The notes under the pieces were generated by a model, which did no database searches, was not told the origin of the DNA, and saw only the letters and a list, made by a program, of their open reading frames with translations. From Acidobacteriaceae bacterium (lineage in GTDB: Bacteria; Acidobacteriota; Terriglobia; Terriglobales; Acidobacteriaceae), in contig PMUM01000330.1 of the NCBI GenBank assembly GCA_003166855.1, forward strand, positions 541 through 64,540: DNA of 64,000 nucleotides. The letters run 5' to 3'. Shown in pieces: positions 1 to 64,000 of the stretch; position 1 is the first letter of the stretch; each line of letters opens with the position of its first letter. A program made the translations under genes and the position numbers.

Positions 1-40
1 CCGCTTCAGTCGGAATCTCCGGAACTATTTTGTCGGTCAT
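1..40 (-). CDS. 5' end of an unidentified CDS running off the left edge
   Basis: ATG at 40..38 (minus strand) lies 4 nt downstream of the ccsA stop and is open to position 1 (MTDKIVPEIPTEA...). Only 13 codons are visible, so it cannot be identified. Confidence 0.25.
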   Translation of the reverse strand, partial: MTDKIVPEIPTEA

Positions 41-44
41 GGTC

Positions 45-1442
45 TCAGGCATATGCATGTAATCCAGGCAATAAGTAGGTAACGCCGAAGAAGGTAAACA
101 TCACCACCGCGAATCCGAGGATGGCGAAGTAGGCCGCGCGGCGTCCGCGCCAGCCGCGGGTAATGCGCATGTGCAGGTAGCCCGCATACACCAGCCAAGT
201 AATCGCCGCCCACGTCTCTTTGGGATCCCAGTTCCAGTAGGACCCCCAGGCCCGGTTAGCCCAGTAGGCGCCGGCGGCGATCATCAGGGTGAGCAAGGGA
301 AAAGCGATGCAAATTGTCTTGTACGTGATGCGATCGAGCGCGTCGGCATCCGGCAGCAGTCGTTCGAGATCCTGGCGCCGCCAGAGAAGCAGCAGGTAAA
401 GCAGGTTGGCGAAGATACCGCCGACCAGCGCGGACAGAATGAAGGGGCTCGCGGACAGGCTGGTTGCGTATAACCCTTCCGCGTCGAGCGATGGATATTG
501 TCCGGCTCGTACGCGCAGCACGAAGAAGACTAACGCCAACGATTGCAGCAGAATACTGATGAAGACGGCGCGATCGGCAACCGCCAGCAAGCCTTCGTTC
601 TTCTTGAGGCGTGACAGAATGTAGAGCACCAGCGGAGCAGCCACAGCGGCGAAGACCAGCAGCATCAGCCAGCCGAGGTCGGGGATGGTGACGAACAACC
701 GCACGCCGCGTGAGACGAATACCTCCGCCTTATTCTCAGCGTCCCAGGCAATTACGTTGAAGCCGCCCCACTTCTCGAAGCGAGTCAGCACCGCGGCATA
801 AATTCCTACGGTGAAGATGCTGGTTGCCGCCAGGAATAATTCCGTCTTTACCTTGTCCTGGATCAGGAACATCATGGCCAGTGCAAAACTCAGGGCACAC
901 GCCGCATACGCCAGCATGGCGAGGGTTACGTGAACGTGCAGCCATGTAGATTGCAGCGCCGGCACCAACGGCCGCACTTCGCTGGGCAGAAGCTGCATCA
1001 GGATGACGCCGACAATCGCGACCGGCATGGTCACGGTGCCGATGACTTTTACACCGTACTTTTTCTCGGCTATGAGGGTGAGCGCGGCCAGGGTCCACAC
1101 GAAACTCAGCAGCATTTCATAGATGCTGGCGAACGGCGGATGTCCCGCTTCATACCAGCGATGCGCCACCGCCCCGGTATTGGCCAGCAGTCCCGCCCAC
1201 GTCATGAGAGAGGCGAACTTGATGTAAGCTTCCGTCCCGGTCACGCCGAAGCCGAGATACAGCGCTCCCGCGCCCCCGTAGAAGACCAGCGCGGCATAGA
1301 GCAGATTGGCCTCACTCAGAATGTTTCCGCTCTTCACCACATTCAGAAAAGCGATGAACAGCAGAAACGCAATTCCCAACCCCACCATGACGACCAGCGT
1401 TGTGCCGGTCGCGGGATGCTGTTCAACTTTTTCGCTTGCCAT
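45..1442 (-). CDS. ccsA: cytochrome c biogenesis protein CcsA/ResC (System II heme-handling membrane protein)
   Basis: 465-aa polytopic membrane ORF. Trp-rich WWD-type motif [14 protein letters not shown] with a following conserved His. GGAGGAAG Shine-Dalgarno upstream. Starts 21 nt downstream of the ResB-like gene. Confidence 0.9.
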
Positions 1443-1463
1443 ACACTTCCTCCGTAGCCGGAC

Positions 1464-2924
1464 TCACCGACCGGCGATTGATGTGGCTTGCTGGGCAGAG
1501 GCCACGAGTTCGGGTTTCAGTTCCTTCTTAATTTGCTCCACCACGTTCTTGAATCTAAGTTCGAATGCGTCGCGATTGCGATTCGCCGTGCCACCGATCC
1601 AAAGTGCGGTCCGGCCGCGCGCATCCACCACGGGAACGACCCAGAAGCGCATGTGAACCACGTAGAACACAAAGGTCAGGCCGATCGCCATCAGCACGAC
1701 GCCTGCCCATACTGCCCACTGGCCGGGTTCGTGCGAGACCTGCAGCCCGGTGTAAATGCCAGTCTTCAGGTCTTTGGGATCGAAAGTGTAGGGGGAGGAC
1801 GCATTCTCATCGATTCCCGGCATCTCGGGCAGCCACACGTTGACGCTAGCGTTGGCTTTCTTCGACGTCACGATCATGTGGACCGCGGGATTCGTGATGT
1901 CCTTGCTGCGTGCATAGACGTGACCGTCTTGCACTACGAAGTCGGGGATGAACTCCACAAGTTGCACGCTGGTGTCGGCATCAAGCGCCACCGTCTGGTT
2001 CATGCCTAAAGAGATTTCCTGCGGCGTGCCTTTCGCGCCGTTCGCTGGAGTCGCGTTCAGAATCAACTGATCGAGCTTCCCGGTGCGGCCGTAGCTGGCC
2101 TGGTAGAAGCGCAGTCCCTGATAGACCAGCGGATCGTTGACCACGATTTCTTTTCTCGAAACCTCGCGGCCGCCTTCGACCACGGCCAGCTTCGACCACC
2201 ATCGTTTCGGCGAGCCGTCGGCATAAGTTTCCTCGCCCGTGCCGTCGCAGCGAATCGAGAACGGAATGGTCCGCATGGCGCCATTTTTCGTCTCGATCTG
2301 GTTGCTCGATGTTCCCGGACTCAGCATCAGAAATCCGCGCCACCCGTAGAGCGAGTCGACGATGAAGCCCAGGAAAATCAGCAGCAGGCTGGCATGCACG
2401 ATGTAGACAGCCATCTCGGAGATGCGACTGCGCTCTGAGAACAAAGAGAAGCTATCCGTTCGTACTATCCGCTCCGTCTTCAGTCCCAGGTGCTTGAAGG
2501 CGCGCTCGGCTGCGCTCAATCCCTGCTCTTCATCGGCAACTGCAATATGCGCCTGCGTCGGCAGAACTTTGCGGAAACTTTCGTCGGGGCTCTTATAAGG
2601 ACGCGCGAAGTACCGCCAGGCATTGGGGAAGCGCTGCACCGACGCGGCGATGATGCTCAGGCTGACCAGAATCAGCATGGCGACAAACCAGCGCGTGTGA
2701 AAGATATCGGTGAGGCCCGTGGCGTCGAGAAAGCGCAGCATGGCGGGCGAGTACGCGCGCTGCATGTCGTCGGCATCGGTCATCGGACGTTGCAGGATGA
2801 CCGTCCCCGCCGCAGAGAAGATGACAACCAGAATGATCAGAACGACGCCGGTCTTGATGGAACTGAGCGTCTGCCAGATTCTGCGGGGCATAACGCTAAC
2901 AGCGGAGCGAAGTGACAGGGCCAT
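1464..2924 (-). CDS. ccsB: cytochrome c biogenesis protein ResB/CcsB (Ccs1)
   Basis: 486-aa ORF with an N-terminal TM (GVVLIILVVIFSAAGTVIL), a large soluble domain and C-terminal TM segments (AVWAGVVLMAIGLTFVFYVV). Architecture and position directly upstream of ccsA are typical of System II. Confidence 0.85.
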   Translation of the reverse strand: MALSLRSAVSVMPRRIWQTLSSIKTGVVLIILVVIFSAAGTVILQRPMTDADDMQRAYSPAMLRFLDATGLTDIFHTRWFVAMLILVSLSIIAASVQRFPNAWRYFARPYKSPDESFRKVLPTQAHIAVADEEQGLSAAERAFKHLGLKTERIVRTDSFSLFSERSRISEMAVYIVHASLLLIFLGFIVDSLYGWRGFLMLSPGTSSNQIETKNGAMRTIPFSIRCDGTGEETYADGSPKRWWSKLAVVEGGREVSRKEIVVNDPLVYQGLRFYQASYGRTGKLDQLILNATPANGAKGTPQEISLGMNQTVALDADTSVQLVEFIPDFVVQDGHVYARSKDITNPAVHMIVTSKKANASVNVWLPEMPGIDENASSPYTFDPKDLKTGIYTGLQVSHEPGQWAVWAGVVLMAIGLTFVFYVVHMRFWVVPVVDARGRTALWIGGTANRNRDAFELRFKNVVEQIKKELKPELVASAQQATSIAGR

Positions 2925-3101
2925 GACTTTCTCTTCCTCGCATAGTGCAATGCACGTTCCGCGCCAACATTCGGGGGCTGTGCCAAGTCCTGTGCGATCA
3001 ATGAGTTAAGGCAAGAACGATGCTCCGTGCGAGCCCCTTGCATGAGGCATAACACTCATCTCTAGAAGGTCCAATTGCGAATTCACGCACTGCCGGAAGT
3101 C

Positions 3102-3117
3102 TGTGATTTCAATCACA
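3102..3117. promoter_or_regulatory. perfect CRP/FNR-family type palindrome TGTGATTTCAATCACA (TGTGA-N6-TCACA)
   Basis: Read directly in the divergent ccsB / 16-heme cytochrome intergenic region. The half-site GTGATTTCA recurs at 3173-3181. Confidence 0.4.
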
Positions 3118-3338
3118 AATGGCTTGGAATCTAGCTGAAATGGAAACTCTGCTGGACGATGGACGAACGTGCGTGATTTCACCGACGAGGTGTGGCAGAA
3201 AGCCCATTCACGGGAGCTCAGATCCGGTTCGCGACAATTCTGGTCAGTCGGAGGTGTAAGTTAGAAGATGATTTGTTGCAATAATTTACAGTCCAATCAA
3301 GAACCGGCAGTTGTTTCCACATCGGTAAGGCGAGGATC

Positions 3339-4838
3339 GTGCACATGCATCGGTTGGCAATGGTCCCATCGTCCCAAAGCCGTCTTCATATGCACAGGAA
3401 AACCAGCATCGGTCGACCCCTCCCCCGTCTTCTCCAGTTGCTGGCGATTCTCGTTCTGATCGGGGCGATGCCCGCATTCGCCAAGGAGCATCCGGTTCCG
3501 CTCGACAAGAATGTCGACTCGGCGAAGTGTCTCGAGTGCCATGAGGACAAGTCGAAAGGCAAGGCGGTTCATTCCGCGATCGCCACGGGATGCTTGAGCT
3601 GTCACGAAGTTCGAGTGAACAAGGACATCACTCGCATCAAGCTGATCACCTCGACGCCGCAAGCGCTCTGCCTCAGTTGTCACGCCGATAAGGACGCCGC
3701 CACCTTGAAAGGGACGGTGCATCCCCCGGCTGTGCGCGATTGCATCAAGTGCCACGACCCGCACACAAGCGACAACAAAAATCAGTTGCTGAAGCCGGAG
3801 TCCGGCGACAAGGACCAGAATCTTTGCCTGACTTGCCACAAACAAGGATTAAACGTCCCAGAAAAAGGCAGTCGACACGCCGCTCTCGACATGGGATGCG
3901 ACACCTGCCACACGACTCACAAGACCGGCGAACCCGGCAAGGCTGAGTTCGATTTTCACCTGACCAAGAGTGCTCCAGCGCTTTGCATTGATTGCCACGA
4001 CGTCACGGACGCCAGCCTGCAGAAGGCGCATCACGATCAGCCCTTCGCTACGGCGGACTGCACCAGTTGCCACGATCCGCACCAGTCGGCTGTTCCGAAG
4101 CTGATGCGGCAGTTCCTGCATCCGCCGTTTGCCGACATGTCCTGCGAAACGTGCCATGCGCCGGCCAAGGACGGCAAAGTCGTGCTCGCGCAAGCCGACG
4201 TGAAATCGATCTGCGTGACCTGCCACAGCGACAAAGTCGAGAAGATCGAAAAGGCGAAAGTGCCGCACCCAGGAGCGGCGGGCGATTGCACCGACTGCCA
4301 CAATCCGCATGCCAGCCGCCAACCGGGCCTGCCCAAAACTAATGCGGTCGACATATGCCTGACCTGCCATACCGAACAGGCCGATCAAGGCAAGAAACAC
4401 TTTCTGCATCAGCCTGCATTCAAGCAGGGATGCGCCACCTGCCACGAGCCGCACGGCGGTGAGAACGATCATCTGCTGCGCGCCAAGACGGCGAATGCCC
4501 TCTGCCTCGAGTGCCACGGTCCAGATTCGCAGCCCAAGAAACTCGAAGCCGAGCATATGCTGACGATTTTCAACGGAAGTGTGCGGCTGCCCGAAGACTA
4601 CTTCTCGAAGAATAAAGTGGTCGTGCTCCCGCTGAAGTTCGGGCGTGGACATCCGATCGAGGGCCACCCGGTGTCCGATGTGCTGGACCCGACTGATATC
4701 ACGAAAATACACGCAAAAATTGACTGCCTGTCGTGCCACCAGCCGCATTCGTCAGCGCAGCCCGATCTGCTGTCGAAGGACCAAGTGAACAACGCTCAAT
4801 TCTGCGCCAGTTGTCACAAGGATCTAACCAAACGGTAA
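3339..4838 (+). CDS. multiheme c-type cytochrome, 16 CXXCH motifs, secreted
   Basis: I count 16 CXXCH motifs in 499 aa, many as CxxCH(D/N/E)PH. Signal-peptide-like LLQLLAILVLIGAMPAFA. Several in-frame Met at the N-terminus, so the exact start is uncertain. Confidence 0.9.
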   Translation: MHMHRLAMVPSSQSRLHMHRKTSIGRPLPRLLQLLAILVLIGAMPAFAKEHPVPLDKNVDSAKCLECHEDKSKGKAVHSAIATGCLSCHEVRVNKDITRIKLITSTPQALCLSCHADKDAATLKGTVHPPAVRDCIKCHDPHTSDNKNQLLKPESGDKDQNLCLTCHKQGLNVPEKGSRHAALDMGCDTCHTTHKTGEPGKAEFDFHLTKSAPALCIDCHDVTDASLQKAHHDQPFATADCTSCHDPHQSAVPKLMRQFLHPPFADMSCETCHAPAKDGKVVLAQADVKSICVTCHSDKVEKIEKAKVPHPGAAGDCTDCHNPHASRQPGLPKTNAVDICLTCHTEQADQGKKHFLHQPAFKQGCATCHEPHGGENDHLLRAKTANALCLECHGPDSQPKKLEAEHMLTIFNGSVRLPEDYFSKNKVVVLPLKFGRGHPIEGHPVSDVLDPTDITKIHAKIDCLSCHQPHSSAQPDLLSKDQVNNAQFCASCHKDLTKR

Positions 4839-4852
4839 TTTACATAAGGAGA

Positions 4853-6109
4853 ATGATGACCATGACCGAATTCAGCGCAAAGTTAAGCGATAGCCGCAAG
4901 GGGCGACTCGTCCTCTGTCTGATGCTCGGCCTGGCACTGCTTGCGCCCAGTTCTGCATTTGCGGATAAAAAAAAGAAGGCTGGCGATGCAAAGAAGATTC
5001 CGGTCATCGACTATTCGAACATTGTCTGGCCCAATCCGCCTGCCATCGCTCGCATCCGCTACACAGGTTTCTATGCTGCCGAAAAGATTTCGCAGGTCGA
5101 GGCGGGAAACGACAGCAAGAAAGCGAAGTGGATGGACCGCCTGGCGGGCACGCAGCCGCAGAGCGAAGCCAAAGTGCTGTACCAGCTCGCCGAACCGTAC
5201 GGCCTCGCCATCGATTCCAAGAACAATTTGTATATTGCAGATCAGAAGGTGGGCGCCATCTTCATCTTCAATACCGAGACGCGCGAGCTGGACATGATCA
5301 AGAACAAAGCTCACGCGCACTTCAACCGCATCATCGGGTTGGCCATGGACGATGGCGATCGTCTGTTTGTTTCCGATCCTGGCCTGCGCCACGTTCTCGT
5401 TTTCAATGCTGCCCACGTGGCCGAAGATGTGATTACCGAAGGAATCGTCAATCCTGGCGCGCTGGCGATCGATCGCGAGAACCGGCTGCTGTATGTCTCT
5501 GACATCGAACTCGATCAGGTGTTGGTGTACGACGCGGATTCGCTCAAACCGCTGCGCAAGATCGGCACCACCGGACATCACCACGAGCTCACCACCCCTG
5601 GGGATTTCGCAAGGCCCACCGGGCTGGCAGTGGATGCGGATGGCAACCTTTATGTCTGCGATACGCTGAACAACCGGGTCGAGATTTTTGACGCCGACGG
5701 AAAATTCGTCAGCACCTTCGGCAAGCCCGGCGACGGCCCGGGATACTTCTCGCGGCCCAAAGGCATTGCGATCGATGGCGACAACCATATCTGGGTCGCC
5801 GATGGCGTGCAGGACCGGGTGCAGGTGTACAACCAGGAAGGGCAGTTACTGATCTCGTTTGGCGGCCATGGCCTGCTGCCGGGGCAGTTCCAGGGCATCG
5901 TCAACATCGCGGCCGACAAGAACAATCGCATCTTCACCTCCGAGATCTATCCCGGAAGGGTGCAGCAATTCCGCTACGTCACCGATGCGGAGGCCGAGCA
6001 GGCCCGCAAGGACAAGGAAGAGCAGCGCGCGAAGAAAGCGGCGGGGAACAAAGAGGTCGTCCCCGTCACGCCTCCGGCGACCGAAGCCAAGAGCCCGCAG
6101 AGCAAGTAG
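4853..6109 (+). CDS. NHL-repeat six-bladed beta-propeller protein, secreted, with K/E-rich C-terminal tail
   Basis: Six blades of the type LY(I/V)xDxxxxR(V/I)xxF (LYIADQKVGAIFIFN ... IWVADGVQDRVQVYNQEGQ). Start moved to ATG 4853 (AAGGAG 1 nt upstream, signal peptide LVLCLMLGLALLAPSSAFA), because the track start 4733 overlaps the upstream cytochrome gene. Confidence 0.8.
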   Translation: MMTMTEFSAKLSDSRKGRLVLCLMLGLALLAPSSAFADKKKKAGDAKKIPVIDYSNIVWPNPPAIARIRYTGFYAAEKISQVEAGNDSKKAKWMDRLAGTQPQSEAKVLYQLAEPYGLAIDSKNNLYIADQKVGAIFIFNTETRELDMIKNKAHAHFNRIIGLAMDDGDRLFVSDPGLRHVLVFNAAHVAEDVITEGIVNPGALAIDRENRLLYVSDIELDQVLVYDADSLKPLRKIGTTGHHHELTTPGDFARPTGLAVDADGNLYVCDTLNNRVEIFDADGKFVSTFGKPGDGPGYFSRPKGIAIDGDNHIWVADGVQDRVQVYNQEGQLLISFGGHGLLPGQFQGIVNIAADKNNRIFTSEIYPGRVQQFRYVTDAEAEQARKDKEEQRAKKAAGNKEVVPVTPPATEAKSPQSK

Positions 6110-6110
6110 G

Positions 6111-6190
6111 CCCCCCTGTCATCCCCAGCATATCGAAGGACCTCAATTGGCGGCATAAAACACATTAGTCCTTCGCTCTGCTCAGGGGGG
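6111..6190. repeat. REP-like inverted repeat (family 1, GTCATCC..AGC..CGAAGGAC type) just after the NHL gene stop
   Basis: CCCCCTGTCATCCCCAGCATATCGAAGGAC ... GTCCTTCGCTCTGCTCAGGGGGG. The arms are complementary. Related to the copies at 8596-8665, 26617-26818 and 29112-29171. Confidence 0.6.
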
Positions 6191-6552
6191 CAACGTTGTG
6201 AATCCACGCGACTGTGCCAGCTGCTGCGATTTGCAACACACCTGCTGTGAACATCTGCAACTGAGGAATTTCACCAACCAACGTCGGCAGGTGGTTGTTT
6301 TCCCCCACTGAATGCGATTTTCCCGAATCGGAACGTAGGAGGAGAAGTGGATGTACGGGCTTTATATTCAATGACTTAGACGGAAAAATCTCCGAAATCG
6401 GAAACCCGCCTGTTTCGGGCGGCCAGTTGCACTTACATGGTCCGAGGGGCGGTTGCGACGAGTGCCCAGGCACAAAACGCAGCCCACGGCCTAAGCCTCT
6501 GGGAGTTCAGTAACAACTGGAAACACATCATTCATGGAGGTCGTGAAATTTT

Positions 6553-7467
6553 ATGAAGAAAGCGATGTTAGTTGTAATGTTCGTTCTAGCAGTCGGGGGC
6601 TTGGTGATGGCGCAGACTTGGTCATCGCCGGTTGACGTCCTCGGCGCACACAACAATAACGGACGCGGCTGCGCGGGCTGTCACTCGCCGCACAGCGGCT
6701 CTTTCGGTTCCGGCCACGCCGGCGCCGCCGATACTGGCAGCTATGCATTGTGGGGGCAGGATGCCAGCCCACTGTACGGTAAGACGATCGCATTTGGCGA
6801 CACCGGAAAGTACACCGAACTTCTGCCCTCCAGCATCTCCACGGGCAGCACCGAAGTCGGCGGCATTCTCCTTTGCCTGAGCTGCCATGACGGCAACGTC
6901 ACGGCCAGCAACATGATGGTCAACCAATCCTATGAACAGAGGATCGGCCTTCTGACCAATACCTCTTATGGGACGGGCAAGATTCCTACCCTGCTCGGTA
7001 ACGACGGCACGACGGCCGGCAACTACACCAACGACCACCCAGTGGGCCAGCTGGCTCTCATCAGCACTGGCAGCGGATTGGTCAACACCGCTGGCGTTCT
7101 GTCGGTAACCGCTGGCAGCCCCTATGCGCAGTTCGTAGCCAATTACGGGTGGCCGGCACTGGCCCCTGGCAAATGGTCGAGCCCCTACGGCGTCACCTCT
7201 ACAGGCGCGCCATATGTAGTTTGCACCACTTGCCACAACCAGCACGTGATGACGGTTTACACGTCCAGCGCTTCGAGCCCGATCGCGAACGACGGCGGCG
7301 GCAAGTACTATGCCACCTACTTCTTCGTGAACGGCCCCTACAATCCGAACATCAACAACGTGGCCAATGCGAACGCTCCTTCGACCACGCAGTTCTGCCG
7401 CCAGTGCCACTTTGGCGAGTCGAACGAAGCCAACAACACCAACAACATCACGACAGTATTCCAGTAG
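6553..7467 (+). CDS. tetraheme c-type cytochrome, secreted, low heme density (candidate filament/extracellular cytochrome)
   Basis: 4 CXXCH motifs (CAGCH, CLSCH, CTTCH, CRQCH) in 304 aa. 9 His in total, enough for bis-His ligation of 4 hemes. Signal peptide MKKAMLVVMFVLAVGGLVMAQ. G/S/T/N-rich. GGAGG about 13 nt upstream. Strong terminator directly downstream. Confidence 0.85.
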   Translation: MKKAMLVVMFVLAVGGLVMAQTWSSPVDVLGAHNNNGRGCAGCHSPHSGSFGSGHAGAADTGSYALWGQDASPLYGKTIAFGDTGKYTELLPSSISTGSTEVGGILLCLSCHDGNVTASNMMVNQSYEQRIGLLTNTSYGTGKIPTLLGNDGTTAGNYTNDHPVGQLALISTGSGLVNTAGVLSVTAGSPYAQFVANYGWPALAPGKWSSPYGVTSTGAPYVVCTTCHNQHVMTVYTSSASSPIANDGGGKYYATYFFVNGPYNPNINNVANANAPSTTQFCRQCHFGESNEANNTNNITTVFQ

Positions 7468-7487
7468 ACCTGGGATGATGTGCAAAA

Positions 7488-7517
7488 GGGGGAGAGGATT
7501 ACTCTCCCCTTTTTTTA
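7488..7517 (+). terminator. rho-independent terminator after the tetraheme gene
   Basis: GGGGAGAG-gatta-CTCTCCCC followed by a run of 7 T, about 20 nt after the stop codon. Confidence 0.8.
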
Positions 7518-7550
7518 CGAACACCGTATGAAGTTAGTAAGCGAGGAAAT

Positions 7551-8573
7551 ATGAAATACCAACTCCCCATCTGCGGTTTTCTGGCCCTGGCACTCTCGGC
7601 GGCATCGGCCCAAATGGCTTCACACTCGCCGACCGCGATCACGAACACGGCCTCTGCCCAGACCTCACCTCTGCAAGTGAGCGACAAGCCCGTGGCACGG
7701 GTGAACGGCGCAGTGCTGACCGATCGCGACCTGCTGCGCGAGATGTATATGATCTTTCCCTACGCGCAACAGCACAACGGATTCCCCAAGGCGCAGGAAG
7801 CAGAGATCCGCCAAGGTGCGCTGGAGATGATCATTTTCGAGGAACTTGTCTACCAGGAAGCGGTGCGGCGCAAGCTGACGATCTCGCCAGAGAAATTGAA
7901 TCGCGCCCAGGCTGATTTTCGTGGCCAGTTCAAGAGTCCCGACCAGTACCAGCAATACCTGCAAACTGAAATGCAGGGTTCCGAGCAAAAATTGCGCCAG
8001 CAGATGAGGCGCTCATTGCTCATCGAGCAAGTCCTGAAGACCGACGTGGAAGATAAGTCCGCCGTTTCATTGGCTGAAGTACAGGCGTACTACGCCAAGA
8101 ATCCGGCGAAGTATCAACAGGGAGAGACATTCACATTCCAGAGTATTTCAGTAGTGCCTCCGCTGAAAGACACTCCCGAGCAGGCGAAGCAAGCTCGCGG
8201 CAAGGCTGAGGACGCGCTGCGCCAGGCCAAGGCGACGAAGAGTTATCAGGATTTCGGATTGTTGGCGGAAAAGATCTCCGAGGACGATTTCCGGGTGAAC
8301 ATGGGCGACCACAAAGTTGTTCCGGCGGACAAGCTACCGCCCCAGGTTGTGAAAGCTTTGCAATCCATGCCAGCAGGACAGGTCAGCGGATTGATTCAGA
8401 TTGAGAGTGCCTTCACGATCATTCGCCTGAATGCCCATACTGCGCCGCGCAAGAAGCCGCTGTCCGAGGTCAAGACCGAACTGAAGACCAATTTGCAGAA
8501 GAGCAAATACGAGAAACTGCGTTCGAACCTTGCGAAGCAATTGCGTTCCAAAGCCAAGATTGAAATGGTGTAG
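7551..8573 (+). CDS. peptidyl-prolyl cis-trans isomerase, SurA/PpiD-like with parvulin (PpiC) domain, periplasmic
   Basis: Signal peptide (ICGFLALALSAASAQ), helical SurA_N-like N-terminal part, and a parvulin-like segment MPAGQVSGLIQIESAFTIIRLN. GAGGAA Shine-Dalgarno. Confidence 0.8.
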   Translation: MKYQLPICGFLALALSAASAQMASHSPTAITNTASAQTSPLQVSDKPVARVNGAVLTDRDLLREMYMIFPYAQQHNGFPKAQEAEIRQGALEMIIFEELVYQEAVRRKLTISPEKLNRAQADFRGQFKSPDQYQQYLQTEMQGSEQKLRQQMRRSLLIEQVLKTDVEDKSAVSLAEVQAYYAKNPAKYQQGETFTFQSISVVPPLKDTPEQAKQARGKAEDALRQAKATKSYQDFGLLAEKISEDDFRVNMGDHKVVPADKLPPQVVKALQSMPAGQVSGLIQIESAFTIIRLNAHTAPRKKPLSEVKTELKTNLQKSKYEKLRSNLAKQLRSKAKIEMV

Positions 8574-8595
8574 TCCCTAAACTTTTTTGTCTTGT

Positions 8596-8665
8596 CATCC
8601 TGAACGAAGTGAAGGATCTATGTACTCTCGGGAAAGTACATAGATCCTTCACTTCGTTCAGGATG
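8596..8665. repeat. perfect 31-bp-stem hairpin (REP family 1); probable transcript-end structure after the PPIase gene
   Basis: CATCCTGAACGAAGTGAAGGATCTATGTACT, an 8-nt loop, then the exact reverse complement. It generates the mirrored pseudo-ORFs 8470..8652 and 8609..8791. Confidence 0.7.
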
Positions 8666-8813
8666 GCAGCGCTAATTTGCGGGTCGGTTTCACTGTTGTG
8701 TGTTCCAACTCGGAGGCCGGGTGATATGCCGCACCTGTCCCGAAAATCCCCCTCCGTGGCAGTTGTAAATCCCCTGTTTTCAATTGATTAGAAATCGGAA
8801 AGATCATTGCCTT

Positions 8814-8829
8814 TGGCAATCGTTGTGCC
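8814..8829 (+). promoter_or_regulatory. sigma54-like -24/-12 element TTGGCAATCGTTGTGC
   Basis: GG-N10-GC spacing is correct: TGGCAa / gTGC versus the consensus TGGCAC-N5-TTGCW. Lies about 50 nt upstream of the beta-barrel gene ATG. Confidence 0.35.
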
Positions 8830-8878
8830 TAACCACATGTAAGTACGAGGCGGTTTCTAGTCGGAAGGGCAGAGCCTA

Positions 8879-10732
8879 ATGAAGGCAGCGAATCGAATCA
8901 TCGGATTAGCAATACTGATGATGGCGCAACTTATATGCGCCCAAAGCGTGCCCCAGTCCCAGACCCCAGAACTCTCGATTGGCGAAAACACAAAGCTGAG
9001 CGCCGGCGGCCTGTTCACCTTCGGATACAGTGGAGATTATGGCGACGTCATTCCCTCCGACCACGGACTGACATTCGGAGTTGACGGCAAGCTCTCCGGT
9101 TATTACTACAATCCCAACTTTATTTCATTCACGGCATCGCCGTACTACAACCAGTCGCGGGCCGATTCCAGCTATCAATCGCTGACTGGGGCGAGCGGCG
9201 TCAGTGCGACAGCCAACCTCTTCAGCGGCAGCCATTTTCCGGGATCGGTGAGCTACCGCTATGACCGGAACAGCAGCGGGACGTTTGGTCTGAGCGGGCA
9301 GCCCAACTTTACGACCATCGGAAAGGGCGATGGTTTCGCTGTCAACTGGAGCGCCCTGCTTCCGAATCTGCCCACTCTTTCTGTTGGATATTCGCAAGGC
9401 GATGGCAGTGGCACGATTTATGGAACCAGCGAAGAAACAACGACGAGCACGAGACTGTTCAATGTGCGCTCCGGCTATCAGATCGCGGGATTTCGGCTGA
9501 ACGCTTTTTACGACCGCAACAGCTTGAACTCAAAATTTCCGGAATTCCTGTCAGGCCAGTCGGAATCGGTGCAGGACTCAACTGGCCACGACGTGGGAGT
9601 TGGAGCGCAACACGCTCTGCCCCTTCACGGCCAGTTTTATGCGAACTACAACCGATCGTCGGCCGAGAGCAACTACTTCTCAGATACGGGACAGAGTTCC
9701 AACGTCTCGAACTATACCGACGATATCGTAAACACCGGCGCGAGTTTTCATCCCACGCAGAAACTATCACTGAATGTCACCGAGAATTACACGAGCAACC
9801 TGAATGGATATCTTGCCCAGAGTTTGAGCAGTAACGGAACCGCACAGCCTGGAATCAGCTTGGGGACCGGGGCGCATTCCTCGACCATAGGCGGTGGCGC
9901 GACCTACCAGTTCACGAATTTTCTTTCGGCGTCATCGCAGGCCACCTATTACGACCAGGAATATTTCGGGAAGAGCTACACCGGAACTTACTTGAGCGGC
10001 ACGGTGAACTACGGTAAGCGGCTGTGGGATATGTTCACGTTCTCCGGCTCGGTGGTGGACAGCAGCAACGGCCAGGGGACCAACGCCTTGGGGTTCATTG
10101 GCAATGTGAATTTCTTTCACCGTTTCAAGGGCTGGCAGACATCAGGCGTATTCAGTTATGCCCAGAATGTGCAGTCGTTGCTGGTGACGTATACGAGCTC
10201 GTACTACAGCTACAGTGTGAATTTGCATCGCCGTTTGCCTGCCGGGTTGACCTGGACGGCGGCGTTCAACGGAACCCGCAGCGGTCTGACGAACTACCAG
10301 GGAACGAGCAGCCAGGGGGAAGGTTATTCGACGTCGCTTAGCTCGCGGAGGTTCGCTGTTACCGGTAATTACACACAGTCGACGGGGATCTCGCTGCTCG
10401 GCGCTGGCGGATTCGTGCCGGTTTCAGGAACACCCGGCGTGACTGATTTCATTACCTTTGGCGGATCAAGTTACGGCGGTGGCATTTCGGCAACCCCGAT
10501 CCGGCGGCTTGTCATCGCGGGGAGTTTTAGTCGCGCTATCAGCAATACGATTGGTGAGACGATCTCGCACAACAATACCGAAATCTACAATGCCCAGTTG
10601 CAGTACCATCTACGCAGGATCGGACTGCAGGCTGGGTACACGCGCTTCACGCAGGGCATCAGCGCGGTGGGAGCGCCAGCCAACACGACATCTTATTTTG
10701 TGGGTATCTCCAGATGGTTCGACTTCTTCTAG
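8879..10732 (+). CDS. outer-membrane beta-barrel protein (porin-like), no heme sites
   Basis: Signal peptide MKAANRIIGLAILMMAQLICAQS. The mature part has no Cys, is S/T/G/N/Y-rich with alternating hydrophobic residues, and ends ...YFVGISRWFDFF (aromatic C-terminus typical of BAM-assembled barrels). Confidence 0.6.
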   Translation: MKAANRIIGLAILMMAQLICAQSVPQSQTPELSIGENTKLSAGGLFTFGYSGDYGDVIPSDHGLTFGVDGKLSGYYYNPNFISFTASPYYNQSRADSSYQSLTGASGVSATANLFSGSHFPGSVSYRYDRNSSGTFGLSGQPNFTTIGKGDGFAVNWSALLPNLPTLSVGYSQGDGSGTIYGTSEETTTSTRLFNVRSGYQIAGFRLNAFYDRNSLNSKFPEFLSGQSESVQDSTGHDVGVGAQHALPLHGQFYANYNRSSAESNYFSDTGQSSNVSNYTDDIVNTGASFHPTQKLSLNVTENYTSNLNGYLAQSLSSNGTAQPGISLGTGAHSSTIGGGATYQFTNFLSASSQATYYDQEYFGKSYTGTYLSGTVNYGKRLWDMFTFSGSVVDSSNGQGTNALGFIGNVNFFHRFKGWQTSGVFSYAQNVQSLLVTYTSSYYSYSVNLHRRLPAGLTWTAAFNGTRSGLTNYQGTSSQGEGYSTSLSSRRFAVTGNYTQSTGISLLGAGGFVPVSGTPGVTDFITFGGSSYGGGISATPIRRLVIAGSFSRAISNTIGETISHNNTEIYNAQLQYHLRRIGLQAGYTRFTQGISAVGAPANTTSYFVGISRWFDFF

Positions 10733-11832
10733 ACGATCGAGGCAGAGCGGTGGTCCGCAGCGGACTGGCTCTTGCCGGGCTGACGGTTGCGCTCGCGCTG
10801 TTGCTGGCGTCCCCTGCAGACGCGGCGAAGCGTCCGAAGGAGATGGTCGCACCCTCCGCACCCGACTTGCTGATGGACGGCGGGCGCAAGCTCTCATTCG
10901 AGCGCAGCTTCAGCCTGGAGCGCGAGGTCAAGCCCAAGCGCAGTTTCTGGACCCGTGTGGTCGACGTGATCGCGGGCCTGCCCGATTTTCATTATCTGGT
11001 AAGCCCCTACAGTGTGGTCACCGATTCACGCGGGCGCATCATCGTTACCGATGTAGCGGCGTCTGGCGTGCACATCTTCGACTTCGAGCAGCAGAAATAT
11101 AAATTCCTCTCGCGGCGCGATGCGAGGAAGGATCCCATGCTCACGCCGCAATGCGTGGCCGTCGATGCCCAAGACAATATCTACGTAACTGATTCGCAGG
11201 CGGGCAAGGTTTTTGTGTTCGATGCGAATGGCAAGTATCGCCGCGCGATTGGCAGCTTGAAAGGTGGCGAAGGATATTTCAAGCGTCCCACGGGCATTGC
11301 CGTGGATTCCGCGGCCCAGCGCATTTACGTTACCGACACGCTTCGTAACAAGATTTTCATGATGGACATGCAGGGCAGCGTGCTGCAGACCATCGGAAAG
11401 ACGGGCGCCGGCGACGGCGAGTTCAACTATCCCACCGAACTGCGGCTGCATGGACAGGATTTGGCGGTGGTCGACGCCATGAATTTCCGGGTGCAGGTGT
11501 TCGACCGCTCCGGCACCTTCCGCTACGCCATCGGCAAGGCTGGGGACGGCGCGGGATGGATCTTCCGGCCCAAAGGCATCGGCTTTGATTCCGAATCGCA
11601 CTTGTATGTGGTCGATGGAGCTTGGGGCGTGGTGCAGGTCTTCGACGAACAGGGGCAGTTGCTGTATTACTTCGGCGGAAAAGGAACCGGGGCAGAACAG
11701 TTTCAACTGCCCACGGGACTGCAAATTGACAATCACGACCGCATATACGTGGTCGACTCCTTCAACCGTCGCGTCCAAGTGTTTCACTACTACGGCGTCA
11801 CGCAGGCGGCCGACGGGAGGAAGCAACCGTGA
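10714..11832 (+). CDS. NHL-repeat six-bladed beta-propeller protein, secreted
   Basis: Six blades (IIVTDVAASGVHIFD, IYVTDSQAGKVFVFDANGK, IYVTDTLRNKIFMMDMQG, LAVVDAMNFRVQVFDRSG, LYVVDGAWGVVQVFDEQGQ, IYVVDSFNRRVQVFHY). An alternative GTG start at 10750 has GAGG upstream and would remove the 19-nt overlap with the barrel gene. Confidence 0.8.
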   Translation: MVRLLLDDRGRAVVRSGLALAGLTVALALLLASPADAAKRPKEMVAPSAPDLLMDGGRKLSFERSFSLEREVKPKRSFWTRVVDVIAGLPDFHYLVSPYSVVTDSRGRIIVTDVAASGVHIFDFEQQKYKFLSRRDARKDPMLTPQCVAVDAQDNIYVTDSQAGKVFVFDANGKYRRAIGSLKGGEGYFKRPTGIAVDSAAQRIYVTDTLRNKIFMMDMQGSVLQTIGKTGAGDGEFNYPTELRLHGQDLAVVDAMNFRVQVFDRSGTFRYAIGKAGDGAGWIFRPKGIGFDSESHLYVVDGAWGVVQVFDEQGQLLYYFGGKGTGAEQFQLPTGLQIDNHDRIYVVDSFNRRVQVFHYYGVTQAADGRKQP

Positions 11833-13745
11833 AGCCGCTCCTGTCACTGGCATGCCTGTTCGTCGTCGCGCAGAGTTTTGCCCAGGTGCAGCCCAACGGG
11901 GATGTGCTGGGCATGCACAACCTGTCTTTGTCCAGTGGCGCGTCGGTCTATTCGCAGGGGAGTCTTGGTTGCACGTTTTGCCACGCTCCGCACAGTGGAT
12001 TGGGCGGCAACACCCCGCTCTGGAATCAGAAGCTGTCGCAGAAGTCGTACGTGCCTTACAGCAGCACCACCGATCCGAATCTGGGCAACACGCAGCCCAC
12101 GCTGGGAGTCACCAGCAGTCTGTGCCTGAGTTGTCATGACGGAACCGTGGCCGTCGGACAGTCCGCGGCTTACGGACAGTTGCCGACGGTCGGATCGCTG
12201 AATGCGGCTGATTCCTTCGGCACTACCCTGACCGGCTCGCACCCGTTCAGCCTGGTCATCCCGCTGAAAGATGCTTCCAACCTGGTTGCTTCGCTGGCCT
12301 CGCAAGGCAAGACGGCCGATCCTACTGGAGCAGTGAAACTGATTAAAGGCAACATCGAATGCACGAGTTGCCACAGTCCACACGTTCAGAACATCGACAG
12401 GATTGCGCAGAATTTTCTGGTGCGCGACAGTTCCAACGCGCAGATGTGTCTGGCGTGCCACGATCCGACGCGCGTGGTGCAGGGACAGGTCAATCCGCTG
12501 GCTGGATTCACCAATAGCATCCATCAGACCGCCACGAATCAGGTTTCCCCCGACGCGCACGCCGGTGCGTACGCCACCGTTGGTGTGAACGCCTGCACGT
12601 CGTGCCACATGTCGCACGATTCGGTCGCTCCGGCCCGCCTGCTTCGGCCGGCGGTACCCTCGGCCCCGTCGTATGATCCGGTCACGCAGAGTTGCATGAC
12701 TTGCCACGGCGGAGGCACCTATCTGGCGCCGGCAATTCCCAACATCATGGCCGAGGTGGCGAAGGTCAGCCATCCCATGCCTTCGGGAAATAACTTCCAC
12801 GATGCCGGCGAAACGCCGCTGCTGAACAACAACCGGCACGCCACTTGCGTGGATTGCCCCAGCGCGCACGCGTCCAATCCGGAGTTGCAGTTTTCCGCGC
12901 CACCCACCATTCGTCCGCCGCAGTCTGGCGCAACCGGCATCAGTGCCCTCGACGGCATCACCGCGATCATTCCAGCCGTCAATCAATACGAAACCTGTCT
13001 GCGTTGTCACGGAACCAGCATCGGCAAGCAGCGGATGGTGATTTACGGTTACGCGCCCATTCGAGTCGTCACGGCTCCAGATTCGTTGAACATCATCCCG
13101 GAACTCGCCTCGACGGCGACGTCGAGCCATCCGGTGACTCACACTCGTTCCAGTCCACTGCCGCAACCCAGCCTGCTGGTGAACATGCTCGACGAGAAGG
13201 GACTGGCATCGGCGCGCCTGGTCGGTACTCAGATCTTCTGTACCGACTGCCACAACAGCGACGACAACCGGGAGTTCGGTGGCGCCGGACCGAATGGTCC
13301 GCATGGGTCGATCAACTCGCACATTCTGGAGCGCAACTATCAGTTCAGCCAGGCGGCCGTCCCTGGCGGACCGGTCACGAATCTTTTCCCCAATCCCGAT
13401 ACCAGCGTCGCCGGCCCTTACTCGATGTGCGCGAAGTGCCACGATCTCACTCAAATCTTCGCGAACACCAGCTTTCCGCAGCACAATCTGCATTCCTATC
13501 AGTATGGGTTCAGCTGCTCGGTCTGCCACACTGCACACGGAAATGGAACCACGTCACCCACTATCACCGGCGAGCGCTTAGTGAATTTCGACGCCAACGT
13601 CGTCGGCGCGAACGGCGCCGCTCCCATCGCTTACAACCACGGCACCAATACCTGCACGCTGATGTGCCACTCCGCCGCCCACAATTCGGATGGAACTGTG
13701 ACCTCGACTGCACCGTCGGTGAAACCTAAAGGGAAAGCGAAGTGA
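11829..13745 (+). CDS. multiheme c-type cytochrome, 10 canonical CXXCH plus one CX3CH and one degenerate CXXCP site, secreted
   Basis: GTG start overlaps the NHL gene stop (GTGA). Signal peptide MKPLLSLACLFVVAQSFAQ. CXXCH counted by eye at 10 positions, plus CTLMCH near the C-terminus and CVDCPSAH at residues 340-347. Confidence 0.9.
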   Translation: MKPLLSLACLFVVAQSFAQVQPNGDVLGMHNLSLSSGASVYSQGSLGCTFCHAPHSGLGGNTPLWNQKLSQKSYVPYSSTTDPNLGNTQPTLGVTSSLCLSCHDGTVAVGQSAAYGQLPTVGSLNAADSFGTTLTGSHPFSLVIPLKDASNLVASLASQGKTADPTGAVKLIKGNIECTSCHSPHVQNIDRIAQNFLVRDSSNAQMCLACHDPTRVVQGQVNPLAGFTNSIHQTATNQVSPDAHAGAYATVGVNACTSCHMSHDSVAPARLLRPAVPSAPSYDPVTQSCMTCHGGGTYLAPAIPNIMAEVAKVSHPMPSGNNFHDAGETPLLNNNRHATCVDCPSAHASNPELQFSAPPTIRPPQSGATGISALDGITAIIPAVNQYETCLRCHGTSIGKQRMVIYGYAPIRVVTAPDSLNIIPELASTATSSHPVTHTRSSPLPQPSLLVNMLDEKGLASARLVGTQIFCTDCHNSDDNREFGGAGPNGPHGSINSHILERNYQFSQAAVPGGPVTNLFPNPDTSVAGPYSMCAKCHDLTQIFANTSFPQHNLHSYQYGFSCSVCHTAHGNGTTSPTITGERLVNFDANVVGANGAAPIAYNHGTNTCTLMCHSAAHNSDGTVTSTAPSVKPKGKAK

Positions 13746-13923
13746 ACGTAACGGGTTTGCCTCAATAGTCTCCAAACGACAAATATGGCAAAGGGGTTAA
13801 AACACACGCTGGATGAGGGGAAAGGCACCGTGGTGGTCCTTTGAAGCCACATCGGCTGCGCCGCACGGAAGATAAACGATTGAAACCATTGCTCAATTGG
13901 TGGCGCTGATGGAAAAGTGGCTT

Positions 13924-13939
13924 TGGCAACTCTGGTGCA
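13924..13939 (+). promoter_or_regulatory. second sigma54-like -24/-12 element TTGGCAACTCTGGTGC
   Basis: GG-N10-GC spacing is correct. Shares the CTTTGGCAA...GTGC context with the element at 8814-8829. Lies about 230 nt upstream of the SGNH/TPR gene. Confidence 0.3.
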
Positions 13940-14165
13940 ATTACCTCAGGTTGCGATGTGTATCTGCGCCCGTACTTCGTTTTTCCGCGGCATAACATGT
14001 TCCGCTTTCAAGCGGAACATAGCATGCACGGGGACCGGCAGGGCTGGATGATTTTCGATCTGACGCTGTGGTTAGGCCTACGGAATCGGATCGAGTCCAG
14101 CCCTGTATCGCGAAAGCCGCAATTTGCCGCTATTTGAAGGACAGATCCTCGGGAACGATCGAACC

Positions 14166-15851
14166 ATGCCTACACCTGCAGAGCCCGTACCCACCAAGAG
14201 CGAACGCCACAACCCCGTAAGGCGGTATGGGCTGCAAATCGCCAGCGCCATTGTGGTGCCTCTGGTGCTCTTGGGTGTGATCGAGGGCGCGTTGCGCCTG
14301 TTCGGCGTCGGCTTTCCCACGGAACTGACAGTGCCTTGCACTCTGCGGGGCAAGCCTGCTGCCTGCTACAACCTGTTTTTTCCCGCGCCTTTCTTCCCGC
14401 CGGGCATGATCAAGACCCCGCAAGCGTATGCGATTCCAGCGGAGAAAACGCAGGGCACCTTCCGCATCTTTGTGCTCGGGGAGTCCGCGGCCATGGGCGA
14501 TCCGGATCCGGCCTACGCTTTCAGCCGGTACCTCGACGTGATGTTGCGGGAACGTTTCCCGTCGATGAAGTTCGAGGTCGTGAACACCGGGAGCGTAGCC
14601 ATCAACTCTCACGTGCTTCTGCCGATCGCGAAGGGTCTCGCGGAACAGCATCCCGACCTGTTCATCATCTACTCAGGCAACAATGAAGTCGTGGGACCCT
14701 ATGGACCCGGGACCGCGCTGACCACGTCCGGCATGAGCCTGCCGGTCATCCGCACCAGCATCTTCGTCCGCTCCACCCGCATCGGCCAGTTCCTCACCAA
14801 GGTCGGAACTCAAAAGAAAGAATGGCGCGGGATGGAGATGTTTCTCGACAAGCAGGTGCGGGAGAGTTCGCCACTCATGCAGTATTCGTACGCCAACTTC
14901 GAGCAGAACCTGCGGGACACCGTTGCCGTTGCGCACAATTCCGGCACCCGAGTCATTATCAGCACCGTCGCCACCAATCTGAAAGACTGCGGACCGTTCT
15001 CATCTCTGCACCGCGAGAACTTGGGTCCTGACGACTTGCGTTCGTGGACAACGCTTGTGCAGCAGGGAGCGGACCTGGAGAGCACTCGCTACTACGCCGA
15101 TGCCCTGAAGGCCTACCAGGCGGCGACCAAGATCGATGACCAGTACGCCGAGTTGGAATTTCGCATTGCCCGGAGCCTGTGGATGCAGGGAGATTATGCG
15201 AGCGCGAAACAGCATTACCTTCGCGCTCGCGATCTCGACACGCTACGCTTCCGCGCCGACACCAGAATCAATGACATCAATCGCTCGGTTGCGTCCTCGT
15301 CTCCGGGCGCAGAACTCGTGGACGCCGATGCCATCTTTTCCAAAGAAAGCCCGAACGGGATCATTGGCAGTGAACTTGTGTATGAGCATGTCCACATGAC
15401 TCCCCTCGGCAATTATCTGCTCGCTCGGGCGATGTTCTTACAGATAGCGAGCAAGTTGCCATCCGAGGCCGGACATCCCTTGACGGAAGCCGACGTTCCC
15501 TCTCAAGCAGAGTGCGAGCAGTTCCTGGCGTTCACCGGCCATGACCGTTCCCGCATCGCGACGGAAATGCTGGATCGCTTGCAGAAGCCGCCTTTTACCA
15601 ATCAACTGAACCACTCCGATCAAATCTTGCGCTTGATGCTCAAATCGCAGGAGCCTGCGGAAAATCCCGATGAAACTGCCGCCGAGTACGAGTGGGCGAT
15701 CCGGAAGAATCCGGGCGACCCAGTCTTGCATTACAACTACGGACTTTTCCTCTTCGAGCACAACCGCAATGCCGCGATCCAACAGCTGAGCTTGTCCCGC
15801 CCATGGGATGGATTTCCAGTTTTTACGCCGGACGGGATGCCCGTGCCATAA
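14166..15851 (+). CDS. SGNH/GDSL-like (DltD/AlgX-like) membrane-anchored protein with TPR repeats
   Basis: N-terminal TM (IASAIVVPLVLLGVIEGAL). FRIFVLGESAAMGDP and IIYSGNNEV blocks resemble SGNH blocks I and III. TPR-like YADALKAYQAATKIDDQYAELEFRIARSLWMQGDYASAKQHY. The track ORF begins at TTG 14124; I use the first ATG. Confidence 0.6.
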   Translation: MPTPAEPVPTKSERHNPVRRYGLQIASAIVVPLVLLGVIEGALRLFGVGFPTELTVPCTLRGKPAACYNLFFPAPFFPPGMIKTPQAYAIPAEKTQGTFRIFVLGESAAMGDPDPAYAFSRYLDVMLRERFPSMKFEVVNTGSVAINSHVLLPIAKGLAEQHPDLFIIYSGNNEVVGPYGPGTALTTSGMSLPVIRTSIFVRSTRIGQFLTKVGTQKKEWRGMEMFLDKQVRESSPLMQYSYANFEQNLRDTVAVAHNSGTRVIISTVATNLKDCGPFSSLHRENLGPDDLRSWTTLVQQGADLESTRYYADALKAYQAATKIDDQYAELEFRIARSLWMQGDYASAKQHYLRARDLDTLRFRADTRINDINRSVASSSPGAELVDADAIFSKESPNGIIGSELVYEHVHMTPLGNYLLARAMFLQIASKLPSEAGHPLTEADVPSQAECEQFLAFTGHDRSRIATEMLDRLQKPPFTNQLNHSDQILRLMLKSQEPAENPDETAAEYEWAIRKNPGDPVLHYNYGLFLFEHNRNAAIQQLSLSRPWDGFPVFTPDGMPVP

Positions 15852-15867
15852 GAACGTCTACCTGTGC

Positions 15868-17346
15868 CTAGAACTTGTTGTACATGAACTGCGCCGTGCT
15901 GGCCCCGCGCGTCAAAGTCACGATCAATAAGAAAATCAATGCCAGCGCGTAGAGCGGCGGGAGCCAGAACCAGCGCGAGCGTGCCATGAACCCGATGATT
16001 CCCGTGTGAGCTGCGGATTCCGAAGTCTGCGCTTCACTGGAGTAGCGTTCGAGTGCGTCGCTCACGAACACCACGATCGCGTATCCCGCAGCCATCGCCG
16101 CCACCAATAGATACAGACTCCCACCCAGAAAGTGCGAACCGTAGCTCGCGGGCGACAGGACAGCCGACAACATCTGACCTGCTTCAGGTAGGGAATTGGC
16201 GCGGAAGAAAATCCATCCTAGATTGATGAGCAGCATGGTGGCCATCAAGGAAACCGGTATCCAGAACCTGGCGGCTGGCTCCCAGTCGAACTTCCGCTGC
16301 ATCCGCTGCAGTTGACGATGCAAGACCAGCAGCACTCCGTGATAGCAGCCCCACAGCAGAAAGAGCACAGTCGCTTTGTGCCACAGCCCGAACAGAATCA
16401 TCGCGACCAGCAGAGCCAGATTTCGCCACCACACTTCCCGGCGCAACATCGCCAGCGGGAGAAAAATGTAGTCACGAATCCAGAACGACAGCGACATATG
16501 CCATCGGGTCCAGAAGATCGAGACGTTAGTGGATTGGAAGGGGCGCGCGAAGTTTTCGGGGACGATGAAGCCCATCGCTTGAGCGGCGCCGATTGCGATG
16601 TGCGAGTATCCGGCGAAATCGAGAAAAAGCTGCAGGCCGTATCCCAGCGCCAGGCACCAGACATCTGTGCCACTCCAGTGCGTGACGCGATCGAACCCGC
16701 TCGCGATATCATCGCCGCCCAGGATCCCTTGGCCCAGCAGTTTGGCCAGTTGCACCATGAACACGCCGGTAGCGATACGCCTGAACCCGTGACCGATGTC
16801 GTCCCAGCGCGTCAGTGTCTCGGAACGGAACTGCGGCAGCATGTCGGGCATGCGGCAGACTGGTCCAGAGATCGTGACGGGAAAGAAAACCATGTACAGG
16901 GCAAACTCAAAAACAGAAGCATTGAGTTCTTCCCCGCGATAAAGATCAAAGAGGTAACTCATCGCCTGGAAGGTCCAGAACGACAATCCCAAAGGCTGAG
17001 CCAGATGCGAGAACCTCTGCAACGACGAAAACGGAAGATGGACGGCCACCTCGGGGAGGTACTTGAAGCTGCCGAGCAACGCCAGATTTAACAGAATGCC
17101 GAGAGAGAGGATGGCCGCGGAAGGCCTACGCTGAAGCCACCGCCCGATCAGGAAGTTGAGCACGGTCGATGAAGCCAGAACGGCCGCGAACCATGGTCCC
17201 CAGGTGACATAGAGCGCATAACTTGCAATCAGCAGCACCGTCTGCCGCGCAATTCGCGAGCGGACCTTCGCGAAGATAACTACGCAAAGCAGAAACAGCA
17301 GACAGTACAGGATGCCTTGGAACAACCTTCCTCCGTGCTTCAACAA
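15868..17346 (-). CDS. MBOAT family O-acyltransferase (DltB/AlgI-like)
   Basis: 492-aa polytopic membrane protein with the MBOAT signature region NVSIFWTRWHMSLSFWIRDYIFLPL (conserved His). TTG start as given in the track. Confidence 0.85.
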   Translation of the reverse strand: MLKHGGRLFQGILYCLLFLLCVVIFAKVRSRIARQTVLLIASYALYVTWGPWFAAVLASSTVLNFLIGRWLQRRPSAAILSLGILLNLALLGSFKYLPEVAVHLPFSSLQRFSHLAQPLGLSFWTFQAMSYLFDLYRGEELNASVFEFALYMVFFPVTISGPVCRMPDMLPQFRSETLTRWDDIGHGFRRIATGVFMVQLAKLLGQGILGGDDIASGFDRVTHWSGTDVWCLALGYGLQLFLDFAGYSHIAIGAAQAMGFIVPENFARPFQSTNVSIFWTRWHMSLSFWIRDYIFLPLAMLRREVWWRNLALLVAMILFGLWHKATVLFLLWGCYHGVLLVLHRQLQRMQRKFDWEPAARFWIPVSLMATMLLINLGWIFFRANSLPEAGQMLSAVLSPASYGSHFLGGSLYLLVAAMAAGYAIVVFVSDALERYSSEAQTSESAAHTGIIGFMARSRWFWLPPLYALALIFLLIVTLTRGASTAQFMYNKF

Positions 17347-17474
17347 ACCGAGGTGCGCGGGAGACCAGCTTTTGACACGCCCGCCGAAGACAGCGAACCA
17401 GAATAGCGAACCAGAATAAAGGTCTGATTCGCCAGTTACAAGAACACTCGCCTCCCTGGATGCAATAATGTTGC

Positions 17475-19166
17475 GTGCGATTCCGCAATCTGATCGAAGC
17501 CCTCAGCGCGGCCCCGCCCGACCGTCCATTTATCACGTCATGGATTGACGAAGATGAGCAGGTGACGCTGACCTTTGCCGACTTTCGCCGGCATGCGTAT
17601 CTGCAGGCTGGGATGCTTCGTGACCAGGGTGTGACCGCCGGCGACCGCGTTGTCATCATCATGCCACAGGGCATTCCGGCGATGACTACGTTTGTCGGAG
17701 CGATGATGCTGGGCGCGGCGCCCACGTTCCTCGCCTATCCGAACTTCAAGATCGAGCCATCCAAGTACCGCTCCGGATTGACCGGGGTCACCGCGAATCT
17801 CAAGGCCAAGACCGTGGTCATCGACGAAGCATTCCCCGACGAGATGCTGGGCCATGTGTCGCTCGACGAAGGAACCAGGCTGGTTCGTGCAGGAACTGGA
17901 AACGTCGCGGACGACAAAGATTTGGTTCGTCCCGACATTCAGGCCGATAGTCTGGCATTCATCCAGCATTCGGCGGGAACAACCGGCCTGCAAAAAGGAG
18001 TGGCCCTGACTCACGCGGCGGTGCTGCGTCAACTCGATCACCTATCGCAGGCGCTCAAGATCGATACTGCTACCGACCGGATTTACAGTTGGCTGCCGCT
18101 CTATCACGATATGGGCTTGATCGCATGCTTCATGCTGCCCATGGTTTTTCACATCCCGATCGTAATGCAATCGCCGCTCGACTGGGTGATGCACCCGGAA
18201 ACCATGTTGCAGATCATCAGCGAATACAAATGCACTCTGGCATGGCTGCCGAATTTTGCCTTCCAGTTTGCGCCCCGTCGGACTTCTCAGCGCTCTCGAA
18301 CACAATACGATCTGTCGTCGGTGCGCGCCTTGATCAACTGTTCTGAGCCGGTTCGCGCGAAGAGTATGAGCGAGTTTCAGAATGCGTTCGGGGCGGCAGG
18401 ACTTAAGAGAACGGCCCTGCAATCCTCATACGCCATGGCTGAGAATGTTTTCGCGGTCACCCAGTCCGACCTTTCACGGCCGTCCGGTCCGCCCCGCTTA
18501 TGGGCGGATGGTCCGCAATTTCGAGGTGCCCGTCAGATCGTAGCCGTTGCGGAGGGGGCTTCGGGCGCGGTTGCGTTCACCTCCTCAGGCCGATTGCTAC
18601 CCCATCATGAAATTCGCATCGCCTCCGATTCTGGCGCCGTTCTCGGAGACGGCCGCGTCGGCGAGATTCTGGTCAAAAGCGACTGCCTTTTTGACGGCTA
18701 CCATAACCGTCCCGACCTTACCGCACAGGCAATCATCGACGGCTGGTACCACACCGGCGATCTGGGCTTCTGTCTGGAAGGCGAACTCTATGTCGTAGGC
18801 AGAAAGAAAGACCTGCTGATCATTGGCGGCGAGAATATTTATCCCCAGGACATCGAAGAAATTGTTGCCAGCCATTCCACCGTTCGCGACGGCCGTGTGA
18901 TCGCCATGGGCCTGTACAATCCCGATCTCGGGACGGAAGACATTGTGGTCGTTGCAGAGTTAGAGCATGAAGAACAGCTCGCGCAAGCCACCAAAATTGA
19001 AGGCGAGATTCGAAGCCTTGTCGTGGCCGGAATGGGAGTCGCGATCCGTACAATCTTTCTGAAGCCCCCCAAATGGATTGTGAAGAGCACCGCCGGCAAG
19101 CCGGCCCGCTCCGCGACTCGCGAGAAGCTGTTGCAGGAGCATCCGGAACTTGGAACCGAGTCTTAG
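17475..19166 (+). CDS. adenylate-forming enzyme (acyl/aminoacyl-AMP ligase, DltA/FAAL-like)
   Basis: AMP-binding core motif IQHSAGTTGLQKGVALTH, YHTGDLG, GRKKDLLIIGGENIYPQDIE. GTG start. Divergent from the MBOAT gene and immediately upstream of an ACP gene. Confidence 0.8.
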   Translation: MRFRNLIEALSAAPPDRPFITSWIDEDEQVTLTFADFRRHAYLQAGMLRDQGVTAGDRVVIIMPQGIPAMTTFVGAMMLGAAPTFLAYPNFKIEPSKYRSGLTGVTANLKAKTVVIDEAFPDEMLGHVSLDEGTRLVRAGTGNVADDKDLVRPDIQADSLAFIQHSAGTTGLQKGVALTHAAVLRQLDHLSQALKIDTATDRIYSWLPLYHDMGLIACFMLPMVFHIPIVMQSPLDWVMHPETMLQIISEYKCTLAWLPNFAFQFAPRRTSQRSRTQYDLSSVRALINCSEPVRAKSMSEFQNAFGAAGLKRTALQSSYAMAENVFAVTQSDLSRPSGPPRLWADGPQFRGARQIVAVAEGASGAVAFTSSGRLLPHHEIRIASDSGAVLGDGRVGEILVKSDCLFDGYHNRPDLTAQAIIDGWYHTGDLGFCLEGELYVVGRKKDLLIIGGENIYPQDIEEIVASHSTVRDGRVIAMGLYNPDLGTEDIVVVAELEHEEQLAQATKIEGEIRSLVVAGMGVAIRTIFLKPPKWIVKSTAGKPARSATREKLLQEHPELGTES

Positions 19167-19181
19167 GAGGGGAATCTCCCC

Positions 19182-19433
19182 ATGACCGACGAAGCGCAGC
19201 AAATGGTCCAACACATTGTTCAACTCATTCGAAAGCCGGGCGTGAACCTGGACGAGAATACCCCGCTGGTTTCGTCGGGACTGATCGATTCGATGTCCCT
19301 GATCGATTTGCTGGTGAAGCTCGAGGACCTCACCCACATGCGTATTCCGGCAGGGAAGGTGCAACCCAAGGATCTGGATACCGTGGCAAAAATGTTTGCG
19401 ACCGCGCAGCGGGTAGGGAAGCCTCGCAAGTAA
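19182..19433 (+). CDS. acyl/peptidyl carrier protein (DltC-like)
   Basis: 83 aa with the phosphopantetheine attachment motif GLIDSMSLIDLLVKLE. AGGAGG Shine-Dalgarno. 15 nt after the ligase gene. Confidence 0.8.
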   Translation: MTDEAQQMVQHIVQLIRKPGVNLDENTPLVSSGLIDSMSLIDLLVKLEDLTHMRIPAGKVQPKDLDTVAKMFATAQRVGKPRK

Positions 19434-19477
19434 ACTTCCTCAACTCCGCAACCGAGAACCTGAGTCTCCAGCAACGC

Positions 19478-19930
19478 CTATTGCTGCTCTCGCATCGCCA
19501 TCGGGTCCAGGTGGTGGCTGATCATCGCTCTAGCCGTCTCCTCCTCAATCATTTGATTGCGATCCCATTCCGGACGCAACACCATGGCCTTGATGTGGAA
19601 ATGCGACTCCTTCGATGCATCATCAATGCGAATCAACATTTCGTTTTTCTGCAATCGGAAACGCGTGATCTCGGCCAACGGGATGAGCTGGTCGGAAGTC
19701 TTGCCACTGATGACGTACACCACCTTATCCCCCACCGGAACGTACTCGGGACACATCGCCCCGGCTTCGACTTTGCCCTCGCCCGACATGGCGGCCATGA
19801 ATCCATGCTGCGGACCCAGGCAATCCGTCATGCGCATGCGGATGATCGTGCCTTGCTGGTGAGAGTGATTTTGCGCCGAGAGAAATATCGGAAAGGCGAG
19901 CACAAAAATACAGCACAGCATACGTTTCAT
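19478..19930 (-). CDS. hypothetical secreted protein
   Basis: 150 aa with signal peptide MKRMLCCIFVLAFPIFLSAQ. 12 nt downstream of the VWA gene. No motif recognised. Confidence 0.5.
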   Translation of the reverse strand: MKRMLCCIFVLAFPIFLSAQNHSHQQGTIIRMRMTDCLGPQHGFMAAMSGEGKVEAGAMCPEYVPVGDKVVYVISGKTSDQLIPLAEITRFRLQKNEMLIRIDDASKESHFHIKAMVLRPEWDRNQMIEEETARAMISHHLDPMAMREQQ

Positions 19931-19942
19931 AGGCCCTCAAAG

Positions 19943-20869
19943 TTACCAAGCTCGGTTGGGATAGTAATATCCGCTTCGGCTGCGGAACTGCAGGTTCAGG
20001 TTGTGTGTGGGAAGAATCCGGACAGTGTGAAATCCGGAAACGTGACTGGGAAGTCGATAGCTGATCGAATAGCTTGCTCTGAACCCTTCCAGGATTACAT
20101 TCAGTGCCTGCGCTGCGCCGCCCGGGGCGGGAAAATATCGGCCTCCGGTTGTGTCGGCAAGACTGCGCAGCGTCGCAGCGCCTTGCGACCGGTAAGCGGG
20201 CTTGTTGAGATCAATGCAATCCAGTTCCACCTCGCTTCTCAGTGCGGAGTTGACGGCATCGCCCATCGCGTTCCGGCTGATCGTATCCATACCATCCGAG
20301 AAGACGATGAGGACTTTCTCGGCGTGCTCATCCCCGTGGCTGGAAAGATAGTCCGCCGCGAACACGATCGTGTCGAACAGCGGAGTCAGGCCTCGGGCAC
20401 CGGCCGCCGGAATCCGCTCGAGGGCGTGCGATGCCCGGCAGTTTCCGGCGCACAGCAGCGCAGGCTGTGAAGCCGCGAAAGAGAAGATGGAAAGATTCTC
20501 GTCAGGAACGCCATCGGTCTGCGACACCAGTTCCAGAACGTCCGCCATTTCCTGGTGGAATCGCGGTGTGGCGGATTCGCTGGCGTCGATCAGAATCGCG
20601 ATTTCAAGCTTCGTCCAATCGGAACGGGTAAAGCTTTGAAAGTTGCGGACGATAACATCAGTGTCAACGATTGCAAAGTCGCTGGCCTGCAACGTGGCCA
20701 CGCCGTGATTGTTCTGGTCGGTGGCAGAAAAGCTGAGGCGCACCTCGCTAGCGTTGGTGTGGTAGGTGTAGTCGGGCCGGTCCCCTGCGATTCCCGGGGA
20801 GATCCCCCCGCACAAGACTAGAAGCGAGAGCAGGGGCGCGGTATGCCAACAAGATAGACGTCTGGCCAT
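19943..20869 (-). CDS. VWA domain protein (acidobacterial VWFA-related family)
   Basis: MIDAS-type DxSxS (IAILIDASESA), secreted N-terminus, and a preceding beta-rich domain (SEVRLSFSATDQNNHGVATLQASDFAIV) as in the Acidobacteria-restricted VWFA-related family. Confidence 0.7.
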   Translation of the reverse strand: MARRLSCWHTAPLLSLLVLCGGISPGIAGDRPDYTYHTNASEVRLSFSATDQNNHGVATLQASDFAIVDTDVIVRNFQSFTRSDWTKLEIAILIDASESATPRFHQEMADVLELVSQTDGVPDENLSIFSFAASQPALLCAGNCRASHALERIPAAGARGLTPLFDTIVFAADYLSSHGDEHAEKVLIVFSDGMDTISRNAMGDAVNSALRSEVELDCIDLNKPAYRSQGAATLRSLADTTGGRYFPAPGGAAQALNVILEGFRASYSISYRLPSHVSGFHTVRILPTHNLNLQFRSRSGYYYPNRAW

Positions 20870-21090
20870 ACCGACTACATCGGCCTTTCGTACGAAACTT
20901 TAGGGACGCGTTGATTACGTACGTCATTTCATTTTCCTTGGTTCTGCGGGATGTGGACGGACACTTGCCCCAAAGCCCGCTTCCGTAGCGGATTCTGAGA
21001 GATTCTAAATCTGGCGGGATTAGAAAAGTCCTCGCCATCCAGCTAGGGATGGCGGCGGATCACGGCGTCTGGAGATCGCCGGTGAACCAG

Positions 21091-21744
21091 TTACTGGCTC
21101 ACTTTCGGCTTGCGCGCCTCGGCAATCAATTTTTGGACCGCGGCTTTTTTGTCGTCGGACAGCGTCGGATTTAACTTCAGCAACTGCTGCCACGCTGCCA
21201 CTGCGCCGCTGGGATCGTTCTTGGCCTGCAAGCGAATCATTCCCAGGTTGAACAGAGAATTCGCGTCTTTGGGATCGTAGGTGAGCGATTGCTGCAGTTG
21301 CTGGATCGCTCCGTCGGCATCCCTTTCATAGAATAGGCACGACGCTAGATCGGTGCGCGCGGCCACATTCTTGGGATCGGCGTCGATGGCCTTCTGGAAG
21401 TATCCCGCAGCCTCTTTGAACTGATGGGTCGATTTGTATAGCGTTCCGATCTGATTCAGCAGGTCGGAGTTGTTGGGGTCAGTCTTCAGTTTCGCGAGAA
21501 GAGGTTCGGCCTTTTTATCGGCCATGTGCTTCATCTCTTCCAGACTCGGCATCTGTGGCGTACCGCTCGGAATGCCCGTGGCGGCGGCCACTTGCGGCGC
21601 AGGAGAAGGTTGTGCGGAGCGCGACGCCGACCCGCGAAACAGATAGCCCAAAGCCAAGCCCACAACCAGACAGATGGTGGCCATGGCATACACCTGCGAC
21701 GTCCGCCAGCCTCGCGCTACGCCGGGTTCTGCTTCATTCGCCAT
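21091..21744 (-). CDS. membrane-anchored TPR repeat protein
   Basis: TM anchor (VYAMATICLVVGLALGYLF) followed by TPR units (NQIGTLYKSTHQFKEAAGYFQKAIDADPKN ...). Start set to the ATG with AAAGGAAG upstream; the track start 21807 is 21 codons longer. Confidence 0.75.
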   Translation of the reverse strand: MANEAEPGVARGWRTSQVYAMATICLVVGLALGYLFRGSASRSAQPSPAPQVAAATGIPSGTPQMPSLEEMKHMADKKAEPLLAKLKTDPNNSDLLNQIGTLYKSTHQFKEAAGYFQKAIDADPKNVAARTDLASCLFYERDADGAIQQLQQSLTYDPKDANSLFNLGMIRLQAKNDPSGAVAAWQQLLKLNPTLSDDKKAAVQKLIAEARKPKVSQ

Positions 21745-21978
21745 AGTTCTTCCTTTAGGATTCCAGGTCGTAAACCTCCGATATGGCACGCGTGGTTCCA
21801 TCTTCATTCAACATTCAATCCTTGCATACCCTTGTTTTTACAATGACTTACGAGGAGGACCTTGGCGCTGAGAGATGCGCCTACGTTTGAGCTCGGGGCT
21901 TTCTTCGCAGTTTCTGCGCTTTTTTCCCGCGACCTCGCAGGACCAGGCAATTTCCCTCCAAGTCAAATCACATTCTTG

Positions 21979-21994
21979 TGTGAGCCGCCTCACT
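21979..21994. promoter_or_regulatory. CRP/FNR-family type palindrome TGTGAGCCGCCTCACT (9/10 match to TGTGA-N6-TCACA)
   Basis: Read directly in the divergent TPR / M48-like-heptaheme intergenic region, about 290 nt upstream of ATG 22284. Confidence 0.3.
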
Positions 21995-22283
21995 GTCCGC
22001 ATCCGGCCATCTTCGTTAGCATTGCGGTTGTCCTTCCCCTAGGTGCTCGGAAACTGCCTTTTTGGGCCCTTTCCCTTCCGAGAGTGAGGCTTTATGCAAG
22101 GCCTCAGAAGTCGGTCCTTTCGCCCATGCTTGGCGGAGGTGGGTCCCCACCCGCATCCCTTAGGACTGATTCTGTCTCGTTCCCTGCGTGATCCCTTACC
22201 CCCGCCTTGATGCTGGGGCCCGGCCCCGATGTCGCACTCAGTCCTGTGGCTTCAGACGACGTAGATCTGCAGGGAGGCGAACA

Positions 22284-23894
22284 ATGACGCGGCGCTCCTT
22301 TCTCACAGTGGTTATCCTGCTGGCCTCCACTCCGGCATTCGCAGGCACTCCGAAATCCAATCCCGATCAGGCGATCGACCGAATTGTCGCCAACGAACGA
22401 GCCCTGAGCACCACCATGCGCAGCTACAGCCCGATGGTAGAAACCTACCTCCAGCGCATGCAGCCCGACACGACCATGGGATTCCTCCCCGCCGAGGACC
22501 ACTACTTCCTCGGGCGCGTTCAGTTTCAGCAGGCGAAGGAGGAGTTCTATCTCGACAAGCGCCTGGTCGAACGCATGGCGGGTTCGTTTTCGAAGCTCTA
22601 TTCCCTCAGCCCCGTGGGCTTCTCCGCCATGATCTTTGTCGATCGCTCCGGCTTTGACCGCAAGAATTACGAACTGCACTACTTGCGCAGCGAGTTTCTG
22701 GGCGAGGTACGCTGCCTGCTCTTCGAGGTGAATCCCCGCAAGGATCGGAAGGTGCCCCGCTTCAAAGGCGCCATCTGGGTGGAAGATGGCGACTATCAGA
22801 TTGTTCGTTTCAACGGCAGTTACGGCACCTTCCATATCGATAGCTGGCGCATGAACTTGCGCGAAGGCGTCTGGCTTCCCGCCGTGGTGTACTCCGAAGA
22901 ATTCGATTCCAACAAACCGCAAACCCAGGGTCCCCGATTGAAGGCGCAGACGCGTATATGGGGCTACAACCTCGGCCCGCGCCGGGAATCAGAGTTTGCG
23001 GAAATCGTCGTGGATCCTGCGGTCGCCAAAGACTCGTCGGAGAATCCCGACCAGAGTCCGCTCGACATTCAGCGCTCCTGGCAGCGCCGCGCCGAAGACA
23101 ACGTCATCATCAAGCTTGAAGAACTCGGACTGGTCGTCCCGGAAGGCGAGGTCGACAAGGTTCTGCAAACCGTCATCACGAATCTGGAAGTCACCAACAA
23201 GATTGTTCTCGATCCCGAGGTTCGCTGCCGGATTATTCCCACAACGCCGATCGAAGTCGCCACGATCGGCCACACGATCCTGGTCAGCCGCGGATTGCTC
23301 GACGCCTTGCCGAACGAAGCTGCGCTCGCCGTGATTCTGGCTCACGCTCTGGCGCACGCGACCTTGGGACATGACCTCGACAGCAGTTTCGCGTTCAACG
23401 ACCGCATGGTCGTCCCCAGCCTGCGGCAGTTGCCGCTGTTTGATTTCAAGCACACTCCGGAGCAGGAACGGGAAGCCGATGCGCTCGGATTGAAGTTCCT
23501 TGCCAACTCACCCTACAAAGACAACCTTGCCGAAGCGGGACTGTTTCTCAAGGCTCTGGCCAAGTATGAGCGGAAGGTTCCCAATCTGACCAAGGCCACC
23601 CTCGGCGAGAGCCTGGTCGCCGACAATCGGATTTCGTTCATGAGTCCCATTGCCGACGCCGCTCCCGCGCTCGAACTCGACAATCCCGAGCAGATCGTCG
23701 CCTTACCCCTCGGCAGCCGCGTGAAGGTCGATCCCTGGGCGGGACAGTTGAAGTTCGTGAAAGCGCGGCCGCCCCGCATCTACTCGGCGAAAGACAAATT
23801 GGCGTTGGAAGTCACACCCTTCTCGCCATACTTGGTTCGTCTAAAGCCTGTCGCGGCGAGTGGAGTTCCAGAGGATTCAACCGAAGACCGTTGA
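22284..23894 (+). CDS. M48-family peptidase-like protein with HALAH in place of HEXXH (probable pseudo-protease), secreted
   Basis: Start at ATG 22284 (AGGGAGG upstream, signal peptide FLTVVILLASTPAFAG). LAVILAHALAHATLGH aligns to the M48 motif xxxLAHExxHxxxxH with Glu replaced by Ala. The downstream EQEREADALGLKFL matches the M48 third-ligand ExxAD block. Confidence 0.6.
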   Translation: MTRRSFLTVVILLASTPAFAGTPKSNPDQAIDRIVANERALSTTMRSYSPMVETYLQRMQPDTTMGFLPAEDHYFLGRVQFQQAKEEFYLDKRLVERMAGSFSKLYSLSPVGFSAMIFVDRSGFDRKNYELHYLRSEFLGEVRCLLFEVNPRKDRKVPRFKGAIWVEDGDYQIVRFNGSYGTFHIDSWRMNLREGVWLPAVVYSEEFDSNKPQTQGPRLKAQTRIWGYNLGPRRESEFAEIVVDPAVAKDSSENPDQSPLDIQRSWQRRAEDNVIIKLEELGLVVPEGEVDKVLQTVITNLEVTNKIVLDPEVRCRIIPTTPIEVATIGHTILVSRGLLDALPNEAALAVILAHALAHATLGHDLDSSFAFNDRMVVPSLRQLPLFDFKHTPEQEREADALGLKFLANSPYKDNLAEAGLFLKALAKYERKVPNLTKATLGESLVADNRISFMSPIADAAPALELDNPEQIVALPLGSRVKVDPWAGQLKFVKARPPRIYSAKDKLALEVTPFSPYLVRLKPVAASGVPEDSTEDR

Positions 23895-23906
23895 TGGAGG
23901 ACCTTA

Positions 23907-24617
23907 ATGAGTGTCTCCGCGCGGTTCGTCCTTCGCGTGATTGTCGCGTGCCTGATGGGCACGTGCGTATGCTACGCAGGTTCGCATCCCGTTCGAGTCG
24001 AGCAGAACTCAAACTGCCTGGAGTGCCACGCCGATCACGCCACGGGAGATCATGTTCATCCTGCCGTCACGATGGGGTGCACTTCCTGCCACAGCATCGA
24101 CAACCGGGAAGATGCCACCTATGTCGTTCTCAAGCAGACAAAGGGCGTCGCTTGCTTCGATTGTCATGACCCGGCCGCGTTCCTCTATCCGCACCTTCCC
24201 TATGCTTCCGGGATGTGCACGCGCTGCCACAATCCGCACGTTTCAGCGAATCCTCGCCTGCTGCGCGCTAAAGTGAACGAGCTTTGCCTGAGTTGTCACC
24301 TGCGCACGAAGGAGAGCGTGTCCTCGCGCTACATGCCGACGATCGAACTCACCGCCAACAACAGCATGGGACACCCCTACCTGCGGCATCCCGTGAGCGG
24401 CAGCCACGATGCGCTCAACGGTGGGGAGATGTCGTGCATAAGTTGCCATCAGGCGCATGGAGGAATGCAACTGCACCTGCTCAAGGCGGCGGCTGAGATT
24501 CCGGAAGATGCCCTGAACCACGACACGGAGACCAAGGACATGTGCCGCCAGTGTCATCTACGGATGTGGGGACTCGAGGGCGCCCCGCTAAAGAAGAAGC
24601 ACAAGAAGGATCACTAG
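23907..24617 (+). CDS. heptaheme c-type cytochrome, secreted
   Basis: 7 CXXCH motifs in 236 aa. Signal-anchor FVLRVIVACLMGTCVCYA. GGAGGA Shine-Dalgarno. 12 nt after the M48-like gene. Confidence 0.85.
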   Translation: MSVSARFVLRVIVACLMGTCVCYAGSHPVRVEQNSNCLECHADHATGDHVHPAVTMGCTSCHSIDNREDATYVVLKQTKGVACFDCHDPAAFLYPHLPYASGMCTRCHNPHVSANPRLLRAKVNELCLSCHLRTKESVSSRYMPTIELTANNSMGHPYLRHPVSGSHDALNGGEMSCISCHQAHGGMQLHLLKAAAEIPEDALNHDTETKDMCRQCHLRMWGLEGAPLKKKHKKDH

Positions 24618-24667
24618 CTCATGTGGGGACAGCCGCTTTCGGCTCTCCGTCGAGCGAAGCTCGACGG
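24618..24667. repeat. REP-like element family 2 (CTCATGTGGGGACAGCCGC...CGAGCGAAGCTCG)
   Basis: Two adjacent hairpins between convergent genes. Near-identical copy (reverse orientation) at 39308-39355 and a partial copy at 36574-36607. Confidence 0.6.
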
Positions 24668-24708
24668 CATTGGGTCAGCAGCAGAACTCAATCGGAAACT
24701 CCGGAGGT

Positions 24709-26505
24709 CTAGGTGATGCTCACTTCCGTGTATGTGCCGTACACCTGCCGCAAGGCTTCGCAGATTTCGCCGACCGTGGCGTAAGCACGCACGGCGTCCA
24801 CGATGTACGGCATGGTGTTGGCGGAGGAGACATTGTCGTTCGTTCCCGCATTCGGCTCTTGCGCTGCGGCCTTCTTCAGCGCATCAAGCGCCCGCTGCAC
24901 CGCCTCATTCGACCGCCGTGCCCGCAGAGTCTTCAGCTTGGCTGACTGCTGGCGCGCTACACTCTCGTCGATGTAGAGAATGTGCGGCGACTCCTCCTCG
25001 ATGACGAATTCGTTGGCCCCGACGATCACTTTCTCACGGGCCTCGGCCGCGCGCTGGTACTGGTACGATGCCTCGGAAATTTCTTTCTGCGGGTAGCCAC
25101 GCTCGATGGCCTTCACCATTCCGCCCATGGCGTCGAGCTTGCCGAAGTAATCGAGGGCGCCGTGTTCCATTTGCAGCGTTAAATTTTCCAGGAAATATGA
25201 GCCGCCCAGCGGATCGACCGTCTGCGCGACTCCCGACTCGTACGCGATGATCTGCTGCGTGCGCAGCGCGATGCGTGCCGCTTCTTCGGTCGGCAGGGCC
25301 AGAGCCTCGTCGTAGGAATCGGTGTGCAGCGACTGGGTTCCGCCTAACACGGCCGCGAGCGCCTGCACCGCTACGCGAGCGATATTGTTCATCGGCTGCT
25401 GTGCCGGCAGCGATACTCCGGCGGTCTGTGTGTGGAAGCGCATCAGCCAGGTGCGCTGGTTCTTCGCGCCAAAGCGGTCTTTCATCACGCGGTACCAGAT
25501 CTTGCGCGCCGCCCGATACTTGGCGATCTCTTCAAAGAAGTCGTTGTGCGCATTGAAAAAGAAGCTCAGCCGAGGACCGAACTCGTCCACATCGAGCCCG
25601 CGCCGCCGCGCCCACTCCACGTACTCGACGCCGTCATAGAGCGTAAATGCCAGCTCTTGTAAGGCAGTGGATCCGGCCTCGCGAATGTGATATCCGCTGA
25701 TGGAAATCGTGTTGAAGCGCGGCGTGAACTTCGATCCGAACTCAAACGTGTCGATCACGAGCCGCATCGACGGCGCGGGCGGATAAATATATTCCTTCTG
25801 CGCGATGTATTCCTTCAGGATGTCATTTTGAATCGTGCCCGAAATGTTCTTCCAGTCTGCGCCCTGCTTCTCCGCGACCACCAGGTACATCGCCCACAGC
25901 ACCGACGCGGGTGAATTAATGGTCATCGATACGGTGGTCTTTTCCAGATCGATGCCACCAAACAGAATTTCCATGTCTTCAAGCGAATCGATGGCCACGC
26001 CGCACTTGCCCACTTCGCCTTCGCTGGCCGGATGGTCGGAGTCGTAGCCCATCAGCGTAGGCAGATCGAAGGCGACCGAGAGGCCGCTGCCGCCATGCTC
26101 GAGCAAGTATTTGTAGCGCTGGTTAGTCTCCTCGGGCGAGGCGAAGCCTGAAAACTGCCGCATGGTAAAAAGCTTGCCGCGATATCCCGTGGCGTGAATC
26201 CCGCGTGTGTACGGCGCCTGGCCGGGATAGCCGAGGTACTGCTCCTCGCTCCAGTCCTGCGGGAGATCGGCCTGAGTATAGAGGCGGCGAATCGGCACAC
26301 CTGAAATCGTGGTGAAGCGCGCGTGTCCGTGCTCGTCAAGATTTACGCCGGTGGGCGCGCCAATCGGCCGCTCGGGAGACTTCTCCAGCGTAGGCGCCAG
26401 CGTATTCTCCGCCCACTTTTTTTCACCCTCGGCAGGATGGCGATCTTCAAACACATCCGCGATTGGGCTCTCGGCAACTTGCGGCTTTACCGGCTTCTTT
26501 TCCAT
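24709..26505 (-). CDS. methylmalonyl-CoA mutase family, catalytic (large) subunit without B12-binding domain
   Basis: [35 protein letters not shown] and the rest of the mutase TIM-barrel are recognisable. No C-terminal DxHxxG cobalamin domain. Start set to MEKKPV (26505). Confidence 0.85.
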
Positions 26506-26616
26506 GCGAACCCCAGTGTTCTGTCTCGATAATAGGGAAGTGAGCGCCGAGGAGCAAGGCGGGAACCGCAGGTGCAAACGACCGGTCGGTCAGCCTGGGA
26601 CGTAATTGGTTGCCTT

Positions 26617-26818
26617 GTCATCCTGAGCGGATGGGAAGTTCGCGAACGCGAACTTCCCACCCAGTCGAAGGATCCCTATGGCTCCCGCAGTCCTGACGAT
26701 CGAGACAGGTCTTCTATGGTTCTCAGGAACTACCTGCTACATTGTCGGTCGTGATAGGGATCCTTCGACTCCGTGACTGCTTCGCATTCTGCGAAGCAGT
26801 CACTCCTCTCAGGATGAC
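26617..26818. repeat. pair of REP family 1 elements in inverted orientation (BIME-like composite)
   Basis: Left copy 26617-26680: GTCATCCTGAGCGG-[hairpin GGGAAGTTCGCG/CGCGAACTTCCC]-TCGAAGGATCCCTATG. Right copy 26754-26818: ATAGGGATCCTTCGA-[hairpin GTGACTGCTTCGCA/TGCGAAGCAGTCAC]-CTCAGGATGAC. Confidence 0.7.
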
Positions 26819-26824
26819 ATAAAT

Positions 26825-27691
26825 TTACTTGCGCGAGAGTTCCCACGCCTTGGCGTATTTCCACGAAACGTAGGCGGCATGGTAGAGGTGCAGCAGCAGG
26901 CCCTCACGGCCGTCGAGGAATCCGAGGCGAAAGAAATAGTTGTAGACGAACGTCGCGAACGGCCGCAGCACGATGTTGCTGACGCTGAACCGAACCTTAC
27001 GATTGCCCTTGGCCACAACCATCTCCGCGCCCAGCGACGAGTAGCGGTTCATGTGCTCGATGTAGTCGGAGAGCGTCGGGTAGGAGTGGTGGAGGATGGG
27101 ACCTCTGAGTCGCACCGCAAACCCTTGAGTGTGCGCATCTTCGTGTACCTTCCGGTCCTCGAATACGGCTGAACCTTTCTTAAACAAACGCAGTTTCCTG
27201 TCTGGATGGAAACCGCCGCGCCGTATCCATCGCCCCAGAAAGAAGTTCTTTCGAGGTATCTCGATCCCGGAAAGACTGCCCTCACGCTGATCCTCAAAAG
27301 TTACATATAGATCGTCTTTGAGCTCGATCCAAGAGTCGTAGGCTCCGCGGCTAGACAACTTGTGAACAGCCTTGCCGGGTTGAAGCACAAGCAACTCAAG
27401 TACCTCTGTCGACAAGTCGTCTGAGACTTCTTCATCCGCGTCGAGACTCAGAATCCAATCGCCAGTCGCTTTCTCGATGGCCGAGTTCTTCTGCGCGGCG
27501 AAGCCTCTCCATTCCTCGACGGACACCTTCGCGCCGAATGATTTCGCGATCTCGACTGTGCGATCGGTTGAGCCCGAGTCGACGACGATGATCTCTCCTT
27601 TGCCGTCAGTCACCAGGGGTTGCACGCTGGCGAGAGTGCGGCCGATGTTGGCCTCTTCGTTAAGAGTAATAATGACGACGGAAAGGTTCAT
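26825..27691 (-). CDS. family 2 glycosyltransferase (KdtX/WaaE-like)
   Basis: N-terminal LSVVIITLNEEANIGRTLASV ... VVDSGSTDRT, a DAD motif (LSLDADEEV), and a C-terminal GFLDGREGLLLHLYHAAYVSWKYAK block. Confidence 0.8.
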   Translation of the reverse strand: MNLSVVIITLNEEANIGRTLASVQPLVTDGKGEIIVVDSGSTDRTVEIAKSFGAKVSVEEWRGFAAQKNSAIEKATGDWILSLDADEEVSDDLSTEVLELLVLQPGKAVHKLSSRGAYDSWIELKDDLYVTFEDQREGSLSGIEIPRKNFFLGRWIRRGGFHPDRKLRLFKKGSAVFEDRKVHEDAHTQGFAVRLRGPILHHSYPTLSDYIEHMNRYSSLGAEMVVAKGNRKVRFSVSNIVLRPFATFVYNYFFRLGFLDGREGLLLHLYHAAYVSWKYAKAWELSRK

Positions 27692-27745
27692 AGGTGGAAT
27701 GCGGGCATTCCAGTTTCAACATTCGTTCGCGGACTCGAAATTGTC

Positions 27746-29038
27746 TCACACTGGATCCTGTTGTCGAGGCGCGCTGTCCGCGTGCACCGGCGAAGCCGTG
27801 CGTCTTCCAACTTCCGACAACAGAAACACGATCAAGATGATCAGCTCCGGCTCGATGGGATGCCGGTAGCGGGCGTGCGGAAATACGAAGTAGTAGACCG
27901 TGGGATAGGTCAGCGCCAGTCCCGCGAAAAGCCACGCCCCGGGCCGCTTCTGCCGCACTGCGCGGCCGAGTCCCCACAGAGCCAGCGCTGACGTTGCAAG
28001 GAAAGCCGACGTGCGGAAGTCCACGGGCGCGAGGCTGCTGGTTGCTCTCGGAACGCCGTTCCAGTAGTAGAAGAAGCGCTTCAAGCTGATCACCGCAAAG
28101 CGGGCCGGATGCTCGCGGACCCAGTCGAATGCCATGCGCTTGCAGGAGTCCGCATACGCCAGTTCGCCCATGCGCTGGAACTTCTCGAACTCCAGTCGGT
28201 TGAGATTGGGCTGCAGGTAAGGCATCAGCAAGCCATCGGCATAAGGACCGTTACCCAGACGGAACTGCAATCCGAAATCATCGCGGAGAAACACGAAGCG
28301 GCCAAACACTTCATAGTTCCGCACGACCCACGGAGTCAGCACCAGAAAGAACACGATGGACGCAAGCACGATGCCACCCAGCGAAGACAGACCTCGCTTG
28401 TATCGCTGCCGCCAAATCCAGAGACCGCAGAAGGGAAGGAAGGCTAACATCGTGGGATTAGCGAGGGCTCCAACGCCATACAGCGCGCCGAAGATCGCCC
28501 AGCCTTGCCAGCCCGGCCATTCTTGCAATTCCAAGGCGAGCAGGAACAGACAAGCCAGCACGAGTGGCGTGAATGTCGTGTCCCAGATCCAGTGAACCGA
28601 CCAGTACCAGACGTACGGACAGAGCGCCCACGATGCCGCGGACCACACGGCAATGCGTTCCCCGAAAGTTCTGTGCGCGATCCAGAAGATGGGGATGCAA
28701 GTGAGCGTTGTGAACAGGCTGTTGATGCTGAGCAATATCCACGCGGAAGCATGAGTGTAGATGCCAAAGATCCTGAAGACACCGCCCATCAGGTACGGAT
28801 AGAGCGGCGGTTCCCACGCAGTTGGGCCAGTGTCACCGCCGTATGGACTGCTGAAACCGTTGCCCAGAGCGATCGAGCGGGCAACGCGGCCCATCTCCCA
28901 GCCAAACTCGAAATTGTCGTCGCCCGGACGCGTCCGATACTGATGGAACGCTCCGATCGTCGCCACCTGGAGCGCGAACGACAGAGGCAACAGCCAGAGG
29001 AAGAATCTGGGGAGTGCAGGCCGGGACGGTCTCGCCAT
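27746..29038 (-). CDS. polytopic membrane protein, GT-C (ArnT/PMT-like) glycosyltransferase candidate
   Basis: 430 aa with many hydrophobic segments. Only general resemblance to GT-C enzymes; no catalytic motif confirmed. Confidence 0.45.
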   Translation of the reverse strand: MARPSRPALPRFFLWLLPLSFALQVATIGAFHQYRTRPGDDNFEFGWEMGRVARSIALGNGFSSPYGGDTGPTAWEPPLYPYLMGGVFRIFGIYTHASAWILLSINSLFTTLTCIPIFWIAHRTFGERIAVWSAASWALCPYVWYWSVHWIWDTTFTPLVLACLFLLALELQEWPGWQGWAIFGALYGVGALANPTMLAFLPFCGLWIWRQRYKRGLSSLGGIVLASIVFFLVLTPWVVRNYEVFGRFVFLRDDFGLQFRLGNGPYADGLLMPYLQPNLNRLEFEKFQRMGELAYADSCKRMAFDWVREHPARFAVISLKRFFYYWNGVPRATSSLAPVDFRTSAFLATSALALWGLGRAVRQKRPGAWLFAGLALTYPTVYYFVFPHARYRHPIEPELIILIVFLLSEVGRRTASPVHADSAPRQQDPV

Positions 29039-29111
29039 CGGGCGTAGTGTATCAGGCGAGGACTAGCGTTCGCCCCGACGCGATGCAGGAAATGGACGCG
29101 ACCCAACAGCA

Positions 29112-29171
29112 GGTCCCTCGACTGCGCATTGCGATTGATACATCCAATCGCAATGCTACGCTCGGGATGAC
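29112..29171. repeat. REP family 1 element (reverse orientation) with internal hairpin
   Basis: GGTCCCTCGA-[GCATTGCGATTG..CAATCGCAATGC]-CGCTCGGGATGAC, the reverse complement of the GTCATCCCGAGCG...TCGAGGGACC pattern. Confidence 0.6.
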
Positions 29172-29315
29172 AGGGTGTTGAGTAAAACAGAGTGTGGCGC
29201 GCAAGAGTGCCGAAGTGTTCCTGCAGGAACACTTTTCGTACAAAACTGTATGTACAATCAGCGTAAGTCTATTGTCTGCAATGCCGCCAAAATCGCCAGA
29301 GGGCTCGACGCGACT

Positions 29316-31427
29316 CTACATTTGCCCTCCGGACGGTGCAGGTGAGGGGGGCATCGGCGTGGAAGCAGGTGGTGCCGCAGGCGTTGTATCTGTTCGCGGG
29401 GCGACATAGGGGACGTTGGGCAGGTGCGTGACCTGGCCGCGGCTGGCGTCGCTAACGTCGATTCCGGCGTGGTCAAGCAGCAGTCCGGTAGCGCGATCGA
29501 GTTCGATGCGCGACTTTTCGTAGGCTGCCTTCGCCGACACCAGATTCGACTCGCCCGTGGTCAAAGTCGCGGCATCCTGTAGGATTGCGGTTTGCGTGGT
29601 GAGTCCCACTTTTAGTTTCTGCTGATCGGCGTCGAGCGTCTGGCGCGCCAGGTCTACCGCCGATTGGGCCGCCTGCACCGCGACCCGGTTCTGCTTCACA
29701 TCGAACTGGGCATTGCGTACTTCGATGCGGATCTGATTTTCGAGTTGGTGCAATCGCACCTGAGCCTGGCGATATTCGAGTTGCGCGCGCACCTCGTTGG
29801 CCTGCGCTTCGCGATTGCGCAGCGGGATGGTGAGCGAGAGCCCCAAACCCTTGTCGGGCGCCGTGGAATTGACCAGCTGATTCAGGGTCGTACCGTAGCC
29901 GACCGAGCTTGAAGTCTGGAACGGTGGCGGGGCCGTCGACGGTGTGTAACAAAACTTGCTGGAGTTTGCGGAGCATACGGGAACCAATGGATTGACCTGT
30001 CCACCCACGCCGGATCCGCCATAGTAGGCGAAGGCATCGAGCGTGGGCAGCAGCGCATTGCGGACTGCTTTGTTGCTGACGTCGCGGGAATTGAGGTCGA
30101 TGCGTGACTCGGCCAGTTCAGCGCGATGCTGCAGCGCTTCATTGATCAGATCCTGAATGGGAACGGCGGGCTCCTGATCGGGAATCTGCACGGCTGACGT
30201 CGGGACAACATCAGCCTCGGCCAGTACGGGATCCTCGATGCTGCGGCTGAGAGCGTTCTTCACGAGCAATTCCTGCAGTTGCAGGTTGTTCTGCGCGACG
30301 ATCAGGTTCTGTTGATCGGTGGCGACGGTGCTCTGCGAACTCACGACCTGAATGGGAGGCGCGGTCCCGACCTGAGCCTGGCGTTTGGAATCTTCCAGAG
30401 CCTTTTGCGCATAGGTGAGCGATTCCTCTTGCACGCGAACGTTCTCGTAGGCGAATACCAGATCCCAGTACATGTTTTCGATCTGGTCGACAGTCGTGAG
30501 CACCTGCAAGCGGAAGGCTACGTCGGAGATTTCACGGTTGTTTTTTGCAATCCGGATAAACCGTGTGTTGGGTAAAAAGCCGAAACCCTGGAGCAGATTT
30601 TGCGTGAAGCGAAACTGGAAATTCGAGCCCAACTGTGGCGTCAGCAGGCTGGTGGGATTATTGGTGGTCAGATGAGTGTTGTTAAACGAGCCGGTAAGCG
30701 CTCCACCCCATTCGAATCCCTGGGAATAGCCGAAGTTTGCGGTGTAAGTGTTCTGGGCCACGATCGGGGTGGGACTGAAGACACTGACGGATTCGGTTTC
30801 GTTCTTGTCGAGTTGCAGGGTGCCGGTCAGAGCAGGATCGAATGCGGTGATAGTGGATCCAATGCCCAAGGTCGAGGCGACCAGGCCGTTGGTGCCGGTG
30901 CCGGCACCTCCGGCGGCAACCGTGGTGCCACCCGTGCCGGAACCGACCGTGCCGCCGAGTCCGCCCACGCCGCCTCCGGGGGTATTCTGCACAACGCCGG
31001 TGTTGACGCCGAGAATGTTGGCACCCGACTTGGCGCGCAGCAAGTCGGCGGCTGCGATGTTCAGGTTATAGCGGGCGATGTCGATGTCGAGATTGTTCTC
31101 GAGCGCAAGCGCGATTGCGTCATCGATGGAGAGATAGATCTTGCCATCGCGCATGAGTGCGTCGATACGCGGTGAGTTGGCCTGGTTGGGCTGCGCCAGG
31201 TCCTGCGCCATATAGGGCTGCAGCAAGTGGGGGAAGGCCGACCGCGGAATCGAATAGTCCCTGAGATGAACGGCCTGCGGTTGTGCCGGCTGAGGCGCCG
31301 CGGGCGGGGCCGACTGCGTGGGTGAGGCTATTTGCGCCCAGAGTGCGAGTGGGACCGAAGCAGAAATGACGGCGGCCAGGCAGAGCGGCAGCAGCCGAGC
31401 CATGGAAATCAAACGCGGTAAACGCAT
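29316..31427 (-). CDS. TolC-family outer membrane efflux protein, paralog 1, with Gly-rich insert
   Basis: OEP repeats (DAIALALENNLDIDIARYNLNIAAADL; second half LINEALQHRAELAESRIDL). Start set to MRLPRL (AAGGAGAAG upstream). Insert: NTPGGGVGGLGGTVGSGTGGTTVAAGGAGTGTNG. Confidence 0.8.
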   Translation of the reverse strand: MRLPRLISMARLLPLCLAAVISASVPLALWAQIASPTQSAPPAAPQPAQPQAVHLRDYSIPRSAFPHLLQPYMAQDLAQPNQANSPRIDALMRDGKIYLSIDDAIALALENNLDIDIARYNLNIAAADLLRAKSGANILGVNTGVVQNTPGGGVGGLGGTVGSGTGGTTVAAGGAGTGTNGLVASTLGIGSTITAFDPALTGTLQLDKNETESVSVFSPTPIVAQNTYTANFGYSQGFEWGGALTGSFNNTHLTTNNPTSLLTPQLGSNFQFRFTQNLLQGFGFLPNTRFIRIAKNNREISDVAFRLQVLTTVDQIENMYWDLVFAYENVRVQEESLTYAQKALEDSKRQAQVGTAPPIQVVSSQSTVATDQQNLIVAQNNLQLQELLVKNALSRSIEDPVLAEADVVPTSAVQIPDQEPAVPIQDLINEALQHRAELAESRIDLNSRDVSNKAVRNALLPTLDAFAYYGGSGVGGQVNPLVPVCSANSSKFCYTPSTAPPPFQTSSSVGYGTTLNQLVNSTAPDKGLGLSLTIPLRNREAQANEVRAQLEYRQAQVRLHQLENQIRIEVRNAQFDVKQNRVAVQAAQSAVDLARQTLDADQQKLKVGLTTQTAILQDAATLTTGESNLVSAKAAYEKSRIELDRATGLLLDHAGIDVSDASRGQVTHLPNVPYVAPRTDTTPAAPPASTPMPPSPAPSGGQM

Positions 31428-31580
31428 GAGTCTTCTCCTTGCATAAAAGCGGGCGCGCATTCTTGTGCACGCGGAATTCGGATAATGCCAATGTTGGATG
31501 CAAGACACAAAAATATGTCACTTCATCTTAGCGGGAGAAGTTTCGCGAAAAGGGCGGGGGATTGTAAAGAATTGTGAGGA

Positions 31581-31620
31581 GAAAGAAAAAGCGCCGCTGT
31601 CGATTTGAACAGCGGCGCCA
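31581..31620 (-). terminator. rho-independent terminator of tolC paralog 2
   Basis: On the minus strand GCGCCGCTGT-loop-ACAGCGGCGC is followed by TTTTTCTTTC, about 17 nt after the stop. Confidence 0.8.
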
Positions 31621-31636
31621 CCTGGTGATACGAGTG

Positions 31637-33697
31637 CTACTGCTGAGGCGTTTCGGTTGTCGGCGGAGCCGGTGTGATCGAAGGTAGATCCTTTCGCGGC
31701 GCCACGTGCGGAACATTGGGCGTGCTCGTCACATGTCCCCTAGCGGCGTCGTCAATGCTGATGCCGGCGTGATCGAGCGTAGTACCAACCGCGCGGTCAA
31801 GTTCGATCCGCGATTTTTCGTAGGCGGCCATAGCCGACATCAACGTGGATTCCGCGGTTGCCAGCGCACTCTGCGTCTGCAGGACAGCCGTCGTGGTCGA
31901 GGTACCGAACTGATACTTCTTCTGTTCGGCGTCCAGAGACTGCTTGGCATAATCCACCGCGGCTTGGGCGGAGGCTACACTGGCTCGGTTCTGTTCGACT
32001 CCGAACTGGGCGTTGCGGACCTCGATGTTGATCTTGTTCTCGGCTTGCTGCAATGCCATCTGGGCCTGCTGATACTCGAGTTCCGAGCGGATCTGAGCGG
32101 ACTGGGCTGCCCGGTTGCGTAGCGGGATATTGAGTTGCAAGCCGACGCCTTTGTCGGGAGCTGTAGAGTTGACGAGCTGGTTAAGAGTGGCCCCGTAGCC
32201 GACTGACGTCACTGGCGTGGTGGCGCAGCCGAAGCCCTGCAATGAGGGGTCAAGATTCGAGCAAAGGTTCGCCGGATTCTGGGAGCCGCCTACGCCTGCA
32301 CCGCCATAGTAGCCGTACAGGTCGAGAGTGGGGAGAAGAGCATTGCGCACCGCCTTATTGCTCAGTTCAGTGGTGTTGAGTTGGATGCGGGACTCCACGA
32401 GTTCGGCGCGATGCTGCAACGCGTTAGCAACCAGATCCTGAGTGGGTTGGATCGGTTCATTCGGTGGAATTTCCATGGTGGACGTGGGAATCACTTCCGC
32501 GCCCGCCAGAGTCTGATCGCGCAGGGTACGGCTGAGCGCGTTTTTCATGAGCAACTGCTGCAATTGCAGGTTGGTCAGGGCAATGGTCAGAACTTGCTGG
32601 TCCTGGGCGACCGTGCTCTGAGCGCGGACCACCTCGATAGGGGCCAGGCTGCCGATTTCCACCTGCTTCTTGGTGTCCGAGAGTGTCTTCTGCGCAAATG
32701 CCAGCGATTCTTGCTGAACGCGAGCGTTTTCGTATGCGTAGACGAGATCCCAGTACATCGTCTGAATCTGATTGACGGTCGTAATGATCTGCAAGCGGAA
32801 GGCCACGTCGGAGATCTCGCGATTGTTCTTGGCAATGCGGATGAAGCGGGTGTTGGCCGCAAACCCAAACCCTTGAAGAAGATGTTGAGTGACCTGGGCT
32901 CTGAAACTCGAGTTCAGCGCCGGACTGAGGCTTGAGAAGAAGCTGTTGGTGGTATTGCGGCCGTTATTGAATCCCACCGATAGGTTCGTGCCCCACTGAA
33001 AAGCCTGTTGGTAAGCGAAGTTCACGGTGCCGGTGTTTTGAGCCAAGCTTGAGCCTGGCAGCACACCTTGAAAAATACTCGTCGCCTGTTGACTGAAATG
33101 ATCCTCTTGCAGGGTACCGGTGAGTATGGGATCGAAGCTGTTGATTAGAGAACCAATGCCCAGCGTGGAACCGTTCAGGCCACCAACGCCGGCTCCTGCG
33201 CCACCCGCTCCGAGGCTTGTGCCACCCGTGCCAGAGCCAACCTGCCCGCCGAGGCCGCCGACGCCGCCACCGGGAGTGTTTTGCACAATGCCGATGGGCA
33301 CACCCAGAACGGCCGCGCCCGCCTTGGAGCGGAGGATATCGGTATCGGCGATATTAAGGTTGTAGCGCGCGATGGCGATGTCCAGGTTGTTCTCGAGCGC
33401 GAGCGCGATGGCGTCGTTCAAAGAGAGATAGAGCTTGCCATCGTGCATGAGTTGGTCGATGCGTGCCGTATTCGACAAATTCGGCGCCGACAGGTACCGC
33501 GACTTGTAGGGCGCGATTGGATTAGGAAAATGCGACACTGGCTTGGCGTAGTTCAGGATGGGCAGCGGCTGGTTGGCTGGCAGCTGAGGCATCGGGGCAG
33601 CGACTGACTCCTGGCCCCAGCACGCGGCGGTCATTGTTACGAAAAGGCTGGCAGCGGCGGCGAGCCGGACGGTCGACATCAAGCATGGGAATGGCAT
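31637..33697 (-). CDS. TolC-family outer membrane efflux protein, paralog 2, with Gly-rich insert
   Basis: 686 aa with signal peptide. Long blocks identical to paralog 1 (FIRIAKNNREISDVAFRLQ, LNQLVNSTAPDKG). Insert: NTPGGGVGGLGGQVGSGTGGTSLGAGGAGAGVGG. Confidence 0.8.
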   Translation of the reverse strand: MPFPCLMSTVRLAAAASLFVTMTAACWGQESVAAPMPQLPANQPLPILNYAKPVSHFPNPIAPYKSRYLSAPNLSNTARIDQLMHDGKLYLSLNDAIALALENNLDIAIARYNLNIADTDILRSKAGAAVLGVPIGIVQNTPGGGVGGLGGQVGSGTGGTSLGAGGAGAGVGGLNGSTLGIGSLINSFDPILTGTLQEDHFSQQATSIFQGVLPGSSLAQNTGTVNFAYQQAFQWGTNLSVGFNNGRNTTNSFFSSLSPALNSSFRAQVTQHLLQGFGFAANTRFIRIAKNNREISDVAFRLQIITTVNQIQTMYWDLVYAYENARVQQESLAFAQKTLSDTKKQVEIGSLAPIEVVRAQSTVAQDQQVLTIALTNLQLQQLLMKNALSRTLRDQTLAGAEVIPTSTMEIPPNEPIQPTQDLVANALQHRAELVESRIQLNTTELSNKAVRNALLPTLDLYGYYGGAGVGGSQNPANLCSNLDPSLQGFGCATTPVTSVGYGATLNQLVNSTAPDKGVGLQLNIPLRNRAAQSAQIRSELEYQQAQMALQQAENKINIEVRNAQFGVEQNRASVASAQAAVDYAKQSLDAEQKKYQFGTSTTTAVLQTQSALATAESTLMSAMAAYEKSRIELDRAVGTTLDHAGISIDDAARGHVTSTPNVPHVAPRKDLPSITPAPPTTETPQQ

Positions 33698-33709
33698 CTA
33701 CTCATCTCC

Positions 33710-33762
33710 GTTCGTTAGTACTAGTTCGTTAAAACCAGTTCGTTAACACCAAGTTCGTTTAA
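33710..33762. repeat. four direct repeats of (A)GTTCGTT(A)A with 14-15 nt period, 13-65 nt upstream of the tolC paralog 2 start
   Basis: GTTCGTT at 33710, 33724, 33738 and 33753. On the coding (minus) strand these read TAACGAAC x4 and end just before GGAG and the ATG. Confidence 0.6.
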
Positions 33763-34135
33763 GAACCAACCGAATTAAGACCTTGCTGCGAATACACTTG
33801 GGTTTGCCCGAGACAAATCGACTTGGTAATAAAGTCCTACTCAGGCATTGGTACGCAAAGGACCGGCGGAAGGTTCCGGAAAGCTGGGAGAAAAATGACC
33901 TTCCCCGCGGCTGCGCTGTTGTCGTTCCTGGTTTCCTGCGCTCTGTGTTGCCTGGGACGTAGTGGCAGAGAGGTCTCGATACTGAAAGACCGGGGTTCCG
34001 CGGAAACCGTCCAGTATAGCTGACAGGAACGCGACTTGACTTGCACCACATTGCTCCTGGAACTGGTAAATTGCTGGCAAAGCCAGAAATCGGTTGGATG
34101 ATGCGGCGGCGGCACGGGACTCGAAAGATCGCAGG

Positions 34136-34888
34136 ATGCGCAATCTCAAAGTGACTCTCTCCTATGACGGGGCGGAATTCTCCGGATGGCAGGTGCAGCC
34201 CGATGTTTCGACAGTGCAGGGCACACTTGCCTCAGCCATTGGACGCATTACCGGGGAAAAGGTATTGCCGCAAGGCTCGGGCCGCACCGACGCGGGAGTG
34301 CACGCGCTGGCGCAGGTGATGACATTTGTCACGGAGTCTTCGGTACCCACTGGGAATTTCCTCAAAGCTCTGAACGATATTTTGCCGGCGTCGGTGCGAG
34401 TGCTGGAGGTAGAGGAAGCGCCGGCGGAATTTCACGCTCGGCATTCGGCCAAGGCCAAGACGTATCGCTACCGCATTTATCGCGAGTCGATCTGTCCGCC
34501 GTTTCTGGCGCGGTACGTTTGGCACTTTCCTTACCGGCTGGCGGAGGAGGAGATGGGGCGGGCCGCTGCGCTCGTTGTCGGGGAGCATGATTTCACTTCG
34601 TTCGCGGCGGTTGATCCGGAGCGGGGGCGCGGCGAAGCACCGACGTCCAATTCGCGAAAAATATTCTCCTCGTCGTGGGAGCGGTTGGGCGACGAGTTGA
34701 TTTACACGGTTCGCGGCTCGGGATTTCTGCACCACATGGTGAGGAACCTGGTGGGCACATTCATTCTGGTAGGCAAAGGGACGCTCCGGGTTGAGGATGT
34801 CACGCGCATCCTCGAGGCGCGAAATCGGTCGGCGGCCGGAGCGACTGCGCCTGCGAGTGGGCTTTATCTAGTGAACGTCGAGTACTAA
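34136..34888 (+). CDS. truA: tRNA pseudouridine(38-40) synthase TruA
   Basis: MRNLKVTLSYDGAEFSGWQVQ N-terminus and catalytic GRTDAGVHA motif. Start set to the ATG that gives the canonical N-terminus. Confidence 0.9.
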   Translation: MRNLKVTLSYDGAEFSGWQVQPDVSTVQGTLASAIGRITGEKVLPQGSGRTDAGVHALAQVMTFVTESSVPTGNFLKALNDILPASVRVLEVEEAPAEFHARHSAKAKTYRYRIYRESICPPFLARYVWHFPYRLAEEEMGRAAALVVGEHDFTSFAAVDPERGRGEAPTSNSRKIFSSSWERLGDELIYTVRGSGFLHHMVRNLVGTFILVGKGTLRVEDVTRILEARNRSAAGATAPASGLYLVNVEY

Positions 34889-34954
34889 GCGGGGCGTGGG
34901 TAGCGGCGAAGAAGAGACGTGGCAAGCTGCGTCTCTACGGACTAAGATTTATTC

Positions 34955-36526
34955 ATGGCCACTGATCTACAAATCGCGGCGCTGAAGATTGTTTCGGTGA
35001 ATCCGGCGACGGGCGAGGTTCTGCGGGAACTGGAGTGCGCGGGCGAAGGGGTGGTTGAGGCTGCGGTTGCACGGGCGCGTGCGGCGCAGGCGGCGTGGGC
35101 TGAGCTGGGACTGCGGCGGCGGATTGAGGTGCTGCGCGAGTTTCAGGGGAAACTGTACGAGAAGAAGTCTGAGATTGCGGCAGCCATTACGCGTGAAGTA
35201 GGTAAGCCACTGGTCGAGGCCCTGGTCACCGAGGTGCTGGTGGTGCTCGACGCGGCGCGATTTCTGATCGACAACGCCTGGGGATTGCTGCGCGATGAGC
35301 CAGTGCCGCACGGCAATCTGGTCACTAAGCTGAAGAGTGGATGGCTGGTCCGCGAACCGCATGGCGTGATCGGAATTATTTCGCCGTGGAATTATCCGTT
35401 TTCGATTCCGGCGACCGAGACGCTGGCGGCGCTGGTGGCGGGCAACGCCGTGGTGCTGAAGCCGTCAGAATTGACTCCGCTGGTGGCGTTGGAACTGGCT
35501 TCGTTGCTGCATGCGGCGGGTGTGCCCCGGGATGTGTTTCAAGTCGTGGTCGGAGAGGGTCCGGCGGGGGCGGCGCTGCTGCGATCGCCGATTGACAAGC
35601 TCGTGTTCACGGGCAGCGTTCCGACTGGGAAGCGGATCGCGGCGGCTGCCGCCGAGCGGCTGCTTCCCGTGGTGCTCGAGTTGGGCGGGAAAGATCCGAT
35701 GCTGGTGCTCGACGACGCCGACGTGGACGTGGCTTCGAGCGCGGCGGTTTGGGGAGCGTTCGTTAATGCGGGGCAGGCGTGCTTGTCGGTCGAGCGCTGC
35801 TATGTGCATCGGAGTTTGTACGAATCGTTTGCCCGCGCGTGCGCGGAAAAGACCAAGCAGTTGCGCATGGGCAATGGCATGGATTCGTACACCGATGTGG
35901 GCCCGATGATTCAGGAACGGCAGGTGCGGATTGTGGAATCGCACGTGGAAGACGCGAAGGCGCGCGGAGCGCGTGTTCTCGCGGGAGGCACGCGGCTTCC
36001 GGAACTCGGAGTGAACTTTTATGCTCCTACCGTTCTTGCTGACGTGACGCAGGACATGCGCATCATGCGGGAGGAAACGTTTGGTCCGGTGCTCCCCGTG
36101 ATGGCATGCGATAACGACGACGAAGCCGTGCGTTTGGCCAATGACTCCGAGTATGGGTTGGCTGCGAGCGTGTGGACGCGCGACCGCAAGCGCGGCGAGC
36201 GTTTGGCGCGGCGCATTCATGCGGGCACCGTGATGGTGAACGATGTGATTTCGTGCTTCGGCATCAGCGAGGCTCCGCACGGTGGCGTGAAGGCCAGCGG
36301 CGTGGGGCGTACCCACGGACGTTTCGGGTTGGACGAAATGGTGCGGGTGAAATATCTCGATATGGACCGCGTGCCGGGGATGAAGAAAGTCTGGTGGCAT
36401 GGGTACGGCGAGAGCTTCCGGCGGCAGATGGAAGGGTTTTTGGATATGCAGTTCGCGCGAGGGTTGGGGACGCGGATGCGCGGCGCGTTGCGGGCGGCGG
36501 GGGTTTTAAACCGCAAACAGTTGTGA
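34955..36526 (+). CDS. aldehyde dehydrogenase family protein
   Basis: ELGGKDP, the catalytic-Cys region FVNAGQACLSVER, and EETFGPV motifs. Confidence 0.85.
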   Translation: MATDLQIAALKIVSVNPATGEVLRELECAGEGVVEAAVARARAAQAAWAELGLRRRIEVLREFQGKLYEKKSEIAAAITREVGKPLVEALVTEVLVVLDAARFLIDNAWGLLRDEPVPHGNLVTKLKSGWLVREPHGVIGIISPWNYPFSIPATETLAALVAGNAVVLKPSELTPLVALELASLLHAAGVPRDVFQVVVGEGPAGAALLRSPIDKLVFTGSVPTGKRIAAAAAERLLPVVLELGGKDPMLVLDDADVDVASSAAVWGAFVNAGQACLSVERCYVHRSLYESFARACAEKTKQLRMGNGMDSYTDVGPMIQERQVRIVESHVEDAKARGARVLAGGTRLPELGVNFYAPTVLADVTQDMRIMREETFGPVLPVMACDNDDEAVRLANDSEYGLAASVWTRDRKRGERLARRIHAGTVMVNDVISCFGISEAPHGGVKASGVGRTHGRFGLDEMVRVKYLDMDRVPGMKKVWWHGYGESFRRQMEGFLDMQFARGLGTRMRGALRAAGVLNRKQL

Positions 36527-36573
36527 CGATTCGGCCGGGCTTTGCCTCTTCGACTTCGTTCAGGGCAGGCTCT

Positions 36574-36607
36574 GGCCGGACGGCCGAGGCGGCCGTCTCC
36601 ACATGAG
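36574..36607. repeat. partial REP family 2 element (reverse orientation)
   Basis: GGCCGGACGGCCGAGGCGGCCGTCTCCACATGAG is the reverse complement of the CTCATGTGGAGACGGCCGCC... pattern. Preceded by CTTCGACTTCGTTCAGGGCAGGC, which resembles family 1. Confidence 0.5.
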
Positions 36608-36636
36608 TCGTGCCGCATCCGCATGTTTCCACTAGC

Positions 36637-37041
36637 TCACTCGTTGAACCGGTCGCCGTGGCTGCGGGGGTGCGATATCACCAGGAAACGAACCGGGACG
36701 GACGAGGGATTGCGGATCTGATGGCGTTGTCCCGGCATTACGCGAATGCCGGTTCCAGCATGCAGGAGCGTGGTCTGACCTTCCACCTCCATGATTACTT
36801 CACCCGACACGATGTAGAAAAACTGCTGCGCCTTTTCGTGGTGGTGGCGAATCTCGGCCGCGCCCGGGGGCATGAACTCTTCGATCACGCTGAGTTGTTC
36901 GTCGTTGACCAAATACCAGGCGTCACAATCCACTCCCCAGCGATAGTGCTCGGCATTGTCCCGGCTCACGGCGGCGGGCGTAACGGAACGTGCATGAACC
37001 GAGGCGCTTGGGAGCGACTCTGATGGGACTTTTCTCTCCAT
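36637..37041 (-). CDS. cupin domain protein
   Basis: Cupin motifs HHHEKAQQFFYIVSGE ... GTGIRVMPGQRHQIRN. Start set to MERKVP so that it does not overlap the divergent neighbour. Confidence 0.65.
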   Translation of the reverse strand: MERKVPSESLPSASVHARSVTPAAVSRDNAEHYRWGVDCDAWYLVNDEQLSVIEEFMPPGAAEIRHHHEKAQQFFYIVSGEVIMEVEGQTTLLHAGTGIRVMPGQRHQIRNPSSVPVRFLVISHPRSHGDRFNE

Positions 37042-37080
37042 GCTTTTCGTCTCCTGTAAGACCAGTGTAATCTGGTCGCC

Positions 37081-37584
37081 ATGAGCGATCCTATCCAGAA
37101 TATTTCTTCTTCCGATCCTAAGCGGGAATTGCTGCGGCACACTGTGGCCACGGTCGCGTATCGAGGCGGCAAAGCCGTGCGCAACGCGCCGGCTAGCTTC
37201 GCAGATTTCCAGGCGGGTGAGGGAACGCGCACCCCGGGCCAGATCCTGGCGCATATCGGAGACTTGTTTGACTGGGCGCTATCGATTGCCAAAGGTCAAC
37301 AAAAGTGGAGTGACTCGAAGCCTCTGCCGTGGGAACGGGAGGTAGAGCGATTCTTTTCCGCTCTCAAGAAGTTCGATGATTTTCTTGCTTCGAGCGAGTC
37401 GCTGCATGCGCCGAGCGAGAAGTTGTTTCAAGGTCCGGTGGCGGATGCATTGACGCATGTTGGGCAGATCAATATTCTTCGGCGGCTTGCCGGCGCGCCT
37501 GTAAAAGGCGAAAGTTATTACGTGGCGGAGATTCAGACCGGACGCGTGGGAGCGGATCAGAACAAACCGAAGCGCGAGTTCTGA
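37081..37584 (+). CDS. DinB-family (four-helix bundle, His-triad) protein
   Basis: Size (167 aa) and spaced His in ILAHIGDL and ALTHVGQINILRR are typical of DinB-like proteins. Weak call. Confidence 0.45.
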   Translation: MSDPIQNISSSDPKRELLRHTVATVAYRGGKAVRNAPASFADFQAGEGTRTPGQILAHIGDLFDWALSIAKGQQKWSDSKPLPWEREVERFFSALKKFDDFLASSESLHAPSEKLFQGPVADALTHVGQINILRRLAGAPVKGESYYVAEIQTGRVGADQNKPKREF

Positions 37585-37602
37585 AGGCGCCGCACCTGTA
37601 AT

Positions 37603-38166
37603 TTATTTGGAGCGATTGCGGTAGAGCGACGCGTCCACCTGTTGGGTCATCGCTTCCACATCGAGCGGGATTCCGAGAAATTGTGCGAGGTGCTGGGCGA
37701 CATCCTTCGGCTTGCTCAGAACTTCGTGATAAGGCACGCGAAGGGCTTTGACGTAGGTTTTGCCATCCATCCACGCATACACTTCGCGCAAGTGCTTCTC
37801 GAATGCTGCGGAGATCGCGGCGGGGTTTGCGCCCTCCTTATAAGTCCCACGGCGCTTCAACATTTGATCTTGCGAAGCCAGCACTTCCAGTAGCGGGCGC
37901 AGCATGAAGATGATGCGGTATTCGTGGCTCGCGGGAAGTGAGAGCAACAGCCGCGAGATTACTTTGACAACTTTGCCTTCGCCTTCCGCGATGCACGCTG
38001 GATCATTGGGGAGTTGCTTGATCCGCTCCCACTCCAGGTAGCCGCGTGGATTGTCGGTATCGGCCTGCCGTTCGCCGTCAGAGAGCGCGTTCATCCCGCC
38101 CGCAACCAGCATCTGCATCATGAGAGAGGTGCCTGAACGAGGCAGTCCCGAAACGATTGTGATCAT
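37603..38166 (-). CDS. sulfotransferase family protein
   Basis: N-terminal PAPS-binding loop IVSGLPRSGTSLMMQML. 187 aa. Confidence 0.65.
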   Translation of the reverse strand: MITIVSGLPRSGTSLMMQMLVAGGMNALSDGERQADTDNPRGYLEWERIKQLPNDPACIAEGEGKVVKVISRLLLSLPASHEYRIIFMLRPLLEVLASQDQMLKRRGTYKEGANPAAISAAFEKHLREVYAWMDGKTYVKALRVPYHEVLSKPKDVAQHLAQFLGIPLDVEAMTQQVDASLYRNRSK

Positions 38167-38254
38167 GCGTTCCCGTCAAATGTGCGGAGGGGCAAGCCCG
38201 GTCCACGAATGAACTTCGATCCTACAGCCTAGCAGAGGTCTGGGGCGCGCCAGG

Positions 38255-38734
38255 TCAGTTCTGATTCTTCAGCGGCACTTCGGCGCGGTAGATGGCCTGC
38301 CAGCGACCCTTTTTGAAGATGTAGACCGAACTGCCATTCATGTACACCGGAACTTTTTGTCCGCCGCAGGTGGCGTGTTGCTCGCCTTTGTAGGTGAGCA
38401 GGTAGGTGCCTGTGGCCAACGGCAGCACTCCGAAGTCCGAAAGACTGTAGCCCTCCACCACGCACGATTGTGCGGATTGTTTCTGCTCCTCGAGTTGCTG
38501 GTCGCGCGAAAAGCTGCCGTATTCGCCCCAGAAGACTCCGTTCTCGGGAATGTGATTGCGGAAGTAGGCTACGTCCTTGGACTTCCAGGCCTCGAAGAAG
38601 CCGGTTTCGGTGCGGACGAGTTCCTGATTGACATTGCTTTTTGTCTTCGGCGCTTGTGCGTGCGCCGGCCGGAACGGAAGGGCGAGGAAAATAAGAAATG
38701 CGGCGAAGGTGAGCGAAGTCCTGAGCATGCTCAT
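38255..38734 (-). CDS. secreted SnoaL/DUF4440-like (NTF2 fold) protein
   Basis: Signal peptide LTFAAFLIFLALPFRPAHA. ETGFFEAWKSKDVAYFRNHI resembles DUF4440. Confidence 0.5.
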   Translation of the reverse strand: MSMLRTSLTFAAFLIFLALPFRPAHAQAPKTKSNVNQELVRTETGFFEAWKSKDVAYFRNHIPENGVFWGEYGSFSRDQQLEEQKQSAQSCVVEGYSLSDFGVLPLATGTYLLTYKGEQHATCGGQKVPVYMNGSSVYIFKKGRWQAIYRAEVPLKNQN

Positions 38735-38907
38735 AAAGTCTGCCTAGCATACGCCATCGGGATTAGCTCGGGAATGTCCAGACCCTCTTCCTGAGTGAAT
38801 CTGAGGGCGCCTTGGTCGTACATGTTTCGCCTCCCGCGTTTCGGTTACAATGACCGCGTAAGGCCGAATCCGGCGGCGTTTGGGCCGCCCGAACGAGGGG
38901 TACGTCC

Positions 38908-39246
38908 TTGGCGACTGGCGAAGTGACCACTTCCAATACCCAGAATATTCCGCAGCTTCCCAACCATAAGGTGAAGGTCAAGAAGGCCGGGCAGCGCGCC
39001 TGCAACGAGAAAAACGAGAAGGGAAAATTCTGCGGCGGGCACTTGAAGCTCTGGTTTTATATGACCGACGCGGTCGAGCGCGAGTGCGGCGACGTCGAGA
39101 AAGCCTGGGGTCCGAAGGCGGAAGTGTATCGCTGCGAAAACTGCAGGGCGCTGTATCTGCCAACGCCGGGCGAGACCAAGATCAACGTCGCGGGGCAGGG
39201 GATGATTTCGGTGTTCGGGTTGACGCTGCCGCCGAAGGAGAAGTGA
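38908..39246 (+). CDS. hypothetical small Cys-containing protein
   Basis: 112-aa ORF with a TTG start and 5 Cys including CENC. Coding status is uncertain. Confidence 0.35.
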   Translation: MATGEVTTSNTQNIPQLPNHKVKVKKAGQRACNEKNEKGKFCGGHLKLWFYMTDAVERECGDVEKAWGPKAEVYRCENCRALYLPTPGETKINVAGQGMISVFGLTLPPKEK

Positions 39247-39247
39247 G

Positions 39248-39391
39248 GAAGCTTCTAGCTGCTAGCTAAGGCGCAGTGCGATTCATTCTGGGGATCCACC
39301 AACGCAAGCCGAGCTTTGCTCGGCGGACAGCCGAAGGCGGCTGTCCCCACATGAGTTTTGCTAGGAGCTAGCCGCTAGAAGCTAGCAGCTG
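39248..39391. repeat. composite: tandem heptamer arms (AGCTnCT x3 / CTAGnAG x4) flanking a REP family 2 copy (39308-39355)
   Basis: Left arm GAAGCTTCTAGCTGCTAGCTAAG. Right arm CTAGGAGCTAGCCGCTAGAAGCTAGCAGCTG ends 5 nt before ATG 39397. The arms are largely complementary. Confidence 0.65.
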
Positions 39392-39396
39392 TTTCC

Positions 39397-40644
39397 ATGA
39401 ACACTCCTGACCTCATTTACGACTGGAACAAGAATCATCCGCCTGGGTTGAAGCCGCCGGGGCCGGTGCTGATCAATGACGAGACCTTGCGCGATGGGCT
39501 GCAGTCGCCGTCGGTGCGCGATCCTTCGATCGCGGAGAAGATTGAGATCCTTCATCTGATGGAGGCGCTGGGGATCCACTCTCTGGCGTTGGGATTGCCA
39601 GGGGCCGGGCCACGCGCGGTGGAGGCTGTCACTGCGCTCGCGCGCGAGATCGCGGCGCACAAGATGAAAATTCGCGCCAACTGCGCGGCCCGAACGCATG
39701 AGAACGACATCCGCCCAGTCGCCGAGATTGTCCAGAAGACGGGGTTGTCCATCGAGGCCGCGACCTTCATCGGTTCCAGTCCGATCCGCAGATTCACCGA
39801 AGGATGGACGGACGATTTTCTTCTGCACACGACAGAGAAGGCCGTGAAGTATGCCGTCTCGCTCGGGCTCGACGTCATGTACGTCACCGAAGACACGAGC
39901 CGGTGCGATCCGGAGACGGTCAAGCGGTTGTACACGGCGGCGATCAACTGCGGCGCCCGGGCCGTCTGCATTTGCGACACGGCCGGGCACGCCACGCCCA
40001 TGGGCGCTCTGGCGCTGGTGCGGTTTGTGATTGCGGAATGCGTGAAGCCCTCGGGCGAGAACATTCGTGTCGATTGGCATGGACATAGCGACCGCGGCCT
40101 CGCGATCGCAAATTCGATGGCGGCCATCATTGCTGGCGCAAATTGCGTGCACGGCTGCGCGATTGGCCTGGGTGAACGCGTCGGCAACACGCAGGTGGAT
40201 CAGATGCTCGTCAATCTGAAACTGATGGGCATTGCGCCCTGGGATCAGCAGGATCTGACGAAGCTCAAGCAGTATTGTCAGGCGGTGTCGCGGGCAACCG
40301 GCGTGCCGATTCCGGCGAATTATCCGGTGGTCGGTGACGATGCCTTCCGCACCGCAACCGGTGTGCACGCGGCGGCAATCATCAAGGCATATCACAAAGA
40401 CGACGTCGTGCTGGCGAATACAGTCTATTCGGGCGTGCCCTCGCACGTCTTTGGGCTGGAGCAGATCATCGACATCGGTCCGATGAGCGGAAAGTCGAAC
40501 GTGCTGTGGTGGCTGGAGCGGCACGGCATCCCGGTGAGTGACGGAATCGTCAACCGCATTTACCAGCGAGCCAAGCAGAGCGACCACACGCTGAGCGAGG
40601 CGGAAATTCTGGAATGCGTGCCGACCGCGGCGCAGAAGAAGTGA
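39397..40644 (+). CDS. HMGL-like DRE-TIM metallolyase (2-isopropylmalate/homocitrate synthase family, no LeuA regulatory domain)
   Basis: ETLRDGLQSP and WHGHSDRGLAIANSMAAIIAGA (HxH...N metal site) motifs. 415 aa. Confidence 0.75.
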   Translation: MNTPDLIYDWNKNHPPGLKPPGPVLINDETLRDGLQSPSVRDPSIAEKIEILHLMEALGIHSLALGLPGAGPRAVEAVTALAREIAAHKMKIRANCAARTHENDIRPVAEIVQKTGLSIEAATFIGSSPIRRFTEGWTDDFLLHTTEKAVKYAVSLGLDVMYVTEDTSRCDPETVKRLYTAAINCGARAVCICDTAGHATPMGALALVRFVIAECVKPSGENIRVDWHGHSDRGLAIANSMAAIIAGANCVHGCAIGLGERVGNTQVDQMLVNLKLMGIAPWDQQDLTKLKQYCQAVSRATGVPIPANYPVVGDDAFRTATGVHAAAIIKAYHKDDVVLANTVYSGVPSHVFGLEQIIDIGPMSGKSNVLWWLERHGIPVSDGIVNRIYQRAKQSDHTLSEAEILECVPTAAQKK

Positions 40645-40651
40645 CCCGCGC

Positions 40652-41554
40652 ATGGCCCCCTTGAGACATGCGATTCTCGGCGTGGGCGGAGTTGGAGGCC
40701 TGATCGGCGCCTGCCTTGCGCGGTCGGGCGAGACGGTCACGGTGGTGGTTAGGCCCGAATCCCTCGCGCAATATCCCGAACAAGTTCATCTGGAAAGCGC
40801 GTTTGGAAATTTCAGCGTGCCGGTTGCCCGTGCCGACGAGGTGCCGCCTGCTGACGTCTTGTGGATTGCCGTGAAGGCCACGCAACTGGATGCAGCGCTG
40901 GCTGCTTTAACCAAGCCCGAGTCAGTGAGAGCCATCGTTCCTCTGCTCAACGGGATCGACCACCTCGCGGCACTGCGCGCCAAGTATGGTCCCGAAAAAG
41001 TCATCGCAGCAACAATCGCCGTCGAAACCGAGCGCGTTGCACCCGGACACATCGTCCATCGCACTCCGTTTGCTCGTCTGAACGTGTCTTCAGCCGGACG
41101 AAGTCTCCTCGGCGCTGTCGTTGATGAGTTTCAGAAGATGGGTTTCGAGTGCCACTTCATCGATGACGAACCGACGCTGATGTGGAGCAAGATTGTTTTC
41201 CTCGCCCCGTTCGCTCTGACGACCACCGCTGCGGATCGCACGACGGGAGCGGTCATCGCCGATCCCGAGTGGAAGCAGCAACTGGAATCCTGCGTTCGGG
41301 AAGCATGCGCGGTTGCCGTGGCAGAGGGCGCCAAAGTGGACGCGGACGCGATCATCGCAGCGATGATAAAGATGCCCCCGAATATGCGCAGTTCCATGCA
41401 GAAGGACGTCGAGCGCGGCAATGTCCCCGAAATCGACGCGATCGCAGGACCCATCCTGCGCGGCGGTCAGCGTCACAGGATCGAGGTGCCCACTACGAGG
41501 AGACTGGTCGCGGCGGTGGAGATTCGAGCCGGGAATCGACGCTCCCTCGTGTAG
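40652..41554 (+). CDS. panE: 2-dehydropantoate 2-reductase family (PanE/ApbA-like) oxidoreductase
   Basis: Rossmann motif ILGVGGVGGLIGACLA, LLNGIDH, and SSMQKDVERGNVPEIDAIAG typical of the ketopantoate reductase family. Substrate not proven. Confidence 0.65.
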   Translation: MAPLRHAILGVGGVGGLIGACLARSGETVTVVVRPESLAQYPEQVHLESAFGNFSVPVARADEVPPADVLWIAVKATQLDAALAALTKPESVRAIVPLLNGIDHLAALRAKYGPEKVIAATIAVETERVAPGHIVHRTPFARLNVSSAGRSLLGAVVDEFQKMGFECHFIDDEPTLMWSKIVFLAPFALTTTAADRTTGAVIADPEWKQQLESCVREACAVAVAEGAKVDADAIIAAMIKMPPNMRSSMQKDVERGNVPEIDAIAGPILRGGQRHRIEVPTTRRLVAAVEIRAGNRRSLV

Positions 41555-41563
41555 CATTCCGAA

Positions 41564-42157
41564 ATGACCTGGACGGAAATCCTGGGTTTTGTGACGGGCG
41601 CCGCATCGGTTCTGCTGGCGGTCCGCGAAAGCGCATGGAACTGGCCTGTCGGAATCGCGAACAATATCTTTTTCCTGATCCTTTTCTGGAAAGCGAAACT
41701 CTACGCGGATGCGGTCCTGCAGATTGTCTACATCGTTATCTCGGTCTTCGGCTGGTGGAACTGGGTGCGCGGTGGGACAGGTCATACCGAACTGCCCATC
41801 AGTAAGACCACAGCTCGAGCCGGAATTACTCTTACCCTGATCACCGTCACAGCGACGGCGCTGCTCACCGCAGCTCTGCGCCGCTTCACCGACAGTGCCG
41901 TGCCCTTCGGCGACGGCGTTACCACGGCGCTCAGTTTGACCGCGCAGTACATGCTCAGCCGGAAGCTGCTGGAGAACTGGTGGGTATGGATGACGGCAGA
42001 CGTGATCTACATCGCACTCTACTGCTACAAGTCTCTTTACCAGACCGGCGTTCTCTATCTCGTCTTCTTTGCGATGTGCATCGCAGGATACACGGGCTGG
42101 CGAAAGTCTCTGGCGTCGAACACCGCGCGGGCTCCGCAGGAGGCGGCAGTACTGTGA
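41564..42157 (+). CDS. pnuC: nicotinamide riboside transporter PnuC
   Basis: 197-aa membrane protein with a PnuC-typical N-terminus EILGFVTGAASVLLAVRESAWNWPVGI and W-rich helices. Confidence 0.8.
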   Translation: MTWTEILGFVTGAASVLLAVRESAWNWPVGIANNIFFLILFWKAKLYADAVLQIVYIVISVFGWWNWVRGGTGHTELPISKTTARAGITLTLITVTATALLTAALRRFTDSAVPFGDGVTTALSLTAQYMLSRKLLENWWVWMTADVIYIALYCYKSLYQTGVLYLVFFAMCIAGYTGWRKSLASNTARAPQEAAVL

Positions 42158-43164
42158 CACGCGGATTAGTGATCGGCAAGTTCTATCCGCCCCATCGCGG
42201 GCACAAATTTCTCATCGAGACGGCGCTGGCCCAAGTGGACCGTCTCGACGTATTGATCTGCGTGCGACCCGATCAGCGGATTTCAGGAGGGCTGCGGGCG
42301 CAATGGCTGCGTGAGATGCATCCTTCCGCTTTTGTGAGGGCAATTGACGATCCCGGCGAAGACGACAATTCCGAGTTCTGGGCTCAATACACGGCGCAAA
42401 TCCTGGGGACTGTACCAGACGTAGTGTTTACTTCTGAGGACTATGGTGAAGCCTACGCCCGCTTTCTAGGCTGCCGTCACGTGATGGTCGACCGGAATCG
42501 AACCCATGTGGAAGTTTCGGCGCGCGCGATTCGGGCAGCCCCCCTGCGGCATTGGGAGTATCTTGAGCCCTGCGTTCGTGCTTTCTTTGCCAAGCGGGTT
42601 AGCGTCGTGGGAGCGGAATCGACCGGTACAACAACTCTCGCGCGCGATCTGGCCTTGCATTACGATACGGTTTGGGTGCCGGAGTACGGTCGCGAATACT
42701 GCGAGAAGTTGCAGGCGGCAGGCGTGGACTTGTGGACCTACCAGTGGCGCAGCGCGGAGTTTACGGAAATCGCCCGCAAGCAGCAGGAGATGGAAGACGA
42801 CATGGCACGCGAAGCCAACCGTGTCCTGATTTGTGACACAGACGTTCTGGCAACAGAGATCTGGCACGAGCGCTACCTGCGGACTGGTTCTCCTGATGTG
42901 GGGGCCATTGCCGCGGCCCACCGTCACCATCTCTATCTGCTCACGGACTGTGACCTTCCTTTCGTGCAAGACGGGTTGCGGGATGGGGAGACGATCCGGC
43001 AGTGGATGACGCGCCGTTTCGAAGACGTGCTGACGGAGCGCGGACTCCCATGGGTCAAGATCTCCGGTACGGGGGAGCAGCGGCTGTCCGCAGCCGTTGC
43101 CGAAGTCGACAAGCTCTTCGAGCAATGCGCGCGAATTGGCGCCGAACATCGATTTGCGCGGTGA
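42154..43164 (+). CDS. nadR: NadR-type NMN adenylyltransferase / ribosylnicotinamide kinase
   Basis: GTG start overlaps the pnuC stop (GTGA). Nucleotidyltransferase motif GKFYPPHRGH. Walker A VVGAESTGTTTLARDLA. Confidence 0.8.
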   Translation: MTRGLVIGKFYPPHRGHKFLIETALAQVDRLDVLICVRPDQRISGGLRAQWLREMHPSAFVRAIDDPGEDDNSEFWAQYTAQILGTVPDVVFTSEDYGEAYARFLGCRHVMVDRNRTHVEVSARAIRAAPLRHWEYLEPCVRAFFAKRVSVVGAESTGTTTLARDLALHYDTVWVPEYGREYCEKLQAAGVDLWTYQWRSAEFTEIARKQQEMEDDMAREANRVLICDTDVLATEIWHERYLRTGSPDVGAIAAAHRHHLYLLTDCDLPFVQDGLRDGETIRQWMTRRFEDVLTERGLPWVKISGTGEQRLSAAVAEVDKLFEQCARIGAEHRFAR

Positions 43165-43299
43165 AACGAAGGGGTGTTTGTTTCCGGGCCAAAGGACAGT
43201 CCAACCGGTACCCCAACGACACAGTGCCCAATCATCTTCCGTAACGCCCTCGCCAATCCCCAATCCGGCCAACGCGTTGTAAACTAACGCAATACTTCC

Positions 43300-44571
43300 A
43301 TGAGCCCGAATCCCCCGCGCTCGGACTTGCCGGACGCCGCGCTTGCGCCCTCGGTGCAGCAGGAAGTGGCGCGCCTCGCCGCATCCCCGGAAGTACGTTC
43401 CGCATTCAACTGGTTTCGCACCCAGGAAGCGCAACTGGCGCACTGGCAAATGGAGATGGCGCGGATTCCGGCGCCTCCGTTTGGCGAGTCGGCGCGCGCG
43501 GCCTGGCTGTCGGAACGCTTTCGTGAAGTCGGGTTGGACGATGTTCGCATCGACGACGTGGGCAACGTATTCGGCACGCATCCCGGATTTGGGCGGCGCT
43601 ATGTGGCTCTGAGCGCGCATATCGACACCGTGTTTCCCGCCAACACGCCTCTGAATATCCGCCAGCAGGGAAGCCGCATCTACGGGCCGGGAGTTTCCGA
43701 CAACGGCGCAGGTGTCGCGGCGCTGCTGGGCATTGCATCGCTGTTGCGCAATGTTCGCATCCGGCATTCGCTCCCGTTTGTGTTTATCGGGAATGTGGGC
43801 GAGGAGGGCGAGGGCGACCTGCGCGGCATGCGGCACATTTTTGCGACGCCTCGCTGGAAAGATTCGATCGCGTACAGTCTGGTACTCGACGGCGCGGGCG
43901 CGGACACGATTGTGGCCGAAGCCCTGGGCAGTCGCCGCTTTGAAGTGATCGTGCGCGGGCCGGGCGGCCACTCGTGGAGCGATTTTGGCGCGCCCAATCC
44001 TATTGTGATTCTGGCGAAGGCAATCGAAACCTTCGCGGCGACCCCGGTTCCGACCGCGCCGAAGACCACGTTCAACGTCGGTGTGATTCGCGGAGGGACC
44101 TCGGTGAACTCCATTCCCGAGTCGGCCAGCATGAAAGTCGATATCCGCTCGACATCGATGACCGAAATGGAGCGCTTGGAACAGTCGCTACGCCTGGCGC
44201 TGAATCGCGCGGTGGAAGATGAAACCATGGCCGCCGAGATGCGATCGTCCGCGCAGAAGCGGCCATCCGGAGTGAGTTGCGAGGTGGTGGTGATCGGGAA
44301 CCGTCCGGCGGGAGAGTTGCGGGCGGGGGCGCGAATTTTGCAGGTGGTGCGCGCGGTCGATTCGCAACTCGCCAATGCGGCGCAGGTGCAGCGCGCATCG
44401 ACGGACGCGAATATTCCGCTTTCGCTGGGGCAGGAAGCAATTGCCATCGGCGGCGGCGGGTCGGGCGGCGGGGCACATACATTGCAGGAGTGGTTCGATT
44501 CCAACGGACGCGAGTTGGGCCTAAAGCGGATTTTGCTGACGATGATGGCGCTGGCGGGGGTGGGGGAATGA
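43300..44571 (+). CDS. M20 family metallopeptidase (PepT/ArgE-like)
   Basis: SAHIDTVFP, GVSDNGAGVAAL and GNVGEEGEGD metal-ligand blocks. Confidence 0.75.
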   Translation: MSPNPPRSDLPDAALAPSVQQEVARLAASPEVRSAFNWFRTQEAQLAHWQMEMARIPAPPFGESARAAWLSERFREVGLDDVRIDDVGNVFGTHPGFGRRYVALSAHIDTVFPANTPLNIRQQGSRIYGPGVSDNGAGVAALLGIASLLRNVRIRHSLPFVFIGNVGEEGEGDLRGMRHIFATPRWKDSIAYSLVLDGAGADTIVAEALGSRRFEVIVRGPGGHSWSDFGAPNPIVILAKAIETFAATPVPTAPKTTFNVGVIRGGTSVNSIPESASMKVDIRSTSMTEMERLEQSLRLALNRAVEDETMAAEMRSSAQKRPSGVSCEVVVIGNRPAGELRAGARILQVVRAVDSQLANAAQVQRASTDANIPLSLGQEAIAIGGGGSGGGAHTLQEWFDSNGRELGLKRILLTMMALAGVGE

Positions 44572-46370
44572 TGCTTAGATTTGCAACGGTGGGATTTTGG
44601 AAGGGAAGCAATGCGATATCTGCTCTTTTCTGTGGACTGCTCTGTCTCGTCGCTCCGATTGCTCGTGCCCAGACCTCGACGACCGTGACGCCACCTCCTT
44701 TGCCCCCCGAACATATGGTGAGAGATCCAAAGTCGATGGCCGACATCATCTTCATGCACGCCAACGTCTATACGGGCGTGCCTGCCAACACGCCGTTCAG
44801 TTCCATTCTGCGCGAGGAAGCGATCGCCGTGCGCGGCGACCGTATCCAGGCAGTGGGCAAGGTCGTTGACATTAACAAGCTGAAAGGGCCGCAGACGCAA
44901 GTCGTCGACCTCGGCGGGCACTTCGTCATGCCCGGGTTCAACGACGCTCACCTGCATCTTGATGATGCTGGAATGACGAAGCTGAGCCTGGATCTGACGG
45001 GGGTGAAGTCTCTCGATGACCTCCGCGCGCAAGTCGCGAAGAAAGTCGAAGAGTCGAAGGCCGGCGATTGGATTCTGGGATCGGGCTGGGACGAAACTCT
45101 CTGGCCAGTGAAAGTGACGCCCACTCGCTGGGATCTCGACGAAGTGTCAGGCGGGCATCCGGTATTCCTCGTCCGAATCGACGGACACATCGCCGTGGCC
45201 AATACTCGGGCGCTGCAACTGGGCAGCATCACGCTGGCCAGCCGCAATCCACAGGGCGGGCAGATCGATCGCAACGAGAATGGTGAGCCCACCGGCATTG
45301 TGCGGGAGACGGCGCAGGCCGCGATTCTGGAAGTGGTTCCTAAACCGACGCACCGCCTCCGCCGTCAAGCCCTTGAGCTTGCTCTCGCTGATCTGACCGA
45401 ACATGGCGTGACGTCCGCGCAGGATTATTCGCCCAACTGGGAAAATTTTCAGATCTACGAGGAACTGGAAAAAGAAGGCAAACTCACCGCCCGCATCACG
45501 GAATGGCTGCCCTTCGACGATCCCGTCGAAGAGTTGGACAAGAAGCGCAACTCGCATCCGCAGTCGGACCTGATGTTGCATACCGGGATGCTGAAGGGGT
45601 TCATGGACGGCTCACTGGGATCGCACACGGCCGCGATGCTGGAGCCCTATGCGGACGATCCGAAGAACTCCGGCCTGCCGCGATACGACGCCGCGAAGCT
45701 GAACGACATGACGAAAGAGCGCGTGCTGGCGGGTTTCCAGATCGGCTTTCATGCGATCGGCGACAAGGGCGTGCAGATGGCGCTCGACGCCTTTGCCGAG
45801 GCCGAAAAGGCCGCGCGCGAGGCGCACGTGAAAGCGCCCAACGGCGGCGAAGATTTCCGCCTGCGGATCGAACACGCTCAGGTCACCACCGCCGCGCAGA
45901 TCGCGCAGTTCAAGACTCTCAGAGTGATTGCTTCGATGCAGCCCAGTCATTTGCTGACCGACATGCGTTGGGCTCAAGACCGGCTAGGACCGAAGCGCGC
46001 CGCAACCTCGTACGCTTGGCTGGCCTTTCTGAATAAGGGCGTCACGCTGGCCTTTGGCACGGATTATCCGGTGGAACCGGTCACGCCATTCCGGGGGCTC
46101 TACGCCGCCATTACGCGCAAAAGCGAGAACGGCAAGCAGGAATACTTCCCCGAAGGGCGGCTCACCGGGGACCAGGCGATCGCCGCGTACACTGTGGGTT
46201 CGGCATTTGCCGAGTTCGAGGAGAAGGAAAAGGGGAGACTGGTCCCCGGAATGTTGGCCGATTTTATCGTCCTGGACCGGGATCCCACGGCGTCCGCGCC
46301 GGAGAAGTTGCTGGGCACCAAGGTACTGCGCACCGTATTGGGCGGGAAGACGGTGTACGAAGCGAAGTAA
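44568..46370 (+). CDS. amidohydrolase family 3 (YtcJ-like) metal-dependent hydrolase, secreted
   Basis: ATGA overlap with the M20 gene stop. Signal peptide ALFCGLLCLVAPIARAQ. VMPGFNDAHLHL metal-binding HxH. Confidence 0.75.
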   Translation: MMLRFATVGFWKGSNAISALFCGLLCLVAPIARAQTSTTVTPPPLPPEHMVRDPKSMADIIFMHANVYTGVPANTPFSSILREEAIAVRGDRIQAVGKVVDINKLKGPQTQVVDLGGHFVMPGFNDAHLHLDDAGMTKLSLDLTGVKSLDDLRAQVAKKVEESKAGDWILGSGWDETLWPVKVTPTRWDLDEVSGGHPVFLVRIDGHIAVANTRALQLGSITLASRNPQGGQIDRNENGEPTGIVRETAQAAILEVVPKPTHRLRRQALELALADLTEHGVTSAQDYSPNWENFQIYEELEKEGKLTARITEWLPFDDPVEELDKKRNSHPQSDLMLHTGMLKGFMDGSLGSHTAAMLEPYADDPKNSGLPRYDAAKLNDMTKERVLAGFQIGFHAIGDKGVQMALDAFAEAEKAAREAHVKAPNGGEDFRLRIEHAQVTTAAQIAQFKTLRVIASMQPSHLLTDMRWAQDRLGPKRAATSYAWLAFLNKGVTLAFGTDYPVEPVTPFRGLYAAITRKSENGKQEYFPEGRLTGDQAIAAYTVGSAFAEFEEKEKGRLVPGMLADFIVLDRDPTASAPEKLLGTKVLRTVLGGKTVYEAK

Positions 46371-46587
46371 ATCGAGGCCCGTACGCTCGATCGACGATCG
46401 AGTCCATGGTTAGCACTCTCGCGGAGAGTATCTTACTTAAATCCCTTGAGCATCAAACGGTTTCGTGGGTTTGTGCGTCTAATAACAGAACTCTCTATGG
46501 CGGGATCTGCACTGTCACAACCGACAGTACCGGTATGTAAATGGGTATACTATAAGGGTTTAATCGGTTTCGGAGGGAAGTAGACAT

Positions 46588-48174
46588 ATGGATTCGGGCG
46601 CAATGTGGATGCGCATGAAGGCTCATGGCTGGGCCTACACGCTGAGTATTCTGGCAACGCTTTCCGTCGGCATTCTGATCGGGACGGTCGTTTCCTACGG
46701 AGTCAAAGGGAAAGAAGGGCAAAAGAGCGACGCGACGCCGCTTACGCTGCCCGCACCGCAGCAATTGTCGAACACGTTTTCGCAGATTGCGAAGCAGATG
46801 GAACCGAGCGTGGTCAACATCAACACGGAATCGACCATTAAGAACGTCCACAAGCGTCGCGGGCAGAATCCCGACGACGAAGATGGCGGCGATGGCAGCG
46901 GGATGGACGACTTCTTCAACCACTTCTTCGGTGGTCCGGGTGGCCAAGGTGCTCCCGGGGGGCCTGGCGATGGCGCGATCCGCGAGCGTTCGCTGGGTTC
47001 CGGCGTGATCGTCGATCCTAAGGGATACATTGTTACCAACCGGCACGTAGTCGAGAAGGCGGATCGCATTCGGGTTCGCTTCGAAGATGATCCGCCGGGC
47101 GTGCAGCACGACGCCAAGGTCATCGGCACCGATCAGGAAACAGATCTTGCCGTGATTAAGGTGGACATTGACCGCGTGCTGCCAGCTGCCAAGATGGGTA
47201 ATTCCGACAGCATGCAGGTGGGCGACTGGGTACTGGCCGTTGGCAGTCCATTCGGCCTGTCCGAGACGGTGACCGCGGGAATTGTTTCGGCCAAGGGCCG
47301 TGACATCGTCCCCGGCCGTCAGTTCCAGACATTCATTCAGACGGATGCGGCAATCAACCCCGGAAACTCGGGGGGACCGCTGGTCAATATGAACGGTGAG
47401 GTCATCGGAATTAACACAGCGATTCTGAGCGAGACCAACGCCTATGCCGGCGTGGGGTTCGCGCTGCCCTCGAAGACAGTGGTCGACGTTTACAACCAGC
47501 TGACCGGGCCGGAACACAAGGTTTCGCGCGGCTCGATTGGCATCATGTTCGATGCGGTCGAGAATCCTGCGATTGCCCGCGTGTACGGTTCGGGATCGGG
47601 TGTGACTGTATCGAGCGTCGTGCCGGGCAGTCCGGCCGACCAGGCTGGCTTGAAAGTCGGCGACACGATCACCAGCGTGGACGGCAAGAAGGTGACCAAG
47701 GGTTCCGAACTGGTGGCCGACATCGCCTCGCGCAAGCCGGGATCGAAGGCGAACCTGATTTTCCTGCGCAACGGAAAATCGCAGGAAACTTCGGTGACCA
47801 TCGCAGACCGCGCCAGGCTGTTTGCCGCGCGGCTGGGCGACGATCAGGAGAACGAAGACGAGAGCACTCCCAAGCAGAGTAAATTCGGTGTGATGGTTCG
47901 AAAGCTGACACCGGAAATGGCCGACCGTCTCGATATGCCGGCCGGAAAAGGCGTCATCGTGCAAGACGTGAAGCCCCGCTCTTTTGCGGAAGACGTAAAC
48001 CTGGGACGCGGCGACATTATTCTGGAAGTGAACAAGCAGCCGGTGAATAGCGAGGAAGAGTTCGCCAAGGTCGAGTCGAGCCTGAAGAGCGGCCAGGACG
48101 TTGTGTTTCTGGTACGCTCTCGCGGTTCATCGAAACAGGACGGAACCATCTTCCTGGCCGGTACACTTCCGTAA
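46588..48174 (+). CDS. HtrA/DegP family serine protease with two PDZ domains
   Basis: Catalytic triad contexts TNRHVV, TDLAVIK and GNSGGPLVN, followed by two PDZ-like segments. Confidence 0.9.
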   Translation: MDSGAMWMRMKAHGWAYTLSILATLSVGILIGTVVSYGVKGKEGQKSDATPLTLPAPQQLSNTFSQIAKQMEPSVVNINTESTIKNVHKRRGQNPDDEDGGDGSGMDDFFNHFFGGPGGQGAPGGPGDGAIRERSLGSGVIVDPKGYIVTNRHVVEKADRIRVRFEDDPPGVQHDAKVIGTDQETDLAVIKVDIDRVLPAAKMGNSDSMQVGDWVLAVGSPFGLSETVTAGIVSAKGRDIVPGRQFQTFIQTDAAINPGNSGGPLVNMNGEVIGINTAILSETNAYAGVGFALPSKTVVDVYNQLTGPEHKVSRGSIGIMFDAVENPAIARVYGSGSGVTVSSVVPGSPADQAGLKVGDTITSVDGKKVTKGSELVADIASRKPGSKANLIFLRNGKSQETSVTIADRARLFAARLGDDQENEDESTPKQSKFGVMVRKLTPEMADRLDMPAGKGVIVQDVKPRSFAEDVNLGRGDIILEVNKQPVNSEEEFAKVESSLKSGQDVVFLVRSRGSSKQDGTIFLAGTLP

Positions 48175-48182
48175 CCGAAACG

Positions 48183-48258
48183 AGCCCAACGGGAACTGGC
48201 GCTGTACTCTCCCATAGTGGATGATTACAATGCCAGCGTCCGTTGGGCTTTTTATTTT
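48183..48258 (+). terminator. terminator-like long hairpin with T-tract after the htrA-like gene
   Basis: AGCCCAACGG ... CCGTTGGGCT followed by TTTTATTTT. The 47-nt loop has some internal pairing. Confidence 0.45.
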
Positions 48259-48275
48259 GAGGTAAAGGTTTCCGG

Positions 48276-48896
48276 TTGAGAAGTTGGACTCCAATCCGTA
48301 GGGCACGGTTCATTGCCTCGGGCACGCTGGCGATATTGGCGTGCGTCGGTGCGGCGAAGGGTGGCCAAACATCGACAAGTGATACCACGGAAAAGAAGCC
48401 AGCTAGTACCACCTCCTCTTCTCATAAGACGCCTCACAAGAGCACAACAAAAGCTTCCACCGCTTCAACAGGCAAGACCAAGTCCGGTTCTACGCACACC
48501 GCATCGTCAGGAAAACATTCCTCGCACAAGAAGTCGGCGAAGACGCGCGGCCAGCAGAAAATCGACTCCGAGAGGGCACAAGCAATCCAGGAAGCGCTGA
48601 TCCGCGAGCACTACATGACCGGAGAAGCGACGGGCACCTGGAACGAGGCCAGCGAACAGGCCATGCGCCGCTACCAGGCGGATCACGGCTGGCAGAGCAA
48701 GACGGTACCCGACTCGCGGGCACTGATCAAGCTGGGCCTGGGACCGAGCAAGGACCATCTGCTGAATCCTGAAAGCGCGATGACCACTGTTCCAGATGCG
48801 CCACGCGCAGAGCCGCTGCCCACCGCATCGCACAGCACTCCGCCTGCGGCCGATCCAGCGCCGCCCGCCAACCCGAACGATTCCCGCCCGCAGTAG
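48276..48896 (+). CDS. peptidoglycan-binding (PG_binding_1-like) protein with S/T/K-rich linker
   Basis: TTG start, signal peptide. RAQAIQEALIREHYMTGEATGTWNEASEQAMRRYQADHGW resembles the PGRP-type binding repeat. Confidence 0.6.
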   Translation: MRSWTPIRRARFIASGTLAILACVGAAKGGQTSTSDTTEKKPASTTSSSHKTPHKSTTKASTASTGKTKSGSTHTASSGKHSSHKKSAKTRGQQKIDSERAQAIQEALIREHYMTGEATGTWNEASEQAMRRYQADHGWQSKTVPDSRALIKLGLGPSKDHLLNPESAMTTVPDAPRAEPLPTASHSTPPAADPAPPANPNDSRPQ

Positions 48897-49029
48897 CTAT
48901 TGACAGCAGTCACCACCCAGCATTCGGTCAAAACAGATGCACGGCTCGCATCAGTTCGTCTGGCTGAGACTGGAATGCCTGTTGGCGAAACTTTCCCAAC
49001 TGGCTGGGCTGAATGCCGATGGCGGACGG

Positions 49030-49824
49030 CTAGTTCTTCTTGTAGCTCATCATCCCCGGCTGCGGGAAGTAAGGTAAGGTCTGGTTGGTGATGATGGCGC
49101 GGGGATTCGTTTCCACTAGAGCTTCGGCGACGTCTTTTCCGCAGATGGCGGCGGCAGCATCGCGCGCCGTGGAAAGAATCGGAACCCGTTTTTCGAGATC
49201 GTGAGCATCGGTCGCGAGAACGTGGACGGCTTGGTGTTCGAGCAGCCATAGCGCTGCGCGCCGCGTCCGATCGCCCCAGAATCCGGTCAGAGCCGAGCCC
49301 GTCATCTGAACCACGCATCCCTGGTCCGCCCACTCCAACACGCGCTGCGGGGTCTCGCGCAAAATAGGGTTGCGCTCGGGATGGGTGATGACCGGCGTCA
49401 TTCCGCAATTCCTAAGCTTGTAGAAGTGCTCCGTCGTCTGGTCCGAGATGCTGAAGTTGCTGAACTCCACAAGCAGGTAGCCCGTGCCTTCGATGACGTA
49501 GCGGGTCGGGTTGGCCAAGGCGTCCTGGATATTGTCGTAAGACAGGTGAAAGTCGCAGCCCAAGCCGATTTTGAGCGAATCGCCGACGAGTTCCTGCAGA
49601 TGCGCGGCGAGTCCCTTCAGGTACTCGCGGTCGTAATGATAGCGATCGTTGGCGTGAGGCGTGGCCACCATGTGCGTAATCCCGTCGGCGGCCGCCGCGC
49701 GGCACAGGGCGACCGAAACGTCCCACGATTTCGGGCCGTCGTCTACCTCAGGAAGAATGTGAGAATGGATGTCGACCACAATTGTACGAACACCCGCACG
49801 CCGCTGATAGTTGCCCTTCCTCAC
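49030..49824 (-). CDS. PHP-domain protein-tyrosine phosphatase (CpsB/YwqE-like)
   Basis: VDIHSHILPEVDDGP and ATPHAN motifs. The true start may be the GTG at 49779. Confidence 0.75.
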   Translation of the reverse strand: MRKGNYQRRAGVRTIVVDIHSHILPEVDDGPKSWDVSVALCRAAAADGITHMVATPHANDRYHYDREYLKGLAAHLQELVGDSLKIGLGCDFHLSYDNIQDALANPTRYVIEGTGYLLVEFSNFSISDQTTEHFYKLRNCGMTPVITHPERNPILRETPQRVLEWADQGCVVQMTGSALTGFWGDRTRRAALWLLEHQAVHVLATDAHDLEKRVPILSTARDAAAAICGKDVAEALVETNPRAIITNQTLPYFPQPGMMSYKKN

Positions 49825-49973
49825 GATTTAAACAGATTCGTCTGCAAAGTCCAAGCCGCGCGGGAACTGGCAGATTGTGTTCGATGGGTTCGAAAGAATT
49901 GCTGGGCCCAACTCCACTTGCGCTTTCAACAGGGCGTGCCGGTACGCGCTGGTTTGTTTCGCGACCTTCGCGG

Positions 49974-51194
49974 TTACAAACTCGTCCCATATCGCTCGCG
50001 AATGAACTCCGCAATCCCCGCGTAGGCTTTCGTCAGCGTCGCTTCATCTGGCAAGAACACAATCCGGAAATGTTGCGTTCCCGGCTTCTGGCCGAAGCCG
50101 GAGCCATGCACGACCATGACGTGTTTCTGGCGGATGAGTTCCTTCACGAAGATCTCGTCGCTCTCCCGGATGTCGATGCGCGGGTAGGCGTAGAACGCTC
50201 CCCGCGGCGCGACGCAACTCACCCGCGGAGTCGCCTCGCACCACTTCTGCGTGAGATCGCGGCGCGAGCGCAGTTTGCGCTGCACTTCGGCGAGATGATC
50301 CTGCGGCCCTTCCAGCGCGGGCTTGATCGCGTACTGCTCGGGATGGTTGGCACACAAGCGTGCCCTCAGCAGGCGGTGAACACCTTCTGTGTAAGTCTTT
50401 ACAGCGGCTGCGTCGCCGGAGACGATGCCCCATCCGATGCGCCATCCCGGGACGAGGTAGTTCTTCGACATGCCGCCGAAGGTTACGCAAGGCACGTCGG
50501 GCGCGACTGAGGCGAACGCAATGTGGGGCGTGCCGTCGAGAATCAGCTTGTCGTAGATTTCGTCCGAGAAAACGATCAGGTTGTGGCGGCGAGCGAGTTC
50601 CGCGACCTGCTCCAGCATCTGCCGCGTGCATAGTGATCCCGTAGGGTTGTTGGGGTTAATCAGAACGATGCCGCGTGTGCGCGGCGTGAGCTTGCGCTCG
50701 ATGTCGGCCAGTTCCGGCTGCCAAGCGTCGTCTTCGTTCAAGTCATAGGCGTTAAGCCCGATCCCCAGCTTGCAGAGCACCGCCGAGTACAGCGGATAGT
50801 CCGGGCTGGGAGTCAGAACGTTCTCGCCGGGATTCACGAGGGCGGACAAACACAGGTCGACCGTCTCACTCACTCCGGCCGTAACGAAAATATCCCGCAC
50901 GGTGGTAAGACCCTTGCGCCCGGCCTCGCCACGAATGGCCTCGATCGCCTCCGGGATGCCCGGAGACGGCGCGTATCCGTTCTTACCGTCGCGCATGGCC
51001 TTGTACACGGCCTCGATGATGTGCGGCGGCGTCTGGAAATCGAAATTCAGAGGATCGCCGACGTTGAGCGGAAGGACCCTGTGTCCCTGCTTCACAACTT
51101 CATCGGCGACGCAGGCCAGGTCGCGGATGGCGTAGCGGACGTTATCGAGGCGGGAGGCGGCAGCAATCTCGTGAGCTGAGCTGATGGGAGTCAT
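49974..51194 (-). CDS. class I/II pyridoxal-phosphate aminotransferase (alanine/aspartate aminotransferase-like)
   Basis: PLP-Lys context GGMSKNYLVPGWRIGW, plus INPNNPTG. Confidence 0.85.
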   Translation of the reverse strand: MTPISSAHEIAAASRLDNVRYAIRDLACVADEVVKQGHRVLPLNVGDPLNFDFQTPPHIIEAVYKAMRDGKNGYAPSPGIPEAIEAIRGEAGRKGLTTVRDIFVTAGVSETVDLCLSALVNPGENVLTPSPDYPLYSAVLCKLGIGLNAYDLNEDDAWQPELADIERKLTPRTRGIVLINPNNPTGSLCTRQMLEQVAELARRHNLIVFSDEIYDKLILDGTPHIAFASVAPDVPCVTFGGMSKNYLVPGWRIGWGIVSGDAAAVKTYTEGVHRLLRARLCANHPEQYAIKPALEGPQDHLAEVQRKLRSRRDLTQKWCEATPRVSCVAPRGAFYAYPRIDIRESDEIFVKELIRQKHVMVVHGSGFGQKPGTQHFRIVFLPDEATLTKAYAGIAEFIRERYGTSL

Positions 51195-51334
51195 GGAAGC
51201 CTCGCCACGGCGAAGGTTCCGGGCCGCGGCTCAAGAGAAATTCTAAATGCACGGGACGCGCTAGAGCGCAGAAATCTGCGCCCGGTCCCCGCCAGTTGCG
51301 AACGAGGGGCGGCAAGACTGAAGAGTGGGAAGAC

Positions 51335-51715
51335 TTACTTGTTAGAGTTGAATGTGAACACGGCTTCTTCGAGAGTCTGGGCTGGGCCGGGTGCGTATTT
51401 CCAATGCATCACAGCCTGTGAGGCATACTGGGCCAGCATGGGGTTGCCGCCCTTGCACTCAACCTTCGAAACCGTCCCGTTCGGAAGCACGGTCGCCGCC
51501 AGGCGAACCTGTCCTTCAAAGTGCCCATTCCTGAGGACATACGGATAGTCGGGCTCGGTCATCACCAGGACCTTGCGGTGTATCTTGGCCGTGTCCTGAG
51601 CCAAAAGACGCGGAGTGGAAACATCCATTAGTCCGAGCAGCACGGCCAGGGCGGCAAGACAGAGCCTGTTCCTGACGCTCAGATTGCGAACGGTGCGAAA
51701 TTGACGATCCATCAC
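51335..51715 (-). CDS. secreted TonB C-terminal domain protein
   Basis: EPDYPYVLRNGHFEGQVRLAATVLPNGTVSKVE matches the TonB_C fold pattern. Has a signal peptide. Confidence 0.6.
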   Translation of the reverse strand: MMDRQFRTVRNLSVRNRLCLAALAVLLGLMDVSTPRLLAQDTAKIHRKVLVMTEPDYPYVLRNGHFEGQVRLAATVLPNGTVSKVECKGGNPMLAQYASQAVMHWKYAPGPAQTLEEAVFTFNSNK

Positions 51716-51860
51716 AAGACGACCCCAAAGGCAAGAGTTGAGACCTGGAGGGAAGCCTCATGCGGTTAAGTTAGGTTGCCAGCAAGGGGTGAACAAGATT
51801 ACCGAAGTACTCAGGAAAGCAACCCGCAGCTTACTGGCTTCGCGGGGAAAAACGACGTCG

Positions 51861-51900
51861 GAAAAGAAAATCAGCCGTCAGAACAGATTCTGACGGCTGA
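51861..51900 (-). terminator. rho-independent terminator of the aldehyde dehydrogenase gene
   Basis: On the minus strand TCAGCCGTCAGA-loop-TCTGACGGCTGA is followed by TTTTCTTTTCC. Confidence 0.75.
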
Positions 51901-51914
51901 ACGCGGAGGGGAAC

Positions 51915-53450
51915 CTAGTCTTCCCGGTCGATCTGGGCTTTCTGCAACTTGTCCGAATAGTCGACGTAAACCGACTTCCACTCCGTGTAGAAGTCGATCG
52001 CGCCGATTCCACCCTCGCGATGCCCATTGCCCGTGGCTTTGGTGCCGCCAAAGGGCAGGTGCACCTCGGCGCCGATCGTCGGCGCATTGATGTAGGTGAT
52101 GCCTGCATAGAGGTCTCGAATGGCCGAGAACGCCTTATTAACATCCTTGGTGTAGAGCGCGGACGACAAGCCGTACTCGATCCCGTTCGCGATTTCGATG
52201 GCGTCTTCGAGATCGTCGCAAGGAATGATCGCTACGACAGGGCCGAAGATTTCTTCCTGCGCGATGCGCATCTTGGGGTCGACGTCGGTAAAGACCGTCG
52301 GCTCCATGAACCAGCCGTACTGGTAGTCGCCCTGATCGAGACGATTGCCGCCGCAGACCAGCTTTGCGCCTTCATTTTTGCCGATGTCAACATAGCTGAG
52401 ATCCGTCTGAAGCTGTTTCTCGTTGACGGCCGGTCCCATCTGTACGGTCTCGTCCAGGCCGTTGCCTACCTTCAGTTTTTTGGCACGCTCGACCAACCGC
52501 TCGACGAATTCCCGATACACGCCTTTTTGCACGATCATGCGACTGGTCGCCGTGCAGCGCTGGCCGGTGGTTCCGAACGCTCCCCAGAGCCCGCCTTCGA
52601 TGGCCAGATCGAGGTTGGCGTCGTCGAGTACGATCATGGGATTCTTGCCGCCCAACTCGAGCGAGCAATGCTTGAAACTCTTGGCCGCGATGCCGCCGAT
52701 AATGCGGCCCACCGCGGACGATCCCGTCAGAGAAACCGCGCGAACGTCGGCATGCTCGGCGATCGGAGTGCCTACGTCTGCCCCGAATCCGCTCACGACG
52801 TTGATGACGCCCTTCGGCAGGCCCGCGTCGGTGAGTGCACGAACCAGATTAAAAGTCGAGAGCGGAGTATCCTGCGCGGGCTTGATGACGCAGGTGTTGC
52901 CGCAGACAATGGCCGGCAGAAGCTTCCAGGACGAAATCGCCATCGGGAAGTTCCATGGCGTAATCATCCCGCATACGCCAATCGGCTGCCGGACGGCCAT
53001 GGCGAACTTGTTGGGCATTTCCGAGGGCACGGTGGGGCCAAACAGCCGCCGGCCTTCGCCGGCGTTGTAGTAAGCGGCGTCGATGGCTTCCTGTACGTCG
53101 CCGCGCGTCTCGGCCAGAACCTTGCCCATTTCGCGGGTCATTTCTCGCGCATAATCGTCCTTGCGCTCGATCAAAATCTCTGCGGCGCGGAAAACAACCT
53201 CGGCGCGGCGCGGGGCGGGCACGAGTCGCCACTTCGTGAAGGCGCGCTTGGCGGCAGCGACGGCAGAGTCCACGTCAGCCTTGGCGGATTTCTGGAAGAT
53301 GCCGACCAGGTCGCGGGTGTCGGCGGGATTGCGGTTCTCGAACGTCTCTCCGGTCGAGGCCTCGACCCATTCGCCGTCAATGAAATTCTTGAAAACCTTG
53401 GTCTTGCCGTAGTTGAGCGTGGCTGGACTGGTCAAAGTATCGGTTGCCAT
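51915..53450 (-). CDS. aldehyde dehydrogenase family protein
   Basis: [16 protein letters not shown] (catalytic Cys) and EEIFGPV motifs. Start set to the ATG preceded by AGGAG (MATDTL...). Confidence 0.85.
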
Positions 53451-53537
53451 GATGTCTCCTAGGGTTTCTGAATATGAAGGCCCAAACAATTGATGCTACA
53501 ACCCGCAAGGAAGGTGCGGCAAGAGAGGTTCGACAAC

Positions 53538-55127
53538 CTACCGCCAACGTTTCAATTGCGGCCAGATCTGAGTCAGTGTCCCGAACTTTGCGCCTTTGCA
53601 GATGTAGACGCCGATCTGCGACTCCAACGCCCACGGATTGTCGGCTGACGTGCCAATATATTCGACCTGTTCGAAAAGCTGCTCCAGACGTTCTCTTCTG
53701 TCGCCGAGCACGATCATGCAATTGCCGGAATACCCGCGCGGTCCCCAGAGAAAATATGTGCGGTCGCCGCTGAGAGCGGGAGGCAAGCCGTGCGACCGGC
53801 CAAAGAAGTCGATGGCCCCCGCCTGGCCGTAGTCTTGCGCGAAGATGGCGCAGTCAGAGCGCTGGTCGACTGGGATGCGGTTCCACGCCACCTCGGCCTC
53901 GTCCGCAATCTCCTTCCAGCCAAACTGGTCGGAGTACCACTGTGGCAGCGCCGCGCGCGCATGGGAGTACTCATTCACCGGGAGCTTGAACGGAAGAGTC
54001 TTCGTATAAGTCAGGAAATGGTCCGGCGAGAGAACCGGAACAACGATTGGCATAAGGTGGATTCCACTGGCCAGCAGGACGATCACAATAGTTGGCTTCA
54101 ACCACTGGAGGCGCGGCCTCGCGCTTTCCGGACGGTCCAGCCAATGTTCAATCCCCACCGCCCCCGCGGCCAGCAACATCGGGTAAATGGGAGCAAGGTA
54201 GTAGTTCTTGCCGTGAAGCAGGAACAAGATCGTATAGGTAACCAGATAACTCCAACCCAGCAGCCGATACGGCCGGAGGCGTGCGGAGAATAGCAGGGCG
54301 AACAACCCGCCCAGCCAGAGGGGCGCGACCAAAGGATTGGTGACCAGCACCTGCTGAAAGAAGAATTGAGCGGGCCCCCACACAACGTCGCGCCCTTCGG
54401 ACCGGATGGCGCGCATCAACTGTACGAACGGCCAGTCGTAGTGAATGTTCCATAGCAGATTGGGCAGGAAAATCAGAAACGCGGCGAGTCCTCCCAGCCA
54501 TATCCACTTGTTCAGGAATTCGCGGCGCTGCTCGGTGAGCAACAGGCCCACGACAATTCCCAGGCCGAAGATGGCGATGGTGTACTTGTTTTCGAGTCCG
54601 ACACCGGCGCACACGCCGAACCACAGCCAGTAGCGGGGATTGTCTTGCTTGATGGCCAGGATGGCGAAGTAGGCGCAGCCCATCCACAGGTTGGGCTCAA
54701 GACAATTTGTGCCGAGCAAGCTGCCGTTGGAAAGATACTGCGGCACGATGACGGCGCAGACGGCACTGAGCAGCACGGCGTAGCGGCGTCCTCCCATCTC
54801 GCGAGCGAGGACAGCGGTCTGGACGACAAGCAAGGAGGACGCCAAGGCAGGGATGAAGCGAATGCTTCGCAGCGAGTCTCCCAGCACAGCGCGGCAGATG
54901 TGGATCAGAAAAGGAATGAGCGGAGGTTGGTCGACATATCCCCACTGCAGATGGTCGCCGCACGACATATAGTCGAACTCGTCGCGAAAATATCCGTAGC
55001 GGTTGTTGAAATAAATGTGGAAGAGCAGCTTGGCCAAGGCGATTGCCCAGATCACAGCCATGCCCGAAGCGAGGAAAGATTGCTGGTTGCGGTCGAGAGC
55101 CAAGAGTGCCGGGGGATGGGCGGCCAT
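53538..55127 (-). CDS. GT-C family glycosyltransferase (ArnT / PMT_2-like)
   Basis: 529-aa polytopic membrane protein. The first loop YFRDEFDYMSCGDHLQWGYVDQPPLIPFL matches the ArnT/GT39-83 type acidic-loop motif. Confidence 0.7.
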   Translation of the reverse strand: MAAHPPALLALDRNQQSFLASGMAVIWAIALAKLLFHIYFNNRYGYFRDEFDYMSCGDHLQWGYVDQPPLIPFLIHICRAVLGDSLRSIRFIPALASSLLVVQTAVLAREMGGRRYAVLLSAVCAVIVPQYLSNGSLLGTNCLEPNLWMGCAYFAILAIKQDNPRYWLWFGVCAGVGLENKYTIAIFGLGIVVGLLLTEQRREFLNKWIWLGGLAAFLIFLPNLLWNIHYDWPFVQLMRAIRSEGRDVVWGPAQFFFQQVLVTNPLVAPLWLGGLFALLFSARLRPYRLLGWSYLVTYTILFLLHGKNYYLAPIYPMLLAAGAVGIEHWLDRPESARPRLQWLKPTIVIVLLASGIHLMPIVVPVLSPDHFLTYTKTLPFKLPVNEYSHARAALPQWYSDQFGWKEIADEAEVAWNRIPVDQRSDCAIFAQDYGQAGAIDFFGRSHGLPPALSGDRTYFLWGPRGYSGNCMIVLGDRRERLEQLFEQVEYIGTSADNPWALESQIGVYICKGAKFGTLTQIWPQLKRWR

Positions 55128-55267
55128 GGGAAACTAAGAATAGCTGATTCCCCGCGCAGTTTCAGGTGCGCCGAATCACTTCTCTCCGACTTCCCCGCAG
55201 TGACGCCAGGCAGAGGCTTCGGCACTTCGGTAACGTCTCAAACTGATTACCTGTTCTTTCCTCCGTT

Positions 55268-56620
55268 TTGCTTGTGCTAACGTTGCTCTTTACCGCATAT
55301 TTGCAAAGGTTTAGCGAGGTTTTTCGATCCCAAGTGTCTTCCGATAACCGCAAACCGGGGATCCACGTTGCGTGGACCACCATCACCTACCGCAGTGTCG
55401 CCCTGCTGATCATGGCCGGCGCGGTCATCTTCTATTTTGTTGTGCGTTTCACCTTCCCACAATTCACCGAGAACACGGTCAAGGCTGGCGGGAATGTAGT
55501 CGGCAAGTTGCTGGACCATGTTGCGGGCATGGCTCCGGCAACTGGACCTGGAACCTCGACGGCCCAGCAGGCGCACTTCACCGCTCTCGATGGCACCGTG
55601 CGCGTCAAGAAGAGCAACGGCAATAGCTGGGTCACCGGCGACTACAGCATCCCTCTGGAAAAGGGCGATGTCGTCCAGACCGGTTCGGAAGGCATGGCCA
55701 AGGTCGTGTTCAACGACGGCACGAGCTACACCGTGAAACAGGATTCGCTGATCGTGATCGAAGAGAACTCGGCCAACGACCAGCAGCAGACCAATGTGGC
55801 CGTAGCCGTCAGCACCGGAACGGTTGATCTCTCGACTGCGACCTACAGCCAAGGTTCGAAATCGCAGGTGATTGTGGCGGGCGCCACGGCTTCGCTGTCG
55901 CCGGAGTCAGCGGCGCAGGTGCATAACGATCCCAAGGCCGATCAGCACGAAATCCTGATGAAAAAAGGTGCCGGTGAGGTCTCGCGTAATGGCGAAACGG
56001 TAAAACTGGCCAACTGGGAAAAAGTCACTTTCCAGGGGCAACAATCGCACCTGGAGAAGGCTAAAGAAATTGGACCTCCCACGCCCATCGCTCCCGCCAA
56101 CATGGCGCCGCTGTTTTCCGCGGGCGAGGCAACCAAGGATGTGGAATTCTCCTGGACGCCGATGGCGAATGCAGTTGGTTACCGCCTGCGCATCTCCCGC
56201 AATCCTTATTTTTCTTCTACACTCGTTGACAAGAAGGTTAATACAGCGGCGGTAACCGTCACCAGCCTCGGCGAAGGCGCCTATTACTGGATGGTCCAGT
56301 CGTACGACACAGCCGGGAAAGAATCGGTGGAGAGCGAGAAGAACCGCTTCACCATCATTTCCAAAGGCAAGGAGACCGAGGCCATCGAATTGGATCTGGA
56401 TCCGTTTATTCAGCATGGACACGTCATTGAAGTGACAGGCAAGACCCAGACCGGGGCGCGCGTCATGGTGAACGGCAGCGAGGTTCCCATGATCGGCACA
56501 GATGGCCAGTTTCATTACTTCACGCCGCCGTTGCCGACCGGGGAAGCGGTGATCACGGTGACGGCGCAAACCGCGCAGGGCGGAGTGAATACGCAGCAGA
56601 AGAAGATCATTATTCAGTAA
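55268..56620 (+). CDS. membrane-anchored FecR-domain-like protein with Ig/FN3-like C-terminal domains
   Basis: TM (VALLIMAGAVIFYFVV). GTVRVKKSNGNSWVTGDYSIPLEKGDVVQTGSEGMAKVVFNDGTSYTV resembles the FecR domain. Start uncertain (TTG in the track). Confidence 0.45.
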   Translation: MLVLTLLFTAYLQRFSEVFRSQVSSDNRKPGIHVAWTTITYRSVALLIMAGAVIFYFVVRFTFPQFTENTVKAGGNVVGKLLDHVAGMAPATGPGTSTAQQAHFTALDGTVRVKKSNGNSWVTGDYSIPLEKGDVVQTGSEGMAKVVFNDGTSYTVKQDSLIVIEENSANDQQQTNVAVAVSTGTVDLSTATYSQGSKSQVIVAGATASLSPESAAQVHNDPKADQHEILMKKGAGEVSRNGETVKLANWEKVTFQGQQSHLEKAKEIGPPTPIAPANMAPLFSAGEATKDVEFSWTPMANAVGYRLRISRNPYFSSTLVDKKVNTAAVTVTSLGEGAYYWMVQSYDTAGKESVESEKNRFTIISKGKETEAIELDLDPFIQHGHVIEVTGKTQTGARVMVNGSEVPMIGTDGQFHYFTPPLPTGEAVITVTAQTAQGGVNTQQKKIIIQ

Positions 56621-56795
56621 GCGCCGTCGCTGCCAGACACTGGGTTGCGACCTTTGGGATAGCGAACTTTCGATTTGAGCACGGTTGCCGGGCATCTCGT
56701 AGAATGAAGATAGCCAGCACCCTGACAGAAAAAAGGAAGACACCGGGAGAACTCCCGGCAAAGCAGCACGTAGAAAGACGCGGGAACATTTCGTC

Positions 56796-57860
56796 ATGTC
56801 AAACAACGGATATCATTCAGGCCCGACGCGCAGTCACAACCTCCGGTCGCTGTTCAGCATTTTCTCCAGCGATCTGGCCATCGACCTCGGCACCGCCAAC
56901 ACGCTTGTGTATGCGCGCGGCAAAGGGATCGTCGTCAACGAGCCTTCCATCGTCGCCATCAACAAGAACACGGGCGAAGTCGAGGCCGTTGGCAAAGAGG
57001 CGAAAGAGATGCTGGGCCGTACGCCGGGCAACATTGTCGCCATCAAGCCCATGAAAGATGGCGTGATCGCCGACTTCAAAGTCACCGAGAAGATGTTGAA
57101 CTACTTCATCCAGAAGGCGCACAACCGCAAGATGCTGGTGCACCCGCGCATCGTGATTGGCGTGCCGTCTGAGATCACGCAAGTGGAAAAGCGCGCGGTT
57201 ATGGATTCAGCTTATCGCGCCAAGGCGAGCGAAGTGCACCTCGTCGAGCAGGCCATGGTTGCCGCGATCGGCGCCGGCCTTCCTATCACCGAACCCAGCG
57301 GCAACATGGTGGTCGACATCGGTGGCGGCACCACAGACATCGCAGTTATTTCTTTGAGCGGCATTGTCTATTCGCGTTCCGTGCGTATGGCGGGCAACCA
57401 GATGGACGAAGCCGTCATGAATTACCTGAAACGGAAATATAACTTGCTGATCGGCGAACGTACCGCCGAGCAGATCAAGATGGAAATCGGCTCCGCGCAC
57501 CAGCTCGACAAGCCGATGACCATGGAAATCAAAGGCCGCAACTTGATCGAAGGCGTGCCCAAGACGATCACGGTCGACGACGGCGAAATCCGCGAAGCGC
57601 TCAGCGAGTGCGTTTCGACCATCATGAACGCGATCCGCGTGGCCCTCGAGCGGACGCCTCCCGAGCTCTCCGCCGACATCAGCGACCGCGGCATCGTCCT
57701 CACTGGCGGCGGGGCGCTCCTCAAGAACCTCGACAAGCGTATCCGCGAAGAAACGGGCCTGCCTGTTTCCATCGCCGACGATCCGCTGTGCAGCGTGGTT
57801 CTTGGCACCGGCAAAATGCTCAGCGACTTCAAGCTGCTGAGAAAGATATCGATTGAGTAG
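56796..57860 (+). CDS. mreB: rod shape-determining protein MreB
   Basis: Actin-fold motifs DLAIDLGTANTLVY, VVDIGGGTTD and LTGGGALL. Confidence 0.95.
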   Translation: MSNNGYHSGPTRSHNLRSLFSIFSSDLAIDLGTANTLVYARGKGIVVNEPSIVAINKNTGEVEAVGKEAKEMLGRTPGNIVAIKPMKDGVIADFKVTEKMLNYFIQKAHNRKMLVHPRIVIGVPSEITQVEKRAVMDSAYRAKASEVHLVEQAMVAAIGAGLPITEPSGNMVVDIGGGTTDIAVISLSGIVYSRSVRMAGNQMDEAVMNYLKRKYNLLIGERTAEQIKMEIGSAHQLDKPMTMEIKGRNLIEGVPKTITVDDGEIREALSECVSTIMNAIRVALERTPPELSADISDRGIVLTGGGALLKNLDKRIREETGLPVSIADDPLCSVVLGTGKMLSDFKLLRKISIE

Positions 57861-57974
57861 GTTTCAAGGTTTCAGAGTTTCAAGGTTTCAAGGTGCTGAG
57901 GCTGCGAGTAGATTCTCAAAGTCGCGGCGGCAGTTGGTTCCTTGCAACTTTGAAACCTTGAAACTTTGAAACTG
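57861..57974. repeat. tandem octamer GTTTCAAG x4 and its complement (C/T)TTGAAAC x3 forming a long inverted repeat between mreB and mreC
   Basis: The left arm 57861-57893 starts on the base after the mreB stop. The right arm 57947-57974 ends 7 nt before the mreC ATG. Confidence 0.75.
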
Positions 57975-57981
57975 TTTTCTT

Positions 57982-59250
57982 ATGGAATCCGTACTCGGCC
58001 GCTACCGCAACCTGGTCATTCTTGTAGGAGTGTTGTTTCTGCAAGTGCTCGGGCTGGCCATGCAGGTGAAACGCAGCGGCGGCAACGATGTCGAGGACAC
58101 ACGCCTGATCCGCATCTGGGGCGTCGGCGCCATCACTCCTTTCGAGCGCATTCTAGTCTGGGCCCAAAACAGCACGGGCAATGTCTGGCACAACTACTTC
58201 TACCTCCGCGGCGTGCGTGCCGAGAACCGCCAATTGAAAGAGCAGATCGAGCAAATGCGGCTCGAGCAGGTGCGCCTCAGCGAAGACGCTGCCCAGGCGC
58301 GGCGTCTGCAAACGCTGCTGGCCTTCAAGGAACAATTCATCTCCCGGACCGTGGCTGCACAAGTGATTGGATCCAGCGGCAGCGATCTTTCTCGCATCAT
58401 CTATATCGATAAGGGGGAGAACGCCGGCATCAAGCGCGATATGGCCGTCATGACGTCCGACGGAATCGTTGGCAAGGTCCTCGTCGTCTTTCCGTCGGTC
58501 TCGCAGGTGCTGTTGATCAGTGATCAGAGCAGCGGCGTCGGCGCCATCCTCGAGAAGACCCGCCTGCAGGGAGTCCTGCGCGGTACTGCCAATGGCGAGG
58601 TCGTGCTCGAACGGGTGATGAGCGATGAGCAAGTTCCGGTGGGTGAAACCGTGCTGACCAGCGGCGGCGACCAGATTTTCCCCAAGGGCCTGCCGGTCGG
58701 TACGGTCACGAAGGTCGGAAACGGCAAGGATTTGTTTCTGAATATCAAAATCAAGCCTGCCGCCAACCTGAGCAAACTGGAAGAAGTGCTGGTGCTGGTC
58801 GAGAAGCAGGAACGGCAGGCCATTGCGGAAGACAGCGTGCGCGTCCGCGCCGCCGACATTCTGGCACAACGGCTGCCCTCCGTGCCCGATAAGCCGGCCA
58901 CGGATGCGAACCCGGCTGCGGGAACTGTAGAAGGGTCCGCCAAACCTGCAGTCGCAAAGACCACGGCGAAACCCACGGGCACAGCCGCGACCACAACGCC
59001 TTCTGCCAAGAATCCATCCGGGCTGAGCATTGCTCCCGGCGCGTCCGGAGTGAGCCCAGCAGGGAAGCCCGCCGGGACCTCCGTCGTGAAGAAAAGCGTG
59101 ACCGCCCCGGCCAATCCGCCGACTGGACCAAAGCCGGCCGCAACTCAGACCGCACCCGCAAACGACCAGGCGAAACCGGCTGATCCAATCGCACCCACCG
59201 CGCCGCAGCCTAATCCGCAGCCCCCGCCCAACGAGAGCAGCCCACAATAG
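57982..59250 (+). CDS. mreC: rod shape-determining protein MreC with long Pro/Ala/Thr-rich C-terminal extension
   Basis: N-terminal TM, coiled coil (ENRQLKEQIEQMRLEQVRL) and the MreC beta-domain (GIVGKV..., PKGLPVGTV). The last ~135 aa are low complexity. Confidence 0.9.
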   Translation: MESVLGRYRNLVILVGVLFLQVLGLAMQVKRSGGNDVEDTRLIRIWGVGAITPFERILVWAQNSTGNVWHNYFYLRGVRAENRQLKEQIEQMRLEQVRLSEDAAQARRLQTLLAFKEQFISRTVAAQVIGSSGSDLSRIIYIDKGENAGIKRDMAVMTSDGIVGKVLVVFPSVSQVLLISDQSSGVGAILEKTRLQGVLRGTANGEVVLERVMSDEQVPVGETVLTSGGDQIFPKGLPVGTVTKVGNGKDLFLNIKIKPAANLSKLEEVLVLVEKQERQAIAEDSVRVRAADILAQRLPSVPDKPATDANPAAGTVEGSAKPAVAKTTAKPTGTAATTTPSAKNPSGLSIAPGASGVSPAGKPAGTSVVKKSVTAPANPPTGPKPAATQTAPANDQAKPADPIAPTAPQPNPQPPPNESSPQ

Positions 59251-59251
59251 C

Positions 59252-59773
59252 GTGCCGATCACCTACACATCCAATGAGCAGGTTGAGGTATACCGGTTCA
59301 GTATCCCGGTAACGATTGGCGTGCCGCTGCTGGCGCTCTTTGTGCAGGCATTTCTGCCGCTTCGGTTCCCGCGCTTTGCGGTCTATTTTGACTTGCCGCT
59401 GCTCGTGACCATCTTCTTTGCCATGGCGCGCCGCAGCCCGGTAGCTGGCCTGTTCACGGGAGCCGTCATTGGCCTGGCGCAGGACATGCTGGGCCACAAT
59501 CCCATCGGAATCTACGGAATCGCTAATACCGTGGTGGGGTATGGAGCTTCGTCGTTGGGTGTGAAACTCGACGTCGAAAACGCCGGGGCCCGCCTGCTGG
59601 TTACGTTGGGTTTTTCTCTGATCCAATCCGCGGTCCATTTCACCGTTGCCCGAGGGATGGTCAACATGAACGTGACGTGGAGTTGGCCTCATGTCATTTT
59701 GGGCGGTCTCGCGAACGCGATCCTGGGAGTCGCACTGTTCTTCCTGCTCGACAAATTTAAGCAGAGAACGTGA
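59252..59773 (+). CDS. mreD: rod shape-determining protein MreD
   Basis: 173-aa hydrophobic protein 1 nt after mreC with a GTG start. Called from position and size. Confidence 0.8.
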   Translation: MPITYTSNEQVEVYRFSIPVTIGVPLLALFVQAFLPLRFPRFAVYFDLPLLVTIFFAMARRSPVAGLFTGAVIGLAQDMLGHNPIGIYGIANTVVGYGASSLGVKLDVENAGARLLVTLGFSLIQSAVHFTVARGMVNMNVTWSWPHVILGGLANAILGVALFFLLDKFKQRT

Positions 59774-59777
59774 ACAA

Positions 59778-59978
59778 CAGTTCTCAGTTCCCAGTTCTCA
59801 GTCCTCAGAAAGCAGGGGTGACTTACGTTACTACCCGGCCGAGATCGAATCGTCTGTCTGGATTAGAATCGAATTACAGCAGTGCACCGCAGTTTTCCAG
59901 TCTCGGTGAGCCGCAGGATGCAACCAACCGGAACTGAGAAGCGAGAACTGAGAATCGAGAACTGAGAAGCGAGAACTG
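59778..59978. repeat. tandem heptamer AGTTCTC x4 and complementary GAGAACT/GAGAAKC x7 arms between mreD and mrdA
   Basis: The left arm 59778-59808 starts 4 nt after the mreD stop. The right arm 59931-59978 abuts the mrdA ATG. Confidence 0.75.
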
Positions 59979-61946
59979 ATGTTCGGCCGCGACGAGAAAG
60001 TTTCCGAAGTCCGCCTCACGGCGGCGCAATACATCATCCTTGGCATCTTCCTGATCCTCGCCTACGGACTGTGGAAGCTGCAGGTGATGGAAAGTGGCTA
60101 TTACGCCTCGGCCGCCGAGAAGAATCGCATTCGCAACGTTCCGGTGCTCGCGCCGCGCGGCAAGATTCTCGACCGCGAAGGCCGCACCATCGTCGACAAT
60201 TACCCGTCGTTCTCTGCGCTGCTGCTGCGTGACTCTACTCGCGACCTGATCGGCGATGCGGACCTGATAGCCCAGGGTTTGCATCTTGATCCGAACGAGG
60301 TGCGGGCCCGCATCCGCCACTTCGCGGCGTTGCCGCAGTACCAGCCGATCTTCCTGAAAGAAGACATCACTCCCGACGAGTTGCAGTTCATCGAAGCGCA
60401 TCGCAACGAGTTGCCCGAACTCGACACGATCATGGCGCACCGTCGCCTGTATCCGCGCAACGGATTCATGGCGCACCTGATCGGCTATGTTGGCGAGGTC
60501 AGCGAAGACATGCTGAACCAGCCCCAGTTTGAGCTTTACAACGCCGGCGACGTCGTCGGCATTTCCGGCGTCGAGCGCCAGTACAACACGCTGCTGATGG
60601 GACAGAATGGATCTCGCCAGGCCCTGGTCGATAGCCACGGCCGCGAAGTCGGGCGCCTCGGTGAAACCGAAGCGATACCCGGCAAGCAACTCAAGCTGAC
60701 GGTCGACATCGATTTGCAAATTGCCGCCGAAGAGGCTCTGGCGGGTAAGAACGGAGCCATCGTTGCTATGGACCCGCACACGGGCGAGATTCTTGCGATG
60801 GTGAGCGGGCCATCCTTTGATCCCAACGATTTTGCCGTACACGTGTCGCGCGATCAGTGGAACAAGCTGGTCACCGACCCCGACAAGCCTCTCATGAACA
60901 AAGCAATTCAGGCGCAACTTGCGCCCGGCTCGACCTTCAAGATCATCATGTCGGTTGCTGGCTGGCAGGAAGGGATTGCGCAAGATCTTCACGTGAACTG
61001 CACTGGAGGTGCCGAGTTCTACGGCCGGCGGTTCGGTTGTTGGGTGAAAGGCGGCCACGGACCGGTAACGCTGGAGAAAGCGATCTACCAGTCCTGTGAC
61101 GTTTTCTTCTACACGCTCGCGGAAAAGCTGGGCATCGACCGCATTGCGAAGTACGCGACTGAGTTGGGTCTGGGCCAGAAGACCGGGATCGATCTTCCCA
61201 ATGAAGTGAGCGGAGTCATGCCTTCGGAGGAATGGAAGATCAAGAATTTTAAGCAGAAGTGGTTCGCGGGCGAAACGATCTCTGTCGGCATCGGTCAGGG
61301 CGCAGTTGCAATCACCCCCGTGCAGTTGCTCCGCGCCGTCAGCGCAATCTCCATGGGCGGCCGCATGGTTGTGCCCCACGTTATCAATCCAACGGATGTG
61401 CCGCCGGGCTACGTCGAAGCTGCTCGCTATACGGAGGTGAAGAACGTCCCGATTGACCCGAATGGGTGGACCTTCATCACCGATGCCATGTCGCGCGTTC
61501 TTCTGCCGGAAGGGACGGCTCAGTCCGCCCACATTCCTGGGATCGACATCGCAGGCAAGACGGGTTCGGCGCAAGTTGTCTCCCTGACGACTCGTGCCAA
61601 GTTCAAGAACAGCGAAGATCTGGCGCAGAACGGATGGTTCGTGGGATTCACGCCACGCCGCAATCCCGACATCGTGGTGTGTGTTCTGTTCCAAGGCGGC
61701 GAGCACGGCAAGTTGGCAGCCCGCCTGGCGACTCAGGTAATCAAAGCGTTCGTCGACAAACAACACCGGACCCCGCAGAAGATGGTGGAGAAGCCAAAGA
61801 GCAACAGTACGGTGGATATCGGCGGCCTCTGGACCGAACCCGAGTCCGACGGAGACAAAGAAAAGCTGCAGGGCGGACGCTTCGTGCTCGCTCTCCCCAG
61901 GAAGCCGCTGGCAGTAGCCGTCGCAGCCCCAGGAATGCATCAGTGA
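59979..61946 (+). CDS. mrdA: penicillin-binding protein 2 (elongasome transpeptidase)
   Basis: N-terminal TM, PBP dimerisation domain, and the transpeptidase motifs STFK, a SxD variant of SxN (SCD) and KTGS. Confidence 0.9.
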   Translation: MFGRDEKVSEVRLTAAQYIILGIFLILAYGLWKLQVMESGYYASAAEKNRIRNVPVLAPRGKILDREGRTIVDNYPSFSALLLRDSTRDLIGDADLIAQGLHLDPNEVRARIRHFAALPQYQPIFLKEDITPDELQFIEAHRNELPELDTIMAHRRLYPRNGFMAHLIGYVGEVSEDMLNQPQFELYNAGDVVGISGVERQYNTLLMGQNGSRQALVDSHGREVGRLGETEAIPGKQLKLTVDIDLQIAAEEALAGKNGAIVAMDPHTGEILAMVSGPSFDPNDFAVHVSRDQWNKLVTDPDKPLMNKAIQAQLAPGSTFKIIMSVAGWQEGIAQDLHVNCTGGAEFYGRRFGCWVKGGHGPVTLEKAIYQSCDVFFYTLAEKLGIDRIAKYATELGLGQKTGIDLPNEVSGVMPSEEWKIKNFKQKWFAGETISVGIGQGAVAITPVQLLRAVSAISMGGRMVVPHVINPTDVPPGYVEAARYTEVKNVPIDPNGWTFITDAMSRVLLPEGTAQSAHIPGIDIAGKTGSAQVVSLTTRAKFKNSEDLAQNGWFVGFTPRRNPDIVVCVLFQGGEHGKLAARLATQVIKAFVDKQHRTPQKMVEKPKSNSTVDIGGLWTEPESDGDKEKLQGGRFVLALPRKPLAVAVAAPGMHQ

Positions 61947-61985
61947 ACCAAAAGCGATTCCGAACCGTGGATCCCTCAAGGGAAA

Positions 61986-62025
61986 AGCTAGAAGCTAGGA
62001 GCTAAAAGCTCGAAGCTAGAAGCTG
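61986..62025. repeat. tandem heptamer AGCTAGA x5.5 immediately upstream of rodA
   Basis: AGCTAGA AGCTAGG AGCTAAA AGCTCGA AGCTAGA AGCTG, ending 4 nt (TTTT) before the rodA ATG. Confidence 0.75.
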
Positions 62026-62029
62026 TTTT

Positions 62030-63127
62030 ATGGCACGTTACGTCTCATACCGCGACTTCGACTGGGTCCTCCTGGGCTTCGTGCTCATCATTTGCGGCCT
62101 GGGTGTCATGGAGATTCACAGCGCCACCCAGCACACGAAGTTCGCCGGAGCCCACGTCAAGCAGGTCTATTGGGTTGTGGCCGGCGTCGGCGCAATGTTC
62201 ATCATCAGCTTAGTCAACTATCAGGCGTTGCTCGATCAGATTCACTGGTTCTACATCGCCGGAGTCAGTTCGCTCGTGGCCGTCTTGCTGTTCGGACAGA
62301 AGTATCTGGGAGCGCGACGCTGGATCAAAATGCCCGGTGGCAACCACTTCCAGCCGTCCGAATGGGTGAAGCTCATCCTCATCCTGGCAGTGGCCAAGTA
62401 CTTTGCCGACATGCGCGAACGGGAACTTTCCTGGGCTGATTTTATGAAGGCTGCAGCGATCGTCGGCATCCCCATGCTGATGGTGCTCAAACAGCCAGAC
62501 CTGGGCACTGCTCTTACCTACCTCCCGATTGCGGCCATGGGTGTGTTTCTGGGCGGACTGCAATGGAAGCAGGGGTTAACCGTGGCCCTGCTTGCGACCG
62601 TCGGTTTGGGAGCAGTCTTTTTCATCCCAAGGGTGCACGTCCTGAAGTCGTATCAAAAGCAGCGGTTGACTAGCTTTGTCGACCCTGAACTCGATCCGCA
62701 GGGCTCTGGGTACCAAGTTGAGCAATCCAAGATCGCCGTGGGTTCCGGGGGCCTGTGGGGCGGCAAAGGCTCGCAAACACACGGTGCGTTCCTGCCGGTT
62801 CCGCAAACGGACTTCATTTTTGCCGCTTTTTCAGAAGAACATGGATTCGTAGGCGCTCTCGGCGTTCTGCTGTTATACTTCATTGTGCTCATGCGTTTGA
62901 CCCAGAACGCGCAAACAGCGCCCGACCGCGCTGGCACGTTCGTGGTGATGGGTGTGGTGGCTGTGCTTAGCTTCCATATCCTGGTCAATGTCGGCATGGT
63001 GGTGGGCTTTATGCCGGTCACCGGAATACCCCTGCCGCTGATGAGTTACGGTGGGTCTTCTGTGTTGTTCATGTTCCTGGCGCTGGGGATGGTTATGAAT
63101 GTTCGTATGCGCCGCTTCGTGAACTAA
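62030..63127 (+). CDS. rodA: SEDS-family peptidoglycan polymerase RodA
   Basis: 365-aa polytopic protein with FtsW/RodA motifs (LQPSEWVKL-type, PVTGIPLPLMSYGGSS). Confidence 0.9.
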   Translation: MARYVSYRDFDWVLLGFVLIICGLGVMEIHSATQHTKFAGAHVKQVYWVVAGVGAMFIISLVNYQALLDQIHWFYIAGVSSLVAVLLFGQKYLGARRWIKMPGGNHFQPSEWVKLILILAVAKYFADMRERELSWADFMKAAAIVGIPMLMVLKQPDLGTALTYLPIAAMGVFLGGLQWKQGLTVALLATVGLGAVFFIPRVHVLKSYQKQRLTSFVDPELDPQGSGYQVEQSKIAVGSGGLWGGKGSQTHGAFLPVPQTDFIFAAFSEEHGFVGALGVLLLYFIVLMRLTQNAQTAPDRAGTFVVMGVVAVLSFHILVNVGMVVGFMPVTGIPLPLMSYGGSSVLFMFLALGMVMNVRMRRFVN

Positions 63128-63587
63128 CTGGTGCTTGGTTAGACGAGCCAGTTAGGACGGAACAGATTCAGAAGCAACGGGTTCAGGAACCAGGAAGAAA
63201 CGGCAGGATTAGCAGTTTGTTGCGCTCGCAGGCGCAACCCCAAGAATATCGATCGCCCTCGCGTTAAGGGGGCATTTCACCGGCTAGTCGAGCAGTAGAA
63301 GGCCGGGCAGGATTGAAGTTGAGCAGTCGGGCAGGGAACGGCCCCCCGACCCTAGTTGGGTCTGAGAGTGCGGTCACAAACCCCGGCAGAAGTTAAAGCG
63401 ATAAGTGCAAAAGATTCCCAAGCTTGTGCAGCGGACTCGGCGCAGAGAAGATCTCTGTAGCCCAGTCTGCCCCCAATTCGGGGCAGCATCGCGACGCTCT
63501 TCACTTCATCCTCCCGCACCTCTTCTGACTCCGCCCCGGTGAAGCCCGACCGACCTCGGTAATGAGTCGGCGGGACCGGAGTGTTCG

Positions 63588-64000
63588 ATGAACAAAGAAC
63601 TATTTGTCTCTTCTACCCCCCACGAAACAAAGGTGGGCCTGGTGGAGGACGATCTGCTCGCGGAAGTCTATCTTGAGCGCGAGAACGAGTACACCCTAGC
63701 TGGATCCATCTACAAAGGCCGCGTAACCCGGGTGCTCCCTGGCATGCAGTCGGCCTTCGTCGACATCGGCCTGGAGCGCGATGCCTTCCTCTACGTTTCC
63801 GACTTCATGGAGTTGGAAGAGCACGACGACGATTTGACCGACGTAGTCCCGGCCAACCGCAACGTGCCCGACCTGCGCCAGCAACCCTCTCGGCTCGAAG
63901 CCCCGGTTTCGATGGATGCTCCTCAAGCGGCCGATGGAACAGAAAGCGATTTGCAGGAGGAATCGGGTCAGGAATTTGTTGAGACCGACGTCCAAGGTGA
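63588..64000 (+). CDS. rng: RNase E/G family ribonuclease, 5' part (runs off the right edge)
   Basis: Not in the ORF track because there is no stop in the window. My translation is MNKELFVSSTPHETKVGLVEDDLLAEVYLERENEYTLAGSIYKGRVTRVLPGMQSAFVDIGLERDAFLYVSDF, the S1-domain N-terminus typical of Rne/Rng. Confidence 0.8.
   Translation, partial: MNKELFVSSTPHETKVGLVEDDLLAEVYLERENEYTLAGSIYKGRVTRVLPGMQSAFVDIGLERDAFLYVSDFMELEEHDDDLTDVVPANRNVPDLRQQPSRLEAPVSMDAPQAADGTESDLQEESGQEFVETDVQG

Follow-up and report, generated by a model that had tools for sequence, protein, structure and literature searches.

Tandem-word inverted repeats filling the stop-to-start spacers of the mre operon in an Acidobacteriaceae bacterium and related Terriglobia

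Start-adjacent heptamers and their closest described relatives

That heptamers can be repeated in tandem beside start codons has been noted for decades for cyanobacteria, whose repeats are called STRR, and of late also for giant sulfur bacteria. The cyanobacterial STRR, reportedly described by Mazel et al. in 1990, comprise several families of tandem heptanucleotides that are highly repeated throughout the genomes of (heterocystous) cyanobacteria, and to our knowledge neither the STRR nor the heptamers of giant sulfur bacteria have an accepted function. In Nostoc PCC 7120, some heptamers lie within 30 nt of start codons or overlap them, for example GAC(C/T)AAT x8 at recO (PMC2408588 table 3; bioRxiv 10.1101/2022.06.06.494920). 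In addition, a hairpin was reported in the hupS-hupL spacer (PMC2661322), and heptamer repeats altered the access of a regulator at a Nostoc promoter (bioRxiv 10.1101/2022.06.06.494920). TAACTGA repeats have been found in marine Beggiatoaceae and in some Cyanobacteria and Bacteroidetes (MacGregor 2015, PMC4679880). These repeats are intergenic and forward, with 2-6 tandem copies placed zero to a few nucleotides before the start and usually no Shine-Dalgarno, and a translational role was proposed for them; the Beggiatoaceae genome is essentially without inverted partners, which accompany 1 in 170 TAACTGA sets (PMC4679880). An excess of heptanucleotide repeats in some bacteria is mentioned there with reference to Mrazek (2007, cited in PMC4679880). 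A previous sequence-only reading of the present locus knew of no described element of this kind, which proved incorrect, since start-adjacent heptamers have been reported from Beggiatoaceae (PMC4679880) and from Nostoc (bioRxiv 10.1101/2022.06.06.494920; PMC2408588), with word types nearly those found here (CCACTGA, TTGTCAG, GACCAAT). The STRR and start-proximal heptamers of cyanobacteria and the TAACTGA repeats of Beggiatoaceae are the nearest known relatives of the elements analyzed in this study.

Correia/NEMIS elements of Neisseria, ERIC and REP/REPIN are palindromic intergenic repeats that are co-transcribed and processed, and Correia hairpins are substrates of RNase III. All of these occur as scattered copies that share one consensus and either bear signatures of transposition or have a RAYT associated with them. 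MIRU are 40-100-bp units encoding small ORFs that overlap the neighbouring stop and start codons. Coupling through a masked start, or its unmasking by RNase III, is known from the RNA phage coat/replicase pair, the lambda N leader and E. coli adhE.

Anatomy of the spacer elements

We analyzed a 64-kb stretch of Acidobacteriaceae DNA (hereafter the window), in which four spacers carry tandem arrays belonging to several word families. Six arrays of period 7 or 8 with at least 3.5 copies were present, compared with a mean of 0.07 and a maximum of 1 in 100 Markov shuffles, which confirmed that the tandem-word spacer architecture is real and above chance. Arrays of period 7 were found by TRF at 59778-59808, 59931-59979, 61985-62024 and 39360-39390, and the mreB-mreC spacer has period 8. 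The gene identities were confirmed with Pfam. The features are as follows.

57858..57860, + strand: stop codon of mreB (TAG), followed without a gap by the 5' arm and its first word
57861..57894, + strand: mreB-mreC 5' arm, GTTTCAAG GTTTCAGA GTTTCAAG GTTTCAAG GT (TRF 57859-57894, period 8, about 4.5 copies)
57895..57939, + strand: mreB-mreC loop with a small stem of its own, GCUGCGAG...GUCGCGGC (predicted fold)
57940..57974, + strand: mreB-mreC 3' arm, CCTTGCAAC TTTGAAAC CTTGAAAC TTTGAAAC TG, with a terminal CTG (complement of the 5' arm in several registers)
57975..57984, + strand: TTTTCTT tail (57975-57981), then the mreC ATG (57982-57984), without a Shine-Dalgarno
59771..59808, + strand: mreD stop TGA (59771-59773) and 5' arm, CAGTTCT CAGTTCC CAGTTCT CAGTCCT CAG (TRF, inverted-repeat search)
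59809..59930, + strand: mreD-pbp2 loop, with two blocks conserved in all word-family lineages
59931..59984, + strand: mreD-pbp2 3' arm, (GAACTGAGAAGCGA)x3.5 ending ...GAGAACTG (TRF, inverted-repeat search)
61983..62032, + strand: pbp2-rodA direct array, AGCTAGA/AGCTAGG/AGCTAAA/AGCTCGA/AGCTAGA/AGCTG, then TTTT and the rodA ATG (62030) (TRF)
39244..39270, + strand: second site, TGA (39244-39246) of a 112-aa upstream ORF and 5' arm GGAAGCTTCTAGCTGCTAGCTAAG (fold, inverted-repeat search)
39271..39359, + strand: second-site loop, in which 39308-39324 and 39325-39346 each form a small G+C-rich hairpin (fold)
39360..39399, + strand: second-site 3' arm, GCTAGGA GCTAGCC GCTAGAA GCTAGCA GCTG, then TTTCC and ATG (TRF, fold)

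The mreB-mreC spacer is 121 nt long and its 3' complement block stops 7 nt short of the ATG; these values and the octamer coordinates agree with the sequence-only reading, as does its estimate of about 25 bp of pairing in several registers, the arms forming 25-26-nt inverted repeats with 92% complementarity in three registers. The fold check that it proposed gave a significant result for this spacer, with an MFE of -56.2 kcal/mol for the hairpin versus -31.2 +/- 3.6 for shuffles (z -6.88; 0/200 shuffles as good). The long stem is missing from the centroid structure because the pairing registers are degenerate. At mreD-pbp2, complementarity already starts within the stop codon (GAACA), GAGAACTG abuts the pbp2 ATG (59979-59981), and the pairing reaches across ATGTTC. 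The two loop blocks are GTGACTTACGTTAC (59818-59831) and a -10-like TTAGAAT (59863-59869), and because of the latter some transcripts may have the 3' arm only. The genes mreC and mreD are directly coupled in the same operon (mreC stop 59248-59250, mreD start 59252).

The second site (spacer 39247-39396) is a junction unrelated to the mre operon, lying before an HMGL-like gene of the isopropylmalate/homocitrate synthase family (Pfam), and its MFE helix pairs the first base of the spacer with the last. The same architecture had been claimed for three spacers besides mreB-mreC. Two of them, 59778-59978 and 39248-39391, do carry inverted arrays, but 61986-62025 holds a direct array only: the pbp2-rodA spacer showed no inverted partner or complementary block and no significant fold (z -1.8), and its cognate and non-cognate arm energies in relatives were equal (-18.9 versus -17.8). 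The pattern of a CTG, 0-7 T-rich nucleotides and ATG was found at all four window sites as first described, and it was upheld that the elements do not code, behave as a class and are linked in position to stop and start codons. The gene for RNase E/G does lie downstream of the mre operon, as had been pointed out, but its adjacency carries no evidential weight.

Searching the whole window against Rfam at the gathering score gave 0 matches, the tRNA/tmRNA scan of the window found nothing, and the consensus promoter/terminator scan flagged none of the elements. An intrinsic terminator consists of a short G+C-rich stem with a loop of 3-8 nt, followed by a U-tract. We rejected this assignment for the elements, which the scan left unflagged and which have stems of 25-36 bp, loops of 45-120 nt and, at pbp2, no T tail. 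No MIRU-like small ORF was seen within the spacer on sequence inspection, and no obvious target-site duplications were seen at the stop and start flanks. Other dispersed palindromic elements are present in the same spacers. Many other genes of the window have a Shine-Dalgarno and mreB itself has none, its absence being common enough in this genome not to be unusual.

Conservation of the helix and turnover of its words

We compared 80 related Terriglobia genomes (Acidobacteriaceae, Ca. Sulfotelmatobacter and Terriglobia MAGs); in the MreC protein search, the best 120 matches listed were at least 74% identical. Counted in related lineages, which are not phylogenetically independent, a stop-to-start hairpin occurred at mreB-mreC in 78/81 (median 33 bp; helix offsets of median 1 nt past the stop and 4 nt ahead of the start, n=81), at mreD-pbp2 in 73/73 (median 36 bp; offsets 3 and 3 nt), and at the second site, with at least 18 bp, in 69/72 metagenomic orthologues (offsets 1 and 5 nt). 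Empty sites were nearly absent, and occupancy was kept across lineages diverged to 63% MreC identity. The repeats were present in the orthologous operons of 80 relatives. Four independent assemblies had identical spacers, so that an assembly artefact can be set aside; the copy-number slippage for which the sequence-only reading had proposed a strain comparison was not seen among these near-identical strains.

The arms covaried within genomes. At mreB-mreC, the energies were -39.9 kcal/mol for cognate, -23.0 for non-cognate and -16.2 for shuffled arms, and the corresponding values were -42.3, -26.9 and -22.1 kcal/mol at mreD-pbp2 and -34.3, -24.1 and -17.8 kcal/mol at the second site. The last CTG was located 0-8 nt before the ATG in 58/80 (mreC), 67/73 (pbp2) and 62/69 (rodA) spacers, and an SD-like motif at the right distance was found in 0/80, 13/73 and 3/69 of them, respectively, in agreement with the earlier remark that a canonical Shine-Dalgarno is absent or lies within the repeat.

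The words themselves were exchanged rapidly. At least 11 word families (about 11 recurring) serve the same gene, words differ even among close relatives, and approximately 50 word-family changes were counted between adjacent leaves of a 79-leaf tree. GAAACYT, GAGAACT, AGCTARA, GGCAACT and CCACTGA were among the words seen, and the most conserved part of the unit was the CT dinucleotide. Loops of same-word elements at different sites of one genome (L001) were unrelated, indicating that the elements are not copies of one element. Neither word orthogonality between the spacers of an operon nor within-genome homogenisation of their words held, sharing between spacers of one genome being low (Jaccard 0.02-0.07); a slight excess of sharing was observed for the pbp2/rodA pair only. 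The stops in the sense strand of the 3' arm were moderately enriched (2.5 versus 1.6 expected at mreC), but all three frames were closed in just 14-55% of spacers, and the enrichment is therefore a trend and not a rule.

The elements are restricted to co-directional junctions. Arrays without a partner end a median of 5.5 nt before the ATG and begin a median of 76 nt after the stop, and their orientation is fixed relative to the downstream gene. The same architecture is present in soil viral contigs, with stop-hairpin-start examples including L106, L161 and L167. In these contigs, 52 arrays had the start of a long ORF within 30 nt on their downstream side in array orientation, versus 22 in reverse, and the complementary partner preceded the array in 40 cases and followed it in 14.

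Compared with TAACTGA repeats, the arrays are likewise tandem heptamers, forward, close to the start and mostly without a Shine-Dalgarno, and the ...ACTGA/CTG core is common to many words here (GAGAACTGA, CCACTGA, GGCAACTG). In contrast to that one fixed word, the Acidobacteriota elements use at least 11 word families, their unit is not TAACTGA, and 3/4 window sites have a complementary array after the upstream stop, rodA alone being partnerless. Some Nostoc words are near-identical to those here (TTGTCAG x3 equals CAGTTGT; CCACTGA/CTACTGA; GACCAAT compared with CGACCAA here). However, the systematic, conserved stop-to-start inverted pair is not among the descriptions of STRR, whose literature does not report turnover or covariation at orthologous junctions either, and the hosts here are Acidobacteria and their phages, the relatives being Acidobacteriaceae, Ca. 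Sulfotelmatobacter and Terriglobia MAGs rather than cyanobacteria. A literature search for the exact word strings returned nothing relevant.

The elements resemble Correia, ERIC and REP in their size (70-200 bp), 25-35-nt inverted ends, long RNA hairpins in operons and possible promoter-like boxes in the core, but differ in their short tandem-word arms, unrelated loops, exact filling of the spacer from stop to start and almost constant occupancy of the orthologous junction. They share with MIRU tandem repeats in operon spacers and preserved coupling of the flanking genes, whereas MIRU have no hairpin and no 7-8-nt words and the elements here are hairpins of short words. As in masked-start systems, the downstream start is sequestered in a predicted helix, which in those systems can be opened by upstream translation or RNase III; there, the masking strand usually lies in the upstream coding region and is unique sequence, while the elements here pair two non-coding blocks of tandem words in a helix that extends across the whole spacer.

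Possible functions and rival explanations

As the words turn over fast yet the layout stays, the elements probably control expression of the downstream gene. Our preferred reading, to which we assign a probability of about 0.4, is that a predicted RNA hairpin masks a start lacking a Shine-Dalgarno, and that the terminating ribosome, RNase III or both would open it. The proposal of the sequence-only reading that the spacers form RNA structures setting relative translation or stability appears plausible. We infer that RNA, not DNA, is the active form, and the steps would be these. First, at the DNA level, the arms would grow by tandem amplification of a 7-8-nt word, giving fast-evolving palindromic spacer cassettes in which complementarity is maintained and words are often swapped from a limited vocabulary; gain or loss of whole words would be a cheap tuning of helix length. 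Second, in the operon mRNA, the arms would pair to form a helix of about 25-36 bp closing the whole intercistronic spacer. Between the upstream stop and the beginning of the predicted helix lie 0-6 nt, and at its other end the helix either leaves 0-8 nt to the ATG or takes in the ATG itself; because it reaches this start, the start region would be masked, with stop and start adjacent at the helix base. The start-proximal A/C-rich array may be an initiation-side module that can stand alone (rodA), and the array after the stop the mask of its complement. Third, a terminating upstream ribosome would cover and melt the first ~10 nt of the 5' arm, so that the AUG and the word(s) nearest to it become free for re-initiation, a form of structural translational coupling. 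Alternatively or additionally, RNase III may cut the long duplex, thereby unmasking the start and separating the cistrons. Duplexes of at least 20 bp are RNase III substrates, and masked-start coupling is well documented in other systems; the medians of 33-36 predicted pairs lie above the length (at least about 20 bp) needed.

The RNA-hairpin reading is favoured by the stop/start geometry, the within-genome covariation of arms, the constant occupancy despite turnover, the starts without a Shine-Dalgarno, the start-tied single arrays, the polarity in viral contigs and the mreC-mreD coupling. On the other hand, absence of a Shine-Dalgarno is not unusual here, and hairpins also occur where no start follows, or, in phages, before a normal Shine-Dalgarno. 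The conserved -10-like box in the mreD-pbp2 loop, with the possible transcripts that have the 3' arm only, also counts against it. The reading is further weakened by the lack of a consistent sense-strand RNA signature: unbiased alignment of the arms at the three sites gave G:U versus A:C counts of 87:56, 35:43 and 37:33. Duplex energies hardly differed between sense and antisense, transversions were common among arm mismatches, and the strand tests (stability and wobble counts, three ways) were inconsistent between sites and consequently gave no strand verdict.

Since no consistent sense-strand signal emerged, a selfish or neutral DNA-level origin is a serious rival, which we consider possible but on the unlikely side. 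The palindromes would arise by a mutational process, either heptamer slippage with inverted duplication or template switching, or MITE/REP-like insertion, and would have no dedicated function, the hairpin adjacent to stop and start simply being the harmless form tolerated in coupled operons. Near-equal G:U and A:C mismatches with frequent transversions are what neutrally decaying, recently homogenised DNA palindromes would show, and the replacement of a whole spacer between species with 99% identical MreB, as well as the other dispersed palindromes in the same spacers, are in line with this. Mobile junk is normally presence/absence polymorphic, though, and occupancy of the junctions is near universal (78/81, 73/73, 69/72) despite complete sequence turnover; the unrelated loops of same-word elements and the strict rules that hold for position and polarity and for how single arrays are anchored on the start side also argue against it. 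In 1.03 Mb of related DNA, tandem arrays numbered 293 at period 7, 107 at period 9 and 50 at period 6, a period-7 dominance that fits the heptanucleotide excess of some bacteria, and the same words recur in viral contigs and cyanobacteria (PMC2408588), both of which speak for this origin.

The elements might instead be mRNA 3'-end modules, namely partial terminators, RNase III sites or stabilisers against 3'-exonucleases, that set the mRNA amounts of the upstream versus the downstream cistron, with the abutment on the start incidental; this we regard as unlikely. T7 early-mRNA RNase III sites, REP and Correia elements act in this way. The 5' arm is always anchored at the stop, even in a similar hairpin after the gene upstream of mreB, which precedes a conserved promoter-like block and is followed by no start (TTGCCG and TAGAAT are just 9 nt apart there, which makes this a promoter-like block and not a -35/-10 pair). 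The long near-perfect duplexes (25-36 bp), the short T-rich runs after many 3' arms (GTTTT, TTTTCTT, TTTTT) and the phage contigs in which the element lies between the stop and a normal Shine-Dalgarno would also suit such modules. However, the consensus terminator scan flagged no element, the last CTG directly abuts the pbp2 ATG without a T tail in 47/73 distinct spacers, the loops, at 45-120 nt, do not resemble intrinsic-terminator loops, and partnerless arrays sit at starts, not stops.

Very unlikely, in our judgement, is that the start-proximal array itself is the functional unit, an mRNA binding platform for the ribosome (e.g., S1) or an RNA-binding protein replacing the Shine-Dalgarno, with the upstream complementary array as an optional antagonist, an idea earlier proposed for TAACTGA repeats. 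Single arrays do abut starts at rodA and in viral contigs, as they do in Nostoc (bioRxiv 10.1101/2022.06.06.494920) and Beggiatoaceae (PMC4679880), a limited vocabulary (NNNACTG/CTGA, CCACTGA and GACCAA-type) recurs across spacers, species, phages and phyla, and the CT dinucleotide is the most conserved; but at least 11 word families at the same gene are hard to square with one sequence-specific binder, no candidate binding protein was identified, and a normal Shine-Dalgarno often follows the array in phages. Selection of the array as an unstructured landing pad was not supported, the 3' arrays being no less structured than composition-matched shuffles, a result that counts against both this and the RNA-hairpin reading. 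The 3' arm was modestly less self-structured than the 5' arm. Finally, a DNA-level function, through cruciform extrusion or a DNA-binding protein affecting transcription, replication or recombination, is highly improbable, for although the arms are strand-symmetric without wobble asymmetry, one loop contains promoter-like conserved boxes and heptamers at a Nostoc promoter affected regulator access (bioRxiv 10.1101/2022.06.06.494920), the stop/start anchoring, the co-directional restriction and the fixed array orientation point to the transcript or the ribosome.

More broadly, and in our view quite unlikely, Terriglobia and their phages, perhaps along with other phyla, may use tandem-heptamer hairpins as a general and hitherto unrecognised device of gene expression: a modular helix of small shared vocabulary and word-tuned length would loop out the spacer and hand the terminating ribosome to a start without a Shine-Dalgarno, as a bacterial counterpart of ribosome shunting or hopping, with a conserved trans-acting partner. 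If this were true, the cross-phylum words (xxACTGA, CCACTGA, GACCAA) would reflect the ribosome or a dedicated protein as that partner, and a function would at last be at hand for repeats known since 1990, the STRR and TAACTGA types.

The elements show the heptamer phenomenon more sharply and in a way that is easier to test, both in soil viruses and in one of the major phyla of soil: the array has its own complement as a partner, so that the whole inter-gene gap becomes one predicted stop-to-start helix. Well over a hundred lineages retain this layout at the same junctions, with repeated replacement of the sequence. If they are selfish DNA, they would still be an unusual class of palindromic repeats with strict positional tolerance. 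If functional, they would constitute a new, evolvable means of coupling or metering expression in essential operons such as that of the cell-elongation machinery; the annotation of Acidobacteria would gain a clear feature, and there would be a starting point for finding what recognises or generates heptamer repeats.

Paired word arrays in the mre operon

The source organism is an acidobacterium of the Terriglobia, near 'Candidatus Sulfotelmatobacter', with a G+C content of ~0.59. Pfam annotation identified the genes of the mre operon, which an RNase E/G gene follows downstream of rodA. The genes and the two arms of the mreB-mreC element, built from repeat units (words) of 7-8 nt, are as follows:

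56796-57860, + strand, mreB
57982-59250, + strand, mreC
59252-59773, + strand, mreD
59979-61946, + strand, PBP2
62030-63127, + strand, rodA
5' arm, starting on the first base 3' of the mreB TAG, GTTTCAAG, GTTTCAGA, GTTTCAAG, GTTTCAAG
3' arm, ending at 57974, complement of the 5' arm, CCTTGCAAC-TTTGAAAC-CTTGAAAC-TTTGAAAC-TG

Re-reading of the sequence confirmed exactly what the sequence-only reading had described for the 121-nt mreB-mreC spacer, namely words after the TAG and their complement before the ATG, with TTTTCTT between the 3' arm and the mreC ATG. The repeat finder gave arms of 25-26 nt with 92% complementarity in three registers, and the RNA fold reached -56.2 kcal/mol (z -6.9), whereas shuffled sequences averaged -31.2 ± 3.6; because of register degeneracy, the MFE structure had a low ensemble frequency. 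Six arrays with a period of 7 or 8 nt and ≥3.5 copies were present in the window, all within four spacers, versus a mean of 0.07 and a maximum of 1 in 100 Markov shuffles. Two ENA and two JGI assemblies, independent of each other, had identical spacers; one of the four differed at 62 of 11,019 positions outside the spacers. The repeats are therefore not an assembly artefact, an objection that the sequence-only reading had raised against itself, and no strain-level variation appeared among the four assemblies compared.

An inverted architecture had also been claimed for other spacers, and folds and the repeat finder bore this out for mreD-pbp2 (59774-59978; -69.6 kcal/mol, z -2.8) and for a second site between a 112-aa ORF and an HMGL-like gene (39247-39396; -72.2 kcal/mol, z -4.6). 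Complementarity extended into the stop codon and across ATGTTC in the former, and the first base of the spacer paired with the last in the latter. The claim failed for the pbp2-rodA spacer: its AGCTAGA-type array, which stops 4 nt short of the ATG, is direct and has no inverted partner, and the fold of the spacer was not significant (z -1.8).

Conservation of layout and turnover of words

We compared 80 species-level genomes from an MreC scan (MreC identity 63-92%). In nearly all mreB-mreC spacers, tandem 7/8-mers directly followed the stop, and the reverse complement of these words directly preceded the ATG. The refuting case named in the sequence-only reading, orthologous operons without such repeats, thus did not arise. 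The words themselves differed among relatives, and mreD-pbp2 spacers likewise had paired arms with varying words.

Word pairs of mreB-mreC spacers (5' arm / 3' arm)
GTTTCAAG / CTTGAAAC
GAGCYRY / GCTCAWA
CAGTTTC / GAAACTG
CAGTTGC / GGCAACTG
CAGGGGY / CCCCTGA
CAGTGGY / CCACTGA
GAGTCCC / GGGACTC
CAGTACC / GGTACTG

When up to 60 nt from either end of each spacer were submitted to duplex prediction, the result was a helix that closes the whole gap between stop and start. At mreB-mreC its median length was 33 bp, with gaps of 1 nt to the stop and 4 nt to the start (at least 18 bp in 78 of 81); at mreD-pbp2 it was 36 bp, with offsets of 3 and 3 nt (at least 18 bp in 73/73). The arms paired far better with their own partner than with another species' or a shuffled arm (mreB-mreC, -39.9, -23.0 and -16.2, respectively; mreD-pbp2, -42.3, -26.9 and -22.1). 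The pbp2-rodA spacers of relatives displayed no arm complementarity (-18.9 vs -17.8), and their period-7 array ended a median of 5.5 nt before the ATG and started a median of 76 nt after the stop. The words came from about 11 recurring families, which were scattered over the MreC+MreD tree: neighbouring leaves differed in family ~50 times among the 79; entirely different words could occur between species with 99% identical MreB. An SD-like motif at functional distance was found for 0/80 mreC, 13/73 pbp2 and 3/69 rodA starts, and a Shine-Dalgarno was present at many other genes of the window.

A metagenome scan with the HMGL-like protein encoded downstream of the element provided 72 distinct orthologous second-site spacers. 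The stop-to-start helix, lying 1 nt from the stop and 5 nt from the start, reached at least 18 bp in 69 of them, and the arms paired at -34.3 with their own partner, -24.1 with a non-cognate arm and -17.8 with a shuffled one, again with varying words (AGCTTCT/AGCTAGA, GCTCTTA/AAGAGC, GAGCYRY, GTACC, GCTGTCA). Occupancy and geometry are conserved despite sequence turnover in these cassettes, which are non-coding and have arms made of tandem words. Arrays that lack a partner are start-anchored, in a single orientation. The sole essentially empty orthologous site, L288, had an 18-nt spacer, CTTGCCGGCAGTTTTTCC, itself a mini-palindrome with the T-rich tail kept, which may be the remnant of a deletion between the arms.

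Exact-word scans of IMG/VR recovered 128 arrays. Most loci with CCACTGA, GGCAACT or GAGAACT arrays had a G+C of ~0.6-0.7, and GAAACYT loci a lower one (~0.3-0.6). A long ORF started ≤30 nt downstream in array orientation at 52 arrays versus 22 in reverse, and a complementary array lay upstream in 40 and downstream in 14. Several viral contigs (e.g., L106, L161, L167) had the complete stop-[CAGTGGT]n-loop-[CCACTGA]n-ATG arrangement; in others with this arrangement, among them L112, L116 and L120, a normal Shine-Dalgarno separated array and ATG. Several such hairpins per contig were seen in L106 (IMGVR_UViG_3300047586_000106; four CCACTGA array matches within 10 kb, three or more of them having a complementary partner), L161 (arrays >100 nt), L141 and L112, and therefore phages of soil bacteria use the same elements.

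Loops, leaders and other repeats

Regardless of arm words, the mreD-pbp2 loop kept GTGACTTACGTTAC (59818-59831) and a -10-like TTAGAAT (59863-59869; TTACAAT elsewhere) in every lineage. Within the hairpin loop, these blocks may provide pbp2-rodA with an internal promoter or a regulator site, and some transcripts may therefore hold the 3' arm only. The second-site loop (39308-39346) contained a pair of small, G+C-rich hairpins with the sequences GCCGAGCTTTGCTCGGC and GGACAGCCGAAGGCGGCTGTCC, also found in the orthologous loops of L211-L238 and, in variant forms, in pbp2-rodA spacers of L030, L037, L064, L065 and L067, which suggests a further dispersed repeat family.

In many relatives, the gene that precedes mreB ended in a stop codon directly followed by a GTTTCAAG-type hairpin, which was succeeded by a conserved promoter-like block and no start codon; the window lacked this hairpin copy. 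Upstream of mreB, a promoter- or leader-like block at 56683-56760 (GGTTGCCGGGCATCTCGTAGAAT...CCAGCACCCTGACA plus a small hairpin, CACCGGGAGAACTCCCGGC) was strongly conserved in all relatives; a mere 9 nt separates its TTGCCG from its TAGAAT, so the two do not form a canonical -35/-10 pair. The ~460-nt rodA-RNase E/G leader (63128-63588) shared sequence blocks with relatives, had no Rfam match and may be an autoregulatory rne 5' UTR. A separate palindromic family at 8593-8668 and 26644-26789 (TGTCATCCTGA...TCAGGATGGCA, 37-nt arms, 95% complementarity; a GGGATCCTTCGACTCCG-type inverted repeat), whose motifs were also inserted in pbp2-rodA spacers of L002, L004, L006 and L011, looks like a dispersed MITE/REP-like element. 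Another start-proximal tandem array, of longer unit (period 14, GTTCGTTAAAACCA x3.5, 33710-33759), ended ~12 nt before the ATG of the - strand gene 31637-33697, with a GGAG Shine-Dalgarno in between.

Possible function and relation to known heptamer repeats

In the operon transcript, the predicted helix would hide the downstream start region. A terminating ribosome, whose footprint covers ~10 nt past the stop and therefore reaches into the 5' arm, would open it; RNase III might do so as well, because a 25-36-bp duplex is its default substrate. By either route, downstream translation would be coupled or metered. We hold this masking model, with coupling or processing, tentatively, at a probability of about 0.4. 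Counted against a purely RNA-level reading were the G:U versus A:C counts in unbiased arm alignments (87:56, 35:43 and 37:33 at three sites) and the similar duplex energies of sense and antisense strands; the arms therefore look as if they were homogenised at the DNA level, with neutral mismatches. The conserved blocks of the mreD-pbp2 loop, through possible transcripts that hold the 3' arm only, weigh against that reading too. A selfish or neutral palindrome is the strongest competitor to masking, albeit rather unlikely, and a pure 3'-end module is somewhat less probable still. That arrays serve as a binding platform seems doubtful, and a DNA-level role is very improbable. As for known classes, the elements did not qualify as intrinsic terminators, and they resemble REP/REPIN or Correia-type elements in size and hairpin form but, unlike copies of such elements, do not share one consensus and core among themselves.

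The cyanobacterial STRR are classical heptamer repeat families. The sequence-only reading, which knew of no described element, was incorrect here, as start-proximal heptamers have been described in Beggiatoaceae and Nostoc PCC 7120. TAACTGA direct repeats end ~1 nt before start codons without Shine-Dalgarno in Beggiatoaceae, some Cyanobacteria and some Bacteroidetes (MacGregor, PMC4679880). In Nostoc PCC 7120, GAC(C/T)AAT x8 overlaps the recO start and similar arrays lie no more than 30 nt from 13 or more starts (bioRxiv 10.1101/2022.06.06.494920); Nostoc intergenic heptamers (TTGTCAG x3, CCACTGA-CTACTGA; PMC2408588) are of the same word types as the Terriglobia elements, and a hairpin was reported for the hupS-hupL spacer (PMC2661322). 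Our word strings had no match in a full-text literature search. Absent from these reports are a complement that is placed systematically right behind the upstream stop and pairs with the array, the layout kept at orthologous junctions with wholesale word turnover, and the presence in Acidobacteria and soil viral contigs. The stop-to-start element is real, non-random and conserved and belongs to a known but unexplained kind of repeat, and its layout gives the long-standing question of heptamer repeats a concrete form that can be tested.
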